A stretch of 61,146 nt of DNA, counting the filler, from Malassezia furfur (lineage: Eukaryota): assembly GCA_052055015.1 (NCBI GenBank). It is 2 parts of 2 records of this genome, joined end to end, with 100 filler letters (N's around TTAATTAATTAA, not from the genome) between each part and the next. Parts side by side here need not be neighbours in the genome. Positions count along the whole stretch, not along the records: positions 1 to 30,539 come from JBQJIT010000100.1; 1 more part is not named here. One strand, written 5' to 3'. Below the pieces are notes generated by a model. It worked only from the letters and a program-made list of their open reading frames with translations. It ran no database searches and was not told where the DNA came from. Within the stretch, counting starts at the first letter, position 1; each line of letters begins with the position of its first letter. This document shows positions 1 through 61,146 of this stretch, in pieces. A program made the position numbers and the translations under genes.

Positions 1-1636
1 GCGCCTCGGCCGCGCGCCGCGCCGCCTCGGCTGCACGCGCTTCCGCGTCTTCGCACCGCGTCGCCAGCGTGTCGCGCTCGCGCTGCAGTTCGTGGACGCG
101 CGTGTCGAGGTCGGCGATGCGCTGGGCCTGCACCTCGTCAAACGTGTGGCTCGTGTCGTTGCGCGCCTCGGTCTCGAACGAGGCGAGCAGCTCCTTGCAC
201 CGCCGCAGCTCGTCGGCCTGCACGTCGAGCTGCCGCTGCACGCGGAGCAGCGCCGTGGTCTTGTCACGCAGCTCGGACGCAAGGCTCGACTCCTTCTCGG
301 TGCCGTGCTGCGTCTGGCGCTCGAGGTCGACGTTGGCGGTGCGCAGCTGCTCCATCGAGTGCGTCAGCCCTTCGATGCGCGCGGCCAGGCCCATGATCGT
401 GCCGCGCAGCGTCGAGACGTACGTCGGCAGTGTCTCATACGTGAGCGCCGGCACATCGGGCGTCGGCACGCGCGTCTCGGCGTTCGCCGCCGCAACAAAC
501 GCCGCGTGCTCGTCGGTCGGCACACCGTCGTGCAGGAGGCGGAGCCTGTGTCAGCCACACCCACGTACCACTGTGCATGCTGCGCCTCGAGCGCATGCAC
601 CGCATCGTCCTTGCGCAGGAGCTCTTGCTGCAGCGCATCCATACGCTGCACCTTGGCCTCCAGGCCGCGGTTCGCCTCGCGCAGGATCTCGGTCTGCTCG
701 CACGCGGCCATGAGCCGCGCGTTGTCGGCCGTAAGCCGCTGGTGTGCCGCCTCGAGGCGCTCGACAGCGGTGATGTGTTCTGCGTGAGGTGGGCAACGTA
801 CGGCTGAGCTCCGCCTTGAGGGCGTCCACGGCCTCGTCGGCGGCGGGAGCCGCGGGCGGCGCTTCGGGCGCCGCGGCATGTGCTCGCGCCTGTGCGGCAT
901 CCGCCCGCGCCTGCTCGGCGTCCGATCGCGCGTCGATGAGCTCGGCCTGCAGCTCCGACTGCCGCGTATGCGCACGGCTCTCGGCGTCGCGCAGTGCGGC
1001 GCGCAGCGTGTGCGTGGTATCCTGGTGCTGCAGCGATTCGGCGCGCAGCTGCGCCAGCTGTGCCTCGAGCGTGCGCTGGGTGTGCGCCCACGCGTCCTCC
1101 TTGGCGCGCTGGGCGGCACGCTCGGCCTCCCACTCGCGTGCGGCCTCGGCGCGCTGGTGCTTGAGTGCCTCGAGCTCGCGCGACTGGGTGCGCAACTGCG
1201 ACTCGAATTGCTTGTACGCGCGCTGCTCCTCGGCAAGGCGGCGGTCGTACTCGGTGCGCAGCATCGTCAGCTCGTACGACGCGCCCGACGGCGACTCGGC
1301 GGCCGCGGGGGGCAGCGGCGTGCGCTTCGGCGTCTCGCGCGGCGTCGCGTGCGCGGGCGTGTCGGGCAGGCCCGTCGACGAGAAGGAGCGCTTCCCGAGG
1401 CCCGCGGCATCGTGCGCAGCGTCGGCACGCCGCGGTGTCGAGTGCGTGCGCGACAAGTTGCGGTACGCCCCGAGAGGGCCGCTCACGGCGGCAGGCACAC
1501 TCGGCGTGCGCCGCACGCTCTGGGGCGTGCGCCGCATCGGCACAGGCAGCGAGGTGCCCAGCGCCGACGCGGTGCGCCGCACAGGCGCCACGCGCGTCTG
1601 CGGCGTCGACACGGGGCTCGGCCGCTCGTCGCTCAT
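1..1636 (-). CDS. MAD1: Spindle assembly checkpoint protein Mad1-like coiled-coil protein, 3' end runs off the window; introns 780-801 (22 nt) and 546-568 (23 nt)
   Basis: ATG at 1636. Removing two GTACGT..CAG micro-introns joins three frames into a continuous coiled-coil protein (…AELSQHITAVERLE…EILREANRGLEAKVQRMDALQQELL…AQWLRLL…) resembling the Mad1 central region. The frame stays open to the window edge. Confidence 0.7.
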
Positions 1637-1739
1637 CGTCGCGGTCGGGGCGTCTGGCGCGGGACCACGTGGCATACAGGCGAGGCATTTCCAACAACTA
1701 CTATACACGGGGGGCTACCTGGCGCACGCGCGCATCGCC

Positions 1740-3005
1740 CTACGCAACCACGGCGCTCGACGCGAGGTGCGGCACGCCGCCCCAGAACACGTTCGGCGGC
1801 GACGTTGGGCGCGGCGAGGGGCTCACGTCCTTGCGCGTGTTGGGCACCAGCGTCGCACCGGGCGCCGACAGCCGCGGCGACGCATAAGACGCAGGCGCCG
1901 CGTCGCTGTCCTGCGTGCGCTGCAGCGCACCCAGCAACTTGGACACGTCGACGGCGCTTGTGCTGCGCGCCTGGTGCGCACGCACCTCGTTTGCGAGCTC
2001 GGTGTTTTGCAGGCGCAGACTCGCGACCTGGTCACGCAGGTTGTCGATAAGCTTGTCGCGCTCCTGCACCTGTTCCTCGAGCAGCGTGATGTATTCCTTC
2101 CGCCGGTTGCGGAAGTTGCGCGCCGAGATTTTGTTGCGCAGCTGCCGCTTTTCCTTGCTCGACAGCTTGTTGTATTCTTCGGCAGACGGCCGCCAGCTGT
2201 CCGCCTCGGGGCTGACGCTGCGCGCATCCATCTTGGGCGCGCGCGCCGGCGACGCGGTGCGGTCCAGACGCATCGGCGTAAACGCCGTAAAGGTCGGCGC
2301 ATTCGACGCCTCCGGCTGCTCGGCGATCGGCTCGAGCGCCGGCGCCTCGCGCTTGATCGGCGACACGGCTTCGGTGGCGGGCATGGGCGCAAAGAGCTGC
2401 TGTGTACCCGTCTCCTCTGGCGCCTCTGCCGGCGCCGGTGGCCCCGCAGGGAGCACGAGCTGAGGGTTGATCGCCTCGGGCGATGCCGAGGGCGCCGCTT
2501 GTGGCGGTGCGTCGCGGAACGCGTTCATCGTCTCAAACGACACCTCGCTCGAGGGCGCGATCGGGTCGAGGAAGGGCGGGACAAACAGCGACGAGCTATC
2601 CGCCTCGCCACCCTCGTCACCAAAGTCGAGGTTGAGCAGGTTCGAGGTAAAGTCGCGCGCGTCGTCGACGTCGCTCACGTCCCAGTCGTCCACGGGGCTG
2701 CGCCCGCCGTCGACACTGGCGGGTGGCGTGAGCGCCGCAGCGTCCCAGTTCACCGCATCGGCCGCGTTCTCGGCGAGCGACGGCATCGGCGCCTGCGACG
2801 ACGCAGCGGCCTCGCGCTGCTTTTGGACAAGCGGGTAGTGCTGCTTGACGAGACGGTCCAGCAGCGCCGAGTCCGGCGCGGGACCTAGCTTTTGTAGCTC
2901 CATACTCAGGTGGTATCGCTGATCGGTTAGCCGACGCACGGGCTCGGCGTCACGTACAAAGAGCTCTTCCTGTGATGCCTCCAGGCTAGGCGGGATCGAG
3001 GACAT
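1740..3005 (-). CDS. bZIP transcription factor
   Basis: Basic region KLSSKEKRQLRNKISARNFRNRRKEYI followed by a leucine zipper (LEEQV…LRDQV…LRLQN…L). Start taken at MSSIPP (ATG 3005). Confidence 0.85.
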   Translation of the reverse strand: MSSIPPSLEASQEELFVRDAEPVRRLTDQRYHLSMELQKLGPAPDSALLDRLVKQHYPLVQKQREAAASSQAPMPSLAENAADAVNWDAAALTPPASVDGGRSPVDDWDVSDVDDARDFTSNLLNLDFGDEGGEADSSSLFVPPFLDPIAPSSEVSFETMNAFRDAPPQAAPSASPEAINPQLVLPAGPPAPAEAPEETGTQQLFAPMPATEAVSPIKREAPALEPIAEQPEASNAPTFTAFTPMRLDRTASPARAPKMDARSVSPEADSWRPSAEEYNKLSSKEKRQLRNKISARNFRNRRKEYITLLEEQVQERDKLIDNLRDQVASLRLQNTELANEVRAHQARSTSAVDVSKLLGALQRTQDSDAAPASYASPRLSAPGATLVPNTRKDVSPSPRPTSPPNVFWGGVPHLASSAVVA

Positions 3006-3324
3006 GGTGTGCGTGTACGTGTGCAAGCTGGATGATGGTTCAGATGGATATGCAACCGAAGTTCGGTGGCGATCAACGGTCATGGCGATCGGTGGACAAG
3101 AAAGGAGCGACCCGAGCGACCCGATTTGAGGCGGTGATTATGACGCCACCGCTGCGGAGAGACCGATTGGCGTGCGGGCGTGGGTCCGCAAGTGGAGGCA
3201 CAGGTGTTCGATTTCCATTCGCTTCGGTGTGGGGTCGCGTGCAAACAACACATGGCAGGGACCTAATAGGTCGTGTTCGAATCGCGCCGCGACTTCTGCA
3301 CAATCTCCGGCGTGCATAGCCCTT

Positions 3325-3758
3325 ATGGCCGAGCTCCAGCAAGAGAAGCGGCAGCTGAGCATCAAGACAGGCGTCGTGCGCCGGTACGTAGCAGCACCGC
3401 TCACACAGCCTGTCGAAAGAGTACTGGATGTACAAGCAGGAGGCCAAGGAGCAGGAGCTCGTCGTGGAAAAGTACCTCGCCGAGCACCGCGAGCCCCACG
3501 AAATTCGCAAGCAGGTACGCAGCGCACACTCACCACGCAGGAAGAGATCCTCAAGGACTGCGCACAGATGGTGCCAGACACACGCCGCCGCCTCGCGGAT
3601 GGCGTGTCGGACCTCGATGCATACATGGTACGTCGCGCCGGCCTCTCGGCCCCACCGTTCCCACTTACACCTAGCACGGGCTGAGCGACGAGGCCAAAAA
3701 CACCGAAGAGTACCGCGCTGCGGTGCAGGCGCTCGACACCGCCAAGAACGACGAGTAG
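3325..3758 (+). CDS. RBL2: Tubulin-binding cofactor A (TBCA/Rbl2); introns 3384-3408, 3515-3540, 3628-3674
   Basis: Spliced product MAELQQEKRQLSIKTGVVRRLSKEYWMYKQEAKEQE…EIRKQEEILKDCAQMVPDTRRRL… matches the TBCA signature (L.IKTGVV.RL.KE…KQ..IL.E…M.PD..RRL). Confidence 0.9.
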
Positions 3759-3860
3759 GCAAGCACGACACCGTCCATAGCCCGTCCACCGCGCGCCGCG
3801 CGCCACGCTCCACTCGGCTGGTCCGAGCGGTGTGGAGGCGTCGTCGTCCACTCTCCCACC

Positions 3861-5394
3861 ATGGCGCCCCCTTCGATGCAGGTCTGTTTCCTGGGCACCA
3901 GCACCACGCCGGTGCCCACACGGAACTATTCGAGGTGCGTATCATGCATACCAACATAGCCTGCTCGTCAAAATCGACCGCGACGCCGTGATGGTGTACG
4001 TGCGAGACTCCTGACCTCAGCGACTGCGGCGAAGGCACCCAGCGCCAGCTCTTCACCCCCAGCGTGCACACAGATACCAAGCTGTCCAACATCCATACCA
4101 TCCTTATCACGCATCTGCATCCCGATCGTACGTCGTCGCACACTCATCAGACCTGCTCGGCCTCGTGCCGATGATGTTCACCATGATGGGCCTTAGCGCA
4201 CCACCGCCGCGCAACGGCGGGCCGCGTTTGGAGATCTACGGGCCGCTCGGCTTACGCGCACACCTCCGCACGACGCTGGCAACCTGCTATGCATCGCTTA
4301 GCAGCAACTATGTCGTGCACGAGCTCCTCTGGCCCGACCAGCCGGCGTACCCCCACGAGCTGCCACCCGAAGCTGCACCCGTGTTCCGTTACGTCGAGGG
4401 CGATCCGACGCTACCCGAGGGCGTACGTGGCCAAGAACGCATCCTGCCGCTCATGCCGCCACATGCCAACGAGCTACCGGGGCGCAACATCCGCATGGAC
4501 CCGGCGACGTGCACATGGCCCGACGTCGCGACGCTGGCGTTCGCCGGCAACGTACACCTGAGCGCGGCACCGATCACGCACCGGTGTCCAGCGATCGGAT
4601 ACGTGTTTCAGGAGCCGCCGAGCGCGTCGCAGTCTATCTCTCCACGCGATCTGGCGCAGCTTGACTCGAACACCGAGGCGCTCTTCCACCAGCAGGGCAT
4701 CCGCAACCCTCGCGTCCTGCTCAAGTCGCTGCTGCGCGACCGAACGCCGCTGCAGCTCCCTGACGGTACGACGCTGCACCCACCCGCCCTCGACCGGCCG
4801 GGGCGCAAGCTGTGCATCCTGGGCGACACGAGCGACGCAAGTGCCGACCTGGTTGCGTTCGACGACGCAGGCCACGCAACGGAGCCCTTGCGTGGGATGC
4901 TGCATCTTGCGCGCGACGCAGACCTGCTTGTCCACGAGTGCACGTACGCATCTATGCGCCCCGAAGACGTGGCGCTCGCACGCACCGTGTCGGATGCGCA
5001 CGCGCTCATGCTCACAGCGAACCTGCTCGACGTCGACGAGGCCGAAACGCGTGCCGTGTCGCGAGGGCACTCGACGCCGCGGATCGTCGGCACATTCGCA
5101 GGGAAGATCGGTGCACGCAACGTCGCGTTGAATCACTTTTCGGCGCGCATTCCCGCACCCTACACGGCCACGCACGCGCCGCTCACGAGCGAGTCGCAGC
5201 TGGCGCAAAACAAGCACTACGAAGAGTCGGTGCAGCGCTTCCATGTGATGCGCGAAATTGAGCGCCAGGTCACGCGGTTCTGGCATGACACGATGCAGCG
5301 CACCCTCGGTGACAGGCTGGGCGCCTCGCGCGCGACAGCCGCGTACGACGGGCTCGTGCTCGACGTCGCGCCGCGCCCTGCCGCATCTTCGTAG
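3861..5394 (+). CDS. Short-form tRNase Z (ElaC/ELAC1-like metallo-beta-lactamase); introns 3935-3959, 3996-4020, 4128-4150
   Basis: Spliced N-terminus contains FLGT..P.PTRNYSS, DCGEGTQRQ and ITHLHPDH (His motif restored only after removing the 23-nt intron). Downstream motifs are HR.P..GY, GDT, HECT, HST and NHFSAR. Confidence 0.88.
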
Positions 5395-5434
5395 ACACCT
5401 CCACCTTCCATCCCCCACCCTCCACCGTTCGAAG

Positions 5435-7093
5435 ATGCGCGCGGGCGCCGAGGCCACCAAGCGTCCGTACGACACGGACGCAGGGCACGTGCGCAGCGAT
5501 GAGGCAGACCTGGAGGAGATGCATGAGCCAGACTATGAACGGCTCATCGAGGAGCGCAGGAAGCGCCGGCGTGCGATCCTCGAGAAACACGCCGCTGGCG
5601 CGCAAGGGGTGGACGCGGAAGCGCCTCAGGTCGCGTCCTCTGCGCCACATGCCGCCGACAGCGCGCCGTCCAAGGCTGAAGGTGCAGACCATACGCCCGA
5701 CGGCGCATCCCAAATGACTGACAGCGCCGCGCAGCGCAGAAGCCCAGCGCCGTTTGCGCTCAACAAAGATGCACAAGATTCAGCTGTGCTTGCGCAGCGC
5801 GACTCGGCACATGATGCGGCAGCTGTCGCCCCCGAAGATGCGTCGGGCATTGCGCCACCGCAGCCACATGGAATGGAGGCGGACGACGATGAATACATCG
5901 AGATCGAAGTTGAAGACGACGAGTCTGTGGACGACATGTTTAACTTGGATGACACCCCCCGTCCCAAAAAGACGATCCGCGTGCGCAAAGACGCCGCGCC
6001 ACTCGAGACACGCAAGCTGAATCCCGTTGCTGCGGCGCAGGCGACGGGCGCGGGGCTGCAGGACAACTGGGACGACCCAGACGGTTACTACCGCGTGATC
6101 CTCGGCGAGAAGCTCGATGGAGGGCGCTACCAGGTGTTTGCAATCCTCGGGCGTGGCATGTTTTCGGGGGTGGTGCGTGCACGCGACTTGCATGACAATG
6201 GGCGCGAGGTCGCTATCAAAATTGCCCGGAGCCAAGAAACCATGTTTAAGGCCGGCATGAAAGAAATCGGGTACCTCGAACAGCTCGCTGCGAAAGACCC
6301 CGAGGACAAGAAGCATGTCGTGCGTCTGTACCGCCACTTTATGCATCGTGGCCACCTTTGCATGGTGTTTGAGTCGCTCAGCCTCAATCTGCGCGAGATC
6401 GTGAAGCGCTTCGGCAAGGACGTCGGCCTCAACCTCCAGGCAGTGCGGGCGTACATGCAACAGGCGCTGCTCGCACTTGCGCTGCTTCGGCAAGAGAACT
6501 TGATCCACGCAGACATTAAGCCCGACAACATCATGGTCAACGACGCAAAAACGCTGCTCAAGCTGTGCGACTTAGGGTCGGCATCGAGCACGAACGAGAT
6601 GGAAATCACGCCCTACCTCGTAAGTCGCTTCTACCGCGCTCCGGAAATCATCCTGGGTCAACCGTACGGGTGCGAGATCGACATGTGGTCGATGGGGTGC
6701 ACGCTCTATGAGCTCGCTACGGGGAAGATTCTGTTCCCTGGCAAGACGAACAACCACATGCTGCTCCTCATGCAACAGCTCAAGGGGCGGCCCACGACCA
6801 AGCAGCTAAAGAAAAGCCAGTTTGCTGCACAGCACTTTGAGGACAACCACACGTTCCTTAGCATCGAGACAGACAAGAGCACGGGCCAAGAGATCGTTCG
6901 GCGCGTGAATACAAGTCAGCCGATGGATACGATGCGCGCGCATCTGCTCCCCGGAGATACGGCCAAGCAGCTAAGCGCTGACGAGCTGCGGCGCACGCAA
7001 AACCTCATCGACCTGCTCAACCGCATGCTCGAGCTCGACCCCGCAAAGCGGATTACGCCGCTCGAGGCGCTTGCGCATCCGTTTGTCCGGTAG
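5435..7093 (+). CDS. PRP4: PRP4-family (CMGC/DYRK-like) pre-mRNA splicing kinase
   Basis: DNWDDPDGYYR, GRGMFSGV, HADIKPDN, CDLGSAS…EITPYLVSRFYRAPE are characteristic of Prp4 kinase. Confidence 0.93.
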   Translation: MRAGAEATKRPYDTDAGHVRSDEADLEEMHEPDYERLIEERRKRRRAILEKHAAGAQGVDAEAPQVASSAPHAADSAPSKAEGADHTPDGASQMTDSAAQRRSPAPFALNKDAQDSAVLAQRDSAHDAAAVAPEDASGIAPPQPHGMEADDDEYIEIEVEDDESVDDMFNLDDTPRPKKTIRVRKDAAPLETRKLNPVAAAQATGAGLQDNWDDPDGYYRVILGEKLDGGRYQVFAILGRGMFSGVVRARDLHDNGREVAIKIARSQETMFKAGMKEIGYLEQLAAKDPEDKKHVVRLYRHFMHRGHLCMVFESLSLNLREIVKRFGKDVGLNLQAVRAYMQQALLALALLRQENLIHADIKPDNIMVNDAKTLLKLCDLGSASSTNEMEITPYLVSRFYRAPEIILGQPYGCEIDMWSMGCTLYELATGKILFPGKTNNHMLLLMQQLKGRPTTKQLKKSQFAAQHFEDNHTFLSIETDKSTGQEIVRRVNTSQPMDTMRAHLLPGDTAKQLSADELRRTQNLIDLLNRMLELDPAKRITPLEALAHPFVR

Positions 7094-9238
<2,145 letters not shown>

Positions 9239-9288
9239 TAGGTGTGGAACCGCGCACCGTGTGGAGGCGCACCGTACGCGTCGTCCGC

Positions 9289-10936
9289 ATGCGCCTCGTG
9301 TGCTGGAATGTGAACGGGCTGCGCACCTTGAAGGGCTTCCAGCCGTGGTATGCACTGCCTTCATGGGAGGCGTGCCTCGAGGAGCTCCGCGCAGATATGG
9401 CGTGTTTCCAGGAGATGAAAATGACGCGCAAACAGCTGCAGCACAGCATGTGCGTCATGGACGCCTACGAGGCTTTCTACGACTTGCACCCGTCCAAGGG
9501 CTACTCGGGCACAGCTACATATGTCCGCAAGGACGTGTGCATGCCGTTGAAAGCTGAGCGTGGGATCACGGGACAGCACGACGGGATCGGCGGCGAGGCC
9601 GTTCAGACACGGAACGGACTGCCGCCCGAGCTGTACACCGCGCTCGACGCCGAGGGTCGCAGCGTCGTGCTCGATTGCGGCTTCTTTGTGCTAATCAACG
9701 TGTATGCACCGAACGAGACAGGGCCCGAGCGCGTCGAGTACAAGTACGTCGTAGAGCGACTCACCCAGAATGGCGTTTTACCATGCGCTGGAAGAACGCG
9801 TGCGCCTGCTCATTGAACGTGGGCGCGAAGTGGTCGTGGTGGGCGACATGAACGTTGTTGCGCACCCTATCGACCACTGCGAGGGTGCGATCTTGTCCGG
9901 AACCGAACAGGCCGAATTTATGACCCACCCCGCCCGCTCATGGTTCCAGGCGCTGCTGGCGCCGCGCACGGGCATCTTGGTGGATGTCACACGCGCCCTG
10001 CACCCGCATCGCGAGAAGATGTACACCTGTTGGAACACGCTCATCGATGCGCGCCCGGCCAACTATGGTACACGCCTCGACTATATCCTTCTGACCCCCG
10101 GCCTGGTGCCATGGGTCGCTGCGGCAGACATCCAGCCGCAGATCTACGGCTCGGACCATTGCCCAGTCTTCCTCGAGCTGCACGATACGCGCTGCATCGA
10201 TGGGAAGGACGTCCGGCTTGCAGACATGCTCCATGGGCAAAAAGGCGCAGACCCTGGGCCTGTGCTGCGCCAAGCTGCCTCGCAGTATGACGAGTTCAGT
10301 TTGCGCACGCAACCCAAGCTGCTTGCCATGTTCCGTGCACAGACCGATACCCAGAACGAGAGCAAGAAACGGAAGGCAGAGGGCTCGGAGCCATCGTCGA
10401 CAGCGACTCCCTCAGCGTCGTCGTCGGCGCCGTCGCAGTCCCCAACGCGATCGATACCCAAAACCGCGCCCAAAGCCCCCGTGACGTCGCCAGCCAAGCG
10501 CCGTGCCTCGGCCAAAGCGGGGAAACCCGACCAACCGAGCCTGAAGCACTTCTTCCGAAAGCCGGCACCCACGCCCAGCCCGCAGCCGAGTGAGACACGC
10601 GCTGAGGAACCACCGGCTCCGGCTGAACCACCGGCCTTCGACGAGGCTCTACTCATCCCAACGACGCGTGAGCGACCGAACGAGGCGGCGGCCCAGTGGA
10701 ATACGTTGTTTACACCGCATCCCCCGCCACTCTGTAACGTGCACCGTGAGCCGGCCAAGTCGTGGATCGTCAACAAGCCCGGCATCAACCAAGGCAGGAA
10801 ATTCTGGCTGTGCTCCCGCCCCGTGGGGCCAGGGTACCAGAACAAAAAGGGTATGGATGCCGCGAACACGGCATATCGATGCGACTATTTTGCGTGGGAC
10901 TTGGACGTGAAGCGGAGACAGCCAAAACCGCGCTAG
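9289..10936 (+). CDS. APN2: AP endonuclease 2 (Apn2/APE2) with C-terminal GRF zinc finger; intron 9744-9768
   Basis: WNVNGLR, FQEMK, GYSG, GDMNV, YTCWNT, RLDY, GSDHCPV; PIP-like QPSLKHFF; C..H.EP….VNKPG.N.G..FW.C zf-GRF. Confidence 0.93.
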
Positions 10937-12156
10937 TCCAGTGGCCATTTGGCAACGACATGGGGTGAGGTATCGGTCGTGCGTGTGTCCCAATACAGAT
11001 GACCAGCCCACGCAATCATCGCTGCGTTGTCCACGCACAGGGACAGGGGAGGGAAGTGGAGCTTGGCATCCGGACGCCCGTAGGTGTCGAGCGCCTCACG
11101 CAGGCGCGTACGGAGATACGCATTCGATGCGACGCCTCCGCTGCAGACTACGCTCGTGATCGTCAGGGGATCGACTGACGACGAATCCGCAAGGCGCCAT
11201 CCTTTAGAAAGGCGTTTTGGCGGATGTGTGCCTGCCATGGCGCGCACGACCTTGTCTTCGAGCTGTGCAAAGGCCGCTTGCTGAAACTCGAGCGCCAAGG
11301 CGGCTTTGGTACCCTCAGACATGTGGGCGCTGCCGCCCAGTCGCTCGATGGCACGCGTCGCCGCCGACTTTAGGCCAGAACTGCGTGAGTCGTAGCACGT
11401 ACTAAGAGAAGCTCGGCATGCCGAGCACGATGCGCGGCAATGACTCGGGTGAGCTCTCCGAGGCGCGCGCCGCCAGCGTCTCGACCAGGGCACCAGGCGC
11501 ACTCTGCCAGCCCAGGTCCAGTGCACGGGCGAATTTGTCAAAGGTGTTTCCCACTGAATCATCCAGTGTAGTCGCCAGGATCTGGAAATGGTGCAGCGAG
11601 TGCGCAAGCACCAGCTGTGTGTGACCTCCTGACACCAGCAGCGTCAAGAAGGGTAAGGCGGGCGGCGATGCTTCAGTGAGAAGCGGTGTCAGTGCGTGGG
11701 CTGTGTGAGCATGTAGGTGCAACCCACCTCGCATGTGATGAATGTACACGATGGGTTTGCCAAGTACCGTACTGAGGGTCTTACCCGCGGCCATGCCGAC
11801 AGCGAGGCATCCTGGCATGCCTGGACCACGCGTCACAGCAATGCCATCCAAATCTTGGTACGAAACCTTGGCTTGCTCCAGTGCGCACGCTATTGCCATA
11901 GGAACGTTTGTGTGGTGTCCTCGTGCTGCATGGAGCGGATGAATGCCCTGCGTATCGGTATGGTCCTGCTTCAGCACCACAGAAGACAGGATCTGACGGT
12001 CGGACGTGACGACCGAGGCACAGGAGTCATCGCACGAGCTTCGGTGAGCAGATACGCCTACCTTTCAATCCCTAGAAGAATGCGTGGCCGCGCCAAAGAG
12101 CCATAGAGCCGCGCGCCGCTTTGCCGCACGCCCGCTACGCGAACCAGGAGTCGCAT
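10933..12156 (-). CDS. QRI7: Mitochondrial tRNA N6-threonylcarbamoyltransferase (Qri7/OSGEPL1); introns 12039-12061, 11701-11727, 11381-11402
   Basis: Spliced protein contains LGIESSCDDS, AVTRGPG, HHMRAHALT, LLVSGGHT, TLDDSVGNTFDK, FSYSGLKS, GGVASN and DNAAMIAWAG. The N-terminus is Arg-rich and targeting-like. Confidence 0.92.
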
Positions 12157-12216
12157 GCACGCTAAATTTTTTGGCGAGGCTGGTATATCGGGTAATCGGG
12201 CACTACGGCACGCCCC

Positions 12217-13104
12217 CTAAATGTACACCTGGATACAGGAATGGCGGTGACCTGGCTCAGGATGACACCGCTGCTTGCAATGGGAAACGGGGCACGAGAA
12301 AGCGTGCCCTTTGTTCTCGCTCGCATCGTTGGACTCGCCGGCATTAGGCGAGGCTCCGCCTAATCGCGCAACACATCGTCCATCAATCACATGCCCGCAG
12401 GGCAGTGCCCAAATGCGCGTGTCGCCCGTGCCACCGAGAACGAGAGCACTCTTGCATCCTGCACAGATCGGCGTGGTATCTGGAAGTGGCGCGACCGCAT
12501 CTTCGTTGCCTGCCAAGAGTTCCTCCAGGTCGATCGGGGGCTCGACGATGCTCTGCGTAAAGCCAGGTTGGGGCGGTAGAGGGTGGGTCCAGCGGGGATT
12601 GAATCCGCCCTGAAGCGCTGCCCGGCTTAGATCTTTTCCGGCAGTAGGGCGCACATCTGCCCCTTCTGCAGTTGCGTAGGGTCGTAAGAGAGTTTGGGGC
12701 GTCGTCGCATTACGTGACCGTGCAACATAGCGCGAGGCAAGCATGCCAATCCGCTCCAATAGATCATTCCTGGACTGAGACGAGATGCGCGCGCGGTGGC
12801 GTCGGGTATAAGGTCCAGGAGGAATCCCCTCATGGATTCGCTGCGAGGGACGTGCATGACGCACTTCGACGATGCTCGGTAGCGTGGGCGAAGAGGATCG
12901 TCGCTGTGAATTTAAAGAGAATCCCACAACGGAGACCTCATCATCAATGTCAGATTCGTCGAAGAACGCCGCTTGCTGCATGCGCTGAGGTGATGCTGGG
13001 GTAGGACGTGCTCCAGCCGATGCTGAGAGCTCATGAGGCTCCCGGCGCTCGGGGAACGGCGGTGAATCCTCAGTGAGGTCTATTACAGTCCTTGAGTCCG
13101 GCAT
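12217..13104 (-). CDS. RING-like protein with N-terminal SUMO-interacting motif (Slx5/Rfp-like STUbL subunit candidate)
   Basis: VIDLTEDS SIM, a second EVSVVG hydrophobic-acidic patch, and C-terminal CAGC…LPCGHVIDGRC…CPVSHC. Confidence 0.6.
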   Translation of the reverse strand: MPDSRTVIDLTEDSPPFPERREPHELSASAGARPTPASPQRMQQAAFFDESDIDDEVSVVGFSLNSQRRSSSPTLPSIVEVRHARPSQRIHEGIPPGPYTRRHRARISSQSRNDLLERIGMLASRYVARSRNATTPQTLLRPYATAEGADVRPTAGKDLSRAALQGGFNPRWTHPLPPQPGFTQSIVEPPIDLEELLAGNEDAVAPLPDTTPICAGCKSALVLGGTGDTRIWALPCGHVIDGRCVARLGGASPNAGESNDASENKGHAFSCPVSHCKQRCHPEPGHRHSCIQVYI

Positions 13105-13338
13105 AGAAATCGCGGACGAAGAACGCTCCGCATTGAGGCAGACGCCTCCAGAAAACAACGTCGTTGGCCCGGTTCTACGAGACCTGGGCTGGCGGCAACG
13201 CGCCCTTCTTCGGCCGACAACGGCCAAGAAAACAAATTCGCGTTAAAAATGCCCGCGCGCAAACTGCCGTTTTCTTCCCTTGCAACGATCTCGACGAAGT
13301 AAGTGTCTATTTCCCACCCCCCACCCCCCTCTCCATTC

Positions 13339-13452
13339 AAAGGATGATCTTTCTTTCCTTTCCCCGGCCTATGCGACTATGCCGAGACTATAAGGACGCC
13401 TGTTTGCTACAGGCATCTTTCTTGGTGCTTGCCAGCACCGTTTTGTCTGATC
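13339..13452 (+). ncRNA. snR190: Box C/D snoRNA snR190-like, inside intron 13299-13503
   Basis: Box C-like AGGATGA (13341-13347) and box D CTGA (13447-13450). The 5' TTCTTTCC/CTTTCCCCG is complementary to LSU domain V CGGGGAAAGAA. TGTTTGCTA (13401-13409) and CATCTTTC (13414-13421) are complementary to LSU domain I UAGCGAACA…GAAAGAUG. It lies directly upstream of U14, as in the known fungal snR190-U14 cluster. Confidence 0.72.
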
Positions 13453-13575
13453 CCTCCCCCCTTCTCTCCCCTTGTTGCGAAAACAGACACTAACACGCGC
13501 CAGCTTTCACTTCAGATTGCCTGTAAAGCGTTGCCGCAGGCTCTGTCTCTGTGAGGTACGTTGTTGACCAGCCAC

Positions 13576-13839
13576 ATGCCCCTGTGATGAAACACTTGGT
13601 ATCCAGCCAAAATTCGCAGTTTCCACTCTAGGACCCACGCAACCTTGGTTGGGGCACTTGGCTCTCCTTCCGAGAGACTTACATGGTGCTGTCCATCTCT
13701 CTGAGAGGACCGGCATGAACCCTCCGCATTGCGGAGTGTCGGGCCAGTGGCAGCATCCAAGTCGTTTGGATCGGTTTGGATTGCAGCCGGCTCTGGTTCG
13801 ATGAGGGTCGCAGACCTTCCTTGGAAGTCTGAGGGGCAT
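13576..13839 (+). ncRNA. U14: U14 (snR128) box C/D snoRNA, expanded (~260 nt), inside intron 13556-13875
   Basis: Terminal stem ATGCCCC/GGGGCAT; box C GTGATGA 13584-13590; domain A TTCGCAGTTTCCAC 13613-13626 (anti-18S GAAACUGCGAA); domain B CCTTCCTTGGA (anti-18S UCCAAGGAAGG) immediately before box D CTGA 13829-13832. Confidence 0.93.
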
Positions 13840-13923
13840 TGGCAGTCATGTTTTGGAACGCATACTAACGATCAGAGTATTGTAGTGTAGTGTTATCAAC
13901 GTGGTAAGTTCAATCGGGTTGGT

Positions 13924-14256
13924 CTGCCGCTTGTACATGATGAGCATGTTACATGCAACCTACAAAGCCTAGGAAGAGCCGTCGTCAGTGCTTTGGGCCT
14001 CTGCGAGGAATTCCCTGGACAGTCTCATTGCCTGCTTTCTCCATGGATTCCGACCGTGCGTGCACGGTCGTTGAGTCGGTGGATCGAGAGGCCAGCGGGT
14101 GCTCTGTACGTCCACGTGCGTGCTTTGTTGCCATCCGCTGGGAGGGCGGTGTCCATTGCCCAGGTCGAGTCCTCCGCATGTCCAACGTTGCAAGGCCGAA
14201 AAATTGGTTCCTGACTCACGTGGCTTTCGTCACGGGACATGCAACGAGCGAGCAGG
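13924..14256 (+). ncRNA. Candidate structured intronic ncRNA (probable snoRNA, family unassigned) in putative intron 13904-14293
   Basis: External stem CTGCCGCTTGT/ACGAGCGAGCAG; ATGATGA at 13937; CTGA at 14211; ACA+3 nt before the 3' stem; several strong hairpins; 12-nt complement to LSU rRNA (TAGGAAGAGCCG, 13970-13981). Confidence 0.5.
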
Positions 14257-14293
14257 CGGCACCCTTTTTTCTTTGGAACAACACTGACCGCAG

Positions 14294-14797
14294 ATGTTCG
14301 TTCGTTCGGCGCCTCGTGGCGTTGGGATGGCGCGTGTTGGGCTTGGGGCGCGCGGCGTATACCCGGTGTGCCCCGTGCGGTCCCAAAGCACGGTCGCGCA
14401 AAATGGCACACAGCCAAGTGACACTGCCACTACGCACTATCGCGTCACCTTGCGGCGCTCGGCCATCGGCTTGTCAAAACAGACTGGACGCGTGTTGGAA
14501 TCTCTTGGGCTTCACAAGCGCCTGCAGAGTGTGTACCAGCCCCAAAACCCCGCCACAGCCGGTGCGATCCTCGCAGTCAAGGAGCTCGTGCACGTCGAAA
14601 ATGTGCGTGCATTGTCCCCAGAGGCGGCCGAGTCCCTTGACGCCTCGGCCACGGTTTGGGTTAATGCGAAAGGCGAGGTCGTGGATGCTGGCCGTGTCGC
14701 CTTCAAGGCACCCAAGGGTTTCCGCGTTGTTGGCAATCTGATCAACGAAGAGCGTGATGCGGTTGTGAAGCGATCACTCTCCGAAAAGGAAATATAG
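14294..14797 (+). CDS. MRPL33: Mitochondrial ribosomal protein uL30m (MrpL33)
   Basis: HYRVTLRRSAIGL…LESLGLHKR.Q.VY…AGAILAVKELVHVE is the uL30 signature. N-terminus resembles an Arg-rich presequence. Confidence 0.9.
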   Translation: MFVRSAPRGVGMARVGLGARGVYPVCPVRSQSTVAQNGTQPSDTATTHYRVTLRRSAIGLSKQTGRVLESLGLHKRLQSVYQPQNPATAGAILAVKELVHVENVRALSPEAAESLDASATVWVNAKGEVVDAGRVAFKAPKGFRVVGNLINEERDAVVKRSLSEKEI

Positions 14798-15233
14798 CGA
14801 CACGCCCTATGCAATATGCTGGTATGGCTTGCCGGCGATTGTAGATATCGATGATACCATCTTTTTCATGACTCCTCTCGAGCCATTACTGCCGTCATTA
14901 GGGCGCAGCGCCCAGGGGACCTGTGTGCTGTATGGGAATTACGCCCGATGGTCTAATCTTTTTGTGATTCGCGCGATTATCGCACAAACCAGTCATTCGT
15001 GCTTTCTCGCGCCACATCTGGGGTTCCACGCAGTGTAAGTATCTGGTTCGTGCGAATCACCAAACCGCCACCCTCCAGCACACCAGACTCCGTAAGTGGG
15101 GATCCCTTCCTACCAATCGTTCTATTGGCGTGTCCGATCTCAAATCCGCCGTGTCCCCTGATACATTATATATTGAGACTTGCTGTGTACACGGACCAGC
15201 CGATCCCTTCTCCCTCTCTGCTATCTCCTCGCT

Positions 15234-15779
15234 ATGATTCCTAAGACCTGGCAAGGCCCTGTGCTGAGAGATCTCCTCGTGAGCTCGATCCGGCGCGCGC
15301 CGACTTCCCACCCAAATAACAGCGATTCACTTCGCCGCGTTGTGCTACAGCGAAACGTGCTCGCTGCTGCAACTGGCGAACACGAAGCCTCCTCGTCTCC
15401 ATATAAGCCGCTTCGGCGACTGTCGTCAGACTTTGTCCTCCCGGCATCTGTCGATGATCTAGGCACAGGCGCCTGGAGCTATGTGGACCCCATTGACAAG
15501 TTCTTGCTGGACACGTCAAGTCCTCGTCGGAGTACGAGATCGATCGCCGCTCCTAGCACGAGCCTTGATACATCGGCCCGTGATGACATGCGTGAGGAAG
15601 CGTGGTTCGACCAAGTCATGGAGGACCTCGACTGGTCCAGCGATATGGATGACGAGGCCCCTTTGACACTCTCTACTCCGCCAGTTCATACGGCTGCCCA
15701 TCAAAAACAGCTTCACCTTCATGGGCCACCGCCTGTGCATGGGAACAGGCTGTATACTTTGTCGACGATCCCCGAGTAG
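15234..15779 (+). CDS. Hypothetical protein (contains LRRVVLQRN motif and acidic patch)
   Basis: Open frame from ATG 15234 to 15779 occupying an otherwise empty interval; no family confidently recognised. Confidence 0.55.
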   Translation: MIPKTWQGPVLRDLLVSSIRRAPTSHPNNSDSLRRVVLQRNVLAAATGEHEASSSPYKPLRRLSSDFVLPASVDDLGTGAWSYVDPIDKFLLDTSSPRRSTRSIAAPSTSLDTSARDDMREEAWFDQVMEDLDWSSDMDDEAPLTLSTPPVHTAAHQKQLHLHGPPPVHGNRLYTLSTIPE

Positions 15780-15959
15780 TTTCGTTTTCTACCAATAACC
15801 CTGTATAGTCACGATTAAACGACGTCCGTCTATGACCAGTGTGCTGAGTGTGAACGATCCAAATTTCTTGTATGTTCGAAATGCGGCTATTTTGGACCTT
15901 TTGGTTTTGGGAGCCACTCCACTTTTAATCCCAACGCGCCTTGGTCCTTCTTTTATCAA

Positions 15960-17231
15960 ATGCTGGCTAATAGGCCTTGGTGCTTGGCTGCAGGCCTGCG
16001 CAATGCGGGCAGCGCGCGATTCCAACCGAGGAGCGCCCTGTTCCGGCCTTCGACCACACACTCTTCAATCAACACACATGCTCTTCGCTCGTTCGCTACG
16101 TCTCGGACTCAGTGGAAGGAAGAGGCCGTTACGCCTCCGGCAACCGAAAGCAAGCCGACTACGAGTCCAACCAAGTTCTCACTGAAACCCTACATGGAGC
16201 TTGCTCGTGTTGACCGTCCAATTGGGTCGTGGCTTCTTTATATGCCGTGCACCTGGTCCATCACGCTGGCGTCGCAGTTCACAGGCGCCCCCGTTTCGGC
16301 CTGGCTCACGAACCTGGCCCTGTTCGGCGTGGGCTCGTTTGTGATGCGCAGCGCCGGTTGCACGATCAATGACATGTGGGATGCGAAAATCGACGCCAAA
16401 GTCGGTATGTACGCCATATTCTCACCCCAGACCGGACCAAAAACCGTCCTATCGCTAGCGGCGCAGTGTCCTATCCCCAGGCGACCGTATTTCTGGGCAT
16501 CCAGCTCGCGGCAGGTCTTGCCATTCTCCTGAACCTCAACATGTACAGGTGAGTACGGAAGCGTCTGATCCAGCATCGTCCTCGGAAGCGCCGCTCTGGT
16601 CCCTGTGACCATCTATCCACTGTTGAAGCGCTACACGAACTGGCCTCAAATCGGAATGGGCCTCTCTTTCACATGGGGTTCCATGCTTGGCTGGTCTGCC
16701 ATCGCAGGTTCGTGCTACTGGCCTGCTGTGCTGCCGCTGTATGCGAGCACGACTGTCTGGGGCATTGCCTACGACACGATTTATGCGCATCAGGACAAGA
16801 TCGACGATGCCAAGACGGGCGTGGGGAGCACTGCGCAAGTGTTCGGAGATGAGTACACGAAGCCTGCTCTCGTGGCCTTCTCTGCAGTCTGGATGGTCCT
16901 GCTCGCGTACGCCGTGAACAAAGCCTCGCCCATCTTCCCCTCCTTTGCAGGAGAGAACGGCGAAGCGCTCTCCTGGCAGCAATGGCTCGACCTGACCCTG
17001 GCCACTGGTCATCCCTTCTTTGCCGCAGCCTGGCTCACGACCATTGCTCATGTCGCATGGCAGATCCGGACTGTGAACTTAAACAATCCTCGTGACTGCT
17101 TCAGCAAGTTTGCGAGCAACAGGACCGTGGGCGCCATCATCTTCGCCGGCCTTGCGGCTGACTATCTCTACCAACTTATCCTCGCGCCGCCCAAGGATGA
17201 CCCGGATACCAAAGCGCTCCTGCGCGTATAA
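15960..17231 (+). CDS. COQ2: 4-hydroxybenzoate polyprenyltransferase (UbiA family); introns 16405-16430, 16549-16573
   Basis: [70 protein letters not shown]. Confidence 0.95.
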
Positions 17232-17248
17232 CCGGGCTCCACTCTCAC

Positions 17249-17300
17249 TTGCACGGCCTTGCACGGCCTTGCACGGCCAATGCACGGCCCATGCACCGCC
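17249..17300. repeat. Short tandem repeat (TTGCACGGCC)x3 plus two degenerate copies
   Basis: ttgcacggcc ttgcacggcc ttgcacggcc aatgcacggcc catgcaccgcc directly after the COQ2 stop. Confidence 0.85.
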
Positions 17301-18222
17301 AGCGGTTCCCGCTCAACTCGTCCTAGCCCATAGCGGATCTATGCAGCAAATGACTGGGGCGGAATGTTCCTAACGAATCTAAGGGTCCACCACAACACTC
17401 GAGGTCCCTCTGGGGTTGTCCGGTGCTTCCACGAGGCGTATGCTCATTGGTAGAATCCGTGGCTGTGTTGTGACACATACAAACGCGGAGATCCAGGGCG
17501 CAGCAGTACTTCCGCGCGGTGTGGGGCTCGTCCGCCCACATCCACGGACACGTGACGGGCGATGCCAAGAGCGCATGACGTGTCAGGCCCCTATCTTTTT
17601 TTGTCTGTGCGGTGATTTGTGGAGATTGCTTAAATTTTGGGTATGCCAACATGCACGAGGCGCACAACGTGCATGACTTAGGTATATTACGTGTAACGTG
17701 ACGCAATAAAGTGGACAATGGTTTGACGTATGCGCGGCGAGTGATTGTCTTGCATTTATTTGGCAGATAGGACTTTTGAGGAACAAGCACGTTTTCCACG
17801 GAGTATGACTGTGCCTCAAAACGGAATCACCTGGATTTGGGCCATCGCGCGAAATCCTTCCAATCAGATTATCCCAATCGATCACGACCGTCCACCAGAA
17901 CTTAGTGCGGGCCGCAGCAGTTGTGTATAGCGCTCAATCACGAATTTTCAGCACAGGTCGATAACCGCATAGCCCAACATTGTCCTCCGGCTATAATCAC
18001 TGCCATCATCACTGGTTCTTGTGTGTGACTCCTTTTAAAAGAAAGACAACAACCTTTCCTTTAAAGGGCCACTCTAACTGAAGTCGCTCGGAAGTCGCGG
18101 TTTCTTTTCATTTTCTTCGTACCCTCCCCTCTGACTCATCTTCGCCAGGAGATCTGGCGACCTGCGAAGACAAGTTTCTTTTTCGCTGGCGCTACTTCTC
18201 ACTTGCAAAAAAGGGATCGCTG

Positions 18223-19557
18223 ATGTCGACATCGCGCTCCTCATCCCCTGTGTCGCGGAGCCGCAGTCGCGCACGGCCCGTGGCTAGCTACCTCAGGCGC
18301 GGCGCGGCAGACTCGGACGAAGACCAGTCCTCCTGGATCGCCGACGATATTTGCACACACTGTGGCGGTCTTGCTCCCCACGGCAAGCTCTACTGCTCCC
18401 GCAAGTGCCGCGATGCAGATGCCCAAGACGGAACCAAGAAGTACGGGAAGACTATCGCGGAGGAACCAGGAGCTACGGAGAGTCTCTCCAAGCTCAGATA
18501 CCCCATGACACTCTCGCCTTCTGCACAGCAGAGCGCGAGCTTCCCTGCACGGCTGAAGAGCAAGTCGTTCAAGGCCACCTTTTCATTGCAACGGCAAAAT
18601 TCTGGCTCTTCGGTGTCTAGCCACGAGGACGAGCTCGAACGTGACGGCCAGTACCGCTCCCATACACGACAGGGGTCGCGATCGAGCACGTCTTCCAACT
18701 CGGACTTCGTGGAGACAGATTTGACCACGCCATCCCCATGGCAGTCTGGCATCGATCTGGAAGAAGAACAAGAGTTCGCCAAACTGGACGATCCTGATCT
18801 GCAACTTCCGCCGGCCATGTGCCCCTCGAACCAGGTGTTGTTGCGTAAAGGCGTGACGCACCCGAGCACGTCCTCATTCAAGTCTTCGTCGTCGCTCTCC
18901 GCGCTACACCGCACGCGGACGTCGCCGACGATACACCCCCTGACACACAATCCGTCCGGTTCTATGCTTCATATGCAGTTCAACCGTCTCCCGGGCTCTA
19001 CCAATCTTCCAATGCCTGTGTTGTTTACGGCAGGTATGCCGCCGTGCTGTCACAAGTCGACGGGACCTGTGAGCAAGTCGCGATCTTCGGAGAACACAAG
19101 TGATTACTTTACAGCTGATTCGCCCGGCCAGTGCAAGCCATGCAGCATGCACAAGGAGCTGCCTACGTCGTCGCGGCCCTGCTCGCTTTCTTGCGCGCAG
19201 AAGCCCGAAGGGGGCCACCAAGGCAAGTTGCACGGCACAAGCGCATGGAACACTGGTCTTAACAAACCCAAGGTGGATTCGAACTTTTCTCCTAATCGCT
19301 CCTACAGCGAGAACAGCGGGCTATGCGATTGCAAAGAGTCGCTGTCTCAAGCAAAACTCCATGATGTGAGCACAGTTTCATCCAAAAGCCCTCTGTTTGC
19401 GCAGGCCAACTCGCGTTTCCACAGCGAATTGCCTGCCGAGGAGGCTTTGGCGTCGCGCGGGCGCACCTCGCATCGTACGACCCGCACATCTGCGCCGGAG
19501 TCTGCATCTACCCGTCTCTTGCGGAAGTTGCAGACGTCAGCGTCGGGGAGAGTGTAA
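18223..19557 (+). CDS. Ser-rich protein with Ecl1/FCS-type zinc finger
   Basis: CTHC…KLYCSRKCRDAD matches the Ecl1/2/3-type CxxC…YCSxxCxxxD motif; the remainder is low-complexity. Confidence 0.7.
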   Translation: MSTSRSSSPVSRSRSRARPVASYLRRGAADSDEDQSSWIADDICTHCGGLAPHGKLYCSRKCRDADAQDGTKKYGKTIAEEPGATESLSKLRYPMTLSPSAQQSASFPARLKSKSFKATFSLQRQNSGSSVSSHEDELERDGQYRSHTRQGSRSSTSSNSDFVETDLTTPSPWQSGIDLEEEQEFAKLDDPDLQLPPAMCPSNQVLLRKGVTHPSTSSFKSSSSLSALHRTRTSPTIHPLTHNPSGSMLHMQFNRLPGSTNLPMPVLFTAGMPPCCHKSTGPVSKSRSSENTSDYFTADSPGQCKPCSMHKELPTSSRPCSLSCAQKPEGGHQGKLHGTSAWNTGLNKPKVDSNFSPNRSYSENSGLCDCKESLSQAKLHDVSTVSSKSPLFAQANSRFHSELPAEEALASRGRTSHRTTRTSAPESASTRLLRKLQTSASGRV

Positions 19558-20019
19558 GGACACTGTAACACGGCAAAGAGTTTTGTTTCTACGAAGGAAC
19601 TCGAATCACCTATCCACCGGTCCTCCCAATGGCGGCTCAGCTACAACGATCACTTGGATCTCTCGCTATGTCGACCCTATAGGCCAAGGTGACTTGGCCT
19701 TAAAAAAGGAACTCAAAAAATACATATACCCACCTGATGATAGTTCATACTAGAACGTTTCATACTACCAAAAGAGTCACTGCGCACCGCGCAGGTTTCC
19801 AAACAATGATGTAATTGCCTTGGTGGGCAGGGGCAGAGTAAGGCGCAAGTAACCCTAGTCAAGCATGCTACAGCAATATTTTCTCATTTTTCCATCTGGA
19901 AGGTTTTGCCGCATAGATCTGAGATCTTGGCGCAAGCACCCAAATATAGCACCACAAGATGCTTAGCTAAGACGTGCGCGACGCGTACCGCGTAGAACCG
20001 CGCATTCGACCGTGCGAGC

Positions 20020-21800
20020 ATGGACTCCGCATAGTGCGTACCCACCCGTAGGGGTCTCTCGGATATTAACTATCAGTGAGAAGGAGCGCTTGGCAAATAT
20101 TGCCGAGAATGAGAGACTCTTGCAAGAGCTAGGGATTGCTGGGGGAGGAAGCTCGGTTTTTGGTATTGTCCCGCAGAAACGTGTCGCCAACGACGCGGCC
20201 CGGCGCCAACGAAAGCGAGCACAGACAGAGGAGAAGCCTACACGCGTGCAGCCTAAGAGGACAAGCGCCCGCCTCCAAGGCGCAAAGCCGGAAGATGTTG
20301 GCTCGGACACATATGCAGTACGTCGTCGTGGACTCACTCAGGTCAAAATCGAATCCGAGCGCGAGCACGAGCGGTCGCTGCGCATGGCGCGTCACGAAGA
20401 CTTGGACCTCAAGCAGCTTACTGAAGATTCTTTGGATGAGGAAGAGCTCGGACGCCTAAAGACAGCGCTGAATGTCGCGACCGTGGATGCGAAACCTGAA
20501 CCGAAGCCATCCGAGCCATCCGAGCTCGAGTCGCTGCTCAACACCATGCTTCTTCGCAGTCATGCTCGCGTGGCGCAGAAACGGATTTACAGCATGCTGT
20601 ATCATCCCTCTACAGAAAAAGACCTGATCTTTACCGGAGACCAGGAAGGCGTTCTAGGCGTATGGAATGCCTTGGACACACCAGCACAGCAAGACGGTGA
20701 AGAAGAGACCATGCCAAGTGGTTCTGCCTTTTCACTCCGCATTCATGCCAAATCAGCCATTGGATGTCTCCGAATGGATCCAGCTAATGACGACCGTCTC
20801 TACACAAGTTCATACGATGCAAGCGTACGCACCTTCTCCTTGTCTTCTGGAAAGAGTACGGAAGTTTATGCCGCACCTCCCGATGTGCAGCTCGGCGAAA
20901 TGGACATCTTGGCGCCACAGACGCAGGCGGCTGAGGCGACCGCGACGCCGTCCCCCCAATTATCGGAACGGAGCTTGTGGCTAGCGGACCATCGGGGGGG
21001 CTTGCTCCATCTCGATGTCCGCTCCAGCAAGTGCATGGTTCAACGCTGGCAAGTTTGTGACAAAAAGGTGCGTCTCTTCGCTTACCTAGATTGGAGGCAT
21101 GTCTGTAAACCCAGCGATACCACACTGCATTGCGACTGCATCAAACGACCGAACCATGCGTCTTTTTGATCTACGCATGCTCAGGACATTCCCTGAAACC
21201 GAAGAATTCCTGCTCAAGCCAAGCCAGGACGACTTGGACCAAATGGAAAAGCTCTACGAGAAAGCGCAATTGGGCTCAATTACAAGAAAGATGGCGTGCA
21301 CGAGCATCAGTTTCAGTCCCAATGGCCGGCATCTTGCCGGTGTTTGCTACGATGATACCCTCAGTCTCTGGGATCTTGAGCCAGCGTGGTTATCCAACCA
21401 GTCTACTTCACAGTCCAAGACATTGAATCGCCCACGCGCATCCAAGACCGGGAAGCTGACCGACTGGCTCAAAACGGAAAGCCCTCCGCCGCTCAGCAAT
21501 CGGCCGGACAACCTCTTGACTCAACCCCGTACACTCCGGCACAACAATCAAACAGGGAAATGGGTCACGCTGTTCCGAGCCCTTTGGCACAGCAACCCAT
21601 CGTTGGAACCGCATTTTTCTATTGGGGGTATGACGCGACATGCCGAGATCTATGGCAAGGACGGCCGTTTGCTGGTATCTCTGTACGATCCTGAATGGAT
21701 CACCGCCATTCCTGCAGTGATTGCCATGCACCCAATCCTTCCGGCACGCGTCGCAACGGGGAACGGGTCTGGTCGTTGTGCGCTGTGGGCACCGCCTTGA
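20020..21800 (+). CDS. CMR1: WD40 DNA-damage-binding protein Cmr1/WDR76; introns 20034-20076, 20318-20341, 21068-21089
   Basis: Spliced start MDSAYEKERLANIAENERLLQELG; RIYSMLYHPS; TSSYD; DKKIGGMSVNP…ATASNDRT; HNNQTGKWVT..RA.W. Confidence 0.9.
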
Positions 21801-21816
21801 TTTGGGTGACGTGCGG

Positions 21817-22986
21817 TTATTCTGCCCAGATGGCGTCCAACGGCGCAATAAATTCTGCGATGGCTTCCTTGGAGGTTGTCGTAAATGGCACATTATAGTA
21901 CACGTCGGCGGGTAGGTACGCAAGCATGAGCGAAGGTGCAGGGAAGAGGAAGGGATAGAAAGGGTCATAATAGGTATACGTTGCCATGTAGTCCGCATAT
22001 AAGCGCAGGAATCGGAACCCCACAATCACCAGTACAAGGAGACAGGCTGCCACGCGGATCACCAGGGTATAATAATGAGGCCATGGGGACGACGATGCAT
22101 GCATAGGATGCACATCAGGCTCTCTGGCTGTGTGTTTCTTGGTTTGATCGGGGGTTGGCTCTTCTTGCATCACTTCCGTGGCCAGTGCCCCGAGCCGTTT
22201 TCGAATGGCATCAAGACGGCTGGCATATTGCGCATCTTCCAAAGAAATCTTCTCCATACGAAACTCCATTGACAGAGCATCGGCCAGCTCCTTGGAAGCT
22301 GTTGTTGCTTGAGAGGGATCATCGAGGAGATGGAACGTGTCGGTGTCGGAATGCAAAGCACTGAGCAACGATACTTGGTCTTTGCGTTCCATGGATGTTT
22401 GCTTGAGCACGTCTTTGACCAGATGAAGCATTTTGCGTAGTTCTCTTGCATCGACAGACTGATTCGCGTCTTTGGCGTCCGTGGAGTCTAGTGTGGCACT
22501 GGACGGGATGGTATGCTCGGGTTGGGCTGCTTGTGTCGCACCCATGGGCCTATCCAAGGCCGAACCAGCTTTCTGCTGCAGCCTATGCGGCGGCGAATAA
22601 GGCGGAGATGTGCTTTGCATTACATTGGCCGCTTCCGAATATGATGACTGCAGCTCTGCCTGCAGGTCAGATTCGGCCTCCTGCTCGTGTGGGGTGAATT
22701 CTGCTTGATCGCGCATACGTCTTCGTAGAGCTCTTGCTAGTGACTTGCGCCCTTCCTCCCAACGCTCTTTCCGTAGTTTCTGCTCTTCCCCATCTCGCAT
22801 GGAATGCTCGGCCTCTTCTGCGCGGATGCGTTCGAATGCCTCGGTCAAGCTGAGCCGGGACCGGTTCGACAATGTTGAGGACGAACGCGGATCCATGTCT
22901 GCCCCCTCCGCTATTGAAGGAGAATGTTGCATAGTCAGATCCAAGGGCGCTACCCCTTTTGATGGTACAGATGCACCGTGCTCCAT
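21817..22986 (-). CDS. Hypothetical coiled-coil protein with C-terminal transmembrane segment
   Basis: Long ORF with coiled-coil-like stretches, hydrophobic LVIRVAACLLVLVIVGF, then YYDPFYPFL. Start placed at ATG 22986 because the upstream part of the supplied ORF overlaps the tRNA. Confidence 0.65.
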   Translation of the reverse strand: MEHGASVPSKGVAPLDLTMQHSPSIAEGADMDPRSSSTLSNRSRLSLTEAFERIRAEEAEHSMRDGEEQKLRKERWEEGRKSLARALRRRMRDQAEFTPHEQEAESDLQAELQSSYSEAANVMQSTSPPYSPPHRLQQKAGSALDRPMGATQAAQPEHTIPSSATLDSTDAKDANQSVDARELRKMLHLVKDVLKQTSMERKDQVSLLSALHSDTDTFHLLDDPSQATTASKELADALSMEFRMEKISLEDAQYASRLDAIRKRLGALATEVMQEEPTPDQTKKHTAREPDVHPMHASSSPWPHYYTLVIRVAACLLVLVIVGFRFLRLYADYMATYTYYDPFYPFLFPAPSLMLAYLPADVYYNVPFTTTSKEAIAEFIAPLDAIWAE

Positions 22987-23093
22987 GGCCGCCGTGATGG
23001 TGTTGGATGCACGGGCAAACTCTACAGGGTCGTCCAGCCTCCGTGGTCGCTGTGCCTCATAACCCTTCAGGGCTGCCCCAAACGCATCAGAAA

Positions 23094-23189
23094 GGTCCTG
23101 TAGGATAACGGTTAGTCCGAAGGTTTCTGATTGTGCGATCGAGCAGATCACGAATTCCTTAAGCCGCGGTTCGACTCCGCGCAGGACCT
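23094..23189 (+). tRNA. tRNA-Gln(CTG) with 24-nt intron (23131-23154)
   Basis: Acceptor stem GGTCCTG/CAGGACC with discriminator T; D arm GGAT..GG..GTCC; anticodon CTG 23127-23129; T arm CGCGG-TTCGACT-CCGCG; 72 nt after intron removal. Confidence 0.92.
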
Positions 23190-23458
23190 NNNNNNNNNNN
23201 NNNNNNNNNNNNNNNNNNNNNNNNNNNNNNNNNNNNNNNNNNNNNNNNNNNNNNNNNNNNNNNNNNNNNNNNNNNNNNNNNNNNNNNNNNNNNNNNNNNN
23301 NNNNNNNNNNNNNNNNNNNNNNNNNNNNNNNNNNNNNNNNNNNNNNNNNNNNNNNNNNNNNNNNNNNNNNNNNNNNNNNNNNNNNNNNNNNNNNNNNNNN
23401 NNTGCGATCGAGCAGATCACGAATTCCTTAAGCCGCGGTTCGACTCCGCGCAGGACCT
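23190..23458. other. Assembly gap followed by a 56-nt exact duplicate of 23134-23189 (tRNA 3' part)
   Basis: 23403-23458 is identical to 23134-23189. A Pol III terminator-like T-run follows at 23464-23477. Confidence 0.85.
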
Positions 23459-23625
23459 CAATATTTTTTTCCTTTTTGGACAGGACTCTACACATTTTGG
23501 GCGTATAAGCTCAGTAGTTGACACTGTCAATTTTTTATCTTAGGGCCCTGAGATCAGTTTTTGAGTTACCAATATGGCAAAATAAGTGCTCTGTACAACT
23601 AGGGCATTGTTTTAAGCAAACTAGT

Positions 23626-25144
23626 TTACGAAAGGAAAACAATCACAAAGAGTGTAACGAGGAATGCGATCAACGAGACGTTGAAGTGCGGCGCAGAGAT
23701 AGACAGAGCGCTGTTGCTGTTCTTGTTCTGCGAGTCGGAAGCCGACTCGTCGTGCGAGCTAGCGGGCGAGCTAGTGGACGAGCTAGTGGACGAGCTAGTG
23801 GACGAGCTCGTGGACGAGCCGTTCCCACTGCCGGTCTTGTTGGTATCCTTGCTCGTGGTCGAAGTCGACTGGTTGGTCACAGCAAACCCAGTCTTTTGTT
23901 GCGACAAGGCGACAGGGGTGTACGTCGCTTTGGCATTCACTTGAATGGAGTTACCGTCCGGTAGCCCCGTCGCCTTGTCTCCGCTAATGTACTGGGAGAA
24001 GGCAGGGTATGTAATGTTCTCCGGGTACGGGTGCGTAACGTTCTGGCACGCACTCACGGGCACGACATTCTTGTAAGCGTTCTTGACCTGGCTAAACATC
24101 TTCTGGAACTCTCCCATAGTGTACTGGTCGATTTCATGCGTGAGCACGATGGGGCTTTCACTGCTGGCCTTGTTAAAGATCTTCTGGTAATTCTGGTCAA
24201 TCTTCTGCGTGGGTTGGTCGCCCGACGGGGTAATGTTCCAATCGTCCGTGTCCTCCTCCCACAGGACGGTGCGCAGCCCGAGGCCTGCAGCAATCGCACG
24301 CACGCGGTCGTCCGTATCGCCGAAAGGAGGACGCCAACACGTAGGTGTGACACCAGTGGCGATCTTGATAGCCTTGGCGGTGTAATACAGCTCGGCAAAC
24401 ACCTGCTCATTCGAGAGCGTCGTCATGTAGCGGTGCGACCACGTGTGCACACAGATGTCGTGGCCGTCGACAATCCCACGCTGCGCCTGGAGCGGCCAGT
24501 TGACGACATTGGACCCAATGTAGAACATGGTAGCCTTGAGGTTATTCTGCTGCAGGAAGTCGTAGAAGGCATTGTGCGAGCAGTTTGGTCCGTCGTCAAA
24601 GGTCAGGCCCCACGTGTTGGGCTCTGGGCATTGATACAGATCCTGGGGGATGTTGCCGTGCTTGGGCTTCTTGCAGCCCGACGCGGTCCACCAGCAGTCG
24701 GGGTCGCTGTCCGAATTGTACGACGAGTCGTCCACGCCGTAGTCTGGAGTCAGTCGAAGGGTGACACGTACGTTGGCCGCCCGTGTTGTCCTGCTTCACC
24801 TGCACATCGGAGGGAATGATGTTGGAGTTTTGAATGTCCTGCCACACCTGCTGCGCCTCGTTGTCGCCGTTCTGGATCCACGCAATCTTGTCCGCCTTGG
24901 GGAACACGTTCTGCTTCAACAGCTGGTTCATCCCCTCGGCGTTCGCATTCGCGCACGCCTGGGTCGCGTCCGAAATTTGTGCAAACTGGGCTTCGTTCGT
25001 GGTGGACCCAGCGCGGCGGAGAAGCCGGCGATGCTGCTGCGTCGCGACGGCTTCGGGCTCGCCGGGGACGACATGCAAGAGCGACGCAGACACCACGACT
25101 GTGGTCGCACTGACTAGTGCAGGAAACACCAGACGGAGCTGCAT
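23626..25144 (-). CDS. GPI-anchored chitin deacetylase (CE4/NodB polysaccharide deacetylase); intron 24744-24771
   Basis: Signal peptide MQLRLVFPALVSA; DPDCWW..SGC; WGLTFDDGP; HTWSH; RPPFGD; Ser/Thr-rich stalk with (STSS)n repeat at 23771-23820; hydrophobic GPI-type tail. Confidence 0.93.
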
Positions 25145-25533
25145 TTCGTGGTCAACGGAGCGATGGAAACCGCGTAGATGCGGCTCCTGCCCTTTTTTTA
25201 AGGCCAGCGTGCGTCCGCGCAATTCCGGACACCGGAGCGTGTTCGCGTGTCATCCGGTCGTCTGGGTCGCGAAGCAGCTGCGCACTCTGCATAAAGTGTG
25301 CAGATTGTGCCACCCACCCGCCAAAAAAATCTGCAGCTTAAATGAATTCCACGTGCCTCACCACACACCCGGCGCTCCCTTACCGCGCGCAACAGGCCAA
25401 TCACGGGCAGTGGGTGGGAGCAGAGCAGACGACGCAATGGCGGATGGTACGAAGCAGCGTCGTGCCAGCAGCAGCAGGAAGGGGCTATGGTACAAGTGGC
25501 ATCGCTTGTCTACAAATACAGAAGGGGCGGAGA

Positions 25534-26915
25534 TCACTTTTCGTCCTCGGTGATGGGCTCGTCGACCCACCCGCCACCGAGGTCGGGCGGCAGCTCGTCC
25601 ATTTGCACACTGGGTGCGCCGTGTAGGTAGCGTAGCTGCTCCAAGATCTGCACGCGGATTCGCTCGAGGTTCGCGCGCGCGTTTTGGTTCTCGACGCGCG
25701 TGAGCAGCGGCTCGTGCAGCCGATGCGTCGGTGCGAAGAAGGCGTCGTAGGGCGTATGGGGCAGGTCGTCGGGCACCTGGGTGCCCGTAAGCACCGACGT
25801 CTCGTATGTCCAGCACCGCGCGACGTTACGAATCGTATACCCACCACCGCCCAACACAAGGAGCGGGATGCCAAATGCTTTGGTAAAGGCGACGCACTCG
25901 CCGTGTCCTGAAATGCTCAGGTTGAAGCACCCCAGGCGGTCGAGCCCCAGCGAGTCCGCGCCGCACTGGAGCACGATGGCGCCGGGCCGGAACGTGTAGA
26001 TACACGGCTCAATGATGCTCTTGAAGAGCGACACGTAGGTGCTGTCGTCGATTCCGTCCTGCAGCGGGACGTTGAGGCAGAAGTGCTTCCCAAGTCCGAC
26101 GCCGGTCTCGGAGATGTCGCCCGTGCACGGGAAAAAGTCGTTACCGTACTTGTGGAACGACACAGTCATAACGCGGTTGGAGTTGTAAAAGGCCTCTTGC
26201 ACACCGTCGCCGTGGTGGATGTCGATGTCGATGTACAACACCCGTGGGAAGGTGCGGAGCAGCTCAAGAATCGCCAGGACGATGTCGTTGATGTAGCAGA
26301 AGCCACTCGCCTCGAACTTTTTCGCATGGTGCAGTCCGCCCGTCCAGTTAATGGCAATGTCGGTCGTGCCCGCAGCGAGCCGGCGTGCGGCCGCGAGAGA
26401 GCCGCCGGCGTACGCACGGCAGAAATCGTACATTCCGTCGAACACCGGGCAGTCGTCGGCGAAGTTGAAGCGCGTAAAGTCGGCTGACAAGGGAGACGAG
26501 GGTGTGACGGTGCTGAGGAAGTCGACGTAGTCGCTATCGTGGAACGCCTCGAGTTCCTCGCGCGATGCCCAGCGTGGAGAGTAGACGCTCATGTACTTGT
26601 GCAGGCCGTAGCCGTACACGAGGCGGTTGGTGAGCGCGAGTCGCGCAGGTTTCATCGGATGGCGCTCTCCATAGTGCTGCGGTGTGAGTGGGGCAAACGT
26701 ACGTAGTCGCTGACGCCGACTGCAAAGTAGTACGACACGCGTGGGTTCGAGTGCGGCTGGGTATGTTTCGCGTCGGCGAGCAGGGCGCCTTTTGCAAGCT
26801 CCGGCGCGCCATCAGGCGTGGTTGGGCACCGGTCGAAGAAGAAGGGGGCGCTCGAGAACGTCGGGAGGGGCGCCTGCGGCGCGTTCGGCGCCGCGTCGTA
26901 CGCCAGGACGACCAT
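25534..26915 (-). CDS. HOS2: Class I histone deacetylase, Hos2-like; intron 26677-26702
   Basis: [62 protein letters not shown]. The Hos2 rather than Rpd3 assignment rests on RLALT/YGL and the short C-terminus. Confidence 0.85.
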
Positions 26916-27071
26916 GGCAGCAAGAGCGCGGCGTGTGTGCCCACGTGACACTTTGGCGCCGGCGCCGCCGCTCGTTTGCGGCGCGCGAGGGCGCCGCGGA
27001 GGGAAATTGGTCAGCAGCGTGTACGTCCGTTTTTCCGCGCCGGTTCCCTCCCGTCTACCACGCCGTTCACG

Positions 27072-28392
27072 ATGGCGCGTGGAATGTCGGCCAGTACGGG
27101 TCTCTTGGTGCTGGGCATGCTCATCACGGGCATTCTGAACTCGCTTGTGTCGAAATGGTGCGTCGTTGCGCGGCTGACGCAGGCAAGATATGCAGTGTGT
27201 GGAAAACTGCGAGCCGGACAGCCCGGGTAAGCCGGTGAAGTACTCGCAGCCCGTGTGGCAGACGCTGCAGATGTTTGTGGGTGAGCTGTGCTGTCTTGTT
27301 CCGTTCTTTGCGCATGTCGCCCGCAAGAAGTGGCGGCGCTGGCAGCGCGAGAAGGCGCGTCAGGCCGGCGGCGAGAACCAGTCGCTGATTTCGGTGAACG
27401 ACGACTCGGAGGTGGCGCCGTACGGCAGTGTGCACGCGTCGTTCCTGCGTGTGAATGTACCGAACCTGTTTGGCGGCCTGCTGCCGATCGACGTCGGCGA
27501 CGGGATGACGGCGGTGCATGTGCGCCGCCGGCTGAACAAGTGGTGGAACCTGGCCGTGCTGTTTGTGGTGCCGGCGCTGTGCGACATTTGTGCGACGACG
27601 CTGATGAACTCGGCGCTGATCATCATGCCCGTGAGTATCTTCCAGATGACGCGCGGTGCGCTGGTGCTGTGGGTGGGCCTGTTCAGTGTCATGTTCCTGC
27701 ACCACCGCCTGCGGCTGTACGAGTGGGTGAGCCTCGTGCTCGTGATGCTCGGCGTGGCGATTGTCGGGCTGAGCAGTGTGCTGGTGAACCCCACGGCGTC
27801 GGTCGTGCTGGTGATGACGCGCACCACCGACGCGCAGGCGGCGATCAACGCGCTGCTGGGCCTCGCCATGGTGCTCTCGGCGCAGATCTTTGCGGCGCTG
27901 CAGTTTGTCTACGAGGAGAAGGTCATGGGCGACCACGAGGTGCAGCCGATGCTCGCTGTCGGCCTCGAGGGCCTGTTTGGCTCGCTGCTGGTGCTTATGA
28001 TGATGCCAGTGCTGCATTTCTTTATCGGCTCGACGCCCGCCGGGCGCGGCGGCTACTTTGACATGGTCACCGGCTGGCACCAGCTCGTGGGCGTGCCGCG
28101 CGTCATGTGGGGCTCGGTGCTGTGTGCGTCGAGCATCGCGCTGTACAACATGTTTGGCCTGAGTGTGACGCGGCTGGTGAGCGCCACGGCGCGCAGCACC
28201 ATCGACACCTTCCGCACGCTCGGCATCACCTTTGCAAGCATCGCGCTTGGCTGGGAGGTGCTGCAGCCGCTCAGCGGCCTGATGCAGGCGCTCGGCTTCA
28301 CGAGCCTGGCATACGGCACGTTTGTGTTCAACGGCGTGGTTTCGCCGCCGCGCATGCTGCTGACGCGCCGCGAGCGTGCCGAGCTTGCGTAA
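27072..28392 (+). CDS. SLC35F6-like drug/metabolite (nucleotide-sugar) transporter; intron 27158-27182
   Basis: ML.TG..NS…KWQDMQCVENC, QPVWQTLQMFVGE, PALCDI.ATTLMN, SIFQMTRG, QFV.EEK, SATARSTID. Confidence 0.88.
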
Positions 28393-28532
28393 CGCGCCGA
28401 GAGATACCCCCCCCCACCCTGCCGCGGACCCTCCGGCGCGCCGTGGTGCGGCGCCCGGCGCGGCACGTATACGTAGCATGTCTGTGTACAGCGCAGCCCC
28501 TGGGGCCCCTTTCGTATCGCAATTCTGTCTGT

Positions 28533-30539
28533 CTACTCGTTCCCAAAGCGCATCCCCTCCTCGATGGCAAGCACCAGCTTGTTCTCGAGCACCTCGCGCG
28601 AGGGGTACGGCGGCAAGTCGATCCGGTTGAAGCACGTGTGCGACTTGGGCAGCTGGTTCACCTCGCCCGACTTCTCGATCGTGAAGCGACGCGGGCCGTC
28701 GGAGCCCTGCAGGTCCTTGAAGCCGTTCACCGGGATCCGCGAGGTGCCCGTGGCGAACTGGAGCAGGCGCGAGCGCTGCTCCGCGGGCCACTTTTGCACA
28801 CACTGCCAGAACCACTGGACGACGTCGTCCTGCTCGGTGAAGCCGCGGTAGTCGGTGAAGCGCTTCCAGTCGTCCACGTCGATCTCCGACATACCGCCCA
28901 TGAGCAGCTCGAGCTCGCGCTCGTCGAACACGTTGATCAGGTCGAGCGGGATGAGCTCCGAGAAGCCCGAGATGAACGCGCGGAACTGCTCCTCGACGCG
29001 CTTCACAATGCGCCACTCGACCATGCGCTCGACGTACTCGCGCTTGTTCTCGTCGGTGACCTCGATGTGCTCGCCGCCGGGCTTGAGCTCGACGGTGATC
29101 ATCTCGCCAAACTTGTCGTCGATGGCCGAGAAGGTCTCGTCCATGATGCCGGCGATCGGGTTGTCCAGCATCCACTGCAGCGAGCGGTGGTAGTCGGCGT
29201 CGACGCTCTCCATGTCGCTCAGCAGGATCTTCTTCTTGAGGATCATCTTGTAGAACGACACGATGAAGTGCGCGTCGAGGAAGCGCCGGTGGAAAATGGC
29301 CAGGCCGAGCACGCGGCCGATAAACTTGAAGTAGTTCAGGTGCTCGGGGTTGATGCCCGAGTGCGGGTTGATCTGCAGCGTGTAGTTGTCGTGCGCGCTG
29401 TACTCGAACAGGCAGTAGAACGGATTGAACATCTCATGCGACAGCAGGAAGAAGAACTCACGCGAGACACCGCCGTAGTCGAGCGCATCCTCGCCCTCAA
29501 ACTTGATCATCAGCCGCTTCTTGAGGTCGTTGGGCTGCTGCCGCATGATCTCCGCATACGAGTCCTCAAAGATGTGCGTGCGGCGCACCTTGACGTGGCA
29601 CTGCCCGGGGATCGGACGCAGCGCCGGCTGCGACCGGAAGTAGATCAGCTTGCGCCGGAAGTCGCGCTTGTACTGCGGCACGTTCTGGTCCAAGCTGCTC
29701 GGCAGCCGCGGGTCGTCCCACGTCGTCGTCTTGGTGTTGTGGTCCACAAAGTAGACACGCGCCGTCGACGTCAGGCGCATCTCCCAGCCACTCGGCAGCG
29801 GGCCCAGCTGGCTCACACTTTGCGGCTGCAGGCTCAGGTTGTTGCCGTTCGGGCCCATGATCCGCAGAATCTGCTGCCGCCGCGGGTCCACCCACGTCGT
29901 CGTGCGCGTGTTGTGGTCCACAAAGTACGGACGGCCCTCGGCCGTGGTGCGCTGCTCCCAGCCGCTCGGCAGCGGCCCACTGCCCGTCGCCGTCGCACTG
30001 CTCGCCGCACCCACGGGCGCCGCACCCCCGCTGCTCCCGGCATCGCCGGACGCACCGCCCGACGCGCTGCCGCCGCTGCTCTCCACGCCCAAAAAGTCGT
30101 CGGCGACCGCCATCGCATTCATCCGCGCGCGGTCTGACTCGGCGTGCTGCCGCTGCGCCGCCGCATCGTTCGTGGGGCGCGTCCACGTCGTCGAGCGCGT
30201 GTTGTGGTCGACGTAGTACGTGCGGCCCAGGTGGTCCGTACGCCGCTCCCAGCCGGGCGGCAGCGCACCGAGCTCGTCGGAGCGCGAGTCGACGACGCTT
30301 CGCATCGGCGTCGCCGTCCCGGGCGTCGACGCACCCGACACGCCGCCGGCCATGCTCGGCATCGCGGGCGCGGCACTCGGCACGGGCGCCGTCGCCGCAC
30401 CCGTCTCGGACGTCACCACCACCGGCACGGCCGTCTCGGTGGGGTCGGCACGCGCAACGTGCTCCACGGGCGCGGGCGCGGGCGCCGCCGCAGGCGCCAC
30501 GGGCGTGGCACGCACCGGCTCGTCGTGCACCGGCGCAGG
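28533..30539 (-). CDS. RSP5: NEDD4-family HECT E3 ligase Rsp5/Pub1, 5'-truncated by gap (C2 domain missing)
   Basis: Three WW domains (LPxGWE…YxVDHNT.TT.W) and a HECT domain ending [16 protein letters not shown]…F. Confidence 0.96.
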
Positions 30540-30639
30540 NNNNNNNNNNNNNNNNNNNNNNNNNNNNNNNNNNNNNNNNNNNNTTAATTAATTAANNNNN
30601 NNNNNNNNNNNNNNNNNNNNNNNNNNNNNNNNNNNNNNN
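30540..30639. other. Artificial contig junction (N-run with TTAATTAATTAA six-frame stop spacer at 30584-30595)
   Basis: A 12-nt spacer embedded in Ns gives TAA in all six frames; the genes on both sides are truncated. Confidence 0.9.
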
Positions 30640-33514
30640 GCTCCTGGATGCCGAGGCACATCTCCTTTGCGCTCGAGTTGTGCGCAAACAGCTCGAGGAT
30701 CGCGAGCGCCAAGCTGCCGGTGCTTGCCGCGCGCTCCTCGCCGCTCTCTGCGCCGACGTTCGCCACAAGGTGCACTTGGTCGGCAGGCAGCGAGTCAACA
30801 GCACTCACGAGTGACAGCGCCGGCGCCAGCACATCGAGCACACGGAAGTTGAGCTCGGCCATCTGCTCGCGCAGCGCCTCGCTCTGCTCGGCTTCGTTCA
30901 GCGTCGACTCGAGCTGCGTAAAGAGACGCAGCACCAGGCGGTACAGGTTCTGCGCCAGCACGCGCGTCTTGGTCTCGGACGCGGTCCGCTCAGGGCCCTC
31001 ATCCAGCTCCTTGGTGCGCCGGCGTAGCGTTGCGCGGCATGCACTCTCGATCGCGTCCAGCGAGGCGACCAGCTCGTCGGCGTTGAACGGCTCCAGCACC
31101 GCATCCTCGGCGCCGGGCGTCGTGGCGCCGGAGCGCACGGGGCTCGTCATCGATACTTGCGTCGGCACACTCGGGCGATCGCTAGACAGTGTGCGCTCCA
31201 TCTCGGGCACATGCGTGACCGAGACATCGGGCTTGCTCACCCCGCCGTTGCTCAGTGCACCACGCACGTACGGCACCGCGCGGGGATCAGAGATGTACAT
31301 GTGCACCGTGTTGGGGCGCACCGATGCGCCGCGCCGGCTCCGGCGTCCCGACGGCATCGGCGACGGCGCCCAGCGCGCCATGGGCGACGACACCGCACTC
31401 GGTTGCGGCAGCGCCTCGGGCCGCGTGTCAATCATTAGTCCGGGCTCCTCGGAGAGGGGCCCGGGATGCGAATCCTTGCGAGTCGGCAGGGGGGCAGGGA
31501 AACGGGCACTGCCCTCGCCGGATGGATTGTGCAGGACCAGGTCGGGGAAGGAGTCGTACGAGGGCGACTCGGCCGCCGGCGGGAACGCCACAAGCACCTG
31601 GAACACGAGCATCTTGAGCGGGCCCTGCTTGCCCGACGGGCCGCTGCTCGGCCGCACCGCCTTGTCTTTGCCCGGCTCGGGCAGCGCGGCGCCCTCCTCG
31701 GTGTCCTTGGCGTGCGGCGGGAGGATCACGAGGGGGTCCGGCTTCGGCCTCTGTCCAAACATGGTCATGAGCGAATGCATGAGCGTCGATAGCGGCCCCT
31801 GGGCCTCCTCGTGCGTCATCTCCACGACACACTCAAACGTCCGGTTCGTCACGCCCGGATCGCCGTACGGCGTCGAGGGCACCGACACACCCGCGCTCAG
31901 GTCGCCACCGCCCAGCCCCGACTGCCAATGGAGCCGCTGGATGGTCCGGTCGTCGGATTCGGGGAGAGTATGGTACAAGATGCCGGCACACCGGAAGCAG
32001 TACTTGATGAACGACAGCACCCGCAAACTGTGCAGTTTGTTGGGGTTCAGCAGCGTGAGCCGCGTGTACTGCGGCGACTCGGCTCCTGCGGGCAGCAGCT
32101 CCGAGAAGGGCTGTGTCCCAGCGCTCGGCTGTCCGGGCACGTCGTTCTCGAGCACGAGCGTGAGCGGCATCGAGTACTGCGGCAGGTTCAGGCAGAACGA
32201 CGTGCTGCGCAACTCGCGGCGCAGCGACGGCTGCGCGTCATCCTGGCGTGCAAGATAGTACTGTGCAATCTCCTCAAAGTGCTTCATGCGTTTCTCGCCA
32301 TTGAGGTCCAGCAGCCGGGCGATCTGCTCGCGCAGCGGATGCGCGGGAAGAGTCTGCAAAACACGTTTCGCGCGGTTCGCCATGGACTGCGGCGAGGGAT
32401 GCGACGTGCCGAGTGGGTATCGAATGCCCGAAAGACATCGCAGCAACGTCACACCACACGTCCACGCATCCACCTCGGGACCCCAGTAGGCCATTGTGCC
32501 CGGCGGCTGTGTGAGTGCCGTGACAATCTCAGGGCAGTGGAACGCGGGCGAGCCACAACATGTGGTCAGCTTTGCGCGGCTCTTGCTGAAGTGCGTCGCC
32601 AGCCCAAAGTCGAGCAGCTTGAGATGCAGCGTCTCCGGATGCACCAGGATGTTTTCGGGCTTCACATCGCGGTGGCACACACGCAGCGGCCAGTGAATCG
32701 CGTACAGCACCAGCACCAGCTGCGAAAAGATCTTCTCCGCAATCGCCAGCGGAAGCACAGGGGCCTTGGGCGGTTTCGTGGTGCTGAGCTTGGGAATGAG
32801 TGCCTCGAGTGTGATATAGCCCTCGAGGTACTCTTCCACGAGGTAGAAATGGCCCGGCGTCCGGATCGTTTCCACCACCCCCACGAGGTTCGGATGTGGC
32901 GGAAGCTCGGCGAGCAGCGTAGGTTCACGCAGCAGACGCGTCGCGACCAGCTCGTGGTGGGGGAAGAGCGGCGTGTGTTTAATCGCAAAGCGCTGCCCGT
33001 TCTTCACAGCCAGGTATACGGTCGAGAAACGGCCACGGCCAAGCGTGCGTGGGAGGATGGTATAGTCACAGATACCCCAATCCAACAAGCGGTCCATTCC
33101 CACAATATCCTGCGGCTCATGTTTCCGTGCCAGCACTTCGGCCAGTGGCGGAACCACCTCCGCGGCGGTCCAACTGAAATGATCCAGCTCGGAAGGGTTG
33201 TTCACACGCACGTCTTCGTACCAAAGCAGAACGCTGCTACCGGCACCCCGCGTGCGCTCCCACTCCTGTCGCTCGCGTTTCGCGGCGGCGGCGGCGGCCC
33301 GGCTCCTCTCTTGCGCGCGACTAATCGCACTGCTCGAGTTTGTATCCGATACACGTGAAGCACTGGGCCCCGCACGACCAGCCGTTCCAGCCTCGGTCTT
33401 TTCCGCATCTCGCGCTGAATCGGATGTCTTGGTCGAGGGGTTCGACGAATCCGTCTTGCGCTGCGTGGATGACACGCCGCGGACGGGCCCATAGATGCCC
33501 ACCGGATCAAGCAT
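30640..33514 (-). CDS. CAMK/CAMKL-like Ser/Thr protein kinase with long C-terminal extension, 3'-truncated
   Basis: GRGRFS, AIK, HRDVKPEN, DFG, TTCCGSPAFHCPE, DAWTCG. Confidence 0.88.
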
Positions 33515-33838
33515 GGAGCCCACTAACTACCACACAATAGCTTCGTCGTAGCTGGACACCTTCTTGTGTAAGATAGGAAAAGAAGTCCAGGGCCAGGACA
33601 CGGACCCCCTCGAAAAACAAGTGCAAGTTGGGCACTTATGCACGCCGCTATAATTTGGACTAGAAGACGGGCGGTCGTGCTGAGCCAAATAATGGCACGA
33701 TACTATTCGCACCCGCGCCCGATCTCATGCCGATTAGATTGGCCTGTGCCTTGGCAGACGCCCAATGACGTGATCATACCGGCCTATACTGCTGCAAGAA
33801 TATCACTAACCAACCGTGTGGACCGCTGTATGATAAGG

Positions 33839-34462
33839 TCAAGGGCGCGAACGAAGCAAACGTTCGTCGTGGCGCGGAGACACCGGCGGAGATGCTGACC
33901 TTCGGCGGCCCTGGGCGTAAGTGAGATTCTGCATGCGACGAATGGGTGACAGCGGCTTATCATCCAAATCGTCCGCAGGCGCGCGCGCGGAGGGAGAGGT
34001 ATCTCGGTCGTCAGGCGAAGCGTGTCGTGAGGATAGCAAAGACCGTGGTGAGCACGTGCTGCACGACGTGGGGTGACTAAGAGAATCATCGTCGTCACCA
34101 CTGTCGTCACGGTCGCTGCCGCTGTCACTCAGCGGAGAGGGTCTTTTGCGTCGTCCTCGTTCGTGTTCGCGATCACGGTTGCGACCACGATCCCGATCGC
34201 GTTCTCGTTCGCGTTCGCGCTCAGCCAGGACCTCGGTGGCCACACCTGCGCGGCGCACTTCTTCGACATGCGCCTCCTTAGGCCGGATCTTTTCTTCTAG
34301 CGCAGGGTTCGCGAGCACTTGCGTCCGTGTTGGTCGTGATTTGTATGGCCGTGGGTTTTTACATTCATAGATGGCATGTCCGGGCTGCTCACATCGTTGG
34401 CACACACGCTGCTTGCCACCCAGACCCGCCCGCGCGTCGAGAGGCACACGCGTCGGGTACAT
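33839..34462 (-). CDS. ZCCHC10-like zinc-knuckle protein with RD/RE-rich tail
   Basis: CQRCEQPGHAIYECKNPRPYKSRPTRTQ.L is the zf-CCHC_3-type signature. Confidence 0.82.
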   Translation of the reverse strand: MYPTRVPLDARAGLGGKQRVCQRCEQPGHAIYECKNPRPYKSRPTRTQVLANPALEEKIRPKEAHVEEVRRAGVATEVLAERERERERDRDRGRNRDREHERGRRKRPSPLSDSGSDRDDSGDDDDSLSHPTSCSTCSPRSLLSSRHASPDDRDTSPSARAPADDLDDKPLSPIRRMQNLTYAQGRRRSASPPVSPRHDERLLRSRP

Positions 34463-34615
34463 CGACCGAAAATCTGGTCGCCGTAGAGGATCCGAGCGGG
34501 GTCGCGACGATGTGCTGACTAAGCAAGTTCGAGAGTTTTCTAGGCAAGTCCGTGCACGGACGCCGCCCGTCCTCTTAAGGCTGCACGCGCGCCACCTGCG
34601 CTTCGCCTTTCAAAC

Positions 34616-37045
34616 ATGTCTATGCGAAAGATCGCATCCTCTGCACTGGAGGTCCGTCCGGCGCGGATGATTGCAGGCACACGTATGCCTTCGATCGCTG
34701 CGCCGGCCATGCGGCCCTCTGGACGCTTGACACAGTCGCCAAAAGCGCATCATCGCATGCAACTTCACACATCCGCACGCCGCTTCCAAGGTCCGCCCGG
34801 TGGTGGCGGTGGCTTTGGCGGTATGCGCATGAACCCCAATCAACAACAAGCAGAACCCGGTGCAACGCTCGCCGAGTATTCGACGGACCTGACCAAGCTG
34901 GCTGCCGAGGGCAAGTTGGACCCCGTCATTGGCCGTGACAGTGAGATTCGACGCACCATCCAGATCCTGTCGCGGCGCACTAAGTCGAACCCGGTGCTGG
35001 TCGGCCCCGCGGGTGTCGGTAAGACGGCCGTGATGGAAGGCCTTGCGCAGCGCATCGTCAACAAAGAGGTCCCCGAATCGCTGCAAGACAAGCGCATCTG
35101 TGCGCTGGACCTCAGTGCACTGCTAGCCGGTGCGTCGTTCCGTGGCGCATTTGAGGAGCGCTTCAAGGCGCTGCTTGCCGACATCGAGCATGAGGCGGGC
35201 AAAGTGATCGTGTTCATCGACGAACTGCACATGCTCCTGAACCTCGGCAAGGCGGAGGGCTCGATCGATGCGGCCAACATGATGAAGCCCATGCTGGCGC
35301 GTGGCACGCTGCAGTGCGCCGGTGCGACGACCTACGACGAATACCGCCGCTACATCGAGAAGGACGCGGCGCTTTCGCGTCGTTTCCAGGCGGTGTGGGT
35401 ACTGGAGCCGACGCAGGAGGCCGCCATTGCCATCCTGCGTGGTCTGCGCTCGCGCTACGAAGTGCACCACGGTGTGGGCGTGAGTGACGGCGCGCTGGTG
35501 ACAGCGGCGAACTATGCCGCGCGCTATCTGACCGAGCGCAAGCTGCCCGACTCGGCCATCGACTTGCTGGACGAGGCGATGTCGGCGCTCCGTCTGCAAC
35601 AGGAGAGCAAGCCGGAGCAAATCGAGACGCTGGACCGTGACATTCTCACACTGCAGATCGAGCTCGAGTCGCTGCGGCACGAGAGCGATCCGCTTTCGGT
35701 GGAGCGCAAGGAGCACGTCGAGAAGGAACTACAGGAAAAGCGCCAAGAGAGCGCGAAGCTCACTTCGTCCTGGATGGAGGAGCGTCAGCGCCTGGACAAG
35801 ATGAAGAACATCAAGGAGGAGCTCGAGGAGGCGCGCATCCAGCTCGAGCAGGCCACGCGTGAGGGCGACTTCCAGCGCGTCGCCGAGCTGCAATACGGCC
35901 GGATCCCCGAGCTGACGCAGCAGCTGCCCAAGGAAGACGAACACGGCGACGAAGACCCGTCGAAGCGCTCGACGCAGCCCATGCTGAACGAGCGTGTGAC
36001 GAGTGACGACATCGCCGCGGTCGTCGCCAAGATGACCGGCGTGCCTGTGCGCAACCTGCTGCGTGGCGAGCGCGAGCGGCTGATGCAGATCGAGGAGGAG
36101 CTGCGCAAGCGCATCATTGGCCAGGACGAGGCGCTTTCGGCGATTGCCGAGGCGGTGCGTCTGAGCCGCGCGGGGCTCAACTCGGCCAAGCGGCCGCTCG
36201 CCTCGTTCATGTTCCTCGGCGGAACCGGTGTGGGCAAGACGGAGGCGGCCAAGGGGCTGGCCAACTTCTTGTTCGACTCGGAGAAGCTCGTGCAGATCAA
36301 CTGTTCCGAGCTGAGCGAGTCGCACTCGGTGTCGAAGCTGATCGGTGCGCCGCCCGGCTACGTCGGCCACGACGATGGCGGGCAGCTCACCGAGCAGGTG
36401 CGTCGCCACCCTTACTCGGTGGTGCTCTTTGACGAGATCGAGAAGGCGAACCGGAGCATCCACACGCTCCTGCTCCAGATCCTCGACGAGGGCCGCCTGG
36501 CCGACTCGCAGGGCCGCGTCGTCGACTTCCGCCAGACGATCATTATTCTCACGTCCAACGTCGGCGCCGAAGTGCTGTACAACCCCGGCTCGACGGACGC
36601 CACTGGTCATGTCACCCCCGAGGCGCGCGCCAAGGTGAACGCTGACGTGCAGCGTGCCTTCCCGCCAGAGCTGCTCAACCGCCTGGACGAGCAGATCATC
36701 TTCAACAACCTCGCACCCGACACGCTCAACGGCATCGTCGCGATCCGGCTGCGTGAGGTAGCGGACCGTCTGCACGACAAGCGCATCAAGCTCAGCGTCG
36801 ACACCGCGGCGGAGCAGTGGCTTGCGAAGCACGGCTACGACCCCGCGTACGGTGCGCGGCCGCTCAACCGTCTCGTGCAGAAGCAACTGCTCAACCCACT
36901 CGCCTCGGAACTGATCCAGGGCAAGATCAGTGAGGGCGACACGGTCGAAGTCGGCGTGCGTGCCGATGAGCAGGCGTTGACTCTGCACGCCGTCCCCCCG
37001 CCGATCCAGCCTGACGTGGAGACGGAGCGGGCACCGGACGCGTAG
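34616..37045 (+). CDS. HSP78: Mitochondrial ClpB/Hsp100 disaggregase Hsp78
   Basis: Presequence, no N-domain, [18 protein letters not shown], middle coiled coil, [22 protein letters not shown]. Confidence 0.95.
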
Positions 37046-37098
37046 ATAGATGCGTGTTGTGTATAATAGGAAACGTGGACGTTCACTTTTTTTGACCC

Positions 37099-38015
37099 CT
37101 ATGGCACAGGCCACTCGGCGCGGATGCGATCCACGGCCGCAGGTACCTTGGCGTACGGAATGGCAAAGATGCGCGCAAAGATGGGCGCCTCGTACGTGTC
37201 GGCCGCGTCCGGCTGCGGCGGGAAGCGGAAGTGGAACTTGTGCGTGGCAAACTCGGCGAGCAGCTCGTCTTCGGGGTGGAAGGAGCCGAGGCCGTCGGCG
37301 AGCTTCGACGCCTGCTTCTGCGCCGCAGCCTTGCCGCGCGACGACTGTGCGTCGCCCTGCGCGTGCGTCGGCGCACGGCGCTTCCTCGCACCAGCGAGGC
37401 CCGTGTCCTCCTCGACCGCGTCCATCGAAAATGCGCGCGAAAAGATGAGCAGATGCGTCGGCGCAGGAGCAGGGGGCGTCACTTCCTGCCGGCCCTCTTC
37501 GTATTCTTCATAGAGCATTGTGAGCAGCGGCGGGAACAGCTGCGCAGGCAGGTTGACCATGCGTTCGTGCAGGAACCACAGGAGTGGCTTGCTTGCATCC
37601 GCACCCTGCACGAGGTCGAGCAGCGGCTTGCCCGACGCCGAACCCGTGAGATGCTTGACGAGGTACGCACGGAGCAGGTCGGCCGCGGGCGTCGCACCCT
37701 TTTCGCCAATCGTCACGGCGCTCGCGACCGCGTAGGGGTCGTGGATCTGCTCCATGTCGTCCACCTTGACCACGGTGCCGATGCCGTGGTTCTGGCTGAG
37801 CTGCACGACGTAGTCGGCGACGGCCGACAGGTCCATCTGCGGCGCGTTGGTATAAAACAGCTGCTGGAACAGGCGGATCAGCGCCTGGAAATCCACATCA
37901 CTCGGTGCGCGGAAGTCGAACTCGACATTGATGATATCCTGCATGAGCATGCGTCGCTTACAATCTCCTCGTCCGACTCGTCGTGCCGCGTCTCGCCGTG
38001 CGCTGCGTCGGTCAT
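37099..38015 (-). CDS. BCP1: Bcp1/BCCIP (uL14 chaperone, 60S export factor); intron 37939-37961
   Basis: DEEI|DIINVEFDF….DFQAL..L..QLF, GTVVKVD, ERMVNLP.QL.PPL, FHPEDE. Confidence 0.88.
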
Positions 38016-38233
38016 GACAAAGAGGCTACAAGGCGGCAGGGCCACGTGGGCGACGCGTGCCGCCCGGGCCTAGGGGGGTGCCAGGGGGGATTTACGTGAT
38101 TCCGGCACACCGTCGGACGTTACACTTCGCGCACTTTGTCCGTGTCTGCCCTGGCGCCCCGCACCGGCGATAGACACACCGGCTTTCTCCACCACTTTCC
38201 TAAGCGGGTGATCGTCTGAGCGCGAGCATCATC

Positions 38234-39766
38234 ATGGCTCCGCCGACTGCCCCGGCGCCGTACGCGGGACGGAACAATGCGCCGGCCGATTCCTCCTCTG
38301 CGCTCATACAGCACCCCACGTCTGTTTCTAGCCATCGCGCGGCCCGTCCCGTCCAAGGCGCCGCACAGTCCTCTATGGCGCTCGGGAAGCCCGTGCAGGC
38401 TGCGGGATTCTCGTCCTCCCCTACCACCACCGTCGCGTCGCACTCGCCTGTGCTCGTGCCGGAACCCGAATTCAACCGCGCGCGCGCGCCCTCGGTACCG
38501 TCCGCGGCACCTACATCTTCGCACAGCACAGGAAACATGCAACAGAATGCCACGCTTGGCGCTTCGCAATCGCCCTCGTTTGCACGGCCGAGCGTCGACT
38601 CCGCGCAGATGTCCCCTACGCCGGCGACGGAAACGGCGGTGGGCTCCCCCGTACGCATGGAGCAGGCACGCTCTGCGACCGGGCCGCGGAGGCCCGATCC
38701 GCCAGAGCCGCGGCGGCCTAAAGGCTTGCAGAAACTCTTTGCACTGTTGACCTGCTCGTCGTCTTCGACGGAAGCTGCCGCACTCGACGAGTCACGGCCC
38801 GCACCGACGCGACCTGCGGTCGCCCCCGCGCCGCAGCCCAAGGTGCTGCCGCCCAGCACATCGCAAAGCACCCTCTCTCCGTCCAATCCGCCGCCCAAGT
38901 CCACACCGCAAGAACGCGTGCGGCACTCGGTGGTGCTGCCGGCGTCTGCCAGCGGTCTGCCGCCTGCTCAGGAAGATGATGCGCATCTCCCATCGCGCGA
39001 CAGCGTGATTGGGCCACCCAGCACCGCAACTCACAGCGAAGAGCCGGACGAGTACGGCGGAGGGATCATTGCATCGGTGGGCCAAAACGGCGGAGTTTCG
39101 ATGGCGTTTGACAACGACATGGTGTCAGAGCAGGAGCTGATCGCCGAGGAGCAGCGCCTTATCAGCCAAGGAGGCACAGGCATCCTGCTCGACGAGAACG
39201 GCCAGCCCCGTCCACTGCTGCCCGCAGCGCAAGGTGTGGCAGCGACGCGCAAGTGCCTTGTGCTTGATCTAGACGAGACGTTGGTGCACAGCAGTTTCAA
39301 GATGGTGCCGAACGCTGATTTTGTTGTCCCAGTGGAGATTGATGGAGTAACACACAACGTGTACGTGATCAAGCGCCCCGGTGTGGATGAGTTCCTGCGG
39401 GAAATGGGCCAGCTGTACGAGGTGGTGATCTTTACGGCCTCGCTGAACAAGTACGCGGACCCCGTGATTGATATCCTGGACATTCACCACTCGGTGCACC
39501 ACCGCCTCTTCCGTGAGTCCTGCTACAACCACTATGGAAATTACGTGAAGGACCTCTCGCAGCTGGGTCGCCCGCTGCACGATACCATTATCCTCGACAA
39601 CTCCCCCGCCTCCTATATCTTCCATCCTTCAAATGCCGTCCCGGTGTCGAGCTGGTTCAACGACCCACACGACACGGAGCTGACGGATCTCTCTCCCTTC
39701 TTGCAAGATCTTGTTGATGTGGACGACATCCGCATCGTCCTCGACGGGTGTATTCACCCAGATTAG
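38234..39766 (+). CDS. PSR1: Psr1/Psr2-like (SCP/CTDSP family) HAD phosphatase
   Basis: [56 protein letters not shown]. Confidence 0.92.
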
Positions 39767-39820
39767 CCTTGGCCTGTGCGCCGACCTTCGTTTGCCACGT
39801 GGTAGATCCATAGCATCGCG

Positions 39821-40506
39821 ATGCACGTCGATCGACTTGCCGACGCCGTCCTGCGGGGCGCCGATGCGTAGGTGGTGAGTGCTCACACAGTCTTCACGAG
39901 CACCGGCGCTTTCTCGTGGGAATCTCGGGCATCCCAGGTGCGGGCAAGTCGACCATCGCGCAGCTCGTTACCGAACGCATCAACGAGCGGAGCGGCGCAG
40001 AGGTATGCATCTGTGTCGGTATGGACGGCTGGCACTTTTCGCGGAAGCAGCTGGACGCAATGGACGACCCGGCGCATGCACACGCGCGTCGTGGCGCTGC
40101 GTTCACGTTTGACGCCGACGCGTTTGTCGCATGGGTGGAGCAGTTGCACCAGCCGGCTTCCGGCGCGGACTTGCCGACCCTCCCGGCACCCACATTCTCG
40201 CACGCAGAAAAAGACCCTGTCGCAGACGGCGTGGTCATCCGGCCGCAACACAAGATCGTCATTGTCGAGGGTCTCTATTGCAACCTGGACGTGGAGCCCT
40301 GGCGTCGTGCGGCCGTGTGCTGGGACCTGCGGTGGTTTGTCGAGGTTTCCGAAGCGGAAGCGCGCGCGCGTCTTACACGGCGACACGTCGAGGCCGGGCT
40401 AGCGGCCGATGCGGAGGCTGCGCAGCACCGCGCGGATACCAACGACCTGCCGAACGGCGCGTGGATCATTGCACACACCTTGGAGCCGATTGAGCGGCTA
40501 CGGTAA
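39821..40506 (+). CDS. Yfh7-like P-loop kinase (uridine/pantothenate kinase-like); intron 39868-39890
   Basis: RFLVGISGIPGAGKST, MDGWH..R..LD, RRGA.FTFD, PTFSH..KDP, IVEGLY, NDLPN. Confidence 0.85.
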
Positions 40507-40519
40507 GGTAGAGAGCTAT

Positions 40520-41017
40520 TTAGTAAGGCCGCGCGGCCGCCTGGCACGCCTTCAGTTGCTCGAGGTAGTACGAGCAGGCGTTCATGTCGTTGGTCTTTTC
40601 CAGGCACTGCAGGAAGTCCTTGCTCTGCGCGTCGCAGTTGATGCCAACCTGCGGCTGGGCAAACTCGGACGTCTGGGCCTGCTGCTGGGCCGGCGGCGCG
40701 TCGTATGCCGGCGCCGGCTCGGAGCGGCCGCCAAAGAGCATGTTGCTAATACCGTGGCCAACCGTCTGTGGTTAGAAAGCGAAACGTACCGAGCCGACCG
40801 CGACACCGGCGGCCGTCGAAGCCATTTGGCCAAACAGGCCGGGCTGCTGCTGCTGCACGTACGGCTGCTGCGTGTGCGGCTGTGCGTGCGTCTGCGGCGC
40901 CGTCTGCTGGCGGGGCGCCATCGAGGGGGCCGAGGAGTGCGGCGCCGACATGGTGTGCATGCCGCGTGCGCCAGCGGGCGCAGGGCGGGGGCCAGAAGAA
41001 CGGGAGTTGCGGGGCAT
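40520..41017 (-). CDS. MIX17: Mitochondrial intermembrane CX9C protein Mix17/CHCHD2; intron 40766-40789
   Basis: PGLFGQMASTAAGVAVGS|TVGHGISNMLFGG and twin CX9C (CDAQSKDFLQC…CSYYLEQLKAC). Confidence 0.93.
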
Positions 41018-41131
41018 GGTATAGAAGGGTAGAGGCTGACGAATCCCCCACGTGTGGTGCGTAGGCGCAGCGTTTGCCACTTCGGCCGACGACAAAATTT
41101 TTGTGGACGACGGCCGTGGCGCGTGGAGACC

Positions 41132-44100
41132 ATGTCGGAGACGACGCAGGTGCATCGCGCGCATCGCGCAGCGCAGGCGGGCCCCAAGTCGGCCAAGGCC
41201 AAGGGCCGAGAGCGGCACAAGAATAGCTTCAACCCAAAGGCGTTCATCGCCGCGCACCCGTTTGCGGCGGACAAGCAGGTGCGCCGCAATGCGGAGCTCG
41301 ATCAGCAGCGGCTGCATGTGCCGATGGTGAACCGCACGCCGGACACGGAGCCGCCGCCCGTGATCATTGCAATTGTCGGGCCACAGGGTGTCGGCAAGTC
41401 GACGCTGATGCGCAGCCTGATCCGGCGCTATACGAAGCATACCGTGGCGAACATCGCCGGCCCTGTGACGGTGGTCGCCGGAAAATCGCGCCGCTTGACG
41501 TTTATTGAGTGCAACAACGACATCAACTCGATGCTGGATATCGGAAAGATTGCGGACCTTGTGCTGCTGATGATTGACGGCAGCTTCGGGTTCGAAATGG
41601 AGACGATGGAGTTCCTCAATATCCTACAGGCGCACGGTTTCCCCAAGGTCATGGGCGTGCTGACGCACCTCGACCTGATCAAGAAGCCGAAGACGCTGCG
41701 TGCGACCAAGAAGCGGCTCAAGCACCGCTTTTGGACCGAGATCTACCAGGGCGCCAAGCTGTTCTACCTCTCGGGCGTGATCAATGGGCGGTACCCTGAC
41801 ACGGAAATCCAGAATTTGTGTCGCTTCATCAGCGTGATGAAGTTCCGCCCGCTCGTATTCCGCAACACGCACCCCTACTTCCTCGTGGACCGTATGGAGG
41901 AGCTGACGCCGCGTGATCTCGTGAGCGAAAACCCCAAAATGGACCGGACAATCACCGTGTACGGCTACCTGCGCGGTACGCCGCTACGCAACCAGCAGCC
42001 GGTGCACATCCCCGGTGTAGGCGACCTGACCATTGCGTCGATCGAGGCGCTGAACGACCCGTGCCCGCTGCCCACGCAAGAGAGCGAGCGCCGGCGGCGG
42101 CTGAGCGACAAGGCGAAGCTGATTCACGCGCCGATGAGCGATGTGGGCGGCGTCATGTTCGACAAGGATGCTGTATATATCAACGTGCCGGGCCACTTTT
42201 CCAAGCGCGACGGCGACAATACCCAACCGGTCGGCGAGGGCGAGCAGATGATGATGGATCTGCAGGACGCCCGCACGACGCTCGGCGACCGCGCAGCGCT
42301 TGGCGAGCTGCGCCTCCTCGGCGACTCGGACGCGCCGGTGAACGTGAGCCGTGGGCGCCGCCGTGCGTTTGAAGAGGACGTCGTGGATGACGACGCGAGC
42401 GACGTGTCGGATGCGGAGGAGGACGACGACGACGCCGACGCCGACGGCGTGCCGCGTGGCATGGACGACGACGAGGAGCAAGACGAGGAGGTGGCGTACG
42501 CCGAGAGCGACTCGGACATGAGCATGGGCGAGGACGCCGTGGCGCCATGGAAGATGGGCCTTGCGCAGCGTGCCGAGGACACGGTGCTAGCCAACCGTGC
42601 GCGCAACAAGAACCTGATGCGGCGCATCTACGACTCTGCCGAGACGCCTGAGCAGATTGCGGGCCTGGATGCAGCGGAGGACGAGGAGGAAGACGCGGGG
42701 ATGGGCGACGACTTCCTCAAGCTCGTGTCGCGCGACGAGGAGCGTGCCGATGCACCTGTGCCCGAGGCGGCGCGGCCGGCCGCTACACTGGAGTCGGTGC
42801 AGATGTGGGAGGACGACGAGGCGCTCGAGGCGCTGCGTACGCGCTTCATCACGGGCGACGCCGCGTCCGGTGGGGCGGCCGAGGGCGACGACGACGCCGA
42901 GGACGGTGCTCCGTCGGCCGAAACACAGGAGCAGACGCTTGCCGAAAAGAAGGCGGCGCTGAAGCGCAAGTTTGACGAGCAGTACGACGATGGCTCCGAC
43001 GAGGACGCCGACGAGGACTGGTACACGACGCAGAAGCGCGAGCTTGCGCGACAGGCCGAGATGAACGAGGCCGAGTTTGCCGCCGAGGACGATGCGGTGC
43101 GCACGCAAGTCGCCGGCTTCCGCTCCGGGACGTACGTGCGCGTGGAGCTGGCCAACATCCCGTGTGAGTTTGTGGAGCACTTCGACCCGCGCTACCCCGT
43201 GGTGGTGGGCGGCCTGAACCCCAACGAGACCGCGTTTGGCTTCTTGCAGGTGCGCATCAAGCGCCACCGCTGGCACAAGAAGATCCTCAAGACCAACGAC
43301 CCGCTTATCTTCTCGATGGGCTGGCGGCGCTTCCAGAGCATGCCGGTGTACACGCTGGACGACGGCACACGCAACCGCATGCTCAAGTACACACCCGAGC
43401 ACATGCACTGCCTGGCGAGCTTCTATGGCCCCGCGGCGCTGCCCAACACGGGCTTCTGTGCATTCAATACGCTCTCCTCGGCTGTGCCCTCGTTCCGCAT
43501 CAGCGCGACGGGTGTGGTCATGGGCGTCGACTCGGGCAACGGCGCGTCGCACAAGATCGTCAAGAAGCTCAAGCTGACGGGCACACCCGCCAAGGTGTTC
43601 AAGAACACGGCGTTTATCAAGGACATGTTCACCTCGAAGCTCGAGGTGGCCAAGTTTGAGGGCGCCCAGCTCAAGACCGTGTCGGGCCTGCGTGGCCAAG
43701 TGAAGAAGGCGCTCGCCAAGCCCGAGGGCCAGTTCCGTGCGGCGTTCGAGGACAAGATCCTGATGAGCGACATTGTGTTCTTGCGCGCATGGTACAACAT
43801 TGTGCCGCGCATGTACTACAACCCCGTGACCTCGCTGCTGCTCGACCCGCAGCTCGGGCGCGAGTGGTCCGGCATGCGCCTCACCGGCACGGTGCGGCGC
43901 GACGAGGGCCTCAAGACGCCGCTGCGCGTCGACTCGACCTACAAGAAAGTGGAGCGCCCCGAGCAGCGCCGCTTCAACCCGCTGCGTGTGCCCAAGGCGC
44001 TGCAGGCCGCGCTGCCGTACAGCAGCAAGCCGCACACCACCAAGGCGCAGCGCAAACCGACCTACCTGCAGAAGCGCGCCGTGGTCATGGAGAAGGGCGA

Positions 44101-44308
44101 GCGCGACACGGTGGCTCTCCTGCAGCAGATGCAGGCGGTGCAGCACGCCAAGATGCAGAAGCGCCAGGAGAAGCGCCAGCAGAAGCTCGCGGAGCGCGCC
44201 AAGGAGCTCGAGAAGAAGGCGGGCGTGCACGCCGAGAAGCAAAAGGAGCGCATGAAGGCCATCTACAAGGAGCAGGGGCAGCGCGCTGCGAAAAAGCCCA
44301 AGACATAG
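41132..44308 (+). CDS. BMS1: Ribosome biogenesis GTPase Bms1
   Basis: NPKAF, GPQGVGKST, DLVLLMIDGSFGFEMET, HGFPKVMGVLTHLD, RMLKYTPEHMHC, FEDKILMSDIVFLR. Confidence 0.97.
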   Translation: MSETTQVHRAHRAAQAGPKSAKAKGRERHKNSFNPKAFIAAHPFAADKQVRRNAELDQQRLHVPMVNRTPDTEPPPVIIAIVGPQGVGKSTLMRSLIRRYTKHTVANIAGPVTVVAGKSRRLTFIECNNDINSMLDIGKIADLVLLMIDGSFGFEMETMEFLNILQAHGFPKVMGVLTHLDLIKKPKTLRATKKRLKHRFWTEIYQGAKLFYLSGVINGRYPDTEIQNLCRFISVMKFRPLVFRNTHPYFLVDRMEELTPRDLVSENPKMDRTITVYGYLRGTPLRNQQPVHIPGVGDLTIASIEALNDPCPLPTQESERRRRLSDKAKLIHAPMSDVGGVMFDKDAVYINVPGHFSKRDGDNTQPVGEGEQMMMDLQDARTTLGDRAALGELRLLGDSDAPVNVSRGRRRAFEEDVVDDDASDVSDAEEDDDDADADGVPRGMDDDEEQDEEVAYAESDSDMSMGEDAVAPWKMGLAQRAEDTVLANRARNKNLMRRIYDSAETPEQIAGLDAAEDEEEDAGMGDDFLKLVSRDEERADAPVPEAARPAATLESVQMWEDDEALEALRTRFITGDAASGGAAEGDDDAEDGAPSAETQEQTLAEKKAALKRKFDEQYDDGSDEDADEDWYTTQKRELARQAEMNEAEFAAEDDAVRTQVAGFRSGTYVRVELANIPCEFVEHFDPRYPVVVGGLNPNETAFGFLQVRIKRHRWHKKILKTNDPLIFSMGWRRFQSMPVYTLDDGTRNRMLKYTPEHMHCLASFYGPAALPNTGFCAFNTLSSAVPSFRISATGVVMGVDSGNGASHKIVKKLKLTGTPAKVFKNTAFIKDMFTSKLEVAKFEGAQLKTVSGLRGQVKKALAKPEGQFRAAFEDKILMSDIVFLRAWYNIVPRMYYNPVTSLLLDPQLGREWSGMRLTGTVRRDEGLKTPLRVDSTYKKVERPEQRRFNPLRVPKALQAALPYSSKPHTTKAQRKPTYLQKRAVVMEKGERDTVALLQQMQAVQHAKMQKRQEKRQQKLAERAKELEKKAGVHAEKQKERMKAIYKEQGQRAAKKPKT

Positions 44309-47300
44309 CTAGTCGAGATCAAGGGCGCCATCGTGGGCGGCGTCGACCAACTCTTCGAGCACCTCGACTGCCTGGGCGTCCGTGTGCACACGCGCGAGCG
44401 CGAGTGCCGGCACCGCCTGCCGCGGGTCCGCGAGCGTGCGGTGTGCGGGCGCGAGGCGCTCGGGGCGGCCGTCGGCGACGTATTTTTCGTATTTGCTGTG
44501 TGAGCGAGCGACGTACGCATCCGTGAGTTTGTACACTTTTTGGAGGTGCGAGCGCAGCGCCTGCGCCGCCTGCACCACAAGCGCGGCGTGCGCGAGGCCG
44601 CGCGCGGCTTCGTCGGCCGCCGCGCCGCCACCGTCGCTAGTGTCGTCGCCTTCTTCGTCGGTCAGGGGGCTGGGGCCGCGCTGGCGCAGGTGCCGCTCTG
44701 CAGCACCGACCACCTGCATGCCAAACACGGCGTGGAGGCGGTGCAGCTCGTGCAGCACCCACAGCGGCTCGTCGAGCACCTTGTACTCGAGCGTCGCGAG
44801 GTTCTCGATGGCAAACGCGGCCAGCGCCACGTCGGCCTCGGCGCACGCCGCGGCGTGCGACACCTCGCACAGGCGCACGAGCGCGCGCAGAAAGGCGTGG
44901 CGTGCGCTGCGCTGCTCGCGCACCATCGCGTACCAGCCCTGGAAGAGCGCCACTGGCTCGTCGTCCTCGCGAAAGCCGCGCGGGCGCTCGGTGTGCTGCG
45001 CCGCGCCAAACGCAAATGCCGCGCGCATCGGCTCGACATAGTGCGTTGCGAGGAGCGTCGCGTGCTTCGTGACGAGGTGCCAGTGCAGCCCGAGCGCACG
45101 GCGGCGCACCGCCGCGTCGTCGGCCGTCTCGAGCGCGACGAGGTATGGCAGGCACTGCAGGGGGTGCGCCAGGCCCTGCAGCACGGCGACTTGTACAATC
45201 TCGAGCGCCGTGCGCTGCAGCGCCGCATGCTGCACGTCCAGCGTCGCATGCAGCACCGCTGGCGCGTACCGCTGCACGAGCGCCGATGCGATGCCGGTGT
45301 CGGCGTGCTCGTCCGTGGTGCCGCGCAGCTCGCTAAGCACGTCGGCGGGCGTGTCTGCTATGCGCGGCGCCGCAGCGTCGGTGCCCGCGTCACTCTCGAG
45401 GTAGTCGAGCAACACACGCAGCACGAGATGCCGCACCTGCGGCGCGGCGTCCCCCAGCGCGGCATCGAGTGCGTGCGTAACGCGCGCATCGAGAAACAGC
45501 GCGGGGCGCACACACAGCACCTGCCCGAGCGCCGCGAGCGCCGCGTGCGCAAACGCAGGACGCGCGTGCAGTGTGAGCAGCGCATCAAACGCCGCATGGA
45601 CCTCGGCGTCGGAGCGCGCGCCGTAGCGGCACAGCAGCGCGCTCATCGCCATCGCCAGATAGGCCGCGCGGTCGAGCGGCGTGGCGGGCGTCGCGTCCGC
45701 GGCGAGCGCCGTGAGCCGCGCCGCGCACGCGTCAAACGTGCGCTGCAGCAGCGCGCTATGGTGGGTCTGGTGCTCGATCACCGCACAGAAGCACGCGACG
45801 AGCGCCTCGAGCGCGGACGCATCGGGGCGCAGCGTGCATCGACTCACGAGAGGCGTCAGGCTCTGCTCGAGCGACTCGGCAAATGCGCGCGCCGTCCGCG
45901 GGAGATGCGGCAGCGTGCGCACATAGATTCGCAGCACTTCTTCCATCACCGCGATATCCTCCGGCTGGGTTAGCAGGGCAACGTACCGATTCGGCGCCGC
46001 TCACGTACGGCAGGAGTTGCGTCGCGCGGCGCACCGTCAGCACGGCGGGGTAGGCGGTGACGAGCTGCTGCACGACACGCAGGCGGTCCAGCACGGTCTG
46101 TGCGTCGGTGGGCGTCTCGGCAAAGAGGTGCGCCAACAGCGCGTCGACGAGCGCGCCAAGGCGCGAACGCACGCCAGCGTCGGTCGTGTCGATGCGCCGC
46201 AGAAACGCGTCGAGGGGGGACGGCCTTTCACGCACCCACGCGCCGACATCGGCGAGCAGCTGTGCACCGACCTCCACCGGCACTGCGAGCGCCGCCTCCT
46301 CGTCGCTGGCGTCCGCCGGCGTCGGCAGCCAGAGCGCCGCGAGCGTACGCACAGCAAGCGCCTGGATGCCGATGTCCTCGTCGTGCACGGCACGGACAAT
46401 GCGGACGACCGCCTCGAGCTGGTCAGCATACGCTTCGTCGCTCGCACACAGGCTCCGTAGCACACGCAGTACACGTCGGCGCACACCGACGGCCGCGTCC
46501 ATCGCGCGCGCAGCCACCTCGGCGCGGTACTCTGTACGTGCCGCGCGGCTCTGCAGCATGTACGCACCGAGGATCGCGATCGCCGTCTCGCGCACACTGG
46601 CGCTCGTGTCGACAACGTGCGCACGGACCACCTCACGCACCGCCGCGTCGTCAAGCAGGTGTGAGTCGACGGCGGCGATGTTGCCGAGCGCACGAAGGGC
46701 GCGTGTGCGGGTCGCCAATGCGGTAGCACTCGCGCCACGCAAGAGCGGCGCAATGAGCTGCGGCGTATGTACCATGTACGCACTGCTCAGCACGAGCTGC
46801 GGCACGACGGTGGCCTGAACAGGCGCGCCGGGCTCTGCGATGCGGATCCGCGCGTAGATGGCCGCGAGCGCTGCACGCACGGGGTCATCTGCGCTCGCGC
46901 CGCGGTGTGCGTCGAGCGCCGCAACGACCTCGTGCCCGAGCTGCGCAAGGTGGAACGCTGCAGCGGCGTCGGCGTCCGGCGTCGCGTGCGTACGCAAGCG
47001 GTGCGCGACGCCATACACAGCGCGCTCGCGGTCGTGTAGCGCATCGATGTCGGCATCTGCCGCCGCCTCAGCCACGGCACGCAGGGGCCGCAGGCGGCGC
47101 CGCGCGCCCAGCTCGGCGTGTGCGCGCTGCAGACGCGCCGCAACGACACCGAGGTGATCGAGAGCGATCGCCTTGGCGTCGACGCTGCTTTTTGCGTCGT
47201 GCACAAATGCGACAAACGTCCTACAGAAGCTCGCCAGCAGCACAGGTGCCGCGGGCCAGTCGGGCAGGAAGAGGAGCGTGAGCAGGTCGTCGAGCAGCGC

Positions 47301-48866
47301 GTACACGACGCTGGCGTAGCTCAGCTCCTGCGAGCTCTTGACGAGTTTGGCCTGTGCGGCCTTTTGCGCAAGGTAGCGCGCGACACTGTGTGCAAGCGCA
47401 TGCACCTCGCTTTGGTTCGTGGGCGGCGCAGGCGCGTCTGCACGCGCTTCTTCGATCCACGCGTGCACCTGCTCGCGGCGCGCGGGTGGCTCGGCGGCGG
47501 CCGCCTGCACGAGCTGCAGGAGCAGCGCGGTGAGTGCGTAGATTTTTTTGCCGTTCGCCAGCCGGAACTCGCGCGAATGTGCACGCAGGTCCGGCAGACG
47601 CAGCAGCGACACGAGGACCTCGCTCAACACCCACGTGCGCTGCGCGGGGTGGTGCGCAAACAGGTGGCGCAGTACGCCGAGGCCCGTGAGCCGTAGCGGG
47701 CGGAGCACCGCACCGCGGGTATATGCCGAGGTCGGCTCTGCATCGGATGCGGGGCGCGCCTCGGTGTCTTGTGCGTAGAACGGCGCCAGCGCTACGTATA
47801 CGCAAGCAATCAGCAGCGTGTCCGACACGCCGACGGTCGGCATAGCCAGCACCTCGTCGAGCTGCGCAAACGTCGCACACACAAGGTGGAAGTGCACGTC
47901 GATGTCGCGGAGCGCGTCGGGGCGCGGGTCCGCATCGAGATGCGCCGCGATATCCGCAAGCGGGCCAGTACCACTCGCGCGCGCCTCGACGAGCGGCACA
48001 ATGAGCCGCTCGAGCGGCGCCTTGAGCGTCGCGACGCACAGCTCCACGAGCTCCTCGGCGAAGAGGTGCTTGGGCAGGCGCTCGTGCGCGAGCACCACAA
48101 GTACGCACTGCGCGGCGACGAGGCCCGTGAGCGACACAGCGACACTCTCGCCGAGTGCGTCGTCCGGCGCAAACACACGCAGCGCCGCACGCATCGTGCG
48201 CTCGAGCACGTCGAGCAGGCGCGCCAGGTGCGTCGCGTCGAGGTCGAGCAGCGTGTGCGGCACGTCCGGCGCGTGCACGGCGGGCGTCTTGGAGTCGCGC
48301 GCACACCGGCGCAGCATGCTGTGCAGCTGGTGCAGCGCCGCCGGCCGCAGCACACGCTCGTCGTCGACGCGGTGCAAGAGGCGCGGCTCGGCGTGCCCAT
48401 CGTCTTCGCGCACGAGCGCCTCGAGCGTGCACTGCAGTGTAGCGGCAGGTGTGCGCGGTGCGGCGTGTGCCTCGGCGTGCGCAGGCGACTCATCGGGCGC
48501 GAGGAGCAGCGCCTCGCCCGAGTAGAGCTGCGCGTCGTCGAGGTCCCACGCATCGTCCATCTGCCCGTCGAACGCGTCGCTTGTCGCGGGAATCACGTCG
48601 CTGCGCTCGCCGGAGGCGAGACGCATGTATTTGGACGCGTCGCTGGTGGGCGCGTCACTTGTCGGCGCGTCGCTCGTCGGCGCGTCATCCGGCGCGCGCT
48701 TACCCAGCACCGTCGGCGGTGCCGCGCGGGTGCGCAGGCGCACGGGCACATCGTCTGCCCAGCTCGCATCAAAGTCGCCGTCTGGACTGGACTCGAGGCG
48801 TGCCGTGCCCACCTCTGCGGCGGGCGGCGGCGTGATGGGGTACGCCTCCGCGCCGCGCTCCGCCAT
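44309..48866 (-). CDS. SCC2: Cohesin loader Scc2/NIPBL (Mis4); introns 45965-45986 (22 nt) and probably 44496-44516 (21 nt)
   Basis: HEAT-repeat protein with QRTWVLSEVL, LDDLL..LFLPDWPAA, RTRALRAL, D.SASVRE, GVRRR, QGLAHPLQCLPYLVALET, and C-terminal HLQKVYKLTDA|KYEKY. Confidence 0.9.
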
Positions 48867-48905
48867 GAACCGAGTGGCGAACCTCCACTCTGAGGTACCT
48901 CCACG

Positions 48906-51055
48906 ATGCCCGATGACGCTGCGGACCCTGCGCCGGCGCACGCAGCGCCGGTGGATGCGTCGGACGGCGGTGCGGGCGCGCGTGCCGCAGACGAAAACGT
49001 TGTGACATTGCACATTGCCTCAGACGATGGGTCGGATACCTCGGATCCGCTGCCCGCCGACGACGAGGACGGCGCAGAGCCCACGACGCTCTACCTCTGG
49101 GACGAAGACAGCGACGCGGACGACGCGGCGCCGCCCACGCCACGGCCGCGCGCGCGCAACCTATTTGCACCCACACAGGCGCTGCCAACCGTCGCCAACT
49201 GGTGGCGCACTTTGCTGATCGGCTCCGCAGCGCCTGGGACGTTGTCGGTCGGTCACGTCGCCATGAACCTGCTCGGCTCGAGTCTGCACCCCGGTGTGCT
49301 GCTCGCGATGCCCGTCTACTTTACGCGCGCCGGAGTGGTGCCGGGCATGATCGTTGCCGTGTTTGTCGCGGTGCTGGCGGCGTTCGGCGCGGCGCTCTGG
49401 ATCACGCTCGGGCGCTACGTCGGCGGCACCACGATCGAGGCGATCACGGCGCGCGCGTTTGGCGTACACACACAGTGGCGCCGCAATCTTGGGCTCGGGC
49501 TGAGCAGTGTGGTGCTGATCCTATACTGCACGGGTGCCGCCGTCGTCGGCTATCATGGTACGTTGCGCGGCATGCTCTAACGCAGCCATGACCGATCTGC
49601 TTCTCCAGGTGTTCTTCCACTACGTTCGGCCAGGGCACCTGCTGCACGACCGCGCGTTTGTCACCCTATTTATCGGTGGAGTTATGGTACGCTGCGTGCT
49701 CACACAGACCTTGCCGCTGCTCGTGTCGGCCACGCCGAAACGCAACATGATCCAGATCCAGTCGTGGACGATGGTGCTGTGCTACCCGGTGGTCGTCGCG
49801 CTCCTCTACGCACACACAGACGACTGGGAGGCGCCGGCGCCCCCCGCACACACCGAAACCGTGCCGATGCCGCGCCTGCACGACTACGCATGGCCCTGGG
49901 CCAGCACGGCGATGCTGCCCCTGCTGATGCTGAGTGCGCTCCCGGCGCAGATCCTTGCGCACAGCCGGAGCCTGCGGCGCAAGACGGCGTACGACTCCAA
50001 CGTGCGCGCGTTTGCGCTCGCGCAGCTCATCCAGACCGCGTCGATGCTCGTGATCGTCTACGTGCTCGGCGCCGACCTCGGCATGGTGGGCTCCGAGCAG
50101 CTTGGACGAGGACTGCACGCCAACTTTTTCGACTCGCTGCCTTTCGACGACGACCACGTGAATGGGGCGCGCATGCTGTTCGCCATGATGTTGGCCGCCC
50201 ACCTGTGTGTGTGCTTGGCGTCGGCGCGCTCGTCGTGGAGTCGGCTGCTCAACCTGCTCAATGTGCACCCCCTGCGTAATGTGCAGCCTCCCACGCCGCA
50301 GCGGCAGGCATCGACGCCGAGCCGATTCATGAGCCGTGCGTCGTCGTTTGCGAGCCCGCGGTGGCTCCCGCCGCCGATGCGCTCCTCGGGACTGCACCTG
50401 CCGCCGCTCGACGCCGGCGCGGCGCTCGAGGAGCGCGCGTGGCGCCGCTTCCGCTTCCTCCGCGGCTCGCTGTCCGGCATTGTGCTGTGGGTCATCACCG
50501 CGGGCATCGCCTACTTCTCGGGCGTCGGCGGCGTGTTCCGCCTCAACGAGAAAGAGGGAGAAGAGCTGCGGTTCCTGCGCTCTGTCGAAATCATCGGCAT
50601 CCTCGGCGCGATCGTTGGGTTTCTGCTCCCAGCGATACTCTGGCTCGTGCTCTTCCGTATCCGGCGGCCGCGCGCGATCCTCGTGTTCCAGTCCGACTCG
50701 ATGCGCCGCCGACTGAGCCAGTACCTGCTGAGCCCCCTGAGTGCACTCATCCCCGTTGCGCGTGAGGAGGAGACACACACGCTATTGCCCCACGACGAGG
50801 AAGAGGAAGCACATGACGCGCACGACGCAATCCCCTCGCATGAGAACGAAGAGGGGCCGTCGACGCGCGACGAAGCGACGCTGATCCTTCTCGCACGCAA
50901 GGAACGTGCTTTGCAGCGCCAGACACGCGAGTACGTTGGAACACTCACACAGACGTCGGCTATGGCAGGAACTCGTTGTGGTCGCAGTGCTGCTTCCGTT
51001 TGGCCTGTTTTTGGTGATTTCCTCGGCGATCGAGTTGGTCGGCGGCGGCTACTAG
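48906..51055 (+). CDS. Amino-acid transporter-like (Aa_trans/AAAP) polytopic membrane protein; introns 49558-49585, 49687-49707, 50931-50952
   Basis: MNLLGSSL..GVLLAMP.YF.RAG..PG, multiple hydrophobic helices, GAIVGFLLPA. The last exon restores a terminal transmembrane helix (LWQELVVVAVLLPFGLFLVISSA). Confidence 0.75.
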
Positions 51056-51369
51056 GTTGCCCTTTCTTTCCTATTTGTATTCGTAGAAACGAGCGTTTTT
51101 CGCTATTGTGGAGGAGCGCTAGGCATCGTGGTCGCGACAGTGCTGTGCGGCGTGGTGGCGAGTACGTCGGCCCTACATGGACACGCACCTACGGCGTATG
51201 CCGACCTTGTGCCGCTCTTCGCGCTGGGCCCGTACGCTGCCCCGCGGCTGTCCCTGCCCGCCGTGCCAACGCTGTGCGCACGCCACGCGCCGCCTGACCA
51301 AGTGGAGGCCAAACGAAGCACCGCGGCATTTGTCAGCGACGACGATCGACGCCGGCGTGGTTCGCAGCG

Positions 51370-53497
51370 ATGCGACGCGAGATTCGGGTCGTGCTGGCCG
51401 GTGATCCCGGCACCGGCAAATCGACGCTCATCACGTCGCTCATAAAGGAGACGTTCGTGGAGGATGTCCAGGAAATTGTGCCGGAGCTGACGCTGCCGGC
51501 GGATGTGTCGCCCGAGGGCGTCACGACGAAGATTGTGGACACCTACCGTACGTTGCGGCCCCGCTGACGCAGCGCACTCGGAGTACGAGGAGCGGCAAGA
51601 GACGGAGCTGCGTCGTGCCAACGTGATTGTACTTGTATACTCGGTCATCGATACGGAGTCGTTCGAGCGGATCCCCTCGTACTGGCTCCCTTATATCCGC
51701 TCGCTCGGCATCAATGTGCCCGTGATTCTGGTGGGCAACAAGGTGGACATGCGGCAGAGCGACTTTGCGGACGAGGCGCTCGAGGAGGAGATTGCGCCGC
51801 TCATGGCCGACTTCAAGGAGGTGGAGACATGCATCGAGTGCAGTGCGCGGCTGGCGCTGAACGTGAGCGAGGTCTTTTTCTACGCACAAAAGGCCGTGCT
51901 GTACCCCACCGCGCCGCTGTACGACTCGCGCACGCACACGCTCAAGCCCGCGTGTGTCGAGGCGCTGCGCAACATATTCTGCCTGTGCGACACCGACAAG
52001 GACGGCGTGCTGAACGACGAGGAGCTGAACGACTTCCAGTTGCTGTGCTTCAATGCGCCACTCCAGCTGCAGGAGCTCGAGGGAATCAAGCACCTCGTCA
52101 TGGACGGCGAGGAGGAGCTCAGTGACCCCCCGCTTGTGGATGGTGCCCTGACGCTTGCCGGTTTCTTGTACCTGCACACGCTGTTCATCCAGCGCGGCCG
52201 GCTCGAGACGACGTGGACCGTGTTGTGGACGTTTGGGTACGGCATGGACTTGCAGCTGTCGCACACGTACGTTTACCCTCCGTTCGACGTGCCGGCCGGC
52301 ATGGCCGTCGAGCTGTCGCCGAGCGGCTATCAGTTCCTCACCGAGGTGTTCAAGGCACACGACAAGGACCACGACGGTGCGCTGAACGAGGCGGAGCTGG
52401 CGTCGCTCTTTGCGACCGCCCCTGGCGGGCGGCATCCGTGGGGCGCGGGCTTCCCCGCGAGCACAGTGACCGACGAGGCCGGCGCCGTGACACTCCAAGG
52501 CTGGCTCGCGCAGTGGAGCATGACGACGCTGCTCGAGCACCGCACGACGCTCGCGTACCTTGCATACCTGGGCTACCCCCTGTTTGCGCATCCGCTGCAC
52601 CTTGGCGGCAGCGGCACACACACGCCGACGCATGCGGGCGCGGCGACGCACAGCAGCGCGCCGACGTCGTACGCGTGGCTCGACGGCGCGGCGGGCAACG
52701 CCAAGGCGAGCTACGAGGAGAAACCCGCGGCGACCGTGTCGGCGCTCAAGCTTGCGCGCCCGCGGCGCCCTGGCGACCGCAAGCGGCACGGCGCGGAGCA
52801 GAGCAGCGTGTTCCTGGCCCTGGTGCTCGGTGCGCCCGGAAGCGGCAAGACGGCGCTGCTACGCACGCTCGTGGGCAAGCCGTTCCAGACGCGCTACACG
52901 CCGACGCACCGCCTGCGGCGCGCCGTGTGTGCCGTGGAGCAGGGCGGTGCGGAGCGCTACCTCGTGCTCCAAGAGTACGGCTCGCGCAACGAGGCCGAGG
53001 CGCTGCGCTCGCCCGCGAAGCTTGCCCACGTGAACGCGATCGTGTTTGTGTACGACTCGAGCGACACCAACTCGTTCTCGTACGTGTCCAACCTGCGGCA
53101 GCAGTTCCCTGCCCTGGCGCACTTCCCCACGCTGTTTGTCGCGACCAAGTGCGATTTGGACCTGGCGCAGCAGCGGCACGAGGTGCAGCCGGACGTGTAC
53201 TGCCGCAAGCTCGGGCTGCACATCCCGCACCTCGGCGCGGGCCCGCTGAATGTCAGCGCGGCGCTCGGTCAGCTCGCAGAGCTCGACTCGCTGATTGTGA
53301 GCATCGCGGCGGACCCACGCGGCGCGGTGCCCGTGTCGTCGACCTCGCTGTCGTACGCGCGGATGCGCTGGCGGATGGGCGCGTACGTCGCCATCGCGCT
53401 GTTTGGCGCGACGGGCGCGGCGTGGACCGTGTGGCGGCTGCTGCCGCGCGGCAACTGGCTGGGGCGCGTACCGTGGGCGTCGCGGATGGATTTGTAG
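51370..53497 (+). CDS. GEM1: Mitochondrial Rho GTPase Gem1/Miro; intron 51548-51572
   Basis: GDPGTGKST GTPase 1, two EF hands (DTDKDGVLNDEE, DKDHDGALNEAE), GWLAQWSMTT, second GTPase GAPGSGKT, C-terminal TM anchor. Confidence 0.96.
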
Positions 53498-53520
53498 TAC
53501 TGTACAGGCTGCCTATTCGA

Positions 53521-56112
53521 CTACCACCCCTTGTGATGGAACGACTGCTCGTCGTAACGCCGTAGCTCGGCCGTGCTCGTGGCTCCTGCCTGCGACACGC
53601 TGCGCCGCGAGGCCAGCGGCGTGCTCGAGCCGCTGCTGTCCTCGCTCGGCGGCACACCGAGTCCGAGGAGGCGCGCGCGCGACTGGCGCTCCCACAGCAG
53701 GTTCTCGCGCAGGCTCTCGGACAGCTCGTCGCGCAGCATGTTGCGCCGCAGCGTGCGCGGCGACTGCAGCGTCGGCGCCGGGATCGGCAGCTCCGTCATG
53801 CTCTGCGTCTGCCGCGGAGACACGGGCGACTGCGGCTGCGTCCGTGGCGGCGTCGCCTGCGGCACACGCTTCAGGTTGAAGTAGTCCTCGGGCGCGTCCT
53901 GGTCGACCTGCAGCGCCAGCGACGGGCCGCCGCCCTCTTCGGTGGGGCTCCACGTCTGGCTCGACGAGCGCGACAGCGACGACTCGCTCCGGCGCCCCTC
54001 GGGCACGCCGGGCGTCAGCACCGCGCCCAGCGACGCACGCAGGTCGGTGTGGCTCGCCGTGTCCGGGCCGCGGTGCGCGAGCGCCGCAAGGCGCGCGAGT
54101 GCCGTGCTGCTCTTGACGCGCTCGGGCGGCGCCATGGTCGCCTGCACCTCGCCGGGGGTCGACGTGCCGTCCTCCTCCACACTGCCCGCCGAGCCGCCCG
54201 AGACGAGCGAGGTGGTGCTCGGCATGCGGCGCACGTCCATGCTGTTGCGCCCGGTCGTGGAGCGCAGCGAGGTCAGGTTGAGCAGCGGGAGCGCAATCGC
54301 GCTCTTGCTCCGCGACACGAGTGGGGGATGCGCCACGGTGCTGGTGCGCCGCAGCGCCGGCGCCTCGGTGCCGAGCGTCGGCGTCGATACATTGCGTGCG
54401 TCGGCGTCGGCGCCCGCGCGCGCCGGCAGCGCCGCGAGGCTCATCGTCTTGCCGGAGAGGGGGTGGCGCGGGCGTGCCAGTGGCGGGCGCGTGGGGCCTC
54501 CTGCGCCCGGCGCCGCGATGCTTCCGCGGCGGGCCTCGGCAGGCGCATGGAAGAGCGACGAGAGCAAGCCGCGCGTGGGGTGGCTCTGCTCGCCGTCGGC
54601 CGCGGGCGCAGGCGTGGGTGTGGCGTCCTCGGGCTTCTTGGCCGCCGACAGGTCGGCCAGACTCATGGAGCGGATCGGGCGCTTTCGGAACATTTCCATG
54701 CGCTCGCGCTCCTCGGCCTCGCGGCGCTTGCGGCGCGCCTCGGCACGCTCGGCGGCACGCAGCCGCTTTTCCTCCTCCTCGTCAACCTCGCACCACTCGT
54801 CGTCGTCGCGAGCAGGGGCGGGCGCGACCTTGTTCTCCTCGTCCTCCGAGTTGTCCTCGGCGCCGGTCGTGAACTTGATCGGCGTGCGCTTCTTTTTCGG
54901 CTTGGCCGCGGGCTTCTCTTCCGCGGGCTCGGCGTGCGTCATGGCGAGCATCTGCATGAGCTGCGCACGCGTCGCACCGCCACTGCCCTTGGCGGCCGTG
55001 CGCAGCGCGAGACGCTCCTGGCTGCGCTGCTGTCGCGCGCTCTGCCCACGGCGCGCGCGGGTACCTGTAAGTTGCGTCGTGGTCGCGCTGCGCTGCTGCG
55101 CCTGCAGCCGCGCCTCGGCGGTGCGTGCGGGGGCCGCCGCACTCGGCAGTGCAGCGGCCTCGACGGGCGGGGCATAGGTTACCTGGTTGCTGACGGTCGG
55201 CGAGCCCTGCGTGGACGCGGGGTGCGGCGAGCGCGCGCGCGGTGTGGGCGTCTGACTCGTCCACTCGGTGCCCACCGAGGAGGACGCCTGGCTCATCTCA
55301 GACGCATGGGGGTATGAAGGAGCCGGCGTGGCGTCCGCAGGACGCGCCGGCGATGCGGGGGTCTCGGACGCTGGGGTCTCAGGCGCGGGGGTCTCTTGCG
55401 ACGGCGGTGCATCGGCGCTGGCCGGTGCGGTCTTGTCGCTGCCCGTCGCCGAGCTTGAGCGCGAGCGGTGGCTCTGCGCACGCGGCGTCACCGTGCCCGT
55501 CGTCGAGAGCGAGGTGGCGTGCGAAGGCGTGCCGGTGGCGCCCTGCAGGAAGGCGTCGCGCACCGCCTCGTGCGTGCCATCCGGCACGCGCGGTACGGAC
55601 GCAGAGCGGCGCTCGCGGACCTCGCGTACCAACGAGGCGATGCGCTCTTTCCACGGGGCATCGGCGCCCGGCGCAGGAATTACGGCGGTAAACGCGTTGG
55701 ACGTCGGCGCGGAGTCTGCGTCTGCGGCGTGGGCCTCGCTGTGCCCGTCCTCGCTCGAGGCCGACTCGTCCGTGGACAGCTCCGGCTCGGACAGCGGCGT
55801 CGGCACACGCGCCCCGTCTGGGAGCTTGCCGTTGGGGGCGTCGGGCGAGGCGAGCGGCGGCGGGGTGGATGCGGGGTGGTCTGCGCTGGCGCGGCGGTGC
55901 ATCCCTTGTGACTGGCGGAACCACAGGCGCCACGACAAGTTTTCAAAGCGCTGTCCGTCTTCGAGCGCCTCTTTGCATTTGGTGAACACTGCGTGAGCGG
56001 CGCGGGCCGACGTACCGTTCCAGAAGCGGGCGACTTGCTCGACGTCGTCTGTATTCAGGCTCGCGAGCTTGGCACGCGACACCGCGAGGATGGGGTCGTG
56101 TAGGCGTTCCAT
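53521..56112 (-). CDS. Fungal DUF1752/DUF3295 protein; probable intron 55989-56015
   Basis: FWN|VFTKCKEALEDGQRFENLSWRLW at the N-terminus; SPRTLRRNMLRDELSESLRENLLWER…FHHKGW at the C-terminus. Confidence 0.85.
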   Translation of the reverse strand: MERLHDPILAVSRAKLASLNTDDVEQVARFWNGTSARAAHAVFTKCKEALEDGQRFENLSWRLWFRQSQGMHRRASADHPASTPPPLASPDAPNGKLPDGARVPTPLSEPELSTDESASSEDGHSEAHAADADSAPTSNAFTAVIPAPGADAPWKERIASLVREVRERRSASVPRVPDGTHEAVRDAFLQGATGTPSHATSLSTTGTVTPRAQSHRSRSSSATGSDKTAPASADAPPSQETPAPETPASETPASPARPADATPAPSYPHASEMSQASSSVGTEWTSQTPTPRARSPHPASTQGSPTVSNQVTYAPPVEAAALPSAAAPARTAEARLQAQQRSATTTQLTGTRARRGQSARQQRSQERLALRTAAKGSGGATRAQLMQMLAMTHAEPAEEKPAAKPKKKRTPIKFTTGAEDNSEDEENKVAPAPARDDDEWCEVDEEEEKRLRAAERAEARRKRREAEERERMEMFRKRPIRSMSLADLSAAKKPEDATPTPAPAADGEQSHPTRGLLSSLFHAPAEARRGSIAAPGAGGPTRPPLARPRHPLSGKTMSLAALPARAGADADARNVSTPTLGTEAPALRRTSTVAHPPLVSRSKSAIALPLLNLTSLRSTTGRNSMDVRRMPSTTSLVSGGSAGSVEEDGTSTPGEVQATMAPPERVKSSTALARLAALAHRGPDTASHTDLRASLGAVLTPGVPEGRRSESSLSRSSSQTWSPTEEGGGPSLALQVDQDAPEDYFNLKRVPQATPPRTQPQSPVSPRQTQSMTELPIPAPTLQSPRTLRRNMLRDELSESLRENLLWERQSRARLLGLGVPPSEDSSGSSTPLASRRSVSQAGATSTAELRRYDEQSFHHKGW

Positions 56113-56348
56113 ATGTCAATACGGCGCCACACTCTTATTCCATACTCTGGGGTACGACGCGCGGCCCAACGACGGGTGGATGCCACCGAGAACCGTGAAG
56201 CCTTTCCCCCAGAGGACCCCCGGCAAATTTTACGCGTGTGCGGAGAAGTTCGGCCGAATGTAATCTACTGCGCGGTAGATGCCGGCGACGCGCGATCCAC
56301 GTGGGGGACCACCCCCACTTTCGCAGCGCGCGCGCGCGCGCCAATCAA

Positions 56349-59300
56349 CTACGAGAGATCAAAGCCGGCCTCGCTGTGAATCGCGTAACGCAGCTTTTCG
56401 AGGCACTGTTCGCGCGAGGTGTACGCGGGCAGCTTGAGCAAGTTGACGCACGTCGAGGCGGTCGGCAGCCGCGACACATCGTCGCCCGCGTGCCGGATGG
56501 CGAACTGCGGGTGCAGCTCGCCAAAGCCCAGCAGCGGCGGGTTCGGCGACGAGGTGACGAAACGCAGGAACGCGCGGCGCGACGCCGGGTCGAGGCTCTC
56601 GAGCGCCTCCCAGAAGTAGGACACGGCGAGGTCCTTTTCGTGGTAGCCGCCGTACACGGTGTGTGCGCGCAGGTCAGCGACGTCGACGGGCGCCTCGGTG
56701 CCGGACACGAGCACGCGCAGCTCGTCGCGGCTCAGGACGCGCAGCCAGCGCGGCTCGATGAGCTCCGTGAGGCCGCGCAGGAACGCGGCGCACTGCGGCT
56801 CGATCTGCGTGCTGAGGCGGTAGCGCGACATGTGGTAGATGTACGATAGGCGGTTCTCGTTCGTGACGGGGATCTCGGCGCCGCCGGGGACGAGCTCGGT
56901 GGTGTGCGTCACGCCAAACTCCTCGTCGGACACGGTGAAGTTGAGCGCAAAGTCGTTCTCGACGTCGCCCGTGTAGTTCTTGAGCTGGATCAGCCCGCGG
57001 TACAGGTCCGCATCGAGACTCTGCAGGCTCGCGACGTCGTCCAGATAGCTCTGGTGCCCGAGCCACTTGCCCAGGAAGAAGCTCGCAAACGGCACGTCGA
57101 CGAGGATGCCTTCGTACAGCGCCTTGCCCAGGATGCGCCCCAGGAAGGTGTACCACGCGAGCTGCTCTGGCTGCCGCGCGTAGCTGTGCGGGTTGGGGTA
57201 CAGCTCGTTGCGCGCATTGGCGCGCCACAGCCCGCGGTCCGTGTCAAACACCTGCCGCACGAGCGAGGTGAGGAACTCTTTAAAGACGCCGCCGCCATCG
57301 ATCCCCGCCTCGGGCTGCCCAAACTGGTCGATAAACACGATTTCAACGGGCTCCTTGAGCCGCGGGCCGAGCGCGTTGAGCTGCGCCATGCCGTCCTCGG
57401 CAATGGCCGCGCGCCGCACCGTCGCGCGGTGCCGCTGCGTCGGGAGGAACGCGTCGCGTGCGATGTGCAGCCGCTCGGCGTCGCTGCGCACAAACTGCCG
57501 GAAGATTTCGACGCGCACCTCGAACGGGATCACAAACGGCAGGTGGTGCAGCACACGCAGCCGCGGGCCGATGAACGCGAGCGTGCGCGACGAGAGCGCC
57601 ACGGGGCGCGCGCGCGCACGCCCTGCCTCGTCGTCCGCCTCGTGCTCGGTCAGCAGCTCGCGCTCCTCCACCACCACCGACTGCACAAACGACGCGACGT
57701 CCTCCTGGCTCAGCATGTGCCAGTGGCTGCGCGGCGTGAAAGGGCGCCGCGTGTCGCGCGTGTGCAGCTGCTGCAGCAGCCGCGCCGCGCCGTCGCGCAG
57801 CGTCGCAAGCGGCACGGCCGTGCCAGGCATCATCGCGGGTGCGCCGTCGTCGCCCACGAGCTCGGCGTGCCAGTACAGCACAAACGCGACGTTGCGCAGC
57901 ATCGCGCTCAGCGTCACGAGCTCGTCGAGCGTCAGCGGGTTCTTGCCCGCGGTCTGCAGCCGGTCCGCAGGGTAGAACTCGTCGTCGCCCATCGTCAGCA
58001 GCGCGCGCGTGTACAGCTGGCACAGCAGCCACAGCATCGGCCATTCGTCTGCGAGCGATGCGTCGGTGAGCGCCGCACGCGTCTCGGTGAGGCGCGTCGA
58101 CGGCGTGGGCGCGCGCAGTTGCCGCGCCAGGCGGCCTCCACGCACGTATCCGCGCCACAGCTCGCGCACCATCGCACCGACCGCCGGCAGATGTGCGGCC
58201 GCCGACGCGCGGCCCACGGTGTCGTAGCCGTACAGCACCGTGGTCAGCACATGCTCGCCGTCTGCTCGCGGCCACGCCTGCAGCGTCGCAACCAGGTACG
58301 CGCTGAGCGCCGCGCGCGTCTGTGCCGCATACCGCGTGCTCTGTGCAAGGAGCGTATGGAGGTGCGCATCCGATACGGCGATGCGCAGGTGCCGCCGCGT
58401 CGACGCGTCGAGCGCAGGCGCCGCGCCATCGACGTCCATCGCGTCGGGCGGTGCGTCGCGTGCGTGTGCGGCGTCCGTGCATGCCGCAAAAACGTGCGGC
58501 GGCAGCGTGTTTTCCAGGAGCGTCAAAACACCCAAGTAGGCGCGCAGCTGCGCGGCGTCCATCCGAGCCACGCGCGGTGAGCACAGCGCCAGGTAGTGTG
58601 CAAGCAGGTAGGGCGAGTGCGTGGGGTGGCGCCCGGGTGTGTCGCTGGAGCCGAGCGCCAGCACATGCGCATTCACTTCGTCCAGCGGCAGCTGCGCCGC
58701 TAGCGCCGCGACACTCGGCAGCGGGAGCCGCGGGAGCAGCTGCGCGGTGGTCAGCGTCCATGCCACGAGCCCACGCAGCGCAAGGGCGCGTGGCGGCGTG
58801 TTGGGCGCGTCGTCTGCTGCGGCCGCGGCTGCCTGTGCGGCTGCCTTTGCCGCGTCGGTCGGCGCCGCAAACACGGCGAGCGGGCGCAGACACAGTGCGA
58901 GACACACGCCCGCGTCGTCACTACGCTGCACGGGCAGGGCATCGAGGTAGTGGTGCAGCGCACGGTATAGGTCCCAGCGCACCAGACGGTGCAGGAGCGC
59001 CGCCTGTGCCTCGGCGGGCGGCGCTTCGGACACGAGGCGCAGGAGCGCCGCGACAAATGTCCCGCCGAGCGCGCCGAGCTCCGCAGGGAAGCGGAACAAC
59101 ATATGCAGCATGTGCCGCGCCATGAGTGCGAGGAGCGCCTCGTCGGCCGCGTCAGGTGCGGTGTGCCCCACCTGTGTGGCCCATGCGCCGACTTCGGCGG
59201 CGTGCTGGGCGTCGTACGTCTGTGTGGTCCCGGAGAAGAGCAGGAGGCGCGTGCGGTGCCGCCATGCCTCGCCCGTGCATGCGTCCCATGACCCGTGCGC

Positions 59301-59519
59301 GAGCTCGGCGGCGTGCGCCTCCCGCACGCGTTTCGCAACTTGGTGCGCACGGAACGCCGCCTGGATGTGCGTGGCGGCGGTCATGCGCCGTTTCTGAATA
59401 TGGCGGTCGGCACGCAGCGCACGGGCCTGGGCGGCGAGCTGCGCCGCGGACGGCCCGCTCGCGCCGCCCAGGTTGATGTGCCGCGCGGGCCGTGCGGAGC
59501 CCGTAAAGTTGTACTCCAT
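56349..59519 (-). CDS. HUL5: HECT E3 ubiquitin ligase Hul5/UBE3C with IQ motif
   Basis: FTGS….INLGG, IQAAFR, PFVIPFEVRVEIFR, EAGIDGGGVFKEFL, RLPTASTCVNLLKLP, GFDLS. Confidence 0.93.
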   Translation of the reverse strand: MEYNFTGSARPARHINLGGASGPSAAQLAAQARALRADRHIQKRRMTAATHIQAAFRAHQVAKRVREAHAAELAHGSWDACTGEAWRHRTRLLLFSGTTQTYDAQHAAEVGAWATQVGHTAPDAADEALLALMARHMLHMLFRFPAELGALGGTFVAALLRLVSEAPPAEAQAALLHRLVRWDLYRALHHYLDALPVQRSDDAGVCLALCLRPLAVFAAPTDAAKAAAQAAAAAADDAPNTPPRALALRGLVAWTLTTAQLLPRLPLPSVAALAAQLPLDEVNAHVLALGSSDTPGRHPTHSPYLLAHYLALCSPRVARMDAAQLRAYLGVLTLLENTLPPHVFAACTDAAHARDAPPDAMDVDGAAPALDASTRRHLRIAVSDAHLHTLLAQSTRYAAQTRAALSAYLVATLQAWPRADGEHVLTTVLYGYDTVGRASAAAHLPAVGAMVRELWRGYVRGGRLARQLRAPTPSTRLTETRAALTDASLADEWPMLWLLCQLYTRALLTMGDDEFYPADRLQTAGKNPLTLDELVTLSAMLRNVAFVLYWHAELVGDDGAPAMMPGTAVPLATLRDGAARLLQQLHTRDTRRPFTPRSHWHMLSQEDVASFVQSVVVEERELLTEHEADDEAGRARARPVALSSRTLAFIGPRLRVLHHLPFVIPFEVRVEIFRQFVRSDAERLHIARDAFLPTQRHRATVRRAAIAEDGMAQLNALGPRLKEPVEIVFIDQFGQPEAGIDGGGVFKEFLTSLVRQVFDTDRGLWRANARNELYPNPHSYARQPEQLAWYTFLGRILGKALYEGILVDVPFASFFLGKWLGHQSYLDDVASLQSLDADLYRGLIQLKNYTGDVENDFALNFTVSDEEFGVTHTTELVPGGAEIPVTNENRLSYIYHMSRYRLSTQIEPQCAAFLRGLTELIEPRWLRVLSRDELRVLVSGTEAPVDVADLRAHTVYGGYHEKDLAVSYFWEALESLDPASRRAFLRFVTSSPNPPLLGFGELHPQFAIRHAGDDVSRLPTASTCVNLLKLPAYTSREQCLEKLRYAIHSEAGFDLS

Positions 59520-59585
59520 CGTCGTCCGCCACTAAGTGACGCAAGCGCCGATCGCGATCGGGAAAAATCCAGGGCATGTGGAGGG

Positions 59586-61146
59586 ATGCGCGGCGGCGTG
59601 CGGCGCTCCTGCGCGACGATGGGCGGCGGCGGAGCGCGCGTGGGCGACGCGCTCCCGGTGGCGGCCGGGCGCGAGACGATCGTGCAGCGCGTGCGTGAGC
59701 ACGACACTGTGATTTTGGTCGGTGAGACGGGTAGTGGTAAGACGACGCAGGTGCCTCAGTTCCTCTTTGACGCCGGCATCGTCGACGCGCACCGCAAGGC
59801 GATGATCGGGATTACGCAGCCGCGCCGCGTCGCTGCGACATCACTGGCGCGCCGTGTGGCTTCCGAAATGGGATGTGCCGACCCTGCGTCGCTTGCGCCG
59901 AAACACACGAGCGACAAGCCCGAGCATGTCGGCTACGCCGTGCGGTTCGACGACCGTACGAACCGCAACACGCGCATCAAGTTTCTCACCGACGGTATGC
60001 TCATCCGCGAGATTCTCGGCCCGATCGAGCTGCCGAGCGCGAGAGAGCCCAACAAGCTGCGTGGCAAGGGCGCGCTGCTCAAGCGGTACGGCGTGCTGAT
60101 CATTGACGAGGCGCACGAGCGGTCGCTGCGCACCGACCTCGTGCTCGGCCTCGTGCGCGAGATCCAGCGCGAGCGGCGGCGGCGTGTGGACGCGGGCGAG
60201 CCTGGCGCGCTTCCGCTCAAGGTTGTGATCATGAGTGCGACGATCGACGCCGAGCGTTTTGCGCGCTTCTTTGCGACGGAGCAGGCGCCGGACGTGCCGA
60301 TCCTGTACGTCGCGGGGCGGCAGCACGCCGTGCGCCTCTTCCATACCGAGGCGAGCTGCGAGGACTGGACGGACGCGGCGGTGCGTGCCGTGATGCAGAT
60401 CCACGTCACCAAGCCGCTGGGCGACGTCCTCGTGTTTGCCACGGGGCAGGAGGAGATCGAGTCGCTTGCGCAGTCGCTGCAGCTCTTTGCGTCGCAGCTC
60501 GACGCATGGGCGGCCGCCGAGGGGCGCACGGATGTGCCCGCGCTGCTCGTGCGCCCGCTGTATGCGGCGCTCGGCCCCGCAGCGTCGGCCGCCGTGTTTG
60601 CGCCGACGCCGCCCAACACGCGCAAGGTGGTGCTGGCGACCAACATTGCCGAGACGTCCATCACGATCCCCGGCGTGCGCTACGTCGTGGACTCGGGGCT
60701 CGTCAAGGAAAAAGTCTTTTCGCCGCAGACCGGCGTCGAGACGCTGCAGGTCCTGCCGATCACGCAGTCGTCGAGCGTGCAGCGCGCGGGCCGTGCGGGA
60801 CGTGAGGCGCCCGGCGAGTGCTACCGGCTGTACACCAAGGAGGCGTACGGGACGCTGCCCAAGGCGCCCGTGCCCGAGATCCACCGCACCGAGCTGTCTG
60901 GCGCGGCGCTGCAGCTGTACGCACTCGGCCTCGACCCGTTTGCGTTCGGCTGGCTCGATCCGCCGGACACGGCGCTGCTGCAGGAGGCGGCGCTGCATCT
61001 CGCCGAGCTTGGCGCGATCCATAGCGAGGCCGTGGGCGGCGCCAAGGTTGTGCGCCTCACGCCGCTGGGGCGCCAGCTCGCGCTGCTGCCCATCGTGCCG
61101 TCGTACGCGCGCCTGCTCGTTGCGGCCGCCGAGCGTGGGCCGGTGG
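59586..61146 (+). CDS. DEAH-box RNA helicase Dhr2/DHX33-like, runs off window (absent from supplied ORF track)
   Basis: Manual translation gives LPV…GETGSGKTTQVPQFL, TQPRRVAA, DEAHERSLRTD, MSAT, LATNIAETSITI, QRAGRAGRE. In-frame ATGs at 59586 and 59619. Confidence 0.88.
   Translation, partial: MRGGVRRSCATMGGGGARVGDALPVAAGRETIVQRVREHDTVILVGETGSGKTTQVPQFLFDAGIVDAHRKAMIGITQPRRVAATSLARRVASEMGCADPASLAPKHTSDKPEHVGYAVRFDDRTNRNTRIKFLTDGMLIREILGPIELPSAREPNKLRGKGALLKRYGVLIIDEAHERSLRTDLVLGLVREIQRERRRRVDAGEPGALPLKVVIMSATIDAERFARFFATEQAPDVPILYVAGRQHAVRLFHTEASCEDWTDAAVRAVMQIHVTKPLGDVLVFATGQEEIESLAQSLQLFASQLDAWAAAEGRTDVPALLVRPLYAALGPAASAAVFAPTPPNTRKVVLATNIAETSITIPGVRYVVDSGLVKEKVFSPQTGVETLQVLPITQSSSVQRAGRAGREAPGECYRLYTKEAYGTLPKAPVPEIHRTELSGAALQLYALGLDPFAFGWLDPPDTALLQEAALHLAELGAIHSEAVGGAKVVRLTPLGRQLALLPIVPSYARLLVAAAERGPV

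Follow-up and report, generated by a model that had tools for sequence, protein, structure and literature searches.

The window analysed here, a 61,146-nt stretch of Malassezia furfur DNA, carries on its plus strand an ORF whose predicted product belongs to the Ribosomal_L30 family (Pfam PF00327; E = 8.8e-14, 51.5 bits against a cut-off of 23). The protein shows 92–96% identity to M. furfur-type proteins. A total of 85 relatives were found, several of them named uL30m or "related to MRPL33", the latter name occurring among the more distant ones; in this family a variable, arginine-rich N-terminus lies ahead of a conserved core. Thus, the Pfam score and the named orthologues bear out the identification of the ORF as the mitochondrial ribosomal protein uL30m (MRPL33), which an earlier note on this DNA had made. 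Another ORF, spanning positions 13953–14741 (262 aa) and overlapping both intron 3 and the uL30m ORF in a different frame, matched no Pfam family and was dismissed as a chance ORF of GC-rich sequence.

Upstream from uL30m lies a divergently oriented gene, the product of which matched no Pfam family at E ≤ 1. Its start codon, separated by 195 nt from the first of the 5′ splice sites described below, bounds a presumptive shared promoter region. This region includes a TATA-like sequence, TTAAAAAT, at 13243–13250. By eye, TATA-like elements were also seen in two related loci (L001 and L002; see below), about 40–50 nt 5′ of the first 5′ splice site.

Table 1. Features of the uL30m locus, in window coordinates.
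Feature	Position	Strand	Description
Divergent upstream gene	12217–13104	−	295-aa ORF
Promoter region and short exon 1	13105–13298	+	predicted; exon 1 would end at 13298
Intron 1	13299–13503	+	205 nt; GTAAGT, branch site CACTAAC, CAG; direct sequence reading
snR190-like box C/D RNA	13342–13454	+	degenerate C box; D box CTGA 13447–13450; terminal GGA/TCC pairing
Exon 2	13504–13555	+	52 nt, without ATG
Intron 2	13556–13875	+	320 nt; GTACGT, branch site TACTAAC, CAG; direct sequence reading
U14 snoRNA	13579–13836	+	Rfam halves and conserved elements; terminal stem CCCC/GGGG 13579–13582 and 13833–13836; box C GTGATGA 13584–13590; 15-nt element 13612–13626; 3′ element plus box D 13815–13832; box D CTGA 13829–13832
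Exon 3	13876–13903	+	28 nt, without ATG
Intron 3	13904–14293	+	390 nt; GTAAGT, branch site CACTGAC, CAG abutting the start codon
Third RNA, long box C/D-type	13930–14222 (approximate ends)	+	C box ATGATGA 13937–13943; D box CTGA 14211–14214
uL30m (MRPL33 homologue) coding sequence, last exon	14294–14797	+	167 aa; Pfam and homologues

Direct reading of the segment between the two genes confirmed the three GT-AG introns, with their branch sites and the two small intervening exons, that had been noted there, as well as the position of the last acceptor AG directly against the uL30m ATG. The spacing from branch adenosine to acceptor is 10, 7 and 6 nt in introns 1, 2 and 3, respectively. Each of the three introns encloses one snoRNA, framed by a donor, a branch site and an acceptor on its own strand. 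To put these signals in perspective, the strict composite ACTRAC-N2-12-CAG occurs six times on the plus strand of the window and twice on the minus strand, the chance baseline from a first-order Markov model being a mean of 3.2 per strand. Three of the six plus-strand composites fall within 800 nt at the leader, each 3′ of a GTA[AC]GT; by our own arithmetic from these counts, about 0.04 would be expected per 800 nt and the probability of three or more is about 1e-5. The splice signals of the leader are thus far more than chance would produce. A fourth plus-strand composite (at 8851) provides an internal control, as it marks the end of a proven coding intron. This intron, at 8499–8862 in a DEAD-box helicase gene, splits the Pfam Helicase_C domain at profile positions 79 and 82 and displays the signals GTACGT, CACTAAC and CAG. 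The Rfam search of the surrounding region (8490–8870) returned no match.

Three box C/D-type RNAs in the leader introns

The core comparison set comprised the window and three Malassezia-type metagenome loci, L001, L002 and L010. Over this region L003 and L004 do not differ from L002, and L009 is almost identical to L010. At Rfam gathering thresholds, nothing was reported for the whole window; the RNAs described here were recognized from matches scoring below those thresholds together with conserved elements.

Intron 2 contains U14. The SNORD14 model (RF00016; gathering score 64) matched in two halves, the 5′ half with 23.7 bits and the 3′ half, covering model positions 51–111, with 17.9 bits. 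The match is split because of a long internal expansion, the RNA measuring about 258 nt against the 111 positions of the model. Both 18S-type elements match the Rfam consensus and are identical in L001–L004, L009 and L010; a further locus, L008, has a single base change in the 3′ element. We take these two conserved 18S-directed elements to be domains A and B of U14. Over its length the RNA is 71–80% identical to the window sequence in L001, L002 and L010.

An snR190-like RNA lies directly 5′ of U14 on the same strand, in the window as well as in L001–L004, L009 and L010, where its motifs occupy the equivalent place. The snR190 model (RF01249, clan CL00044) aligned over its full length (positions 1–198) with 18.8 bits (E = 0.67), the gathering score being 40. 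Besides the D box, the RNA has a conserved core that aligns to the conserved stretch of the Rfam model. The C box, degenerate in the window, is canonical in L002. Identity to the window sequence is 81–82% in L001, L002 and L010.

Intron 3 had been thought to harbour an unknown RNA. An RNA is indeed there, and it can now be described as box C/D-type and Afu-198-like, on the strength of an Rfam match below the gathering score. The Afu_198 model (RF01500) scored 17.8 bits (E = 0.33; gathering score 40), in an alignment covering only the C box and the conserved element that follows, which form the 5′ part of the model. As described in the available part of PMC2377427, Aspergillus fumigatus Afu-198 is an intergenic box C/D snoRNA of 130 nt, predicted to guide modification at Cm2856 and Um2859 of 26S rRNA. 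By sequence the third RNA appears to resemble Afu-198, with which it shares the C box and the following element; unlike Afu-198, it is intronic and has about 285 nt between its boxes. It includes an invariant element, TAGGAAGAGCCGTCG, at 13970–13984, and the third-RNA element was found upstream of uL30m in eight loci. Identity to the window sequence is 54–59% in L001, L002 and L010, and a consensus fold of the four sequences contains 82 pairs, 19 of which show compensatory change. A match to mir-4523 in the same intron (24.2 bits against a gathering score of 96, E = 0.2) was rejected as the chance match of a GC-rich hairpin, the locus being fungal and the score far too low.

Conserved splice signals and RNAs in related loci

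The design seen in the window, with three introns and one RNA per intron on the same strand 5′ of uL30m, recurs in L001, L002 and L010. The flanking genes are syntenic as well: orthologues of the divergent gene were identified by tblastn in the same divergent position in L001, L002 (and L003, L004) and L010 (and L009), and the downstream gene is likewise kept in these loci. Thus, the snR190-U14-MRPL33 synteny, proposed for comparison across species, holds in three Malassezia-type loci. A donor starting with GT, a CTRAC branch site and a YAG acceptor are present at nine of the nine intron positions of L001, L002 and L010. The distance from the last acceptor to the uL30m ATG is 0, 2, 6 and 1 nt in the window, L001, L002 and L010, respectively. 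Additional loci were inspected by eye: in L005, L006 and L007 a branch site and YAG precede the ATG by 14, 0 and 4 nt, respectively, and in L008 an acceptor precedes it by 12 nt; in L005 and L006 the third RNA lies inside the intron that ends near the uL30m ATG.

The remaining sequence is poorly conserved, exons and intron flanks being only 26–51% identical to the window and otherwise unalignable. By this pattern, only the RNAs and the splice signals are under selection. Internal exons in the relatives range from 6 to 45 nt and several are extremely short (6, 9, 10 and 11 nt), the use of these being predicted from the splice signals only.

These data bear on the reading that the matches are spurious and the splice signals fortuitous. 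All Rfam scores are indeed below gathering, with E-values from 0.12 to 0.67. However, independent contigs show at the corresponding places the exact U14 elements of 15 and 18 nt, the core of the snR190-like RNA and the element of the third RNA, and both the clustering of the composites and the pattern of conservation run against it. As far as sequence goes, the comparative data refute this reading, to which we assign a next-to-nil probability.

Another reading accepts the RNAs and has the splice signals unused: the snoRNAs would be made from promoters of their own or released by RNase III from an unspliced polycistronic precursor, with uL30m as a separate gene. There are precedents, since according to the available part of PMC11971394 Saccharomyces cerevisiae produces snR190-U14 by an RNase III-type route and U14 maturation in Schizosaccharomyces pombe hardly depends on splicing. 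Yet all three signals are kept at every intron position of the relatives amid unalignable sequence, signals of the identical types close the proven coding intron of the helicase gene, and the three leader composites are clustered far beyond chance, all of which makes idle splice signals very improbable.

One of the loci, L008, is a cDNA-like contig in which a single molecule includes both U14 and the uL30m ORF. It terminates with 17 consecutive A residues, 33 nt beyond the uL30m stop codon, and its 5′ part is an uninterrupted frame of 998 codons that encodes a helicase-like product. Since the contig is chimeric and its introns are retained, it speaks for co-transcription at best and not for splicing. 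The U14 motif is absent from 25 of the 32 loci having at least 1000 nt of upstream flank; the arrangement is therefore lineage-restricted.

A predicted spliced transcription unit and its counterparts in other fungi

As had been pointed out, the spliced leader of the window has no ATG 3′ of the one at 13249. That ATG, 50 nt ahead of the first donor, begins a uORF of 38 codons that is out of frame and ends in exon 3; it may precede the transcription start. A model in which translation starts there and the three introns interrupt coding sequence was rejected, because splicing leaves the frame 130 nt out of register and a stop is reached in exon 3. An N-terminal extension of uL30m through the leader was rejected as well, since in-frame stops occur both in the spliced leader and in intron 3 when it is left unspliced.

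The scarcity of ATGs was evaluated on the four sequences of the core set, taking in the last exonic sequences before the ATG, namely 30 nt from exon 1 together with all of exons 2 and 3, plus the spacer. No upstream ATG was found in 316 nt of spliced leader, as against 8.2 expected from the rate in the introns (96 ATGs in 3708 nt; Poisson P = 3e-4). As the four Malassezia-type sequences are related, they do not count as fully independent, either in this test or in the conservation counts. The intron tails contain ATGs 9–55 nt before the start codon (at 28, 22 and 9 nt in L001, L002 and L010); in the window, the last 55 nt before 14294 have none. Because of these ATGs, a clean leader requires either splicing or a transcription start within 9–55 nt of the start codon, the limit depending on the species.

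The conserved design, the proximity of the acceptor to the ATG and the ATG-free leaders all argue for the earlier note's proposal that the snoRNA host and the uL30m mRNA form one transcription unit. We consider a single spliced unit made up of the host exons plus the uL30m ORF probable (about 0.8). Such an RNA polymerase II unit would begin in the gap of about 190 nt after the divergent upstream gene, and its transcript would consist of a short exon 1, three introns, two small exons and the uL30m coding exon. Every intron would supply one box C/D snoRNA: the snR190-type RNA, U14 and the long Afu-198-like RNA. Splicing would free three intron lariats, from which the snoRNPs would be trimmed, and would place some 100 nt of ATG-free leader immediately in front of the uL30m start codon; the spliced host RNA would then be the uL30m mRNA. 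The sequence data establish the splice signals and their conservation, and what the RNAs and the protein are; from these we infer where transcription starts, that splicing takes place, that the introns give rise to the snoRNAs and that the spliced RNA is the main uL30m message. For annotators, this would mean that the uL30m gene model needs the three-intron leader.

The locus might instead comprise two overlapping units, a spliced host serving mainly for the snoRNAs, with a minor or unstable spliced product, and an internal promoter late in intron 3, near the ATG, from which most uL30m mRNA would derive. Extra promoters before U14 are suspected in Neurospora crassa and S. pombe, in the available parts of PMC2780460 and PMC11971394, respectively, making internal starts conceivable here, and the ATG-free last 55 nt of the window intron would allow a very short independent leader. 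Against this, the tail of intron 3 is only 31–42% identical between species, with no conserved element seen in it, and the ATGs near the start codon of L001, L002 and L010 leave almost no room for a clean independent leader. Moreover, exonic pieces devoid of ATGs are expected only if ribosomes scan them. We hold an internal promoter of this kind to be unlikely, though a reading to be kept in mind.

The single spliced unit can be compared with snR190-U14 loci elsewhere, the linkage of the two RNAs in fungi, invoked from the outset, being documented for S. cerevisiae, S. pombe, N. crassa and Cryptococcus (PMC11971394, PMC2780460 and bioRxiv 10.1101/2024.10.08.617225, each in its available part). 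The closest case is the argininosuccinate synthase gene of Cryptococcus neoformans (CNAG_00930), whose introns 1 and 2 contain snR190 and U14, respectively, with RNA-seq support; in more distant Tremellomycetes the pair is linked to different genes (available part of bioRxiv 10.1101/2024.10.08.617225). Both fungi are basidiomycetes that have the same two snoRNAs, in the same 5′-to-3′ order, in consecutive introns of a protein-coding pre-mRNA. In Malassezia, by contrast, uL30m is the predicted host, with all of its three introns in the untranslated leader, one more snoRNA 3′ of the pair and tiny internal exons. In N. crassa, snoRNA cluster V carries CD16 (the snR190 homologue) and CD37 (U14) in a UHG-like non-coding host validated by RT-PCR (available part of PMC2780460). 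It shares with the present locus the canonical splice signals, the order and the presence of one snoRNA per intron; unlike that host, said there to have only short ORFs, the Malassezia unit would have as its last exon a conserved protein-coding ORF starting at the acceptor.

According to the available part of PMC11971394, the mamRNA-snR107-U14 precursor of S. pombe contains an intronic snR190 orthologue (snR107) 5′ of U14. It differs in that the host is a long non-coding RNA with a regulatory role of its own, U14 is not intronic and a protein-coding exon is lacking. The same part describes S. cerevisiae snR190-U14 as a dicistronic, dedicated precursor without introns, cleaved by Rnt1; linkage and order are thus common to S. 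cerevisiae and Malassezia, introns being found only in the latter.

The arrangement had been presented as one not known to be described. This stands for the Malassezia locus itself, no description of which was found among the papers listed for snoRNAs or U14 in Malassezia and Ustilago, nor in passages of the M. sympodialis annotation paper. It does not stand for the placing of snR190 and U14 in protein-coding introns, reported already for Cryptococcus in the preprint cited above, as far as its available part goes. The uL30m leader adds a case to an established mode of snoRNA production and introduces no new principle.

The suggestion that production of nucleolar assembly RNAs is coupled to that of a mitoribosomal protein would hold in the sense of shared transcription only, not in that of a selected regulatory link. 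In other fungi the snR190/U14 cluster resides in other hosts, and the association of snoRNAs for the cytosolic ribosome with a mitoribosomal protein is most simply viewed as a historical accident of the site of the snoRNA cluster. A bolder view has the linkage under selection. Ustilaginomycotina would have long kept a single promoter for a mitoribosomal protein and three nucleolar RNAs for cytosolic 40S and 60S assembly, the third of which would be a structured box C/D RNA of unusual length, directed at large-subunit rRNA. Cytosolic and mitochondrial outputs would then be tied at transcription and splicing, and intron retention or the use of 6–11-nt micro-exons could switch between snoRNA production and uL30m translation. 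We consider this decidedly doubtful. A shared promoter would be of wider interest only if it proved to matter for the balance of cytosolic and mitochondrial ribosome synthesis.

Basidiomycota have been stated to seem to lack U14 and snR190 (PMC5824354). The present data help correct this statement, in that both RNAs are present but expanded and below family thresholds. The published annotation of M. sympodialis is without snoRNAs in the available part of PMC5209728; Malassezia thus gains U14, an snR190-type RNA, a third box C/D RNA and a candidate gene model for their production. In these compact, intron-poor genomes, some of the few long introns may have been kept for the essential RNAs that they carry.

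Leader introns of the uL30m gene

In this Malassezia yeast, the uL30m ORF encodes a 167-aa Ribosomal_L30 protein (Pfam E value 8.8e-14). It shares 92-96% identity with proteins of M. furfur type, and remoter relatives carry the name uL30m or "related to MRPL33". Its N-terminus, arginine-rich and variable ahead of a conserved core, would fit a mitochondrial presequence. Reading of the sequence found in place all the splice signals that the earlier note had listed for three introns preceding the gene. The internal leader exons are 52 and 28 nt long, and the uL30m ATG lies immediately 3′ of the last AG. Since the spliced leader contains an in-frame stop ahead of this ATG, the introns are leader introns and not coding ones. 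The sole ATG near the leader, at 13249, falls within a TATA-like sequence (TTAAAAAT); if transcribed, it would open a 38-codon out-of-frame uORF with its stop in exon 3.

Introns and open reading frames discussed in the text
Feature	Position	Strand	Signals or remarks
Leader intron 1	13299-13503	+	GTAAGT ... CACTAAC ... CAG
Leader intron 2	13556-13875	+	GTACGT ... TACTAAC ... CAG
Leader intron 3	13904-14293	+	CACTGAC branch site; GTAAGT ... CAG
uL30m ORF	14294-14797	+	167 aa
Helicase_C intron	8499-8862	+	GTACGT ... CACTAAC ... CAG; 364 nt
ORF overlapping intron 3 and the uL30m ORF	13953-14741	+	262 aa, other frame; without Pfam family; at 64% G+C, an open frame probably due to chance

Strict composites of branch site and acceptor (ACTRAC-N2-12-CAG) were counted on both strands of the 61-kb window, with a first-order Markov model as null. 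Six were found on the + strand and two on the − strand, the Markov mean being 3.2 per strand. Half of the + strand composites are the acceptor regions of the leader introns and lie within 800 nt, where about 0.04 are expected by our arithmetic. The cluster exceeds chance, and a fortuitous origin of the leader signals and RNA matches is barely credible. A fourth composite, at 8851, closes an intron in a gene for a DEAD-box helicase, where it interrupts the Helicase_C domain between profile positions 79 and 82. Proven to be a coding intron and using the same signals in the same DNA, it is an internal control. For a compact genome its length is considerable, and an Rfam search of it gave no match; in S. 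cerevisiae, the DBP2 gene carries a long regulatory intron at a comparable position.

RNAs carried by the leader introns

At gathering thresholds, Rfam returned zero matches for the whole window and all three RNA scores are sub-threshold; identities were assigned on motifs, synteny and conservation. On these grounds the RNA of intron 2 is classified as U14: its ends pair as a CCCC/GGGG stem, boxes C and D are present, and so are both conserved U14 elements. The Rfam model gave two separate matches, one to its 5′ part (23.7 bits) and one to its 3′ part (model positions 51-111; 17.9 bits), since about 150 additional nt intervene. Intron 1 contains an snR190-type RNA (18.8 bits over the whole model), placed upstream of U14 as snR190 is reported to be in budding yeast, fission yeast (PMC11971394), Neurospora (PMC2780460) and Cryptococcus.

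The RNA in intron 3 is long and of the box C/D type, with the C box at 13937, the D box at 14211 and, at 13970, a 15-nt element that is invariant. In its 5′ part it resembles A. fumigatus Afu-198 (17.8 bits), a snoRNA predicted to guide two 26S rRNA methylations (PMC2377427, Table 1). The RNAalifold consensus of four sequences of this third RNA has 82 pairs, 19 of them with compensatory change. The invariant element presumably has its complement in large-subunit rRNA close to the peptidyl-transferase region, which agrees with the predicted Afu-198 targets. The intron ends are complementary outside the C/D boxes, both in the window (13918-13930 with 14245-14262) and in the metagenome locus L010 (2829-2842 with about 3150-3165). 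In the consensus fold this pairing makes up the outer helix (columns 6-16 with 380-388), which could be an external stem aiding snoRNP assembly or a sign that the mature RNA is longer than the box C-box D interval.

One snoRNA per host-gene intron is standard in animals and common in fungi (PMC2780460). The earlier note knew of no description of the arrangement. Yet snR190 and U14 have been reported in consecutive introns in N. crassa, where the host is non-coding (PMC2780460), and in S. pombe the snR190 orthologue is intronic in a lncRNA upstream of U14 (PMC11971394). New features are the use of uL30m as host, the leader location of the entire cluster, the presence of a third RNA and the micro-exons (see below). 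No description of U14 in Malassezia or Ustilago, or of the gene hosting it there, was found in the publications consulted. A fungal snoRNA survey concluded that Basidiomycota seem to lack U14 and snR190 (PMC5824354), an absence explainable by the expanded, sub-threshold forms of these RNAs. The present assignments are of use for Malassezia annotation and for the record of basidiomycete snoRNAs.

Conservation of the arrangement in relatives

Scanning metagenome contigs with a uL30m protein alignment identified 43 loci. Of these, 32 have at least 1000 nt of upstream flank: 7 carry both U14 elements upstream of the gene and on its strand, and the other 25, from more distant fungi, have no U14 elements. 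The seven amount to four distinct sequences: L001, L002 (the same as L003 and L004 over the region), L010 (nearly the same as L009) and L008. The comparison of synteny proposed in the earlier note found the three-intron, three-RNA design upstream of uL30m in L001, L002 and L010. In these, both neighbours, the divergent gene upstream and the gene downstream, are syntenic, each intron has a donor, a CTRAC branch site and a YAG acceptor, the order of the RNAs is unchanged, and the last acceptor precedes the ATG by 2, 6 and 1 nt, respectively. Internal exons measure 11 and 45 nt in L001, 10 and 26 nt in L002, and 9 and 6 nt in L010. The shortest predicted ones, 6-11 nt (L010 2490-2498 and 2808-2813; L002 5189-5198; L001 5172-5182), would, if used, be among the shortest expected to be spliced.

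Identity to the window in these loci is 81-82% for the snR190-like RNA, 71-80% for U14 and 54-59% for the third RNA; exon 1, the internal exons and all intron flanks reach only 26-51%. The splice signals have therefore been kept amid sequence otherwise free to drift, and it is very unlikely that they go unused. Inspection by eye of three short contigs gave a compatible picture: an intron containing the third RNA ends 14 nt before the ATG in L005, whose N-terminus is Ustilago-like, and 0 nt before it in L006, and L007 starts with a branch site and has a TAG 4 nt before the ATG. In L008 (41% identity), the distance from U14 to the ATG is about 280 nt, and a donor/acceptor pair ends 12 nt short of the ATG; the third RNA was not found in this locus.

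The snoRNA host leader and the uL30m mRNA

Splicing of intron 3 at its conserved acceptor would necessarily yield a product in which the uL30m ORF opens right after the leader. In the four Malassezia-type sequences (the window, L001, L002 and L010), the leaders, counted as 30 nt of exon 1 plus exons 2 and 3 plus the spacer, contain no ATG in 316 nt, where the intron frequency (96 in 3708 nt) predicts 8.2 (P = 3e-4). Such avoidance fits a translated leader and is not expected of non-coding host exons. The conserved acceptor and the ATG-free leaders thus argue for the single transcription unit postulated in the earlier note, to which we assign a probability of about 0.8. A version with a second promoter serving uL30m is unlikely: the nearest ATG in the intron 3 tail lies only 55 (window), 28 (L001), 22 (L002) or 9 nt (L010) before the start codon and the tails are poorly conserved, so that an independent promoter with a clean leader would have little space.

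L008 (1-3990) bears on the single unit in another way. Its 5′ 3 kb form a single unbroken 998-codon frame (nt 3-2996) with a helicase-like product, followed by a fungal U14, unspliced leader introns and a uL30m ORF that has a long insertion inside it; 33 nt past the uL30m stop the sequence ends in 17 consecutive A. L008 looks like an assembled cDNA, with U14 and the uL30m ORF on one molecule. Being chimeric and unspliced, it lends weak support, and for co-transcription only.

Since host genes vary among lineages, history is the simplest explanation for nucleolar snoRNAs being tied to a mitoribosomal protein; that the coupling was selected is possible, unsupported and, in our estimate, improbable. 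Two GTAAGT hexamers (15035 and 15092, + strand) lie in the stretch from the uL30m stop to the next ORF (ATG 15234), neither followed by a branch-site or acceptor composite; a TATATAT motif is at about 15168.

Follow-up and report, generated by a model that had tools for sequence, protein, structure and literature searches.

Which RNA, if any, is encoded by the third leader intron around positions 13924-14256 of the analysed stretch of Malassezia furfur DNA (61,146 nt including filler, from here on called the window), and what would such an RNA do? A preliminary description had presented it as an unidentified structured RNA of about 300 nt, possibly a non-canonical guide or chaperone snoRNA, with a 12-nt antisense match to the peptidyl-transferase region of the large-subunit (LSU) rRNA. 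The core of that proposal stands: a snoRNA-type RNA on the plus strand, located beside other snoRNAs, with the 12-mer as antisense element to this LSU region. We put the probability at about 0.68 that intron 3 encodes a divergent, enlarged box C/D snoRNA of the Afu_198 type, whose predicted target is the nucleotide that constitutes the U49 site of Arabidopsis and Cm4456 of human.

The intron precedes an ORF that matches Ribosomal_L30, and this family assignment together with an N-terminal extension suggests that the gene product is mitoribosomal uL30. The 5' leader of the ORF appears to hold three introns, and the splice sites of the third, as read from the sequence, are putative:

13299-13503: intron 1 of the 5' leader (inferred)
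13556-13875: intron 2 of the 5' leader (inferred)
13904-14293, plus strand: intron 3 of the 5' leader (inferred), with GTAAGT at the 5' end, branch-site-like ACTGAC at 14283-88 and CAG at the 3' end
14294-14797: host ORF, 167 aa, ATG at 14294, Ribosomal_L30 (E 8.8e-14)

A second ORF of 262 aa (13953-14741), which is without Pfam family, was treated as spurious.

Two kinds of Rfam scan were performed: a relaxed scan that covered positions 13200-14400 and a separate scan of the whole window with curated thresholds. The relaxed scan recovered an snR190-like RNA in intron 1 (RF01249; 13342-13453, 18.8 bits, E 0.1), a U14-like RNA in intron 2 (RF00016), in two pieces that represent both 18S-complementary domains (13579-13654, 23.7 bits, E 0.048; 13721-13836, 18.4 bits, E 1.4), and in intron 3 a match to Afu_198 (RF01500; 13923-13982, 17.8 bits, E 0.96; gathering threshold 40 bits). 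The whole-window scan yielded 0 matches, all three intron RNAs falling below the curated cut-offs; the Rfam search that had been proposed as a check of the locus gives Afu_198 at the relaxed setting and nothing at the curated one. Because snoRNA-like sequence is present in 3/3 leader introns, we suggest that the leader is a snoRNA host. The elements recognised in and around the intron-3 RNA are the following (the relatives, the covariance model R1 and helix P1 are described further on):

13922-34 with 14244-57, plus strand: outer stem, 13 bp with one bulge and some G.U pairs, present in the minimum-energy fold
13937-13943, plus strand: box C AUGAUGA (DNA ATGATGA), aligned with box C of Rfam Afu_198 and of model R1
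13944-13969, plus strand: spacer of 26 nt, in which AACC (13957-60) is the candidate 5' strand of helix P1
13970-13981, plus strand: antisense guide UAGGAAGAGCCG, complementary to LSU 5'-CGGCUCUUCCUA-3'
13983-13987, plus strand: degenerate D', either CGUC (13983-86) in the family register or GUCA (13984-87) with a 1-nt shift
13984-14004, plus strand: echo of the family C'/pre-D/D module, GUCAGUGCUUU..GGGCCU CUGC, according to the R1 alignment, without the GA of a D box
14005-14174, plus strand: Y-shaped structured insert, with base stem 14005-33/14144-74, hairpin A 14035-14090 and hairpin B 14092-14141
14051-58/14063-70, plus strand: perfect 8-bp hairpin, checked by script
14092-14101/14132-14141, plus strand: stem of 10 bp including one G.U
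14187-14194, plus strand: candidate C' GUUGCAAG, a weak match where the relatives have RUGCUUA
14202-14210, plus strand: pre-D element AAUUGGUUC, in which GGUU (14206-09) is the candidate 3' strand of P1
14211-14214, plus strand: box D CUGA, the sole CUGA between guide and branch site
14219-14257, plus strand: 3' flank, with a 6-bp hairpin (14219-34), GGACAUGC (14235-42) and the 3' strand of the outer stem (14244-57)

Direct reading and a script gave the same positions for the boxes, the ACA and the 12-mer as those reported before, and likewise reproduced the perfect hairpin at 14051-70 and the 10-bp stem at 14092-14141, the latter with its one G.U. Regarding the external stem, the pairing of 13924-34 was recovered, but it involves one bulge and G.U pairs and measures 13 bp, not 11, in the minimum-energy fold. 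The long-range stem that had been drawn between 13996-14006 and 14188-14197 can form with a 1-nt bulge and one G.U, but lies outside the minimum-energy fold. The plus strand folds at -145.2 kcal/mol as compared to -127.9 ± 5.3 for dinucleotide shuffles (z -3.25; 1 of 100 shuffles equals it), and the z of the minus strand is 0.04: the structure of intron 3 is strand-specific. The Y-shaped insert alone folds at -83.4 kcal/mol, and the structured insert situated between guide module and box D, as also seen in some relatives (among the matches listed), amounts to ~190 nt. Further downstream, GGACAUGC pairs with 14176-83; the pieces of the 3' flank are probably folding elements at the level of the intron, which would be trimmed off.

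The guide (DNA TAGGAAGAGCCG, reverse complement CGGCTCTTCCTA) is by itself weak evidence: allowing at most 1 mismatch, one would expect it 0.20 times per window, and at least one match turned up in 19 of 100 shuffles. The combined pattern of box C, 15-40 nt and the 12-mer has 1 match in the window and none in 100 shuffles. Within intron 3, TGATGA has a single occurrence, which is box C, and the second CTGA besides that of box D is found at 14284, within the branch-site-like ACTGAC.

The Afu_198 alignment covers just the model positions from box C to the guide. Over this part, the consensus of the family likewise shows AUGAUGA as box C, then a spacer of corresponding length and, aligned with the guide, UAGGAAGAGCCG in upper-case letters; the 5'-half module of the family (box C, 26-nt spacer and guide in register) is thus present at 13937-13981. 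The label 'unidentified' can therefore be dropped, as box C, spacer and 12-mer together form the module of a known family. The eponymous Afu-198 of Aspergillus fumigatus, a box C/D snoRNA recovered as a 130-nt cDNA, is listed as intergenic and has Cm2856 and Um2859 in 26S rRNA as predicted targets (Table 1 of PMC2377427). The main text of a paper on the fungal snoRNAome (PMC5824354) does not mention Afu_198, AM921922, U49 or site 2879/2882, and the available part of the Malassezia snoRNA literature (PMC8476143) does not mention the locus.

To place the intron-3 copy within the family, metagenome contigs were scanned for box C, 15-40 nt and the 12-mer, which yielded at least 113 loci. Filtering for a C'-like box followed by CUGA left 51 loci (47 distinct sequences) among the matches listed, and after two of the sequences were dropped as chance matches (L005 and L106) 45 relatives were retained. 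Rfam Afu_198 was run against 20 of the listed loci, with 6 of the 20 above threshold, and against a second, overlapping set of 20, with 7 above threshold and 14 at E ≤ 1. The scores of the listed relatives form a gradient from 53 down to 25 bits, as compared to the 17.8 bits of the intron-3 copy. Because Rfam recognises them with a continuous score gradient, the metagenome relatives are taken to belong to Afu_198, and judged by its sequence the intron-3 copy would be the divergent end of this continuum. A covariance model, R1, was built from an alignment (A1) of the 35 shorter relatives out of the 45 (among the matches listed). Its sole match in the window is at 13925-14016 (21 bits), with an E of 0.063 for the whole window and of 0.00042 for a search space of 401 nt. 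In a blastn search of 13200-14800 against the at least 113 metagenome loci, among the matches listed the guide region alone was matched and the insert was not. Neighbouring U14 and snR190 genes were sought within 1.5 kb of 20 relatives (among the matches listed) and neither was found.

The layout of the family could be derived from the 45 relatives (here and in the following, among the matches listed). It consists of box C, a spacer of 19-39 nt, the guide, 1 nt and a D' of the form NNNA, followed by GG (in 38 of the 45), a variable hairpin, the C' box RUGCUUA and, after another 10-16 nt, CUGA. In all 45 the D' starts 1 nt past the guide and has a final A, the forms being AAAA (20), AAGA (7), CUGA (4), CUUA (4), AUAA (4), AUGA (3) and AUUA (3). 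The variable hairpin carries a conserved apical motif, GYAY-CGNCAN-RURC, and the 4-bp stem of this motif is compensated in three relatives (L004, L055 and L075). The distance from box C to box D ranges from 99 to 312 nt with a median of 132; since it is 305 nt or more in 4 of the 45 relatives listed, the size of the intron-3 RNA (278 nt) has precedent, though it is unusual.

The spacer and the element before box D appear to be connected. A spacer with ACCC is paired off with GGGU before box D in 20 of 27 relatives and one with AACC goes with GGUU in 9 of 10 (among the matches listed), an association with a Fisher p of ~2e-5 to 6e-5 that is uncorrected for relatedness. This suggests that the family has an internal helix, P1, instead of a second guide. 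Two other tests of P1 gave weak results, namely the duplex energy (own pairs -6.65, cross pairs -5.97) and the 5-mer complement with G.U allowed (29/46 versus 52% for cross pairs), and RNAalifold on alignment A1 returned the invariant pairing between guide and C' region alone, with covariation absent. In the intron-3 copy, P1 would consist of just 4 bp, between AACC (13957-60) and GGUU (14206-09).

Downstream of the guide, the intron-3 copy departs from the family layout. At the place of NNNA and GG it has CGUC followed by AG or, in the shifted register, GUCA followed by GU, so the earlier observation that no canonical D' follows the guide was correct. The qualification 'non-canonical' holds in as far as this D' is degenerate, but so is that of most relatives, where CUGA is found in 4 of 45 (among the matches listed). 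No RUGCUUA is present 10-16 nt before box D: GUUGCAAG is a poor version and GUCAGUGCUUU at 13984-94 is out of place. Model R1, which penalises long inserts, puts the 3' module directly behind the guide, at 13986-14005 (GUCAGUGCUU..GGGCCUCUGC), where it ends in CUGC. A D box at this CUGC (14001-04) was considered and rejected, as this segment lacks the GA and the C'-like 11-mer does not stand out from noise (55 matches in the window against 49.7 expected when 2 mismatches are allowed).

Box D was placed at 14211-14 instead, because AAUUGGUUC-CUGA (14202-14) matches the pattern of the relatives, i.e. a CUGA preceded by GGGU or GGUU that is complementary to the spacer, and because the CUGC alternative is at chance level. 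The pattern AMTTGGTYNCTGA, derived from relatives L015 and L105, has the pre-D element with box D as its sole match in the window (0.02 expected; found in 2 of 100 shuffles), where it should be noted that this subgroup was picked after the intron-3 sequence had been seen. An HMM of the 3' module gave nothing significant over the window (best score 6.3 bits, elsewhere; 14201-14214 just 1.9 bits, E 18), and an unfiltered R1 search of 14017-14300 peaked at -3.9 bits. The apex of the insert, GUAC-GUCCAC-GUGC at 14106-19, weakly resembles the apical hairpin of the family (R1 local -3.9 bits, E 5-7, not significant). In most of the long relatives the insert is positioned between D' and C', and in L051 between C' and D (among the matches listed).

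Boxes C and D are canonical in sequence, and the only stem near them is the outer stem, at a distance of 2 nt from the former and 29 nt from the latter. In the box C/D class, a terminal stem joins the two boxes and thereby creates the kink-turn that binds Snu13, Nop56, Nop58 and fibrillarin. The outer stem of intron 3 is probably a stem at the level of the intron that helps boxes C and D to meet and that is trimmed later; an external stem of such kind was reportedly described by Darzacq and Kiss in 2000. We have not classed the intron-3 RNA as a plain Afu_198 member because it scores below the Rfam threshold, deviates from the D' form and has neither the C' box nor an adjoining terminal stem.

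The antisense element makes a 12-nt Watson-Crick match with LSU rRNA that ends 1 nt before the D' position; for a box C/D guide, at least 10 nt of complementarity next to D or D' would be expected. The sense sequence, GAUGU-CGGCUCUUCCUA-UC, is genuine eukaryotic LSU. The target sequence lies inside LSU primer RB (PMC11862000) and human 28S primer h28S_F (PMC6822507), as given in the available parts of these papers, and inside L156, a fragment that Rfam recognises as eukaryotic LSU (283 bits), which bears out the exact complementarity described previously. L156 originates from a scan of prokaryote genomes with the LSU primer, which recovered mostly archaeal 23S and in which 1 of the 3 loci examined was eukaryotic; a scan of viral contigs with the published LSU primer recovered 0 loci.

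In box C/D RNAs, the modification occurs opposite the fifth position upstream of D or D'. Given this rule, and because D' starts 1 nt past the guide, the modified nucleotide would be the one opposite G13978, the fourth nucleotide (C) of the target, that is, the C that ends CGGC directly before UCUUCCUA; the shifted D' (GUCA) would move the predicted target to the preceding G. The same placement reproduces Cm2856 of Afu-198, with Um2859 being the U three positions on. Other predicted A. fumigatus sites equal known yeast sites minus 23 (2792/2815, 2701/2724, 2706/2729 and 2925/2948; available parts of PMC2377427, PMC8583080 and PMC11542601). Applying the 23-nt offset, the predicted C corresponds to yeast C2879, and as Arabidopsis numbering is that of yeast plus 1 (Um2922/Um2921), it corresponds to Arabidopsis Cm2880. 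In the available parts of PMC8583080 and PMC11542601, Arabidopsis 25S Cm2880 is equated with human 28S Cm4456 and assigned to AtU49/ZmU49, with no yeast entry for the site. By this chain of numbering, the 12-mer target would span yeast 2876-2887. We take the positions of yeast m5C2870 and Psi2865 to be those given in the preliminary description, which had the target segment carry m5C2870; in L156 the C that fits this position is found six nt 5' of the target, outside the duplex. Human SNORD49 is presumably the guide of Cm4456. Within 13200-14400, no SNORD49-type Rfam family was found at E up to 10, and no literature was found that links a U49 snoRNA with C4426.

Taken together, the most likely function of the intron-3 RNA is to guide the 2'-O-methylation of an LSU cytidine. 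Splicing and trimming would leave an RNA of ~13932-14218, in which boxes C and D, probably brought together beforehand by the folding of the intron around the outer 13-bp stem, would bind the core box C/D proteins. The 12-mer at 13970-81, just upstream of the degenerate D', would pair with LSU 5'-CGGCUCUUCCUA-3', and fibrillarin/Nop1 would 2'-O-methylate the fourth nucleotide, a C whose counterparts are C2879 in yeast, C2880 in Arabidopsis, C4456 in human and C2856 in A. fumigatus. What was observed directly is which motifs are present, how they are spaced, that the 5' module resembles that of the family and which sequence the guide is complementary to; from this we infer the existence and the ends of a stable RNA, its assembly into a snoRNP and the methylation.

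A chaperone role, as brought forward in the preliminary description, is the main rival to the methylation-guide reading, though one that we consider unlikely. The same snoRNP-type RNA would then pair with the same LSU site without methylating it, and the enlarged domain would serve for extra contacts. The degeneration of both D' and C' would be in line with this, but a degenerate D' is normal in the family, and the homologous site is methylated in plants and humans (available parts of PMC8583080 and PMC11542601). The LSU sequence has GAUG close to the 5' side of the target, and if CGUC paired with it the duplex would reach 17 nt with one U.U mismatch and overlap the expected place of D'; this extension is, however, seen in 0 of the 45 relatives (among the matches listed). 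Extra contacts could be made by the flanks of hairpin B. In a comparison with L156 the guide is the only Watson-Crick match of at least 12 nt, and seven others of that length emerge when G.U is allowed, of which 14081-92 and 14141-53, on either side of hairpin B, face LSU sequence 9-26 nt upstream of the target. These two are purine-rich segments facing a pyrimidine-rich stretch, with 4 G.U in 12, in the rRNA of an unrelated eukaryote, and should be taken as a lead only. Finally, the U14-like and snR190-like neighbours would fit a chaperone, as both families have processing or chaperone roles and snR190 reportedly acts as a pairing-only chaperone (Jaafar et al. 2021). An elaborate version of the idea is that methylation competence was lost, that the RNA serves LSU assembly as a chaperone by clamping the target and the strand immediately 5' of it, through the 17-nt duplex, which would reach the nucleotide adjoining the C taken as m5C2870, and accessory contacts of the hairpin-B flanks, and that the uL30 leader is a dedicated three-intron cassette of ribosome-assembly snoRNAs; we regard this version as speculative and quite improbable.

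It is decidedly improbable that no stable RNA is made at all and that the locus is a decayed remnant, or a chance combination of box C and 12-mer, in which the stems bring the 5' splice site and the branch site together. The outer stem would be suited to such a task, as it spans nearly the entire intron, starting 18 nt past the 5' splice site and ending 26 nt short of the branch site, and decay would account for the score under the Rfam threshold, the degenerate D' and C' and the boxes that lack an adjoining terminal stem. Yet box C, guide and box D are intact and occur in the correct order and on the correct strand, the combination of box C and 12-mer never arose in the 100 shuffles, the pre-D element matches that of the relatives, and all three leader introns hold snoRNA-like sequence. 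Scarcely any credence is left for an H/ACA snoRNA or a new RNA class, with the 12-mer as an incidental feature. The size and structure are odd for a box C/D snoRNA and there is an ACA at 14237, near the 3' strand of the outer stem, but the hairpin before this ACA has just 6 bp, Rfam returned no H/ACA family at E up to 10 in 13200-14400, and an H box and a pseudouridylation pocket were not found by inspection, in agreement with the earlier attempt to build such a pocket. Moreover, the box C/D reading explains every conserved element.

The intron-3 RNA is thus best explained as a fairly ordinary snoRNA and not as a new RNA class. With it, a 2'-O-methylation close to the peptidyl-transferase centre, listed for Arabidopsis and human (available parts of PMC8583080 and PMC11542601), would gain a likely guide. 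The fact that the three intron RNAs are all sub-threshold implies that the curated covariance-model thresholds of Rfam miss snoRNAs of this lineage. In addition, the poorly described Afu_198 family gains a testable structure, with a co-varying internal helix, an apical hairpin and inserts of up to ~200 nt.

With respect to known systems, the snR190-like and U14-like neighbours, encoded by the same host transcript, resemble the intron-3 RNA in being box C/D RNAs that have long stretches of complementarity to rRNA and in being divergent (sub-threshold in Rfam); an insert is likewise found in the U14-like RNA. They differ from the intron-3 RNA in antisense element and target, and their sequences showed no similarity to it. 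Typical guides of the U49 kind are several times shorter than the intron-3 RNA. What it would have in common with U49 (AtU49/ZmU49) is the target site, the predicted nucleotide being the same by the numbering in the available sources. As compared to Afu_198, the intron-3 RNA differs in its D' (CGUC), in the RUGCUUA C' that is missing at the expected place, in boxes without an adjoining terminal stem and in its length (278 nt versus a family median of 132 nt, among the matches listed), and it is intronic in the putative mitoribosomal uL30 gene, whereas Afu-198 is listed as intergenic (Table 1 of PMC2377427). It shares with that family box C, the long spacer (26 nt here), an identical guide with D' expected 1 nt past it, a hairpin of variable length that separates the guide module from box D, and a GGUU or GGGU just before CUGA that matches AACC or ACCC in the spacer.

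The family-wide features of the Afu_198 box C/D snoRNAs were drawn from the family-like members among L001-L113, the metagenome loci in which box C is followed, after 15-40 nt, by the 12-mer that is antisense to LSU rRNA. Within this family the spacer and the pre-D element (the sequence just before box D) co-vary, with ACCC/GGGU against AACC/GGUU (Fisher p ~2e-5 to 6e-5, uncorrected for relatedness). The apical hairpin is conserved and changes in its stem are compensated (GCAU/AUGC, GCAC/GUGC, GUAU/AUAC and ACAU/AUGU), and a possible pairing between the 3' half of the guide and the C' region is invariant across the members. One relative, L051, carries a canonical D' (CUGA) and a canonical C' (UGAUGA) separated by 7 nt, and its C' is followed after ~75 nt by a CUGA with a GGGG/CCC terminal stem on its flanks; this layout implies that inserts in the family also occur outside the D'-C' hairpin.

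A near-identical metagenome sequence recurs among the other loci (L006, L011, L012, L021, L023, L035, L054, L093, L095 and L109, and also L101 and L110). It contains box C, a 17-nt spacer and a guide 12-mer identical to that of Afu_198, and differs downstream (UGCUGCC...), where a family-like 3' module is absent. The recurring sequence may be a U49-type guide from a different eukaryotic lineage.

When prokaryote-filed genomes were scanned with a published 21-nt eukaryotic LSU primer sequence, many archaeal genomes (among L114-L180) proved to have an exact match in their 23S rRNA, and their titles include Promethearchaeota, Bathyarchaeota, Woesearchaeota and Methanosarcinales; Rfam identified L115 and L153 as archaeal LSU. 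The contig L156, assigned to a Saccharibacteria genome bin, contains a eukaryotic LSU fragment (248-2278, - strand) with a group I intron inside it (762-1066, Rfam 63.1 bits), and is probably bin contamination. Within the window, the C' motif of the Afu_198 family, GTCGGTGCTTA, has an exact copy at 25788-25798 (-), which is also the top window match of the 3'-module HMM (6.3 bits, E 0.68) and is probably due to chance.

Features in and around the leader of the uL30 gene (window positions)
13342-13453: snR190-like RNA, intron 1, score below the Rfam threshold
13579-13836: U14-like RNA, intron 2, score below the Rfam threshold
13953-14741 (+): 262-aa ORF, crossing the snoRNA region and then the uL30 gene in a different frame
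14294-14797: host ORF, Ribosomal_L30 protein of 167 aa (E 8.8e-14)

The host ORF probably encodes the mitoribosomal uL30. No Pfam family was found for the overlapping 262-aa ORF, and base composition probably accounts for this reading frame. According to PMC5824354, Basidiomycota seemingly have no snR190 or U14 orthologs, which bears on the pair found here only if the source organism is a basidiomycete. The U14-like RNA has an internal insert and a terminal stem (CCCC/GGGG), along with box C (13585-90), box D (13829-32) and both 18S-complementary domains. The 5' leader of the uL30 gene contains all three introns and so looks like a snoRNA host cassette, and the succession of an snR190-like RNA in the first intron and a U14-like RNA in the second matches the order of the yeast snR190-U14 pair.
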